Below are positions 1 through 64,000 of a DNA stretch of 64,000 bases, piece by piece. Below the pieces are notes generated by a model that did no database searches, was not told the origin of the DNA, and worked only from the letters and a program-made list of their open reading frames with translations. Made by a program: the position numbers and the translations under genes. Source of the stretch: Octopus vulgaris (Eukaryota); assembly GCA_951406725.2 (NCBI GenBank), contig OX597815.1:3658001-3722000 (forward strand), written 5' to 3'. The number at the start of each line of letters is the position of its first letter. Position 1 is the stretch's first letter.

Positions 1-42
1 TATATACATTAATCGTATTTTTTATATAAGCTTAAAGCTTCT

Positions 43-125
43 GGCGATCACCATGCAATGACTAAGGCTTTCCTATCCGCGTGGGAGTCGAACCCACTTC
101 CCGTTGTCAACGTCACACGCAACGA
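43..125 (-). mobile_element. tRNA-derived SINE head / tRNA pseudogene fragment
   Basis: Minus strand reads GTGGGTTCGACTCCCAC, a T-arm with B-box (GTTCGA). The 5' part is replaced by (TA)n and no complete cloverleaf is present. Confidence 0.45.
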
Positions 126-129
126 ATGC

Positions 130-192
<63 letters not shown>

Positions 193-367
193 CATATAAA
201 ATTTAAAGGACTGATTCCTTTAAATTATGTATTTAAAAAAATTTTAATCTTCGGATTTTTTTAATATGCTAGGCCTCTGATTTTAATTGATTAATATCAA
301 TTTCTACCCTTATTCAATTTTATATATACATATAAGTATACAGTCATACTGTATGCGGGAGAGTGTC

Positions 368-401
<34 letters not shown>

Positions 402-787
402 TACATATATTTATATGTACGTATGTATATGTATATATGCGTGTGTGTGTGTGTATTTATTATATATGTATATGCCCATATGTGTATAATACTCACAAAC
501 AGTTATGGATTAAGTATTTACAGAAACATACTATTTTTTACATGCATTTTGACGTATACACACACATGCATGTGCGCAGATACACACACATTTTTATATA
601 TGCAAATATTGTGCAGAATTATTGTGTAATTGTATACAGTAGTTGCAGCAAAAGATAATATTTACTTTAGAAAGGCTATATATAGATTTTTATGTATATA
701 TGTGTATATGTATGTATGCATATGAAAGTGTGCGTGAGTGTGCGTGTGCGTGTGTGTGTATATAAAATATATATAATATATTATTTT

Positions 788-1150
788 ATTCTTTTACTTG
801 TGTCCGTCATTTCGCCTTTTGTGGAGCAAATCGACCCCACGACTTATTCATTGTAAGCCCAGTACTTATTCGATCGGTCACTTTTGCCGAACCGCTAAGT
901 TACGGGGACATAAACACACCAGCATCGGTTGTCAAGCGATGTTGGGGACAAACACACATAAACTCACATATATATACATATACATATATACGATGGGCTT
1001 CTTTCAGTTTCCGTCTACCAAATCCACTCACAAGGCTTTGGTCGGCCAGGGGATATAGTAGAAGACACTACCTCAAGGTGCCACGCAGGACTGAACACCT
1101 AATCATGTGGTTGGTACCACACAAGCTTCTTACCACACAGCCACTCCAGC
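788..1150 (-). mobile_element. tRNA-derived SINE, family S2 (near full length)
   Basis: Head GGAGTGGCTGTGTGGTAAGAAGCTTG...GTTCAGTCC, body GAGTGGATTTGGTAGACGGAAACTGAAAGAAGCCC, internal (TA/TG)n, tail ...CAAGTAAAAGA. Matches copies at 42325, 45468, 60450 and 63130. Confidence 0.85.
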
Positions 1151-1151
1151 A

Positions 1152-1285
<134 letters not shown>

Positions 1286-1324
1286 TAATATATAATATAT
1301 ATATATATATACATACATACATAC

Positions 1325-1367
<43 letters not shown>

Positions 1368-1368
1368 C

Positions 1369-1412
<44 letters not shown>

Positions 1413-1568
1413 TATATATTATATATATATATATTGATAAAATGGCAAGACAACAATATATATATACATATATATATATATGTATATAGTTGTTTATGTT
1501 CATGCTTTTCGTCCACCGTGTTAATGAGTTTGCCAGCTCACCGCTTTAATAACAACAACAACGACAGC

Positions 1569-1660
<92 letters not shown>

Positions 1661-1678
1661 TAATAATAATAATAACAA

Positions 1679-2076
1679 CTACCAAAAACTGAGCAAATAT
1701 AAAGATCTTGAAATAGAAATCAGCAAAATGTGGAAGCTGAAGACTAAAACAATACCTGTTGTCATAAGTGCCCTGGGAATGATAGCAAAAGGGGCTGATT
1801 GCTACCTAACTCAGATACGAGGAAACCCCAAAATGGCAGAAATTCAAAAGATAGTGCTCATGGGAACTGCTCATATCCTACGCAAAATACTTTCTATAAT
1901 TTTGGGTTTTTGGGGGGGTTTTTTTTAGACATTCACTAGTACAACACTAAATACAAAACCAAATATATGGCACACTAGGCATAACAACAACATGGACTTC
2001 CAACCTGTTGTCTCTTGAGGTCTCTGGGTGAGACTTGGAGCCAACTTGTACAAATATAAAGCAAAAGTCAAACATA

Positions 2077-2077
<1 letters not shown>
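1679..2077 (+). mobile_element. R4/Dong-clade non-LTR retrotransposon, 5'-truncated 3' end
   Basis: [33 protein letters not shown]...[13 protein letters not shown] is an RLE C-terminus, followed by a 3'UTR. Near-identical to 17340-17753. (TAA)n on both sides. Confidence 0.85.
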
Positions 2078-2119
<42 letters not shown>

Positions 2120-2311
2120 TTTGGTTTCAAATTTTGCCACAAGGACAGCAATTTTAGGAGACGGAATGAGTCGATTACAACGTCTCCATTGTTCAGCTGG
2201 TACTTTATATAATTGATCCCGAAAGGATGAGAGGCAAAGTCGACCTTGGCGGAATTTGAACTCAGAACATTGTGGCAGAGAAAATACCGCTTAGCACTTC
2301 GTCCAGCGTGC
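2120..2311 (-). mobile_element. tRNA-derived SINE, family S1
   Basis: Reverse complement contains GTTCTGAGTTCAAATTCCGCC.AGGTCGACTTTGCC.CTCATCCTTTCGG, matching 54672-54882. Lies within (AAT)n. Confidence 0.8.
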
Positions 2312-2386
<75 letters not shown>

Positions 2387-2653
2387 TAATAATAACAACA
2401 ACAACAACTGATTGGTGGCTAGTTGGCTGGTTGGCTGATTGGTTGATTTTTCCTATCTTCAGTTCACGTCTTAAAAGGAGTGAAGCGTGAGAGAGTAAAA
2501 GGAACACAAGAACAACCAATCCGTATAAGTGGAGGGGAGCATGTCCTATGCTGTGTGTCAGACAATGAGTAAATGGAAGGGAAAGAAATATAGAGACAGG
2601 AGGAGATAGACTATGTATGTGTGTATGTATGTACACACACACACACACACACA

Positions 2654-2699
<46 letters not shown>

Positions 2700-2703
<4 letters not shown>

Positions 2704-2912
2704 TAATCCAAACAAGAAAGCACAAAAAAAACACAACAACGCGAGGACTTGGAGCAAATATAGTATTATTGGACGCTCAGGAAAGAAGGAAAGAAGCAAG
2801 GTTTAACGTTTCGAGCGGAGCTCTTCGTCGGAAACATAGGAGAAGGAAAGATCCAGAGAAGGGAAGACAGAGGGAAAAAATCGCCAACGGTACAGACGAG
2901 GTCACATTTTGA
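2700..2912 (-). mobile_element. Short interspersed module (Penelope pLTR-like) with hammerhead-like motif, copy 1
   Basis: Near-identical to 9734-9945 and 48744-48957; abuts (TA)n. Minus 2801-2835 reads GTTT-CCGACGA-A-GAGC(TCC)GCTC-GAA-ACGT-T-AAAC. Confidence 0.7.
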
Positions 2913-3849
2913 AAATATAATATGTATATGAATGAATAGAAAATGGCGATGTATAACAATTGGCAATTTATAAATCAAAATTTAAAATTCCTTAGCATAA
3001 TAGTATATTGTATTATATTCTTGTGATAATACAATATAATAAATAATAGATATTAAATACAAATGTTTCAGTTCTCGGCCATAATAAAATTATAAAAATT
3101 CATTGTTTCTTTGGCCAAGAATCTCCTCAGTGGAATTTCTTATGCATATTGGGATTCACACATCTAATAAGATTGACTTTCAATCTATTTGTTTACAAAC
3201 GTGATTGTTATTAATTAAAAACAAAAAAAAACAAAGATATTATTTTAAGTAGTTTTTATTCGGCTGCATGTGACTTAAAGTTTCGCTGACTTCCTATTGA
3301 AACGTGGCTCGTTAAGGCTCAGAGTACCGGATGAACCTGAACGCACCAGGTTTCTGCTCGAAGCTTGCAAAACCTTGAGTCGCTTGGGACCACATCAAAC
3401 TGTTTTAAATAATAATATATGAATCTACTATTAAATATGTTCAATGTCTTTTTCTTTCCTTTCCCCACCCACTCATACAAATATATAAGCATATATGTAT
3501 ATTAGCATATAATTATTTATATATGTGTGTGTATATATATATATATACATATATATACATATATATATACACACACGCCTGTGTGTGTGTCTGTGTCTGT
3601 GTTTGTCCCCATTTACGTTTGACAATCGGTGTCGATGCGTTTATGTGTCTGTAACTTAATTGTTGTTCAGCAAAAGGGACCGAGAGATTATAGTATATAT
3701 ATATATATATATATATATAACAAATATATATATATATAGTATATATATATATATATCGATATAATATATATAGGCGACGCTCAAGGGTAGCCGCAGTCAT
3801 ATATGACTGAAACGAGTATATATATAGTATATATATATATATATATATT

Positions 3850-3966
3850 CCGTTTTATATTTGGTTTGTAAGATTCTTTATGTGAATTCGTGCGTTGAAG
3901 CATATTTTGTTGTGTCTGGGGAGAGACATTCCCTTTTAGTGCTTTATTACTTAAAACACTCACCGG
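3850..3966 (-). mobile_element. Fragment of the repeat family seen at 22311-22553 and 30997-31075
   Basis: Shares GTAAGATTCTTTATGTGAATTCGTG...GTTGTGTCTGGGGAGAG with the other copies; next to (TA)n. Confidence 0.65.
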
Positions 3967-4255
3967 TTCGATTTCAGCAAAAAGAGACCGATAGATTAAG
4001 TACTGGGCTTAAAAAAACAAATAAGTAGAGACATCGAATCGGTGAGTAACAAAGCAGAAAAACGGAATGAATCTCCAGGGACACAATAATATGATGTATA
4101 TACCTCACTCAGAGATTTATCATATATATATATATTTATTGTGCAACTGAAGATGTCACCGCATTTGAATTGATGTAATGATTGCATTGTTCAATTAAAT
4201 GGAGCCGCTTGAACCGGTCGTAATGTATCACTACATGATATCCTTTTGCTTATTT

Positions 4256-4400
<145 letters not shown>

Positions 4401-4483
4401 TAAAGATTTTCTTACCTTTGTAAGGTATTTCTTTCATGCTGGCCACTTGATAATTTCGACACTTAAATATCGATATTATCCTC

Positions 4484-4556
<73 letters not shown>

Positions 4557-4625
4557 TGCATTGTTCATATTATATGGAGCCGCTTGTATGTATGTACTAT
4601 ATATATATATCATATTTGCTTATTT

Positions 4626-4945
<320 letters not shown>

Positions 4946-5402
4946 AATAATAATGATAATATGACAACAAAACAATGAAGGAAACCTCGATATTATGTAA
5001 AATAGAGGAATTAATCTATAAATATACGTAACAAATTATTATGACAACCAACTAATTGTCACATAATATTCATATATATATGTATTCATATATATCCATG
5101 TATGCATTTATGTAGTTATGTATGTATGTATGTATGTATGTATGTTTATACAAGAGAGAAATAAAGAGATTAAGTGCGTGTGTGTTATAAAATATATTCG
5201 AATAGTTTTGTTTTCATTTAATTTCATTTTATGATAATAAAATATTCTTGTTTTGAAAATTGGTAAGAATTCCATCGCTTTGTTGATGTTCTAAGAAATT
5301 TGATAGAAGTTAAATTATGGATACCGTGTGTATGTATGTTTGTGTATATATGTATGTATGTCATTTTTACTTATATGGTGGCAAAAGTTACCCGTCGTAG
5401 GA

Positions 5403-5552
5403 TGGTTCAAATTCCGCCGCGGTTGACCTCGCCTTTCGTCCTTTCGAGATCGATAAATTAAGAACCAGTTGCGTACGGGGGTCGATCTAATCGACTGCCC
5501 CCCATCAACCCACCCCCAAAAATTCAGGCCTTGTGCCCAGAGTAGAAAAGAT
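5403..5552 (+). mobile_element. SINE family S1, 5'-truncated
   Basis: GGTTCAAATTCCGCCG...GGTCGATCTAATCGACTG...GGCCTTGTGCCCAGAGTAGAAAAG. Confidence 0.8.
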
Positions 5553-5949
5553 AATATTGACGACGACTACGATGATAATGATGATGACGGTGGAAACGAC
5601 GACGATGACGATGATGATGATGATGATGATGATGACGTCGAAGACGACGATGACGACGATGATGATGGCGATGCGGATGAGGATGATGATGGTGATATAT
5701 CATATATATCATTTATTATGATTATTAATTATCTTTGCCATTCATCCTTCCGCGCGGTCGATAACATTAAGCAGCGATGAAGTGAGGCCTGTATTCCTTG
5801 CTAACCACTGACGCCCTTCCATCAAAAGTTGCTGGTTTTCTGTCTAAATTAGAAATGCTAATAATCCTAATACCAATTACAATAACAATCATACTAATAC
5901 TACTAATACTACTAATACTAATACTACTAATAACTACAACATTAATAAC

Positions 5950-6280
5950 TTTATCATCTATAATATTAATATTGCTATTATTTTTGCAATTATTGTTGTT
6001 GTTGCTGTTGATATCATCCTCATCATCATCATCATTATTATTGTTATTATTGTTATTATCATTATTATTATTATTTTGTTATTATCATTTATTGTTATTA
6101 TTATTATTATTGCTATTATTTATTATTATTATTATTATTATTATCATCATCATCATTATTATTATTATTATCATTATTATTATTATCATCATCATCATCA
6201 TGATTATTATTATTATTATTATTATTATCATCATCATTATCATCATCATCATTATTAGTATTATTATCATCATCATCATG

Positions 6281-6354
<74 letters not shown>

Positions 6355-6355
6355 G

Positions 6356-6396
<41 letters not shown>

Positions 6397-6422
6397 CATC
6401 ATCATCATCATAATCATCATCA

Positions 6423-6458
<36 letters not shown>

Positions 6459-6682
6459 CTATTATTATTATGATTATCAGTTATTATTATTACTATCCTT
6501 TATTATAATTATTATTATTGTTATTATTATTATTTTAGTATCATTATTGTTATTATTTTTATTATTACTATCATTATCAGTTATTATCGTTATCACTGTT
6601 ATTATTATAATTTATCATTATTATGACCATTTATTATTATTATTATCATCATTATTCTTATTATTATTATTATTATTATTGT
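5950..6682. repeat. Compound (ATT)n/(ATC)n microsatellite
   Basis: Visible triplet array; source of the poly-I/L/Y/H ORFs. Confidence 0.95.
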
Positions 6683-7192
6683 TGTTTTTCTCCTTCATTC
6701 AAAGCAAACCTCGTTCCATTATTGGATTTTCTCGGCAGGTTTGTCTTCATTGAGACTTCAATGCATAAATGCATGCAAGCATATTATTAACCGAGATACA
6801 ATGATGCAGAGAGAGAAAACGAAAATAAATAAAAAAAAAGATAAATCATGGCGATGGCGGAAGCGTCGATGATGGTGGTGGTGGTGGTGGTGGTGGTTGC
6901 GGTGGCGACAAAGGAGGCAGCAAAGACAACATTAGAGGGGTGGGGTGAGGTGGGAGGGGGAAATATGGCGGAACCAAATACTATATTGATAGATAAACAG
7001 ATAGAGAGGATAGATTAAGTAGGTAAATAGAATGTGGAGTCGGCGGAGGAATAGAGAGAGACGGGGTTGTGGTGGAGATGTATTATGAAGAGATTGAGCA
7101 AGTGAAGAGGAGAGAAGTATAAGAGAGGGAGGACGGTGGAGGGAGAGAAAAATGGCGCATGAGATAGATACATTAGAACCATATATATATAC

Positions 7193-7226
<34 letters not shown>

Positions 7227-7355
7227 TGTGTGTGTGTGTGTGTAAAGGGAGGGCGAGAGACAGGATGAACGAAATTTAAGATGGTATGTAGGGAGAACTT
7301 AAAATATGTGTGTGGATATTACAAAACAAACATTAGAATATCTGTGCATGCGTGT

Positions 7356-7394
<39 letters not shown>

Positions 7395-7505
7395 TGTGTG
7401 GTATTTAAAATTGATAAGAATGAATAGACAGATATAGGAACTATGCAGAAACACTTGCATATATGTTTATATAAGCACATATATAGCCTTTTGTATATAT
7501 TTATA

Positions 7506-7620
<115 letters not shown>

Positions 7621-7649
7621 GACAGGCTTCTTTCAGTTTCATCACCTAA

Positions 7650-8481
7650 ATTGTAACCTCATCTCCTTCGAGAGAGTCACTTTGCGAGCTATTTACCGGT
7701 CCCAGAGTTCTTTCCACTTTTGGAATCCAGCCTGGAAGTCGCTTTCCGTAAGTGATTCGCTCTGGATTTCGACAACGGTGTTAAAACGGTGACCTTTGAA
7801 CTGCATTTTCATCTTGGTTATGAGATGAAAGTCTGCTGGTGGTAAATCCTGGGAATAGAGCGAATGCGGAAGTAACACCATGTTGTTTTGGGCGAGAAAC
7901 GCACGAATGAGGTGAGATCGGTAACCGGGTGCATGGTCGTCGTAAAGAATCCAATTCTTCGCACACCAAAGATCCGGTCGCTTTCGCAGAATCTCATCCT
8001 TCAAACACTTCAAAACAACACAGTAGAACTCTCGATTGATGGTAAGGACCCGGTGGTGGTGGTGGCGAATTCTCGACGTATAGTACTGCGGATGTCGGTG
8101 AAAATCATGAGCAGGCTCTTTATGGAACTGCGACTCTGTCGTGCCTTTTTTTTTTTTTTTGTCGTGGAGATGAAGGCTTCTTCCACTGTCACGGCTGCTG
8201 CTTCATCGTGCACAATATCTGTGTAGCAGGCTTCCTGAGTTTATCGCAAAATTTAAGAATGGTTTTTTGCTCCATCTTTCTGTCCATGACAAAATCGCAG
8301 ACTACGACATGTACGTAATCACAAGAACACAAATTTAACAATTTGCAAAGTGAAGAGAGCGATATCATTTGGCACACTGCCCATTGAAGGTCACTGCTGG
8401 ATCTCACTGCGCAAGCAACCAAGTGCTGCCATCTGTTGGCGCACGACGAGTCAAATCCAGGAACTTTTTGATGCTACATCG

Positions 8482-8483
<2 letters not shown>
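7650..8483 (-). mobile_element. Decayed, internally deleted mariner (Tc1/mariner) DNA transposon
   Basis: Minus-strand pieces: MEQKTILKFCDKLRKPA (N-terminal HTH), KKARQSRSSIKSLLMIFTD, WILYDDHAP (HDNA motif), LPHSLYSQDLPPADF (YSPDLAP.DF motif), [12 protein letters not shown]. Left TIR-like end TACGATGTAGCATCAAAAAGTTCC at 8460-8483. Frameshifted. Confidence 0.85.
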
Positions 8484-8525
<42 letters not shown>

Positions 8526-8743
8526 TGTATTTATGTATGTATGTATGTATGTATATACAGTGAGAAAAAGAGAGACAGAGAGAGTCAGGGAGAGAGAGAG
8601 AGACACACACACACACATATATATACATACACACATACACACATATATGTGTGTATGTATTTATAAATGAATGTATGTGTACGCATGAGTGTATGTATGC
8701 ACATACATATGTACATACGTATGTACGTACGTATGTATGTATG

Positions 8744-8828
<85 letters not shown>

Positions 8829-9294
8829 AATCGTATACATACTTATGTGCAGTGAAATCAGTTTTCTTGTTCAAAATGTCGAAACTAGATCATTTCCCTA
8901 TTGAGAAATTACTTAAGCACACACACACACACACCCAGACGCGCACAGATGTATACACACACATGCACACACACACACACACACACACACATCTTTCCTC
9001 ACTACTCTTCCTCCTTCATACCCTCCAAACTTCTGTGTCCACTCAACTATAAATTAGCACACTACACATATTTTTCTCATCATTTCTTACGCTCCATCAC
9101 CTTTCCTCTCTTCCCCACACTCTCTCATTCCCCTCTCTCTCTCTTCTTCTTCTTCTTCTTCTCTGTTTCCTATCAATTTGTCTCACTTACCCCAATTTCT
9201 TTTTCTCCCTCTCTTTCCCTTTTTCTCAGTTGTGAATTTTTTTCCTTTGACGTCTTTTCTAACTTATGCTTTATTCATTTTTCACATATATTTG

Positions 9295-9331
<37 letters not shown>

Positions 9332-9512
9332 GTGTGTGTGTTGATATAATTGTGCATGTTACAGTGCATTTATAAGTAAAATTCTATGTGTGTGTGGGTG
9401 CGTGCGTGTGTGTGCGTGTGTCTGTGTGTGTGTGTGCGTGTGTGTGTGCGTGTGCGCGCGCGTTTATGTAGACAGAAAGATGTGTGTATATATATATATA
9501 CAAATGCATATG

Positions 9513-9548
<36 letters not shown>

Positions 9549-9569
9549 TTGATAAATAGATATATATAT

Positions 9570-9663
<94 letters not shown>

Positions 9664-9733
9664 GTATATATATGTACGTATGTATATGTTTTTATATATG
9701 TATATATAAGAATATATATATATATATATATAT

Positions 9734-9945
9734 AGTTAATCCAAACAAGAAAGCACAAAAAAACACAACAACGCGAGGACGTGGAGCAAATATAGTATTA
9801 TTGGACGCTCAGGAAAGAAGGAAAGAAGGAGGGTTTAACGTTTCGAGAGGAGCTCTTCGTCGGAAACATAGGAGAATGAAAGATCCAGAGAAGGGAAGAC
9901 AGAGGAAAAAAAATCGCCAACGGTACACACGCGGTCACATTTTCA
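9734..9945 (-). mobile_element. Hammerhead-bearing pLTR-like module, copy 2
   Basis: Same family as 2700-2912; motif at 9833-9867 with one helix II substitution; abuts (TA)n. Confidence 0.7.
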
Positions 9946-10043
9946 AAACTTCCATGCTTCCTGAAATCCGCCAACAGTACACCTGGTGGCCTTTTTCCTC
10001 TTAGATGTAGTGCACCTGAGCACTGTATGCAACAATTTCTCTC

Positions 10044-10075
<32 letters not shown>

Positions 10076-10226
10076 CTCTTTTACTCTTTTACTCTTTTAC
10101 TTGCTTCAGTCATGTGACTGCGGCCATGCTAGAGCACCACGTTTAGTCGAACAGATCGATCCAGGACTTATTCACTTTCACCCTAGTACTTATTCTATCG
10201 GTTCTCTCTTATCGAACCGCTACGTT
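10076..10226 (-). mobile_element. SINE S2 tail half
   Basis: CTCTTTTACTTGCTTCAGTCATGTGACTGCGGCCATGC...CTAGTACTTATTCTATCGG. Confidence 0.8.
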
Positions 10227-10292
10227 TACACAGACACACATATATATATCTATCCATAGATACACATACATACAAATATGTGTATATATATT

Positions 10293-10344
<52 letters not shown>

Positions 10345-10346
<2 letters not shown>

Positions 10347-10506
10347 AAAAGACAAAGACAGGTGGTGTACAAAACAGATGTATTAGTATAACGCCCAGGA
10401 ATTGAAACAGTCTTTTACGTTTCGAGCCTACGCTCTTCTACAGAAAGGGACACAGAAAAAAGGAGAGTTAAAAATCTGTGCAGTGGCTACCGATCTATCA
10501 TGGTGA

Positions 10507-10510
<4 letters not shown>
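10345..10510 (-). mobile_element. Sister hammerhead-bearing module between (TA)n tracts
   Basis: Minus 10412-10447 reads CTTT-CTGTAGA-A-GAGC(GTAG)GCTC-GAA-ACGT-A-AAAG. Downstream CCTGGGCGTTATACTAATAC resembles CCTGAGCGTCCAATAATAC of the 2700 family. Confidence 0.65.
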
Positions 10511-10583
<73 letters not shown>

Positions 10584-10657
10584 GTACATATACAGCCCTA
10601 ACAGCAAAATGTTCTGGAAATATGTATGTACGAAGCAGAGAGCTCACTCTCCAGTTG

Positions 10658-10700
10658 GCCATCTACCATACTCTGAACGTCTTGCTTCTTTGGACATGGA
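10658..10700 (+). mobile_element. Tiny CR1-group LINE RT C-terminal relic
   Basis: Translates HLPYSERLASLDMD, like the L.Y.ERL..L.L motif. Confidence 0.45.
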
Positions 10701-10951
10701 CATTGCGGATATCCTATTAGCTGCCGGCTAAGTTCTAATTAACGGCTAACCACAACGGTCAGTATTTAACGACTGTGACTACAAATAGTGGTGAGTCCAT
10801 GAATTCTTCGGATGGGAAATTCCGTGTACTTTCCAAGTGAGGCTACAGTCATGAAGTATCGAAGAGAGTTCTATGAGAGTTCTATGAAAAGCAAAGTTAG
10901 ATTGTAAGCAGACTTAAAATGTTTTCTAATGATGCACAGTTTTATAAAAGG

Positions 10952-11028
<77 letters not shown>

Positions 11029-11231
11029 GTAAATTTCAAGTGAGGAAATGCGTGTTCAACACCGCATTGGTGGATATATAATATCTTTATTCGTGAATTA
11101 AGGCTACCTTTGGTTTGGTGTAAAGAAAAGTAGGAAAAAAATATCGTATTCCCTCAATTTTTTAAGCCGATCACATGGAGAAAACTGCTCGCCTCCATTA
11201 CATACACACACACACACACCAACGCGTGCGC

Positions 11232-11308
<77 letters not shown>

Positions 11309-11569
11309 ATTCGTGCCAATGCACGTAACACGAGATATTCCAACAATTGGATCCGTTGTGCTTTGTGCGGAGGAATTTCTTCAAATAGCCCTCAGGATTT
11401 ATTTATTTTATTTATTTTATTTTATCTAGTTTCAGCTCACGAGCTGTGGTCATGCTGGGGCACCGCCATTTTATTTATAATAGAACAGCAAATCGTGCAA
11501 AAATACGCCTATTCTTCTTCTACTCTTTCTACTATTTCTTTATTTGGTTTAACATGGTATTTATTTTTC

Positions 11570-11776
11570 ATCTTTTACTTGTTTCAGTCATTGGACCGCG
11601 GCCATGCTGGAGCACCGCCTTGAAGAATTTTTAGTCGAATGAATCGACCCCAGTGCCTCTTTCTTTCTTAAGACTGGTACTTATTGCATCGGTCTCTTTT
11701 GCTGAATCACTAAGTTATCTGGACGCAAACACACCAGCACACCGGTTGTTAAGCGGTGTGGGAGGACAAATACAGA
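11570..11776 (-). mobile_element. SINE S2 tail half followed by expanded (CA)n to about 11990
   Basis: CTTTTACTTGTTTCAGTCATTGGACCGCGGCCATGCTGGAGCACCGCC...AAACACACCAGCAC. Confidence 0.8.
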
Positions 11777-11847
11777 CACACACACAAACACACACACACA
11801 CACACACAACAAACACACACGCACAAACACACACAAACACATACACA

Positions 11848-11909
<62 letters not shown>

Positions 11910-11943
11910 CACAAACACACACGCACACACAAACACACGCACA

Positions 11944-11979
<36 letters not shown>

Positions 11980-12201
11980 TACACACACACATAAGTGATT
12001 GAATCGCGCTTTTAACGAAAACGTACGACATAGTATTGACTTATAAACCTTGGAATATTATGGTTCCATAAAGAAATATGGTCTCCCTACCAGCAACTAA
12101 TATGTGTTCAAATATATATGTAAAGTCACACAATTACACAAATACACATACACACACATACACACACATACACACATTCACACAGCATAGCAGTCGCTCA
12201 C

Positions 12202-12276
12202 CATTGAACATGACCTGGTAGCTGGTATCATCCCTTCACTAATTGTATAGCTGCCTGTATCATCGCCAGCAGACAT
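12202..12276 (-). CDS. Speculative short coding exon (MSAGDDTGSYTISEGMIPATRSCSM)
   Basis: ATG-initiated 25-codon open frame in non-repetitive sequence, ending at ATG|GTGAGC (donor-like). No homology recognised. Confidence 0.15.
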
Positions 12277-13052
12277 AGACACTTTCTTTTTTATATATAA
12301 GCGCACAAATATCAATGTTATACTAATCAATACTTGTTATGTTCTCTCTCATAATTGAAGCTGAGCGATGAGGTTAGATTTCGAGCAAATGTTTGCAGCA
12401 TCCAAGTCTTCTTTCTCCTCTCCAATCCAGCATATCTTGTTGTTGTTGTTGATGTTGTTGCTGTTTTTAATAAAACTTCATAAATCGGAATTAACTGCAA
12501 TTTTCTTACGTATACATACGAGCTTCCGTATATTTTGGGATCTGTAGGGATCACGTGTAGAGACGGTCGATCGCTGCCATTTACCAAACAGATTAATATC
12601 ATTAGTTATAAGCTGGTCTTTCATACATATGAGGGAATCGGCATTGTGTACCATTCTGTTCGAATATAGCACAATTATGGAAAACATTGAATGCGGACAA
12701 ATTCTTCGGAATACGAAGGTAGAGTTTTGAGTTTCTGGTTCATCCAACTTGAGCTGGCAGAATCCATAGCACGCCGAACAAAATGCTTGGCGGCATTTCT
12801 TCCGGCTTTACGATCTGAGTTTAAAATAAAGTCATTTCTTGCGTTTTAATTTCTCTTTTTTCATAGTTCCTTACATTAAGTGGCTTCTCGCTTCGTTTGG
12901 GACTTTCAATTAATACACACACACACACGCAAGACACACTCACATATACAAAAGGTGAAATCCAGATATACTCACTTTAGAAAACACGTACTAATGCTTA
13001 AATGAGTTTGAACTTAAGCTCCGAATTCTTCAGCCAAGGTGCACCACGTCGG

Positions 13053-13101
<49 letters not shown>

Positions 13102-13317
13102 CTTCGGTTCTAATCCAGAAACGAGTCGTCTATAATTAATCCACAGGCTGGGTTTTCGTTATTTTCTGCCTTTTTTGCCATATACAGCTTACAAATTCTG
13201 TTTGTTTGTGGAGACTTTTTACTAGTAGAGGAAATAGTGACCAATTTTGGCTGCTATTTCTAATATTTTCGGTATGTGGTTTTGAGCAACTTGTTGCATT
13301 TAACCCTTAATTATAAT

Positions 13318-13387
<70 letters not shown>

Positions 13388-13436
13388 AACAAAAGTCAAG
13401 ATAGAAAATGCTAAAATAATTTTATAAAAAACATTT

Positions 13437-13474
13437 CAGTACCGGTTTCAGTCATTTTGAGACCTTTTCAACTG
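13437..13474 (-). ncRNA. Minimal type-I hammerhead ribozyme-like motif, U3-A8 variant
   Basis: Minus strand reads CAG-TTGAAAA-GGTC(TCAAAAT)GACT-GAA-ACCGGT-A-CTG. Helix I CAG/CTG, helix II GGUC/GACU, palindromic helix III ACCGGU, GUA site. Confidence 0.7.
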
Positions 13475-13619
13475 TAACAATTAAATAATTAAATTTAGAA
13501 AAATTAAATGAAAAGTTTTTTTAAAAGAATATTTGTATAGTGTTCAAATACAAGAGGCATTTTCCTTGTTTCTGCCTGTCTCTGTCTCTCTTGTTCACAC
13601 TTGTGGGTTATTCATCTAT

Positions 13620-13830
13620 TCTTTTATTCTTTTACTTGCTTAAGTAATTTGACTGCGAGCATGCTGGAGCACCACCTTGGAGGGTTTTAGTCGAACAAAT
13701 CTACCCCAAAGCTTTTTTTTTTTTAAGCTGAGCACTTTTTCTATCGGGCCCTTTTGCCAAACCGCTATTTTTACGGGGACGTAAACACACCAACGCCGTT
13801 TCTCAAGCGGTGATGGACGGACAAACACAG
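13620..13830 (-). mobile_element. SINE S2 tail half
   Basis: CTTTTACTTG...CATGCTGGAGCACCACC...TACGGGGACGTAAACACACCAAC. Confidence 0.8.
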
Positions 13831-13874
13831 GCACGAAGGCACACGCACAGACATATATTTATATGTATATATAG

Positions 13875-13939
<65 letters not shown>

Positions 13940-13941
13940 GC

Positions 13942-14070
<129 letters not shown>

Positions 14071-14156
14071 TTAGAAAACAGAGATCTATTGGATACAAAT
14101 TAATTTATTGATTAATTAACATTAACTCACACACACACACACACGTGTGTGTGTGA

Positions 14157-14477
14157 AGGCGCGTGGGTAGTGGTTCGGGCATTCGGATCACGATGGTAAG
14201 GTCGTGAGTTCAATTCCCGGTGACATGTGGTGTCCTTGAGCAAGACACTTTATTTTACGTTGCTCCAGTCCACTCACTTGGCAAAAATGAGTTGTACCTG
14301 TATTTCAAAGAGACAGCCTTGTCACACTCTGTGTCACGCCCAATCTCCCTAGTAAGTATGTGAAGGGTACACATGCCTTTGCAGTGCTCAGCCACTTGCA
14401 TATTAATTTCACAAGCAAGCTGTTCCGTTGATCGTATCAGCTGGAACTCTCGTCGTCGTAGCCGACGGAGTGCTCCT
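14157..14477 (+). mobile_element. tRNA-derived SINE, family S3 (tail type A)
   Basis: GGCGCGTGG..AGTGGTT (A box), GAGTTCAATTCCC (B box), central GTGTCCTTGAGCAAGACACTTTA...GTTGCTCCAGTCCACTCA..TGGCAAAAATGAGT. Confidence 0.8.
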
Positions 14478-14499
14478 ACATATATATACTATATATAAA

Positions 14500-14640
14500 A
14501 GATGGGTCTCTTTCAGTTTCCCATCGTTTATATATATATATACAAGGCTTTTTCGGCTCGAAGCAATTTCAGAAGACACTTGCACAAGGTGCCACGGATT
14601 GGGACTGAACCCGGAACCATATGGTTGAGAAGCCACACCA
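14500..14640 (-). mobile_element. SINE S2 head half
   Basis: CTTTCAGTTTCC...GAAGACACTTGCACAAGGTGCCACG...GGGACTGAACCCGGAACCAT. Confidence 0.75.
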
Positions 14641-15237
14641 ATATATTAACACATGTATGAATACAGATAGGCAAATACATAGACAGACAGAGAAAGAGAG
14701 AGAGAGAGACCGACAGACAGACAGACAGATCGATATATATATTGTTCCCTTCAACGCTTCCATGCTGTCTTTGGTGCCTTGTAGTACTATCTCGTAATTT
14801 ATGCTGTAGAGGCGTGAAGAGAATGAGAGAGGGGGATGGAGAGAGGAGCGGGGGGGTCTGATTGCTGTTAGTCAACGTAACTGTCCAGGTAGGAAGCAGA
14901 GAGCCGTGGTATGCTAACAACTTACCCAAATATCTGCCAAGTATGGCAGCAAGTGTCAAACTTTGAAGGCCTCTGTTTACAGATTTAATCAAGAGTTACA
15001 CTTTCTAAGTTTACTGATAAATTCCCTTCCAACTTGGAAAGTTAATGGGAAGCGGGAGGGGAGGAGAGGGAAGGCGGGGGCGCGAGGGGAGAAAGGGAAT
15101 TCGAAATAAATAAATAAATGGAAAGCATTAAAACAGCACGAAGGAAAGGAAGAGAGAAAAGAAGAAACAGGATATAAGCAATGCGATTACAAATGTGAGG
15201 ATATACATAAATACACACACATAAACATATATATATG

Positions 15238-15316
<79 letters not shown>

Positions 15317-15318
<2 letters not shown>

Positions 15319-15768
15319 TCTCTCTCCAACGCCGCTGGGGAGCGCTACATCATTTGTGTGATGTCGAAAATACTCCATCAATATTGCACAAATGATGTTG
15401 GCATCAGTTTTAAAATCCGTCCAAGACTTGGCCTCCCCACCGTGCTATCCGCTCACTACAAAAATCGAACTCAGGACACACAACAACATTACGCCACAAT
15501 TACTTTACCTCAACCGGTCCACCTCTCTTAAATAATTATACCAAAATACGTCAAAACGGAAACGGATCCCATAAAATTCAAAAGTTCACTGGAGAAATTT
15601 CTTCAAAAAATCCCAGACCAACCTCCTACACCCGGATATGTCTCCAACAATAACAACTCTTTGCTAGAGTAGGCCATGGTACCCCATATATGACTAAAAG
15701 ACTTCACCAGTTGGTGCTATCAAGTTAGACATGGCCTGGACCTATACTGGCCTAAATCTATCAAAGTT
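15317..15768 (+). mobile_element. CR1-group LINE 3' end (decayed)
   Basis: [18 protein letters not shown]...FKSSLEKFLQKIPDQPPTPGY..NNSLLE across a frameshift, then tail GGTGCTATCAAGTTAGACATGGCC. Related copies at 36370-36672 and 46128-46381. Confidence 0.75.
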
Positions 15769-15889
15769 ACATATATTCACGCTTATATCTTTAGAAAGAA
15801 AATCAAAATTCTCAATGCATGTCAATTATATAATTATTTTATGGTTATATAATTATAAAGTAATTATATAAGAATACAATATATATAAT

Positions 15890-16101
15890 TCACCCAATCT
15901 GAAAAAAGCATCTGGAAACTTTAGAAATACCCTACAATCTAGATCTATTGCAAAAGTCGGCATTACTTGGAACTGCACGCATATACCGTAAAGTACTGTC
16001 TGTCTGAGGTCCTTGTTGTGACTTAACAAACAGTACAAACCCCCCGGTACACACAATATCTTCAATCAACAACATCACGATATTTTATATTGTGCGACAG
16101 C

Positions 16102-16102
<1 letters not shown>
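15890..16102 (+). mobile_element. R4/Dong-type 3' end (divergent subfamily)
   Basis: LETLEIPYNLDLLQKSALLGTARIYRKVLSV*, then a UTR ending in (TAA)n. Confidence 0.7.
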
Positions 16103-16170
<68 letters not shown>

Positions 16171-16171
<1 letters not shown>

Positions 16172-16531
16172 TATCAATACCGGCTGATGACAACGTGTCT
16201 CTAAAAGAAATGGAGAAACTCTCAAAATACAAAGACCTGGAAATAGAGGTAACTAGAATGTGGAATCTGAAAACAGAAACAATTCCTATCATAGTAGGTG
16301 CATTAGGCATGATAAAAAAATATTCAGACAAATACATAACAAAAACACCAGGACTTACAAACACATATAACATACAGAAAATTGCACTACTAGGCACTGC
16401 ACACATCCTACGCAGAACACTTTCCATACAATAACCATCAGAGCATCACAACAAATCACAGCACATACCCAAGGCACACAGAGCTGCGCTTGGTAGTGAA
16501 GTGAAAGCACGCTATAAAAATAAAACTACTG
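16171..16531 (+). mobile_element. R4/Dong-type 3' end
   Basis: [31 protein letters not shown]...IIVGALG...LLGTAHILRRTLSIQ*; (TAA)n on both sides; same subfamily as 40501-40702. Confidence 0.85.
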
Positions 16532-16580
16532 AATAATAATAATAATAATAATAATGATAATAATGATAATAATGATAATA

Positions 16581-16628
<48 letters not shown>

Positions 16629-16632
16629 CTGC

Positions 16633-16770
<138 letters not shown>

Positions 16771-16789
16771 TTATAATTATAATAATATT

Positions 16790-17753
16790 CTAAATGATAA
16801 ATGGCAAGAAAAACCTCTCAATGGCAAATAGCCGAAGAGAGCGAATAATGTCGATGTTGACAAACCCCTGACCCATGGCTAATGGCCTCTGGCTTAAAAT
16901 CTGAAACATAAGGGTTTATCATAGCAGTTCAAGATCAATGCCTACCTACAAGGAACTACCACTCTAACATATTAAAGAACGGCAGTAGCCCAACATGTCG
17001 TGTATGCCGACAACAAAATGAAACCATTGATCACATTGCCTCCAAGTGCAGTCTTCTAGCGCCTACAGACTATCTCAACAGGCATGATAGAGCTGCACAA
17101 TATATTCACTGGGTAATTTGCAAAAGCCTGGACTTACCCAATGATAAAAACTGGTGGGGACACAAACCACCTCCAGTGCTTGAAAATGACCACATCTCAC
17201 TCCTTTGGAACTTCACCATTCAAACTGACAGAAAGATAGATGCGGATAGGCCAGACATTATATTGAAAGACTTCAGACAAAAAACATGCCTCCTCATTGA
17301 TATGACTGTCCCAATCGATATAAACGTATCTGTCAAGACCTACCAAAAACTGAGCAAATATAAAGATCTTGAAATAGAAATCAGCAAAATGTGCAACCTG
17401 AACACTAAAACAATACCTGTTGTTGTAAGTGCCCTGGGAATGATAGCAAAAGGGGCTGATCGCTACCTAACTCAGATACCAGGAAACCCCAAAATGGCAG
17501 AAATTCAAAAGATAGTGCTCATGGGAACTGCTCATATCCTACGCAAAATACTTTCTATGTAATCTCAAGTTTTAAAACAAACATAATTTTTGTATGTTTT
17601 TTTAGGCATTCACTCGTACAACTCTAAGTACGAAACCAAATATATGGCACACTAGGCATAACAACAACGTGAATTTTCCAACTTGTTGTCTCTTGAGGTC
17701 TCTGGGTGAGACTTTGAGCCAACTTGTACAAATGTAAAGCAAAAGTCAAACAG
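16790..17753 (+). mobile_element. R4/Dong-clade retrotransposon 3' fragment: CCHC knuckle + RLE domain (pseudogenised)
   Basis: GLKSET*GFIIAVQDQ, CRVC-X8-H-X4-C (CRVCRQQNETIDHIASKC), [27 protein letters not shown]. Contains stops and a frameshift; ends in (TAA)n. Confidence 0.9.
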
Positions 17754-17772
17754 AATAATAATAATAATAATA

Positions 17773-17856
<84 letters not shown>

Positions 17857-17888
17857 TTAATAATAGTAATATCTTGAGAAGTACATAG

Positions 17889-17930
<42 letters not shown>

Positions 17931-18489
17931 TATAATTTTCCCCATGTCCTGAAGAAGTGGTCGTAGACCCAAAATATAAGATAATATGGTAAAACTGCAA
18001 ATTTGTTTTGCGTTCTTTTCTTTTTTTTTGTACTTTACTTTATATCTTCTCACATTGTTCCGGCCTCAACATGTCTCTCATACATTTATATATTTCTATA
18101 TAAATACATTAATATATATATATATAAACACACACGTTATATCTGTGTGTGATGATATTTTTTATTGTCATTCCTCTTATTATTACTGCGCTTATTACTT
18201 CATTTTGTCATAATCTAATGTTTATTATCATTTATATATTATATAAAATGCTTAATATTCTCGTTCTTCCAACTCCTTAATCACCATTTTATTACATCAG
18301 TCGTCAATGATATTATTATCATTGATATTGTTCTTATAATTATGCATTCAGTTCCTATTTTTTTTTCTTATTTTACTATTTACTCGCCTTCCTATAACCT
18401 CTCTTATCATATTACAACTCATATCGTGTTGTATCGTCCTGTACTATACTCGAACTGTTTATAAATCCTCGGTGGTTAATAAAGAAAAC

Positions 18490-18492
18490 TAT

Positions 18493-18569
<77 letters not shown>

Positions 18570-18646
18570 CATCATTATTATTATTATCATTATTATTATT
18601 ATTTTCATTATCATTATTATTATTATCATTATCATTATTATTATTA

Positions 18647-18737
<91 letters not shown>

Positions 18738-18760
18738 CATCATTATCATTATTATTATTA

Positions 18761-18803
<43 letters not shown>

Positions 18804-18807
18804 TATT

Positions 18808-18882
<75 letters not shown>

Positions 18883-18917
18883 GTTATTATTATTATTATA
18901 ATTATTATTATTATTAC

Positions 18918-18986
<69 letters not shown>
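18490..18986. repeat. (ATT/ATC)n then (AGT)n microsatellite
   Basis: Visible array. Confidence 0.95.
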
Positions 18987-19423
18987 CCCATTCATTATTG
19001 TCTCGTTTATGTCTATCTTATCTATCGTATGCTATTTCGCTGTCTCACTCACGGAATACGGTCTCCCTATGTCGCTTGACTCGCACAAATCGTTGTCATA
19101 TTAAACAGTAGCTCTCTGTCAGTCTTGTTCGTTTTCTGCTGTGATATTTGTGTGTGTACAGCAACAAACGGCGGCGATAGCGGTGCGGTGTCAATAACAA
19201 GCAAACGAGCAAATTGTGATTCTGTTGCTTGGGTTAAGAGGCTCGCTTTGCAGGCAGTCACGCAGTTTCAGGTTCAATCCCATTGCGTGGAACCTTGAGC
19301 AAGTGTCTTCTTCCATGGTCCCAAGCCGACCAATGACTTCTGTGTGAATTTGCTAAACGGAAATTGTGTCATTTTGTTTCCATCATGTGTATTATTCAAG
19401 CCGTAATGTATCAATGATTGGGG

Positions 19424-19660
19424 AGGCGCAAGGTTTCGTGCTTAGGGCATTGGACTCGGAAGATTGTTGTTTCGGTTCTTGGGCCTGGCAATACGTTGGG
19501 TTCTAGAACAAAACACTTCAGTTCGCGTTGCCTCAGTCCACTCAGCTGGTGAAAATGAATAACCGTGCCACGGACCGGCGTCCCGCCCAAAGAGGAATAT
19601 ATACGCCGGATAACCCGGGAAAGGGGCCCACGGCTCCTTACTGAGTAATGTAGACTCCAT
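19424..19660 (+). mobile_element. SINE S3 (tail type B), diverged
   Basis: CAGTCCACTCAGCTGG..AAAATGA central block followed by GGACCGGCGTCCCG; matches 50020-50246. Confidence 0.7.
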
Positions 19661-19992
19661 TAACCAAAGTATGTTTTTTTTAACGATATATGTGAAAGTT
19701 TAGGTGAAATCTAGCTGCTATTTCTAGCATGGTCGAGTGCCAATGCATTGAGAGCCTCCCTTAGCTGTCTCGTTCTACTGAAAGCAGTACTTACAAATGA
19801 ACGGGTGTCAAGTATTTTAGAATCAAATTTAATTGGATTGGCTTAGAAGGAATTCAATTAAATGAAATACATATAGAGAACTATGCCTGCACAATTACCT
19901 CCCCTTTCCTTTAAAACACCACCGCCACCATCACCAACACCAACAATAGAAACGAAAACCAGAATTATCCAATTATACTACACCACCACCAA

Positions 19993-20040
<48 letters not shown>

Positions 20041-20242
20041 AGCAATAATAAGACCACAATGGTTTGTTATCATTATTCATACAAGATATTATTCTAATGG
20101 TTTCCAGTGATTTCGACGCCATGTTTGGTCACCATTCTCAGAGACATATTTCTATAAAAATCTTCCTTCAGGCCATTCTATGGTGTTTCATTCCTTATAA
20201 ATCGGAGACATCAGCATTCTCCTTACGAAAACCATTACTACT

Positions 20243-20268
20243 GCTTCTTCTTCTTCTTCTTCTTCTTC

Positions 20269-20313
<45 letters not shown>

Positions 20314-20324
20314 TTCTTCTTCTT

Positions 20325-20355
<31 letters not shown>

Positions 20356-20688
20356 TTCTTCTTCTTCTTCTCCTTCTTCTCCTTCTTCTTCTTCTTCTTC
20401 TTCTCCTTCTTCTTCTTCTTCTTCTTCTTCTTCTTCTTCTTCTTCTCCTTCTTCTTCTTCTTCTTCTTCTTCCTTTTCTTTTCTTATTGTTCATCTTCAT
20501 TCTTCTCCTTCTTCTTCTTCTCCTTCTTCTTCCACTTACTCTTCCTTTTCTTTTTCTCGTTGTTGTCGTTCTTGTTCCTCTCCTTCTCCTACCTCTTCAT
20601 CCCCCTCCTCCTCACCCTCCTTCTCTTTTTCCTCCTCCTCCCCCTCCTCTTCTATTGTTCCTACTCCCCCTCCTCTACCTTCACTTCC
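20243..20688. repeat. (CTT)n / (CCT)n polypyrimidine tract with an (ATT)n insert
   Basis: Visible array. Confidence 0.9.
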
Positions 20689-21428
20689 ATATATTGTCAA
20701 CGTTGTTGAGTATACAAAGTGTATGCATTATCTGTAAATATGTATGCGTGTATACGCTTATGTATACATGGATGTGTGTATGCATGTACATATATATATG
20801 TATGTATGTGTGTGTGTGTATGTATGCATACGAGTTTGTTTTTGTGAGTGCATGTATGTGTGTATATAGCTGTATATTGCTGTATGTATGTTTGTTTGTA
20901 TGTATGTCTATGTGTATGTATGTGCTTGTATACGTGTGTTCGATATTTTTTTGTATATGTATGTTGTGCGTATGTATGTATTCATTATGTATGTACGCAA
21001 GCGTGTTAATGTGTCTGTCTGTGTGATTGTATATGTATATGTGTATTCATGTCTGTGAACTCGCGCGTGTATGTGTGAGTGCTTGTGTGTGTATATATAT
21101 ATATGTGTGTGTGTGTGCGTATGTGTGTGTGCGTGTGTGTGTGTGTGCTTGTATAAATGTTTCTCTGTGTGTGTGTCTTTTTTAAAGCCTGATGTCGCTA
21201 TTGATTCAGAATATTTTCCTAGCCATCGCTTCAGGCGTTCCAACCGTGATCATTCCGTCAAATTTTTAAGGAGATGGGAGCGGCATCATATATCTAAGAC
21301 TATATTATCTAACGTGCCCTTTCCAGGCGGTAGATTATATTTCGAGTGTGATTTACCTACTATTACTAAATGTGCAACTACCTACAGGCGCACGCATTGT
21401 CTTGTCCTTTCTGCTCACTGTTTGTATC

Positions 21429-21483
<55 letters not shown>

Positions 21484-21509
21484 TTTCTGTAACTTAACAC
21501 ATTAAAATA

Positions 21510-21598
21510 TTCCCTGATTATCCGTTAAGCATCCAAATCCATTTGGAACACCCAATGCAGCACTGCGAGCAACCAGAACGGTGAAACGTACGTAGGAA
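21510..21598 (+). ncRNA. Hammerhead-like motif with branched helix II (G8 mutated)
   Basis: TTCC-CTGATTA-T-CCGTT...AACGG-T-GAA-ACGTACGT-A-GGAA, then CCAATAAT. Confidence 0.6.
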
Positions 21599-21699
21599 CC
21601 AATAATGTGAACTTGTACTAATAATAATTTCTCCAGAATTTGCTCTGTATTTCATAAATAGTAATACTACAAATATAGTAGTTATTTAACCAAGCAGGC

Positions 21700-21912
21700 A
21701 TGAATACGATTATCTTCGTCAAGATCTAAACCTAAGATTAGCAATGCGTGATCTAGGTTCATCTGGGACCTGGGGCAAAGTTGTTACCTGAAAACATCTA
21801 TCCCTCTACTCCATGCTACTCCCTACTCTCAGATGCTTTGGTAAGATATTAAGTAGCCTTGGGTCGTTGAATCTTGAGCTATTGCAGTACATGGACTTCA
21901 CTCCAGATGAGA
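21700..21912 (-). mobile_element. CR1-group LINE 3' fragment
   Basis: Minus strand SMYCNSSRFNDPRLLNILPKHLR...QVPDEP, the same block as in the 62013-62520 copy. Confidence 0.65.
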
Positions 21913-22279
21913 TATATATATATATATACATACGTACATACATACATACATACATACATACATACATGCATACATGCATGCATGCATACATACATACATA
22001 CATACATACATACATCTTGAGCTATTGCAGTACATGGACTTCACTCCAGATGAGATATATATATATATACATACATACGTACATACATACATACATACAT
22101 ACATACATACATACATACATGCATGCATGCATGCATACATACATACATACATACATACATACATACATACATACATACATACATACATACATACATACAT
22201 ACATACATACATACATACATACATGCATGCATACATACATACATACATACATACATACATACATACATACATACATACA

Positions 22280-22310
<31 letters not shown>

Positions 22311-22553
22311 GTTGTGTCTGGGGAGAGTCATTTTCTTTTTGTGCCTTATAATGTAACACACTCGACTATTGAAAAGGTTGCAAGACGCAACGAAAATTTT
22401 AGGAAAATAAAAATAAGAAATAAGTGGAAATTTTACCGGAAATTCTATAAGGCACAAAAAAAAAATAACTCACCCCAGACACAACAGAATATGCTTCAAC
22501 ACACGAACTCACATAAAGAATCTTGCAAACCAAATCCAAAAACAAACCACATA
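22311..22553 (+). mobile_element. pLTR-like module: 40-bp inverted repeat enclosing a U3-A8 hammerhead-like motif and AATAAA
   Basis: Arms at 22311-22350 and 22446-22485. Motif 22366-22402 reads CTA-TTGAAAA-G-GTTGC(AAGAC)GCAAC-GAA-AATT-T-TAG. AATAAA at 22406-22411. Confidence 0.65.
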
Positions 22554-22946
22554 TAAATGTGTTGTTCATAAAAAAGAAGAGAAAAAGCACTCAATACATA
22601 TCACAGAGTATAGACTGTCACGGTCATCTGATTGATCGGATACGGGGTCAACTTGATGTAACAAGCAGATATATGCTCACATCTGTATTTATGGGGACAG
22701 GTTTGATCTGATGGTCAAAGCATTGGTTCCACTCCCTCGGGTTGTGTGAAGCATTGTGCCCCTGATGAAGGCGCATTGTTTTAGATTGCTTCAGTTTATT
22801 CAGATGAAAGTAAATACCATCAATTGCTTGGGGGCAATACTGACATGGGCTGGTCGTTACATTAGGGAGGGCATTTTATGTATCCTCGGGCGCTTAAGGC
22901 TGCAGAGACAGTCAGGTGTAAGCTTTGATTAAATGGTTGTGTGTTT

Positions 22947-23019
<73 letters not shown>

Positions 23020-23146
23020 CGTGCTTGTACTGGTTAATGTCGAACGAATGTGAGGATAGTGCTTGTTACAGGGGTTATGGTCCATTTATAGAGAATGAAA
23101 TTAACATTGCGAGACAAACCCTCATTTTCTTTTCAGTAAGATGTAT

Positions 23147-23189
<43 letters not shown>

Positions 23190-23323
23190 TAGGAATGAAT
23201 GGATAGAGATAGATATATAGATAGAAACATACACACACACATATATATACACACATATATATACATACACACTCACACAGACACACACACACGCACACAC
23301 ACACACACATAAATATATATATA

Positions 23324-23542
23324 TATACAGGAGAAGAAAATGGATATATCAATGTCTAATTCGTGGTTTTCGCTGGTATGCCTTTAATTAAATTATATAA
23401 CAAAGAAGGAAGAAGCTGCCTTCATCCTTCATCTCTGCTGCTTCTTGCTCCTTCCTTCTTTGTTATATAATTAAATTAAAGGCATACCACCGAAACCCAC
23501 GAGCTTCCTATTGTTATTATACCCATTTTCTTCTCCTGTATA
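23324..23542. repeat. Fold-back inverted repeat (MITE-like or inverted pLTR)
   Basis: TATACAGGAGAAGAAAATGG...TGGTATGCCTTTAATTAAATTATATAACAAAGAAGGAAG pairs with CTTCCTTCTTTGTTATATAATTAAATTAAAGGCATACCA...CCATTTTCTTCTCCTGTATA. Confidence 0.85.
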
Positions 23543-23681
23543 ACCTGAACTACAGTTTACCAACCGAACAACTTGCTACCGTGCAACCTTACAAAAAACT
23601 GTACCTAGCCAGGTAATAAACAGGAGCGACTCTGGATTTGATTGTCCCTTAGAGGTATTAAACCCCTCTAACTGATACCTA

Positions 23682-23746
<65 letters not shown>

Positions 23747-24213
23747 CCAAATAATAAATAAAACATATGCATATATACATACATACATGTACGTACCTAC
23801 ATCTATATGTATATATACATGCATATATGGGTATAGGACACCAAAAAAACGTCGAACACAATGAGAAACGAAAACATAAACACAAAACCAAGGAAATGGA
23901 CATTTTTCTTAAACAACGAAAAAATAGAGTACAGGACAAATAACACAAAGGAACATTCCTCTTCTTCAGCCGCCTCTGTTTCATCTACTCCGCGTATCGA
24001 AGGTAAAGGCGAGACACGACTTCGTTGAAACAGTCCTTCCCGCAAAAGCAAATGAAATAAAATTTGAGATTTTTTTGCGGAGGGGTAAAAGTGGTAACAA
24101 AAACAGGACAGTAAAAACAATGCAAAATATAAACAGTAAAAGACAGGACAAGGAGAATAACAGTAACACAGACACGCACACATATATATATATATACGTA
24201 TATATATATATAC

Positions 24214-24356
<143 letters not shown>

Positions 24357-24394
24357 TATATACATATATATACATATATATATACACACACACA

Positions 24395-24484
<90 letters not shown>

Positions 24485-25829
24485 TATATTTATATATATA
24501 TACGTAATTATATATATATGTGTGTGTGGTCTGGTAATTAACCAAGACATCATAAAGAAGAATGGAGAATTTATAAGCGTCCATCTTCGATATGTATTTA
24601 TTACAGTGTTATTCTAAATTCCCATCCGACACGTGTTTCTGTTGGACGAGCGTCTCAATCTCCTTTGACCTAGCATTTCTGTGCATTTAGATGATTCAGT
24701 TAGTGTACATATGCATCCAGGGTAGACATTCCTATGCAGCTTTTGTTCAGGGTTTCAGTCATACGGGTGTGGGTGAAGCTTATATATATACCGAGGGCTG
24801 TACGGAATCCAATGAAACGAACTCAGGATTTACCAATCGAGTGAAGGACCTTGTATTTGTTTGTCTTAAACAATTCTGTATGTACGCTACCATTCGGTGT
24901 AGTTGGCCAGATCTGGATTATAATATCAGAGTTCTTCTAAGGAACCTGCTCGGATTTCAAATCCCCGTTCCGTTACGTCATATATATATCTTATATCTCT
25001 ATTATATATTATATACATACATACATACATACATACATACATGCATGCATACATACATACATACATACATACATACATACATACTTACATACACACACAC
25101 ACATACATACATACATACATACACACATACATACATACATACATACACACATACATACATACACACATACATACATACAAACATACATATATACATACAT
25201 ACATACATACATACATACATACATACATGCATACATACGTACATAGATGCGTACATACATAGATGCATACATACACACACACATACATATATACATACAT
25301 ACACGCATCAAAATTGCGTACGTCCACAGGTAAAGCACTTATGCTATTCATTAATCCATAAAAAAACAACACTATACCTCAACTACCACCGCTACTACTA
25401 CTACTGCTACTACTAAGCATTGAGGAAATGACATTGAAGAGAATAAGAGAAATAAAGATGAACAAGAAGTAAAAGGGAAAAGAACGGGAGTTAGAAAGGA
25501 AGGAAGGAAGGAAGGAAGGCAGAAACGAAGGAACGAGCGAACGAACGAACGAAAGGGAAGAAAGGTGCTGGCGATTGGTGAGATGGCGTTAAAATGGCCA
25601 ACGGTCATTGCTATTTAATATTTTGTATTTTTGAAGGTTGTCTTTGTTTGTTTATCCAGTTATTTGTCTGGTTTGACTGTGAAAAATGCTTTGTCCTAGT
25701 TTTACTTTATCTTGGTACGTACTTTAGCCAGACACCAGACACCAGACAGACAGACGGACAGACACACACACACACACACACAAACAAACACATATATACA
25801 CAAGCGATATATGTATGTAAATTTATATA

Positions 25830-26206
<377 letters not shown>

Positions 26207-26453
26207 CACGAGTGAGTGCGTATTTATTTGTATATATGCATAATATTTAGTTGCAGGATTCTTTAGAAACCAGGTATTTAACCGTGTATGAGGATAGGAA
26301 AGGTCGGGTACCGGGATTTCAAAACTATGGTTTGTTATTTGCATGCTGTAAGAGCACACATATACCTTAATGCGTCTACCTGTGAAGTAACAAGTTCTAA
26401 AATCTGCATACGAGATGCAGGTAGTGACGCTTCTGACAGGTAAGAGTCGTTCT

Positions 26454-26556
26454 CACCTCAACGTGGTTGTATCGTACAGAGCAATGTTACTATACACTGC
26501 TGGGGGTTAAAAAGAATAGCAACATTGTCTCTGTACGGAACAACCACGTTGAGGTG
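26454..26556. repeat. 103-bp hairpin (about 40-bp imperfect stem, 22-nt loop)
   Basis: CACCTCAACGTGGTTGTATCGTACAGAGCAATGTTACTAT pairs with ATAGCAACATTGTCTCTGTACGGAACAACCACGTTGAGGTG. Confidence 0.85.
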
Positions 26557-26833
26557 GCTACGCACATTACATTTTATATACAAGTACACATGTATGTATA
26601 AATGTATATATACACGATCCGGACAAACGGTAGATCCAACTCAGGGATCGTTTCCAGTATATATATATATATATATATAAACACGTACAGGTACTAATAC
26701 ACACACATATACATACACATATATATATATATAGATATATATAGAGATAGATAGATTTACTTATATATATATATATATATGTATGTATATGTAAGTATAT
26801 GCATATATATATGCATTTATATATATAAATATA

Positions 26834-26886
<53 letters not shown>

Positions 26887-42324: not shown

Positions 42325-42720
42325 GCTCTGTGGTAAGAAGCTTGCTTCCCGATCACATGGCTCCGGGCTCAGTCTCACTGCGTGGCACTCAGGGCAAGTG
42401 TCTTCTACTATAGCCCTAGGCTGGCCAAAGACTTGTGGGTGGATTTGGAAGACGGAAACTGAAAGAAGCCCATCGTATATACACTCACACACGCTCACAC
42501 ATACATATGTATGTATGTATTTGTGTGTATGTATGTGTCCCCTTGCCATCGCTTGACAACCGATGTTGATGTGTTTACGTCTCCGTAACTTAGCGGTTCG
42601 ACAAAAGATACCGATAGAATAAGTACTAGGCTTACAAGGAATCAGTCCCGAGATCGATTTGTTCGACTAATGGCGGTGCTCCAGCATGGCCGCAGTCAAA
42701 TGACTGAAACAAGCAAAAGA
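42325..42720 (+). mobile_element. SINE S2 (near full length)
   Basis: Head, internal microsatellite and tail GGCGGTGCTCCAGCATGGCCGCAGTCAAATGACTGAAACAAG. Confidence 0.85.
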
Positions 42721-42738
42721 ATAATAGAATTATTATTA

Positions 42739-42953
42739 AGGCGGCGGGCTGACAGAATCGTTATCACGCCGGACGAGATGCTTAGTGGTATCTCGTCTGA
42801 CTTTACGTTCTGAGTTCAAATGACGCCGGGTTCGACTTTGCCTTTCATCTTTTCGGGGTCGATAAATTAAGTACTAGTTACGTACTGCGAACGATGTAAT
42901 TGACTGGTCCCTTGCCCCAAAATTCCAGGTCTTGTGCCTATAGCAAAAAGGAG
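42739..42953 (+). mobile_element. SINE S1 (full length)
   Basis: GGCGGCGGGCTGACAGAATCGTTA...GTTCTGAGTTCAAA...CTTGTGCCTATAGCAAAAAG. Confidence 0.8.
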
Positions 42954-42959
42954 TATTAT

Positions 42960-43833
42960 TATTTGTTTTTATCACAGCTTTTGTTGCAACTCCTGGAGTC
43001 ATACATATGTAGCGGTCTTTCTGCCTGCAGCCTTCGGTGCCATGCTATCTGTTCTTTTCAACTATCGACTGCTTTCCTGATTATTTTCGCCGTGCCAAGG
43101 AGGGAAACCTTTTGTAACAGTTACCACTGGGCACTCTATTCCAATTTCCTTTATATTCCTCTTGATACCTTCTGATATTGTTTCCAAGGATCCAACAATA
43201 ATTGACACTATCTTCACCTTCTTCATTTTCCATAGCCAGGCTATTTCATACTTAAGTGGGTTGCATCATTCTATCTTTTCGCCTTCCTTCTTGATTAGTC
43301 ATGACTCAAATGGGCAAGAACATTAACTATATAGCACATGGGGTGCATCATGTCCACCACCACTAGGTCCGGTCTGTTATGCTCTAGCACGGGATTTGTT
43401 TAGATTGGAAAATCCCAGAGGATTTTGCAAGTCTCCAACTCCGCCACTCTCTGCGGTTTGTGCTCATACCACGTCTTGATTCTCTCTGGTCCCCACTTTT
43501 CGCAGTTTCCAGTGTGGCACTTCCGCTACCTTATCGTGTCGCCACAACTTGTAGTGGTTTTGGGCAAGTGTAGAGCATTCGTTCGTGACATGAGAAATGG
43601 TCTCATCCATTCTATTGCAGATGCGGCACAGCGGAGTCACTTGCTCATTCCTAAGGTTGACCAGATCTCGGTCTTGCACTATAGTGCTCGCGGTCTCTTT
43701 TTCCAATGTTCCTTTCTTCAGCTAATTCCCCCTATTTTTTCCAGCAACTTCTGTTGTGGATACATGGAAGTGATTGTGTTGTCCCTTGTTGCGAAATGTT
43801 TCCGCATGTCCTTTCTGTACTTCTTTGTATTTC

Positions 43834-43836
<3 letters not shown>
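42960..43836 (-). mobile_element. R4/Dong-clade fragment with CCHC knuckle + RLE (pseudogenised)
   Basis: Minus strand CRICNRMDETISHVTNEC, RHDKVA, WYEHKP, ILWDFPI, HNRPDLVVVD, LLGTAKIIRK. Confidence 0.85.
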
Positions 43837-43932
<96 letters not shown>

Positions 43933-43989
43933 TACTACTACTACTACTACTACTATTATTATCATCATTATCTTCATCATCATCGTTTA

Positions 43990-44042
<53 letters not shown>

Positions 44043-44924
44043 TATCAAATTGGTTGAGGAGTTAGAATATAGGATTGAATGTTGTCATTTTGTGGCATCT
44101 ATTCTGCCAGAGTCAATTATATTTGCGTTTATTTCATTATAATTATAATTAATCGAAATGAAAGTTTCGTAGGTCAAGTGCATTCATCAGCGGGTTTATA
44201 TTTTAAATATTGCTCCTAATGTTTCCTCCGTCAATATTCGCCAGCGAAGATTAAAAAGATCGTTGTTTGCGTCACGGTTAATTGGGCAGGAAAATAGTAA
44301 ACAAGATGTCGTTCTTCTCCCGATCAACAGAACGAATCGGTAGCGAAAGACACCCAGCGTCTTATTACAACAACAGTTGAATATTCTTTTTATGTTGTTT
44401 TATGCAATACAAACACTTCCGTTTCTTTACGGCAATACACAATGGACAAACAGGAAGTAACCTATTTTTCTTTTTGTTTCATTTACGAAACGAGCATTCT
44501 GATTAATTATATTTTTGATGAAATATATATAAATATAAGGAAGTTCTAATCGAATATTCATTATAATGTCTGCCTGTGAAGATTGTGTTCTTTCACAATA
44601 TATTTCAATGTGTAACTGCATCATAAAATCTCAATGATCGTTTTGGGATATCCTACAGCAATGTCAAGCACTCAAGTTGAAATATCACTTCAATACGAGG
44701 TGAGAGAACAACCTGGTGCGTATCACATGACAGGATCAACTAGAATAATTCACACTTCAATCAAAAAGAAGTTGAGCTCCCTAAAAAGATGCGATGAACA
44801 TCATACCATCGACTTTATTGTCCCCTGCTCTTCTGTTCACTCGCTCTCCAAAAACAAAAACAACAGTATTGCTATTCATCATACTCTACGGAAATTACCG
44901 AAAAGCAGCGCAAATAAAAAAAAT

Positions 44925-44936
44925 TGCGCATGCGCA
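44925..44936. promoter_or_regulatory. Perfect NRF1/Ewg-type palindrome
   Basis: TGCGCATGCGCA in a microsatellite-free 1-kb block that also has ETS-like ACTTCCG (44415) and CAGGAAGT (44451). Motif match only. Confidence 0.3.
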
Positions 44937-45145
44937 GAGTATTTTTCTTTTATTTCCTACAATCTATATTTGGAAAAATATTTATTATTCACTTGGACAC
45001 TTATAGAATATAAGATTTAATTTTCTTTTAAAATGTACCAAAAGTTGAGTTGATTCCAAACAAAATTTGTCAGTGTCCTCACACACATACATTTAGCCAT
45101 GTGTATAAATTTGCATATTTAAACGTATATATGTATACTTATATA

Positions 45146-45194
<49 letters not shown>

Positions 45195-45202
45195 ATATAT
45201 TA

Positions 45203-45362
45203 CTTTTAGACAAGAATATTACTGACTGTGACTTCCAAATTTCAGCCAGTTAAGTCATCGTCCAACTACTTATCTGGCTGAAACTTCGAAGTCGCTGTCA
45301 ATTCTATTCTTGTTCAAGAATAATAATTTTGTACTCCGCAAAAATATGGAGCAACTCATCAC
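45203..45362. mobile_element. ACTTCGAAGT-family module as an inverted pair
   Basis: TGACTGTGACTTCCAAATTTCAGCCAG pairs with CTGGCTGAAACTTCGAAGTCGCTGTCA. Confidence 0.65.
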
Positions 45363-45398
45363 GTTGATGTAAAATTGTTTTTATAACTGAACGCAAAA

Positions 45399-45976
<578 letters not shown>

Positions 45977-45987
45977 GTATATATGCA

Positions 45988-46120
<133 letters not shown>

Positions 46121-46127
46121 CTTAAAT

Positions 46128-46381
46128 AAATTAGTTTCGACTATTATCGGCCTAGGTCATGACTAACTCAATAGCACTGCCTGGAAAAGTATTTTAGTTA
46201 ATTATTTCAGGACACCATGGACCACTCAAGCTGAAAGATGTTGTTGGTTGAGAGGTATCCAGGTTTATCCGGTATTTCCCGGAGGAATTTGTCCAGGTAC
46301 CACATGAAAGTCGTGGGGTCTTTTTCTACTTTAATTTCTTTCGGGATATCATTGAAAAGAGCAGGACTATTTTCAGTGAAT
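46128..46381 (-). mobile_element. CR1-group LINE 3' end
   Basis: FTENSPALFNDIPKEIKVEKDPTTFMWYLDKFLREIPDKPGY. Confidence 0.75.
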
Positions 46382-46454
46382 AAATATCTATATATATAAT
46401 TTATTATGCTATTATGAATCCATAAACACATATAAAACATCCAACAGTATATTT

Positions 46455-46538
46455 TTCCGCTCTGAAGATATTATGCACAGATCATTTATATATTTACTTA
46501 AATATTTACTGAGATTTAACTGAAACAGCTGTAAGGAA
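46455..46538 (+). ncRNA. Hammerhead-like motif (canonical core, weak helices)
   Basis: CTGAAGA (46462) ... GAA-ACAGCTGT-A-AGGAA; AATAAA at 46558; (TA)n from 46608. Confidence 0.5.
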
Positions 46539-46606
46539 TGATAATTAATTTGTTGCTAATAAAAAACAAATATAAATTTCCCAATCTCCAATTTCTTATT
46601 CTTCTG

Positions 46607-46793
<187 letters not shown>

Positions 46794-46991
46794 GTAAGTG
46801 TGTGTGAATATTGTTTTGGTAACACAAAGAAATCCAATCTATCCTCTAAGTGGTTTTAGTAAGCACCTAAAATATGATTTTCCCAAATTCCATAAAATAC
46901 ACACACACGCACACGCAAACACACACACACATATATATATATATATGCATGTATATGTATATGTACATGTATGTATATGTATGTATATGTA

Positions 46992-47038
<47 letters not shown>

Positions 47039-47698
47039 ACATATGTATATATATATATATACATATGTATGTATATATATATGTATATATACATATGTAT
47101 GTATATATATATGTATAAGCAAACTGGAAAATTGGTTATATTTCTGATTCCATGTTACAGTTGTTTCGTTGCAGTGTAGCAAATACATTATTAAAATAAA
47201 GCATAATGATAATATTATAGATATAATAAATTCATGGTAGTAATAAGATTCGAAAATAATATTATTTATATTAATTTTATATTAATATTATTTATCTTTG
47301 TCTAATGAGTCACGGTTTAGGAGATAGTTAACAATTTCTCCACAGTATAACTGTTATGAATTTCTTATATGTATAATGTTATCATTTTCAGGATCAATAA
47401 TATTTTTTTTTTTTACATATTCCTCGTGTAGTTCTTTCAGTGTAGTGCCACCTGTGTGGCAAGGAATGAAATATATATCCAATTTTTCAGCCTTTGTTTT
47501 AATATAAACCTACTCTGCAGATTTTATGACTCACCAGCAGTTTCTACTTGTGTGCTTGGGTCTCTTAATTGAATTTGAAACATGTTCAGCCATTCAGATG
47601 ATTACGGCAATATCCAAATTGGCTTATCCAGTACACAGCTTGGATTATAAACCCTGCTGTATACTACGTATACATGTAAAATGTGTCTATCTCACAGT

Positions 47699-47731
<33 letters not shown>

Positions 47732-48076
47732 GAGGGAGAGAGAGATACACCCTTGGGTCAACAAAGGTCTTGAGTAGATTTGGTAGACGGAAACTGAAAG
47801 AAGCCAGTCGTATATATATATATATATATATAATATTTTATAATTACGAGTATAATTATAATTACGGTTCAGCAAAGATTTCCTTTACCACATACCGAAG
47901 TTTAGAAATAGCAGCCAAAGAATCTTAGCTATTTCTTGTACTATAAGAAGAAACTCCCGAATATTATAAAATATTGTTTAAGTTTACCGAAAAATAGCCC
48001 TTTTTCATGCCGAATTCTACTTGGTGGAATTATCAATTACTAGTTAATTAATTAATTTTACCATTTATTATTATTG

Positions 48077-48157
<81 letters not shown>

Positions 48158-48647
48158 CATATATATGTATGTATATATGCATGTGCGTGTTGTAGGTGTG
48201 TGTGTATGCATTTCTGTGTGCCTTCTGTGTTTGCCCCACCCCCCCACCCCCCCGCTATAGCTTTGCAACCGAGACTGGAGTGTTTACGTACCCGTAATTT
48301 AGCAGACTGGCGAAAGAGGCCAAGCACTAGGCTCACAAAGAATAAGTCCTGGGGTTGATTTCTTCCACTAAAACCTTTTAACTCTTTGGCATTCAGATTT
48401 CTTCGTCATATGTTTGGCTTATTTATTTAGACTGTTCTGAATTAATCCCAGTTTATCTTGTAACTTCAAGATCTGAATGCTGTGCCTGTATCTTTCCAAA
48501 ACAACGTTGTATGACAGGTGTGAGAGACCAGATATAGCCGGATTAAATTATAAAGAGTTAAGGCGATGCTCCACCATGGCCGCAGTATTGATATTAAAAC
48601 AAGTAGAAGAATGAAAGAATATATATATACATATACTTATGTATACT

Positions 48648-48700
<53 letters not shown>

Positions 48701-48705
48701 GTGTT

Positions 48706-48743
<38 letters not shown>

Positions 48744-48747
<4 letters not shown>

Positions 48748-48957
48748 TAATCCAAACAAGAAAACAAAAACAAAAACAAAAAACACAACAACGCAAGGAC
48801 GTGTAACAAATAAAGTATTATTGGACGCTCAGGAAAGAAGGGAAGAAGGAGGGTTTGACGTTTCGAGCGGAGCTCTTCGTCGGAAACATAGGAGAAGGAA
48901 AGATCCCGAGAAGGGAAGACAGGGGAAAAATCGCTAGTGATACAGACGAGGTCACAT
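48744..48957 (-). mobile_element. Hammerhead-bearing pLTR-like module, copy 3 (GUC site)
   Basis: Minus 48853-48887 reads GTTT-CCGACGA-A-GAGC(TCC)GCTC-GAA-ACGT-C-AAAC; (TA)n on both sides. Confidence 0.7.
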
Positions 48958-49000
48958 ATATATATATATATATATGTATGTATATATATATATATATATG

Positions 49001-49093
<93 letters not shown>

Positions 49094-49705
49094 GTATGTA
49101 TATATGTAAGTATGTATGTATGTATGTATGTATGTATACACATGTATGCAGTGTAAATGCGTGCGGAGGGGTGCAGACATATGATGGTGTGAGTTTTTCT
49201 CGGTGTACGCAGAAGACGGGCAGGTGAAGCCATCCGATTGACGGGTTTGAAATCACAAAGTAAAATGACTTGATTAATCTCATACGACAGTTTGTCAATC
49301 TACCAAATTTAGCTCCGAAGCACGAGTACACGAAGGGACACACGCGCATGTATATACAAAACATGAACCCACATGTATATGTACGCTTCTGAGAGTGTAT
49401 ACTATATAGATAAATAGATACATTCATACATATATATATATATCGGTATATATATGTATATAAAAACGTATGCATATGATGTAAGTATGTATATATGTGT
49501 GTGTGTGTGTGTGTGTACATAAATATATGAATGAATGTATGCATATTTGTATGTATGTATGTGTGTATATATTCATGTATGTGTGTATAAGTTTATTAGA
49601 GAGAAACAAAAAGCACCCATATTCATGTGGGTAAATATGCATGTATATGCATTTAAAGAATATTTATATATACATATATTATATTAATATATATATATAT
49701 ATGTT

Positions 49706-49749
<44 letters not shown>

Positions 49750-49876
49750 ATGAAAATTTATAAAGAATCATGCATGAATAATTTTATAGAAGTGCATATA
49801 CCTACCCGCATACTTCTTTAAAATAACTACATACAAGCATATATATGAAGACATGCATATATAAACAGCTAGGTGC

Positions 49877-49927
<51 letters not shown>

Positions 49928-50019
49928 GTGAATGTGTTTATACATATATATATATATGCATATGTATATATACACACACACATGTACACACACGCACAAA
50001 TATATAATAATAATAATAA

Positions 50020-50246
50020 ATGCGCCCTTTTAAAGTCTAGCCAGGCTCATGGGCCCGGTTTCCCGGTTTCTATGGCGTATGTGTTCCCCAACTGGACGGG
50101 ACGACAGTCCATCGCAGAATTACTCATTTTTGCCAGCTGAGTGGACTGGAGCAACAAGAAATGGAGTGTTTTGCTCAAGAACAGGAATCGAAACCACAAT
50201 CTTACGATCATGATGCTGACACCCTAACCACTAAGCCACGCGCCTC
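50020..50246 (-). mobile_element. SINE S3 (tail type B)
   Basis: Minus strand GGCGCGTGGCTTAGTGGTTAGGG...TTCGATTCC...GTTGCTCCAGTCCACTCAGCTGGCAAAAATGAGTA...TGCGATGGACTG.CGTCCCGTCCAG...GAAACCGGG, then (ATT)n. Confidence 0.85.
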
Positions 50247-50384
50247 TACGCACAAATATAGATACTCTTTTATTATTTTACTTGTTTCAGTCATTTGACT
50301 GTGGCGATGCTGGAGCACCACACTTTTTTTTAAATTTATTATTTGTGTTTCAGCCTATAAGCTGAGGGACTGCCAAGATATATA

Positions 50385-50438
<54 letters not shown>

Positions 50439-50500
50439 ACATATCTATAAATATATAACATATACATACGTATAAATATATATATATACATATATATGTA

Positions 50501-50539
<39 letters not shown>

Positions 50540-50685
50540 TATATACATATGCACATATGCATACATATGTGTATATATATATGTATATATATATATATAC
50601 ACATATATATATACATATGCACATATGCATACATATGTGTATATATATATATACATATGCACATATGCATACATATGTGAATATA

Positions 50686-50734
<49 letters not shown>

Positions 50735-50828
50735 GTATATATATATACATGTATATATATATATACATGTATATATATATACACACACATATATATATAT
50801 ACATATATATATACATGTATATATATAT

Positions 50829-50900
<72 letters not shown>

Positions 50901-50924
50901 CTATAGATGCCTATATTTCTATAC

Positions 50925-51185
50925 CTCACAAAATGTCAGTATCTTCGGATGTATATATAACAACCATATCCACAAAGATGCTTTCCATAAACAGAAGAGT
51001 GTGTTCCGACTCTGAACTCAGCATTCTGGAAACGTTCTCCTCACATCTTTGGGGAAATGAAATTGTCCGGATAAAGATTTCCGAGTGTCTGTACTTAGCA
51101 TTATGTTTGCTAAACTGAGTCAATGAATCATCAGAACTGTCCCCTACAGGAGGAGTACTCGACCACATTTTGCCTTTGGATGCTT
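50925..51185 (+). mobile_element. Possible highly decayed RTE-clade LINE RT fragment
   Basis: Frameshifted pieces NSAF / [19 protein letters not shown] / YRR loosely match the RTE thumb region (A.SAFG.L...LW....TK..VY.A). Confidence 0.3.
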
Positions 51186-51199
51186 ATGATTCACTTTTT

Positions 51200-51443
51200 A
51201 ATCTACTGGACTTTCTCGGCCATTCGATGCACATTAATAAATCCTTTTGTATTTTTATAATGAAATAATATTTCGAATTGCATAAAAAAATCGTTAAAAC
51301 GTTTTGTGTATGGTATAAGCATGACCAGTTTACTGAGCATAAATTTTAACAAAATATTATATGACCCGTAAGGATCATGTTTACCATTAAGGGTCATTTG
51401 GAATATGAAGGTTTCATACGGACTCTGGTTTAGAACCACCGAT
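51200..51443 (-). mobile_element. Possible hAT-type MITE end
   Basis: Minus strand begins CGGTGGTTCTAAACC, similar to hAT/Charlie TIRs (CAGTGGTTCTCAA). The other end was not found. Confidence 0.3.
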
Positions 51444-51768
51444 GTATACAGTAGAAAACACCCCTGAAAAGTTCCAATAAGAAAATAAAAAGCGTATCTG
51501 TCACCAAGTTAGAAACTTTTTTCATTTTATTTTCCTCACTTTTTTAAGGAAAAACTTTGCATTTTTTAAAAATGCGATAGGAAAACAGTTTTCTATTTTA
51601 ATAGGAACCAGACATCCCTATAGTTGCCTCTCTCTCTATTTCCCCAGCTCTCTCTCTCTCTCTCGCTCTCTCTCTCTTTACTGTACAGACACACACACAC
51701 ACACGCACACACAATAACACACACACTATGCACAGGCACATACATATATGTGTATATATATATATCTG

Positions 51769-51803
<35 letters not shown>

Positions 51804-52113
51804 ATAGGGATGGTATTATTAAAATACTGTCACGAGTGGTAAGTGAATTAATTAATAAAATATATACATACAATATTAGATATGTACATTATTACACAAG
51901 GGCACTACATGAGCACCTACATTGCTAAAAATAGAAGTCAAAAATACTTCTCTGCCACCGAATAGAAACAAATCTACTACAAACATGATATATTATTATA
52001 TAATATATGTACACACATATTTCTGAACATTTGAAAATCAGAAATATCTGTCTTCGAAAATTTCTAAATACAAAATCTAAATGAATTCCAGTCCATTTTC
52101 ATCTTCTTCTATA

Positions 52114-52348
<235 letters not shown>

Positions 52349-52382
52349 ATAATATATAAATATATATACGTATGCTGATAGG

Positions 52383-52438
<56 letters not shown>

Positions 52439-52690
52439 AAAGTTTAGATATGTGTTAAAATATGAATACACTGTGAGAAAGAAACAACACTTTAAAGTTA
52501 CTTTAATGCTTTTATAAGAAAGTTGTAAGACGACACAATATGATAAATGGTGAACAGCACGGTTCCAATTTCCAAAGCTTTGTCTGTTCATGAAATAATA
52601 ATTCTATATTTGTCTCAACATTCATATTTTAAAGATTCTATCTATGTAATACATACATAAACGTATATATAGTAGTATATGTGTGAGTAT

Positions 52691-52785
<95 letters not shown>

Positions 52786-53189
52786 TATATATATATTTAT
52801 ATATGTATGTATCTAAATATGTATGTGTGCATGTATGTATATATATACGTGTGTGCATGTTTCATTAAATACAGGTGCTCGAAGCTTAACCATTTGTATT
52901 TTTGGTGTTTTCCTTGAAAGTAATTCTTTCGTAACAATAAAATTCCTGCTTTCAGAATCGATATTTTCAGACGCTCATAGACCCATTCTCAAGAACTGGT
53001 TTGTTGTTTCTTATATACTCGTGGATTTCATAGACTCACCTGTCGAAGATTTGTGGCCATTAGCTCCTCTCTTATAAACGCATATATATACATTTATATA
53101 TATATATACATTTATATATATATATATATATATATATAAACACACATATATATACGTATTCATATGAATAAAGATATGCATATGTATAC

Positions 53190-53227
<38 letters not shown>

Positions 53228-53335
53228 ATGTATGTATGTATATGTGTGTGTGTGTATGTATGTATGTATGTATGTATGTATGTCTTTGTATATGTGTGTA
53301 TGTGTGTGTTGGTTATTTAGTTCCACTCCCCCAAA

Positions 53336-53541
53336 AGGTGACGAGCTGGCAGAATCTTTAGCACGCCGGCCAAAAGGCATTCCGCCCGTCTTTGTGTTTT
53401 GAGTTCGAAATTCTGCCGAGGTCGACTTTGTCTTTCATCGTTTCAGAGTCGATAAATAAAGTACCATGAAATACTGAGGTCGATGTAATCGACCAGTCCT
53501 CTACCCCTAAATTTCAGGGCTTGTGACTATAGTAGAAAGGA
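53336..53541 (+). mobile_element. SINE S1 (full length) with long (ATT)n tail
   Basis: GGTGACGAGCTGGCAGAATC...GAGGTCGACTTTG...CTTGTGACTATAGTAGAAAGG. Confidence 0.85.
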
Positions 53542-53558
53542 TTATTATTATTATCATT

Positions 53559-53589
<31 letters not shown>

Positions 53590-53590
53590 A

Positions 53591-53656
<66 letters not shown>

Positions 53657-53824
53657 GATCGCAGTCATCATTAGCATTACTAGTTGTAGTATTTGTAGTA
53701 TTATTTATATTATGTACCCATAAAAACTAATGACTATGAATTTGGTATGTAAAAATTTTTTATAAAGATACATCTATATACCTATACATATATATATGTA
53801 CACTCACACACACACACACACATA

Positions 53825-53868
<44 letters not shown>

Positions 53869-53932
53869 TTTAACCTTTATTAATATATATACATACATAT
53901 ATATATATATAGATATATATAGATATATATAT

Positions 53933-53968
<36 letters not shown>

Positions 53969-54007
53969 CTTTATTACTTATTATATATATATACATATAT
54001 ATATATA

Positions 54008-54190
54008 TATAAATATTTTAAAATTATATACATAATTATAACAAGGGCTTGTCTTGTACCTCACCTCGCACTGAAAAATAGACACTATTACCACCATAAA
54101 TTTTCCAAGAAAAACACAGTACACAATAGGTTAGCAGAAGGAGGAAAATTAATTTGTTATAATTATGTATATAATTATAAAATATTTATA
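54008..54190. repeat. 37-bp inverted repeat (1 mismatch) with about 110-bp spacer
   Basis: TATAAATATTTTAAAATTATATACATAATTATAACAA pairs with TTGTTATAATTATGTATATAATTATAAAATATTTATA. Confidence 0.75.
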
Positions 54191-54262
54191 AAAATTTACT
54201 TATGAGGCTTTTATTTCCACGCTGGCCACTTGGTAAAAAATCATTAATGATTTTACCCTTTA

Positions 54263-54318
<56 letters not shown>

Positions 54319-54496
54319 TATTATTTTATGCTATTGTTTATCTTATATATCATATTTTTATTTATACTATATTTTTGCTTTATTCGTATTGTACAAACGT
54401 ATATCTAAGTATATATTTACCCATTTCCTATATCGTTTAATTTTTATGTACATATGTGTGTATGCATATATATATATGTGGAGGGGGAGAGAGAGC

Positions 54497-54580
<84 letters not shown>

Positions 54581-54671
54581 TAAGTGTGTGGCTATATACA
54601 CACACATGTGTATGCAAAAATGTGTATATGCATATATATTAGATGCAAATGTATTTCAATATATAGATATA

Positions 54672-54882
54672 AGGCGGCGAGCTGGCAGAAACGTTAGCGC
54701 ACCGGGCGAAATGCGAAACCGTATTTCGTCTGCCGTTACGTTCTGAGTTCAAATTCCGCCGAGGTCGACTTTCTCTTTCAGCCTTTCGGGGTCGATAAAT
54801 TAAGTACCAGTTGCGTACTGGGGTCGATCTAATCGACTGGCCACCTCCCCAAAAGTTTCGGGCCTTGTGCCTAGAGTAAAAA
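54672..54882 (+). mobile_element. SINE S1 (full length, best preserved)
   Basis: GGCGGCGAGCTGGCAGAAACGTTAGCGCACCGG (A box) ... GAGTTCAAATTCCGCC (B box) ... GGCCTTGTGCCTAGAGTA. Confidence 0.9.
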
Positions 54883-54915
54883 TAATATATAGATATCATA
54901 TGCACACTTACTTAC

Positions 54916-54946
<31 letters not shown>

Positions 54947-54979
54947 CATACATACATACATACATACATACATACATTA

Positions 54980-55570
54980 AAAGAGACTCAAGGTCAGTAA
55001 ATCCCTTCGATGCAATAGTCCCATGGCCCTTTTCGAGAATTCCGTTTTTAAGGAGGATCCTCTAATGGTAATCACGAGGATCTTCCACTCCCAGTGGCTG
55101 ATCATCCGCTGAGCCACCGGGAGGAAAATTCTTCTGTTTGAAGTCTGAGTGCTCTCCACTAAGACTGCAACCAATTTCGTTCCTTGGAAATCACGATATG
55201 AATCTGTCACGAAATCCTGCGGCGACGAGGAAGAGTAGAAGCTACAGACTTGACCAGTTGGATGTATGTCGCGGAAAACCTGTATTGTAGGGGAGTCTGT
55301 GTATTGGTCGTTTCTTTTCAAAATAATGTCGATGGAAAAGGCTCGGTAACATCTTATGAAGCTGAAGAGACCTTACGAAAGAAAGATGCCACTTCACATC
55401 TGTTAATTAGAACGGACTATGAAGAGGTGATCTAAACAAAGCTTGTCTCATCCTGGATGTGGCCACCAGCCCTGCAGCGGGTTTTTGTCCTCGATTTAGT
55501 AGGGGTTTCAGTGGAAACACGCAGGGAATTTTCAACTTTGAAGAAGGGATCATACTCGGCACGAGCTGAC
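54980..55570 (-). mobile_element. Possible decayed L1/Tx1 APE-endonuclease fragment
   Basis: Only VFRDIHPTGQVCSFYSS resembles the D.WR..HP...YTFYS motif; catalytic motifs are not intact. Confidence 0.25.
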
Positions 55571-55687
55571 TTCAATCACATACACACACATATTGACATA
55601 CACACATATACATACATACATACATACATACATACATACATACATACATACATACATACATACATAGACATATTCCTTTATCTCATC

Positions 55688-55912
55688 TTTTGCTTGTTTC
55701 AATCATTACACTGCGGCCATGCTGTAGCACCGCCTTCGGGCACAGGCATTGGGTTACGGTCCGAAATGCGACATCGCCAATAAGAATCTTGATCGAACGA
55801 ATTGGCGTTATTACATTTTTATTTAACACTGATACTTATTCTATCGGGTCTCTTGCCGAACTGCTAAGTTACAGGGATGTAACCACACCAACACTGGTGG
55901 CCAAATGCTGGA
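55688..55912 (-). mobile_element. SINE S2 tail half (with insertion)
   Basis: CTGCGGCCATGCTGTAGCACCGCC...TACTTATTCTATCGG...GCTAAGTTAC. Confidence 0.7.
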
Positions 55913-55983
55913 GACATACATTTATACATAAATACATACATATATATATATAAATATTATATATATATATGTGTATGTGTGTG

Positions 55984-56023
<40 letters not shown>

Positions 56024-56213
56024 TATATATATATATATATATAAATGTGAATATATATATATATATACATACATATATACATATATATTAATGTGAATAT
56101 ATATAATTTAATGCAGAAACATTAAAATAAGAGCTACTAATAATTTTATTAAACGATGATATTTATCTCTCACTGGATGGAGTGCTTTTCTCTTCATCAA
56201 CGGAACAGTAAAC

Positions 56214-56244
<31 letters not shown>

Positions 56245-56317
56245 ATTATGTATGTATGCATATATTCTTTTCTTATCAGTTTCAGCTCAAAGATGTGACC
56301 ATACTGGGGCACTACAT

Positions 56318-56376
<59 letters not shown>

Positions 56377-56679
56377 TCGGGGTGAGTACTTGATAATTAT
56401 AAGCACCTGTGTATACCGTTTGGTGGTGTAGGTGGTGGAGTAAATTGATCAAAATAAAAACATGATGCGAAGGATTCAGCGGTACATATGTTTCGGGCCT
56501 TTATTAGACAGATTTATAACAATGCATAATGTATGTCTGTGGCCTTCATCCTACATTGAGAGAAGAAAGAGATGGACGCTTCAATTCTATGCTGCTGCCG
56601 CATTATGTCGTACGCGAATGGGAGGATTTGCATCCCCAACCAAGAATTTTTGATGTAACACATGTCCTTGTGGAAGCTG

Positions 56680-56746
<67 letters not shown>

Positions 56747-56948
56747 GGTTTGTATGATTGTGAATAGAGGGATATATATATTATTCAAAGAAATTCCAAC
56801 TCTGTCTGTTTTTTATGTTTTATTTATATTCTTTATAATATTAATGTAGAATATAGAATATATAGTATAAATAATGTATATATAGTAAAATGAAATGAAG
56901 TATTGATCGTCGTATTGAATAGATGAAATATTGAATATCAAATATTAA

Positions 56949-56992
56949 GGGACTAGTATACTTTCTTGCATTAAAGCAGTCTTCGAGGTCCC
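56949..56992 (-). ncRNA. Hammerhead-like motif with 5-bp helix I
   Basis: Minus strand GGGAC-CTCGAAGA-C-TGC(TTTAAT)GCA-A-GAA-AGTATACT-A-GTCCC; the core carries one extra nucleotide. Confidence 0.55.
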
Positions 56993-57245
56993 AGGTTGTG
57001 ACAGGAGTTGAATTTTTATCTAGATCGAATCAGCCTCTGGCCCTTTCGAGTTTCTGCGCTTCCCCGCTGAGGGCATAGAATCTCCAGTCATATCTTACCT
57101 GCAAACCCTCTGCATCCACAAACGTAACTCTTGGTAGCAAGTGATTGATTCAACGGAAATACAAATATTTATCTCTACTAGACATCGAGTACACCTTTCC
57201 CCAACAGTTATCACTATACGTGTGCGCGCGCGTGTGTGTGTGTGT

Positions 57246-57403
57246 GGTTGTTGGTTGTATGATAAGAAGTACACTTCCTAATCACTTGGTTCCGATATTC
57301 GGTCCCAATACGTGGTACCTTGGGCAAGTATCTTCTACTATAGCCTCAGGCCGACCAAAACCTTCGGAGATGATATAGCAGACGCAAACTAGAAGAGCTC
57401 GTC

Positions 57404-57404
<1 letters not shown>
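57246..57404 (+). mobile_element. SINE S2 head half, diverged
   Basis: CGTGGTACCTTGGGCAAGTATCTTCTACTATAGCCTCAGGCCGACCAAA. Confidence 0.75.
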
Positions 57405-57449
<45 letters not shown>

Positions 57450-57502
57450 GTGTGTGTGTGTGTATGTATATATATATATATATTTATGTGTATATATATA
57501 TT

Positions 57503-57602
<100 letters not shown>

Positions 57603-58465
57603 TATATATGTATATATATGTGTGTGTGTATATGTGTATCTGCGCATGTGTGTGTGTGTGGAATATGACAAAACCTTACAGAGGCGGCTTACAGCCCCTT
57701 AGGATGCTGAGATCCTTTCTTGCTGCTGTCGACCTTGATTTGCATCATATGTTGTTTGATAATATAAAGAGCAACTGAAATACTCGCTCAACATAATCCG
57801 TAGTCTTCCCCTACAGACACACATACACACACACATACACACACACACATGTAGTAAAAAATCCCTGGCCTTGAGTTATAGATTATATCTAAGTTAGGAA
57901 GATTTGACTGTTGTTTCTAGCAGATATTGCAACCATATACAAGTGATCAGAGAGCCTCTTCGCGGTTATGTGATAACTACGGGTATCACATTATAGTCCA
58001 TTTCGATATCTCTGTTTATATCATAAGAAAACGGATATAATACCATTGAGATTGTGGCACAGATTTCACAGACGCGTGTATGCAGGGAGGATATCAGTTG
58101 ATATCTTTATACGTTTGTTTATTATTCTTTCGTTGCTGTCGGAGTATCCGTATTTACGTGTGCGTATGTGTGTGTGTATGTGTGTGTATTCATATACACA
58201 GAGGGAGGAAGGGAGATAGAGAGAAGGAGAGAAGGAGAGTGAGAGAGGGAGTTTCAAAAACTACATACAAAAACGATAAAGGAACGCACGGAAATTCCAC
58301 AAATAAGATGTGGACAGGCTTTTTCCTCGTCAGTTATCGTCAATTTCATACATACATACATACATACATACATACATACATACATACATACATACATACA
58401 TACATACACATACATACATACATACATACACATACAAACATACATACATACATACATACATACAC

Positions 58466-58557
<92 letters not shown>

Positions 58558-59093
58558 ATATCTATTCGCGAGGCTTTGGACGGCCTCAGGCTATATTAGA
58601 AAATACTTGTCCTTGAATGAAAGTGAACCCCAGACCACGTCGTCTGGTAGTAAGCTGTTTACCGCAGAACCAAGCCTGCGCCTATACACACACACATGCA
58701 GACACACTCACATACACACATGCGTGCGTGTGCACGTCTTTACGCATATATAAATATATCCATACACACACACATATATATATTATATTCTACGATAATA
58801 TACAAAAGGATTAATGTACATAAACTGTGGAACGAACGAAAAACGTATATAAAAAATAATATACATATACAGAAGTGAGACAGAAGATATACATACATAT
58901 ATACAAACATACATTGTGTATATGCGTATATTTATGCATATGTATATGTATGTGTATTTATCTCTATATATATAGATAGATAGATGCGTTTGTATCTTTA
59001 AACAACCGCACGTATACAGATGTCCTTTGCTCTTACATATATACGTCTGTGTTAATATATATAAATGGATATATGTATATATGTATATATACA

Positions 59094-59133
<40 letters not shown>

Positions 59134-59150
59134 TATGTATATATTTATGA

Positions 59151-59203
<53 letters not shown>

Positions 59204-59340
59204 TATACATGTATATATAGACATGTATGTATATATGTATATATATTCATTTATATATATTTACATACATATACACACACACGTTTAATCGTTCACACGT
59301 GTGTTGCGTACATGCATACACGAACACGCGTATACACACA

Positions 59341-59403
<63 letters not shown>

Positions 59404-59491
59404 ATAAATATATATAGAGAGAGAGAGAAAGAGAGGGAGAGCGACAGACAGATAGACAGAGATAGGTAGATAGATACACACATATGTATGT

Positions 59492-59544
<53 letters not shown>

Positions 59545-59939
59545 CATATTTACATACATACATAGTTAAATACATGTAGGTTTGGGAATTTTGCTTCCAA
59601 ACAACACTTTTCTGGCTTCAGTCCGAAGGTGTGGCATCTTGGGCAAGTAGTAGAACCCTGACTAAATTGCTGTCAGTGAATTTGGTAGACGGAGACCCAA
59701 GAAAGGACCGTCGTATAACGGTGGTGCCCCAGCATGACCGCAGCTTTGAAGCTGGAACATTTTAAAGAATTTAAAGAATATGTATAGATGTATGTATGAA
59801 TGTATATGTATATATACAAACATACATATATATATATTTATAATTGTATATATATATATGCATATATATATATATTTATATAATTGTATATATATGTATG
59901 CGTGGGTGTGTGCATGCGGGTGTCTGTGTACGCGTCCCT

Positions 59940-60161
59940 GTGAATGTCTTTTCTTGCCCCCCACCGCTTGACAACCGGTGTTGGTGTGATTACGTCCCCG
60001 TGGCCTCGGATTCGACAAAACAGTTCAAGAGAACAATTACCAGGTTTTATTTTAAATGAAAGATATGCGCTGATGTCGATTCGTTTGACTAAATTCCTTC
60101 AAGGCGGTAACCCCAGCATGGCCGCAGTCTAAAGGCTGAAACAAGTCAAAAGGAAACAAGA

Positions 60162-60162
<1 letters not shown>
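59940..60162 (+). mobile_element. SINE S2 tail half
   Basis: CCACCGCTTGACAACCGGTGTTGGTGTG...CCCAGCATGGCCGCAGTC...CTGAAACAAGT. Confidence 0.75.
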
Positions 60163-60209
<47 letters not shown>

Positions 60210-60449
60210 TTTTTATTTTGGTTTTTCCCATTATTTTTTTTATCTCTGCTCATCCGATCTCAGTTGATTGATCAATGATACAACAATGGATGAAAGAATG
60301 CTTTAGCTGTATCATACGCTTCTCTCTGTCTCTCTCTCCCTCCCTCTCCCTCTCTCCCCCCTCTCTCTCTCTCTCTCGTTCTACTTCCTATGTCTATCTA
60401 TCTATCTATCTATCTATATATATATATATATATATATTCATTATTTTAT

Positions 60450-60661
60450 TTTATTCGTTTCTGTCATTTGACTGCGGCCACGCTGGGGCACCACCCTTAG
60501 TCGAACAAATCGCCCCCAGGACTTATTCTTTGTAAGCCTAGTACTTATTCTATCGGTCTCTTTTGCAGAACCGCTAAGTTACGGGGATATAAACACACCA
60601 CCATCGGTTGTCAAGCGATGTTGGGGGGACAAACACAGACACACAAACGTATACACACACA

Positions 60662-60709
<48 letters not shown>

Positions 60710-60873
60710 TATATATAAATACATATACGACAAGCTTCTTTCAGTTTCCGTCTACCAAATCCACGCACAAGGGTTTTGTAGACGATACTTCCCCAAGGTG
60801 CCACGCAGTGGGACTGAACCCGGAGCCATGTTGTTGGTAAGCAAGCTACTTACCACACAGCCACTCCTGCACC
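60450..60873 (-). mobile_element. SINE S2 (full length)
   Basis: Matches 45468-45876, with a longer internal (CA)n. Confidence 0.9.
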
Positions 60874-61291
60874 TATATATATATATCGATCGATCGATCT
60901 ATCTATCCGTCTAGCTAGCTATGTGTCGTTGAATGTCTTTAGCCTATATATTATTTATGAATATACGTATATTTTTATCGTGTATGAAGTGAAAGAAATT
61001 ATAGTGCGTCAAATGTATCTATGAAATGTATATATTCATAAAAATATGTATATATACATAGAGGGACATAAACATACATCTTTAACATATATATAAATAT
61101 ATATTCACACACATTAATATGTGTGTGTATATGTATATATATATATATATATGTAAATATATGTATATATATATATTGATTGATTGATTGATTCCAGTTC
61201 CAGCCTATGAGCTGTGGCCATGCTGGGGCACCGCCATTTGGTGTTGCTACTTGGTTTCACTTCATGGAGGCTTTCTAGCAACTGCTATTTG

Positions 61292-61344
<53 letters not shown>

Positions 61345-61345
61345 T

Positions 61346-61379
<34 letters not shown>

Positions 61380-61431
61380 GATATGTATATGAATCTATAT
61401 ATAATATATATACCTCTCTCTCTCTCTCTCT

Positions 61432-61469
<38 letters not shown>

Positions 61470-61639
61470 TGCTCCCTCGTTATCGAGTATGGCCATTGCA
61501 CGAAGCTTAACTGTTATTGATGCTGTGATCGAATGTGACTTTTTAGCCCAGCTAAAGATCTGCAATGTCTACAAAGATCTACAATAAATATATTGAACTC
61601 AATATATATATATGTATGCATGTATTACTCCTTTATTCG

Positions 61640-61960
61640 TTACTTGTTTCATCTCGAAAGTTGCGGCCATGCTGGAGCACCTCTGTTAGTTTCACTACTC
61701 TTTCATGATTTGAAACCTCCCCACCCATGTGGCATTTGGAGAAGGAGTGAGCTTGATGGTGCTGCCCTCATTTCCATTTTCTACGGCAATGTAGGTTCAT
61801 CCAGAACTCCTAATAGAAGGAGATCCTGTGTTTTGGGGGATTTTTTAGACCCCCTACAACCACCCCATATAGGATATAGGTCTCTCAGGCTTTGGAGGCG
61901 GATATTTAAGAACAGTGAGGCCTTGAAACGCAATCTGCTGAAGCGTCTGGTTTTGCATCT
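61640..61960 (-). mobile_element. CR1-group LINE 3' end with S2-type tail
   Basis: Minus strand LNIRLQSLRDLY...DLLLLGVLDEPT...RAAPSSSL, then GGTGCTCCAGCATGGCCGCA...GAAACAAGTA. Confidence 0.6.
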
Positions 61961-62012
61961 TGACGGCGATGTTGGGGTCTTTCAGAAGAGCCTGCGGCAC
62001 TCCTTTCTGGTG

Positions 62013-62520
62013 TTTACTCTTTTACTCTTTCAGTCTTTTACTGGTTTCAGCCAGAGACTGGGGTCATGCTGGAGCATCACCTTTCAGTGTTTTGGGGTTT
62101 CCTTTCGGTACTGCTTTTAGTGAAGACGCGAGTTGGACGGAGTACTTTTCTTTGTCCCACCTGGCGCGATGTGGACGGAGCTACCCTGTGCCTCCTGCCG
62201 CGATGTGGGCTCATCTAGAATTTCAGATAGAATTTTTTATCGAGGTGCTTTTTGAACGATTTCACATCTACACCTTATCGATCTCTGAGGTTGTTTGGCA
62301 GAATGTTAAACAGTTGTGGTCCCCTGCAACCCAAGCCGAAGAAGACGGTGTCTTTGGCAATATGCAGTGCCGTCCAGTTCGGAGATTGGTATAGCTTTCA
62401 ACAGTAAAGTTGGGAGCTAGACTTGCCAGGATCTTCCATATGTACATCACTGCAAACCTTTCTCACCCTCACTTCAAGGAGTTGAGCTTCAGTTCTTGTG
62501 CCCTCTCCCAGTACCTAATC
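62013..62520 (-). mobile_element. CR1-group LINE 3' end with S2-type tail
   Basis: Minus strand YWERAQELKLNSL...ERFAVMYIWKIL...RTGRHCILPK...GPQLFNILPNNLRD...FKKHLDK..LSEILDEPT, then GATGCTCCAGCATGACCCCAG...CTGAAACCAGTAAAAGA. Confidence 0.8.
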
Positions 62521-62659
62521 TGTTTCACCGAATCAATCTTCTTTGTTTAACTTACAATGTTACAAGTTCTTCCAGGATTTTCTAGATGTCTATCACTCTA
62601 TATTTTGCCCCGCTTTTGTTCTGGGAAGTAGAGTTCCAACCTTTTCTACTACTTCCGCT

Positions 62660-62950
62660 ATAAATTTCAGTCGAGAGGCTGTGGCCATGCTGGAGCATTA
62701 CCAGTATCATCACCTTTCCAATGGTCATCTGGTTGGCTTTTGGTGAATGAGGGAGTTTGATATTGCTGTCCTCTTATAAGTCTCTTGCCGTGATGTAAGA
62801 TCTTGGAGAGCAGAAGGTCAATGGGTTTCTTGAAAATATCTGCCCCCACTTCATGTGGGTCTCACGGGGGTTTCTTGGCAAGATATTAAATAGGTGCCGG
62901 TCTTTTGGATCCCAAGCTATTGCAATAATTGGTTCTATCGATTGAAAGGG
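62660..62950 (-). mobile_element. CR1-group LINE 3' end with S2-type tail
   Basis: Minus strand LFNILPRNPR...ADIFKKPIDLLLSKIL...RTAISNSLIHQ, then ATGCTCCAGCATGGCCACAG...CTGAAA. Confidence 0.7.
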
Positions 62951-63129
62951 GGAACCATTTGGAATATCGCAATGTGTGTGTGTGTGTGTGTGTGTGTATA
63001 TGCATGCGTGTATGTGCATGCGCGTGTGTGTTGTGTGTATATGGGTGCATATGTGTGTGTGCTCGTGTATGTGTGTGAGTGTGTGCGTGTAATATTCATT
63101 TATGTGTACATTCATAGATATATATGTAT

Positions 63130-63276
63130 GGTGTCAGGTTGTGTGGTAAGAAGCTTGCTTCCAAAACACATGGTTCTGAGTTCCGTCCCACTGCGTGGCG
63201 TGTTTTCTGCTATTGCCACGGGCCAACCAAAGCCTTGTGAGTGGATTTGGTAGACGGAAACTGAAAGAAGCCCATC

Positions 63277-63356
<80 letters not shown>

Positions 63357-63561
63357 ACATGTGTGTGTATGTGTTTGTCCCCCCCCCACCATCGCTTGAC
63401 AACCGATGTCGGTGTGTTTACCTCCCCGTAACTTAGTGGTTCGGCAAAGGGACTGATAGAATAAGTACTAGGCTTACGAAGAAGTCCTGGGGTCGATTTT
63501 CTCGACTAAAAGGCGCTGGTGCAGCATGGCCGCAGCCAAATGACTGAAGCAAGTAAAAGAA
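63130..63561 (+). mobile_element. SINE S2 (full length)
   Basis: Head, internal (TA)(TG)n and tail CAGCATGGCCGCAGCCAAATGACTGAAGCAAGTAAAAGA. Confidence 0.85.
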
Positions 63562-63593
63562 TAATAACAGAATATATATGTGGTGGGGGTGCT

Positions 63594-63701
<108 letters not shown>

Positions 63702-64000
63702 TGTGTGTGTGTCCTATCAATGGTTTTGTACATCAGAGAGCTGCTCCAGCGTTCGTGCCCCACCCCCTCGCTTCCATTTATCCCTTTCTAAGTAAACTTT
63801 TGAAATGCAAAATTCATGGAATGACGTGTATATGTACTTATATGTGCAATGTATGTATATATGTGTGTGTGTTTGTTGTGTGTGCCCGCGCGTGTATGTA
63901 TATATATAAATGTATATATATATGGTTAAGTATCAATTTACGCAACATGCCAACAGGAAGAAGAATAACCGATGCTGCAGTTTTAATGCACGCGACACAC

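Follow-up and report, generated by a model that had tools for sequence, protein, structure and literature searches.

Locus and motif

The window analysed here, a stretch of 64,000 nucleotides from Octopus vulgaris (contig OX597815.1), is rich in microsatellites and holds several interspersed repeat families. On its minus strand (13474-13437) it carries a 38-nt hammerhead motif, all of whose named elements lie at the coordinates given in a preliminary description of this DNA, which left the strand unstated. The motif belongs to one copy of a dispersed repeat that adjoins a (TA)n tract. The features are listed with the evidence for each in brackets.

13386-13566 or beyond, minus strand: a copy of the abundant dispersed repeat in which the motif lies (contigs of four runs)
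About 13386-13393, minus strand: 3' end of the repeat in RNA sense (loose ends of contigs)
13321-13385, no strand assigned: (TA)n microsatellite into which the repeat likely inserted (tract and TA-rich loose ends)
13437-13474, minus strand: minimal type I hammerhead motif with a U3-A8 core and a 6-nt palindrome (sequence, descriptor and shuffles, sub-threshold Hammerhead_HH9 match)
13474-13472, minus strand: helix I 5' strand, CAG (sequence)
13471-13465, minus strand: catalytic core U3-U4-G5-A6-A7-A8-A9, UUGAAAA (strict descriptor)
13450-13464, minus strand: helix II of 4 bp, with GGUC at 13464-13461, a 7-nt loop and GACU at 13453-13450 (sequence)
13449-13447, minus strand: G12-A13-A14 (sequence)
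13441-13446, minus strand: palindrome ACCGGU, which needs a second copy to form helix III (self-duplex and self-dimer model)
13440, minus strand: A17 of the GUA site (sequence)
Between 13440 (A17) and 13439, minus strand: predicted cut (motif layout)
13439-13437, minus strand: helix I 3' strand, CUG (sequence)

The arrangement is that of minimal hammerheads: helix II lies between UUGAAAA, the U3-A8 variant of the CUGANGA core, and GAAA (13449-13446), positions 15-16 belong to a palindrome followed by an NUH cut site, and the 3 bp of helix I are continued by three further pairs beyond one mismatch. Two features that are usual, but not universal, in this class are absent from the 13437 copy, in which pair 10.1-11.1 is G-U and no bulge follows A9. 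Membership of the class is not excluded by the missing G-C pair and bulge, because published members such as the motif of the shrimp Marsupenaeus japonicus also lack them. The preliminary description had credited the motif with all helices. Its elements are indeed present, but helix III consists only of a palindrome in need of a second copy, and helix II, in which four pairs are possible, begins with a G-U wobble and reaches a probability of only 0.21 in the modelled monomer. Its assignment to the minimal, dimer-type hammerheads stands, and U3-A8 is, as it says, an established variant (PMC3088659, PMC4209133).

With a strict descriptor, which demands a C3-G8 or U3-A8 core, at least 4 bp in helix II, a perfect 4- or 6-nt palindrome and three Watson-Crick pairs in helix I, two matches were found in the 64,000-nt window, with cores at 13471 (minus) and 22369 (plus); when the 40,084 unmasked nucleotides were dinucleotide-shuffled 400 times, none appeared. 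A looser descriptor found six matches, against a shuffle mean of 0.007 (2 of 300 shuffles contained one). In Rfam, no match, whether to the hammerhead clan CL00010 or to any other entry, reached the gathering cut-off anywhere in the window. Hammerhead_HH9 matched 13418-13485 (minus) with 16.9 bits against a cut-off of 52 and an E-value of 0.11; this was the lowest E-value among six weak Rfam matches over 13386-13640, and its strand and place are right.

A chance look-alike, or a mere stem-loop like that in the tail of an abundant SINE, is an extremely unlikely account of the motif. At several sites in the window, the SINE tail does agree with the motif's 3' half in 14-15 of 18 positions, and the Rfam score is far under the cut-off. 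The tail, however, lacks the 5' core and the palindrome, the shuffles yield no such motif, and the family of the 13437 repeat keeps helix II with compensatory changes, whereas none of the eight exact pattern matches in microbial collections has a helix II. Those eight matches (none in viral contigs, three in metagenome contigs, five in bacteria or archaea) have 0-1 bp in place of that helix and were set aside as chance. The motif at 13437 is a real minimal hammerhead sequence of the published U3-A8 variant.

The repeat family

Contigs of four public runs (X1, X3, X14 and X12, from organisms coded A, B, E and A; X12 is guessed to be RNA) were aligned to 13386-13610 at 80% identity, and the covered part was 13391-13566. 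The aligned contigs number 3789 in X1, 2385 in X3, 1430 in X14 and 49 in X12. Depth is unbroken over 13391-13566, which places the other end of the repeat at or beyond 13566. Among the pieces listed, none extends over the whole of it. The summed depth in X1 is 8-9.6 x 10^5 over the repeat, compared with 26-40 for the eight long pieces listed, and suggests a copy number of the order of 10^4, a rough figure since depth is no copy number.

At the 3' end, the loose ends of contigs before 13391/13393 are TA-rich and mutually unlike, with an agreement of 0.47-0.68 (93 and 24 contigs in X1, 63 and 25 in X3, 45 in X14). Such heterogeneous, TA-rich ends are what dispersed insertions into (TA)n give. 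At the 13437 copy, 54 nt separate the cut site from (TA)5. The hammerhead thus lies close to the 3' end of the repeat, as it does in the terminal repeats of Penelope-like elements (PLEs), and the many dispersed copies in (TA)n or AT-rich DNA are a further PLE trait, one not unique to PLEs. No fragment of a PLE reverse transcriptase or GIY-YIG domain was found among 120 of the 137 unmasked ORFs of at least 55 aa in the window, as expected for a short copy; the other 17 had been excluded by eye, mostly because they lie within interspersed repeats. By analogy, the repeat may be assigned to a Penelope-like element. We consider it probable that the locus holds a minimal hammerhead in one copy of an abundant repeat with the geometry of a PLE 3' end (pseudo-LTR). 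The repeat family and its (TA)n junction, both missed by the preliminary description, explain the motif.

The 64-kb window contains neither a tandem unit at the 13437 copy nor a second copy of the stretch 13386-13625. GAAACCGGT occurs four times with at most one mismatch, and only the occurrence at 13437 also passes the core-and-helix scan. Joints to the opposite strand were seen at 13456-13519 in a single X1 contig and a single X3 contig, and at 13432-13549 in one contig of X3.

These data also bear on the main alternative, a rather unlikely one, in which the repeat is a non-autonomous unit only a few hundred bases long, retrozyme- or SINE-like, that is transcribed, cuts itself and is copied in trans by a PLE protein, the window showing a near full-length monomer. 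In each of the four runs the summed depth stays level across about 170 nt and drops towards 13545-13566, X1 and X3 are dominated by a single, little-diverged subfamily, and retrozymes with dispersed monomers have been derived from PLE pseudo-LTRs (bioRxiv 10.64898/2026.07.22.740005). The drop in depth, however, borders 13567-13610, outside the covered part, and may be an edge effect. Moreover, the 3' loose ends differ from one another, where a tandem arrangement would place the head of the next unit, and the window shows no tandem unit.

Core and helix II across the family

The variant data comprise 40 of 64 rows, the loose-end data exclude 271 further rows, and the pairing of letters derives from consensus sequences of loose ends and per-site shares rather than from whole-copy alignment. 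U3 is nearly fixed in two runs: a C at position 3 occurs in one X1 contig (depth 19 of 772,759) and in no X3 contig, and further in six X14 contigs (440 of 1,730) and one X12 contig. The preliminary description had treated U3-A8 as a compensatory change informative about the 13437 locus. Judging from the contigs, it is instead an inherited trait of a repeat family with many copies and not a one-off compensatory mutant. No exchange between C3-G8 and U3-A8 was seen within the family among the 40 of 64 rows, which include none for position 8; the six C3 contigs of X14 may be relatives carrying a broken C3-A8 core. Among the same rows, neither 13438-13449 nor 13465-13470 holds a variant, against 16 variable positions out of 19 in 13475-13493. 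The variant-free stretches hint at a conserved core, a reading that hinges on the rows listed and on alignment bias.

Helix II differs between subfamilies. C11.1 accounts for 83% of the summed depth in X1, 70% in X3, 69% in X12 and 15% in X14, and pair 10.1-11.1 is G-C in the X1/X3 majority, compared with G10.1-U11.1 in the 13437 copy. In the loose ends behind 13456 (68, 73, 56 and 1 contigs), this pair is A-U and the loop is 2 nt shorter, and the variant rows at 13464 and 13455/13457 agree with this A-U subfamily. Pair 10.2-11.2 is A-U in 12 X14 contigs behind 13449. Each consensus end with a changed helix II pair keeps the UUGAAAA core. Covariation of helix II between subfamilies is thus shown at the level of the consensus ends.

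Among the listed rows, the 13437 copy and the X1/X3 majority have different letters at 13450, 13479 and 13509. At 13450 and 13479 the majority has CpG and the 13437 copy CpA, and the G-U pair would fit methylation decay of a CpG. It would equally fit an intermediate of an older sublineage on the evidence of X14, in which the X1/X3 majority letters are in the minority at 13450, 13479 and 13509 (15%, 0% and 25%, respectively).

Other hammerhead-like motifs in the window

The second match of the strict descriptor belongs to another repeat, which has the following features.

22366-22402, plus strand: second minimal hammerhead with U3-A8, with a bulged G, a 5-bp helix II with G10.1-C11.1, an AAUU palindrome and a UUU site (descriptor and fold model)
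22310-22560, no strand assigned: repeat copy with the second motif, in which 22310-22350 recurs inverted at 22446-22486, 93% alike (window self-comparison)
3853-3961 and 30997-31070, no strand assigned: related pieces lacking the motif and starting beside TA-rich tracts (window self-comparison)

The preliminary description had presented this motif as an independent occurrence of the same variant. The 7-nt core is identical to that at 13471, on the plus strand and in a repeat that otherwise shares nothing with the one at 13386-13566, but an independent origin is not supported. In Rfam, 22310-22570 gave sub-threshold matches of hairpin type and no hammerhead. A heterodimer of the 13437 and 22369 motifs is ruled out by their opposite strands and different palindromes.

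The six motifs found with the looser descriptor fall into four families, with cores at 2831, 9863, 48883, 10443 and 13471 (minus) and 22369 (plus). In five of the six, representing three of the four families, (TA)5 lies 54-113 nt downstream of the cut site; as background, 18% of 3,990 random positions have it within 105 nt. Since this holds for five of six window motifs, the layout of a hammerhead followed by (TA)n is general in the genome of this window.

Three of these motifs (2801-2835, 9833-9867 and 48853-48887, minus) form one other repeat family with the core CCGACGA (U4 to C) and an ACGU palindrome, each motif being located 102-113 nt upstream of (TA)n. The hammerhead-like motif at 10412-10447 (minus) has the core CUGUAGA (A6 to U) and an ACGU palindrome and is separated from (TA)n by 69 nt.

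The tail of the abundant SINE was seen at 45500, 50297 and 11594 (minus) and at 42697 and 63537 (plus), with the 14-15 of 18 match to the 3' half of the motif mentioned above. It comprises a hairpin, GAAAC and, in four of the five places, GUA, and has no 5' core or palindrome. The likeness may be due either to chance or to half a hammerhead acquired from a PLE.

Predicted folding and the question of cleavage

According to the folding model, the hammerhead is not the fold adopted by the monomer: its probability is 0.002, that of the helix II pairs 0.21, and a different hairpin that buries G12-A14 is favoured (-5.7 versus -2.4 kcal/mol). Helix II rises to 0.25-0.49 when 6-25 nt of flank are added, to 0.61-0.69 in a self-dimer of the 13437 copy, and to 0.89 when the family-majority letter replaces that of the 13437 copy. 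The helix I pairs have probabilities of 0.85-0.90. A competing pairing of U3 with A17 has a probability of 0.83 in the 13437 copy and 0.67 with the majority letter. Pairing of C3 with G17 is the presumed cause of the impairment of minimal hammerheads carrying G17 (PMC3884650), and by analogy the U3-A17 pair may act in the same way.

The ACCGGU self-duplex is worth -8.3 kcal/mol, and the palindrome pairs with a probability of 0.51-0.55 in the self-dimer. The double-hammerhead fold of this self-dimer lies 3.1 kcal/mol above the optimum, compared with 9.7-26.2 kcal/mol for the other five motifs; on the folding model, the 13437 motif thus retains its rank as the best candidate of the window. Nearest-neighbour energies leave out the tertiary core. 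Because of this, and because helix II reaches 0.61-0.69 in the self-dimer, some cleavage by an engineered dimer of the 13437 copy is plausible.

The preliminary description had further proposed that cleavage could affect a host pre-mRNA. We regard as very unlikely an active intronic ribozyme that cuts its host transcript, whether it acts by itself, together with another copy in trans or with the aid of a PLE protein. All core positions fit the U3-A8 variant, natural examples of which are stated to be active in vitro in a paper citing other work (PMC3088659), and the motif has the best double-hammerhead energy of the six. Yet no host gene was identified by Pfam among the 120 of 137 ORFs searched, a search that would miss short exons, and the 64 kb contain no second copy of the ACCGGU type, the motif at 22369 being on the other strand with another palindrome. 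In addition, published monomers of this class were inactive (PMC4209133), and in the folding model the closing pair is G-U and U3 pairs with A17. Although the 49 contigs of X12, guessed to be an RNA run, belong to the family, none of them spans the 13437 locus, and contigs give neither strand nor ends. The proposal is therefore not sustained by the window.

Relation to published elements

Minimal hammerheads sit in the pseudo-LTRs of PLEs; most are single, dispersed motifs left by truncated elements, and such motifs number in the thousands (PMC4209133). The U3-A8 variant has about 1,300 matches in Schistosoma mansoni, where one example, S. mansoni (4), is a full Cercyon element with the UUGAAAA core at each end (PMC4209133). 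In the same paper, a lone minimal motif, of family Sm1, showed no cleavage, and that of dimers and trimers was weak; the dimer model is summarised in PMC6765202. PLEs have a pseudo-LTR structure and a (TA)n insertion bias, and the function of their hammerhead is described as still open (PMC8557442). The hammerhead of an Anolis PLE, an element with an AT-rich target, needs the element's protein and is not required for insertion in vitro; in what PMC11167929 presents of it, no RNA reads end at the cut site. Animal retrozymes derive from PLE pseudo-LTRs, occur as dispersed monomers and are depleted in introns (bioRxiv 10.64898/2026.07.22.740005).

PLEs are abundant in octopus, with 31 families recently active in Octopus vulgaris (PMC13282606, PMC8967140). 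Hammerheads are not described from octopus repeats in the literature we searched, which did not extend to the survey of this class by Lunse et al. 2017, where such motifs may be included. The main text of the 2026 O. vulgaris repeat paper (PMC13282606) has no occurrence of the words 'ribozyme' or 'hammerhead', and 'octopus' is absent from two of the three supplementary files of PMC4209133.

Several published systems resemble the 13437 motif (PMC4209133 for the first two). With the U3-A8 minimal hammerhead of S. mansoni Cercyon it shares the UUGAAAA core, a short helix I, palindromic positions 15-16, the absence of helix III in the monomer and the thousands of dispersed single copies. It differs in having no bulge after A9, a 4-bp helix II, a 6-nt instead of a 4-nt palindrome and, in the 13437 copy, G-U at 10.1-11.1. 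Two U3-A8 examples in the supplement have U or G where the 13437 motif has A17. The PLE motif of M. japonicus (Fig. S3) likewise lacks the bulge and has a 4-bp helix II, a 6-nt palindrome and A17, and its A-U first pair of helix II matches the second (A-U) subfamily of the 13437 family. By contrast, its core is the canonical C3-G8, its helix I has 5 bp and its sequence is otherwise different. The Neptune-like MjPLE01 named in PMC8557442 may be the element in question.

The animal non-LTR retrozymes (bioRxiv 10.64898/2026.07.22.740005) share with the 13437 repeat a non-coding nature, a type I hammerhead, kinship to PLE pseudo-LTRs and dispersed monomers. They are defined as tandem hammerhead units, however, whereas the 13437 copy is single in the window and the 3' ends of its family have heterogeneous flanks adjoining (TA)n. 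Finally, Poseidon of Anolis carolinensis (PMC11167929) also has a hammerhead near the end of an inserted pseudo-LTR piece and an AT-rich target, but it is a full element with an ORF and has a canonical C3-G8 core. By analogy, it is the best functional model for this class of hammerheads.

Proposed origin and role

The source of the repeat would be a PLE family, autonomous or derivative, of which the 13437 sequence would be a short copy that entered a (TA)n tract. Two motifs in a tandem transcript of the source element would pair through their ACCGGU palindromes to form a double hammerhead, a dimer mechanism that we infer by analogy. The double hammerhead would cut after GUA, probably slowly and with the help of the element's own protein, and, judging by published PLEs, the cut would trim the precursor RNA. 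Selection on the fold would have acted in the family and not at the 13437 locus, where the copy is a putative passenger. Most likely this copy does not cut, because it has no partner nearby, its helix II is weakened by the G-U pair and its U3 can close on A17.

A more elaborate possibility is that the hammerhead is attenuated and switchable, U3-A17 acting as the inhibitory 3:17 pair known from C3-G17 mutants and helix I holding a splice acceptor, so that splicing or a PLE protein would turn cleavage on. The 13437 copy would then be a surviving G-U intermediate on a path from A-U through G-U to G-C at 10.1-11.1, with G-C marking the most amplified subfamily. The helix I 5' strand is an acceptor-like CAG after an AT-rich tract (13472-13505, minus), and AG stands directly 5' of U3 in most subfamily ends (one X14 subfamily has UG there). 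In Drosophila virilis, an intron ends at helix I (PMC4209133). No splice joint at 13472 was present among the 15 joints listed. We hold this extended reading to be improbable; if it were true, sense intronic copies, in a family of the order of 10,000, could be cut whenever PLE protein is made, for example in octopus neurons.

On the preferred reading, a passenger copy of a PLE-type repeat, the 13437 locus itself matters little, being a single representative of a known kind of motif that exists in thousands of copies. The family is of modest use. The effect of PLE hammerhead activity on amplification is still open (PMC8557442, PMC11167929), and a family fixed for U3-A8 with A17 and divided into subfamilies with compensatory helix II pairs offers a natural series for testing it.

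Further open frames and repeats in the window

At 12481-12807 (minus), a 109-aa open frame lies mostly in non-repeat DNA, has plausible splice signals and looked exon-like; it matches nothing in Pfam, and among longer proteins it has no homolog, which is weak evidence. The frame at 7693-8202 (minus), which we take to resemble a piece of a mariner-type transposase, has no Pfam match. Seven ORFs gave weak Pfam matches, all under the curated cut-offs, and two of these are zf-RVT matches of LINE pieces, at 16912 and 43467. LINE 3' pieces adjoining (AAT)n lie at 16912-17559 (plus), 1677-1925, 16171-16431 and 43467-43721; all four are presumably Dong/R4-like.
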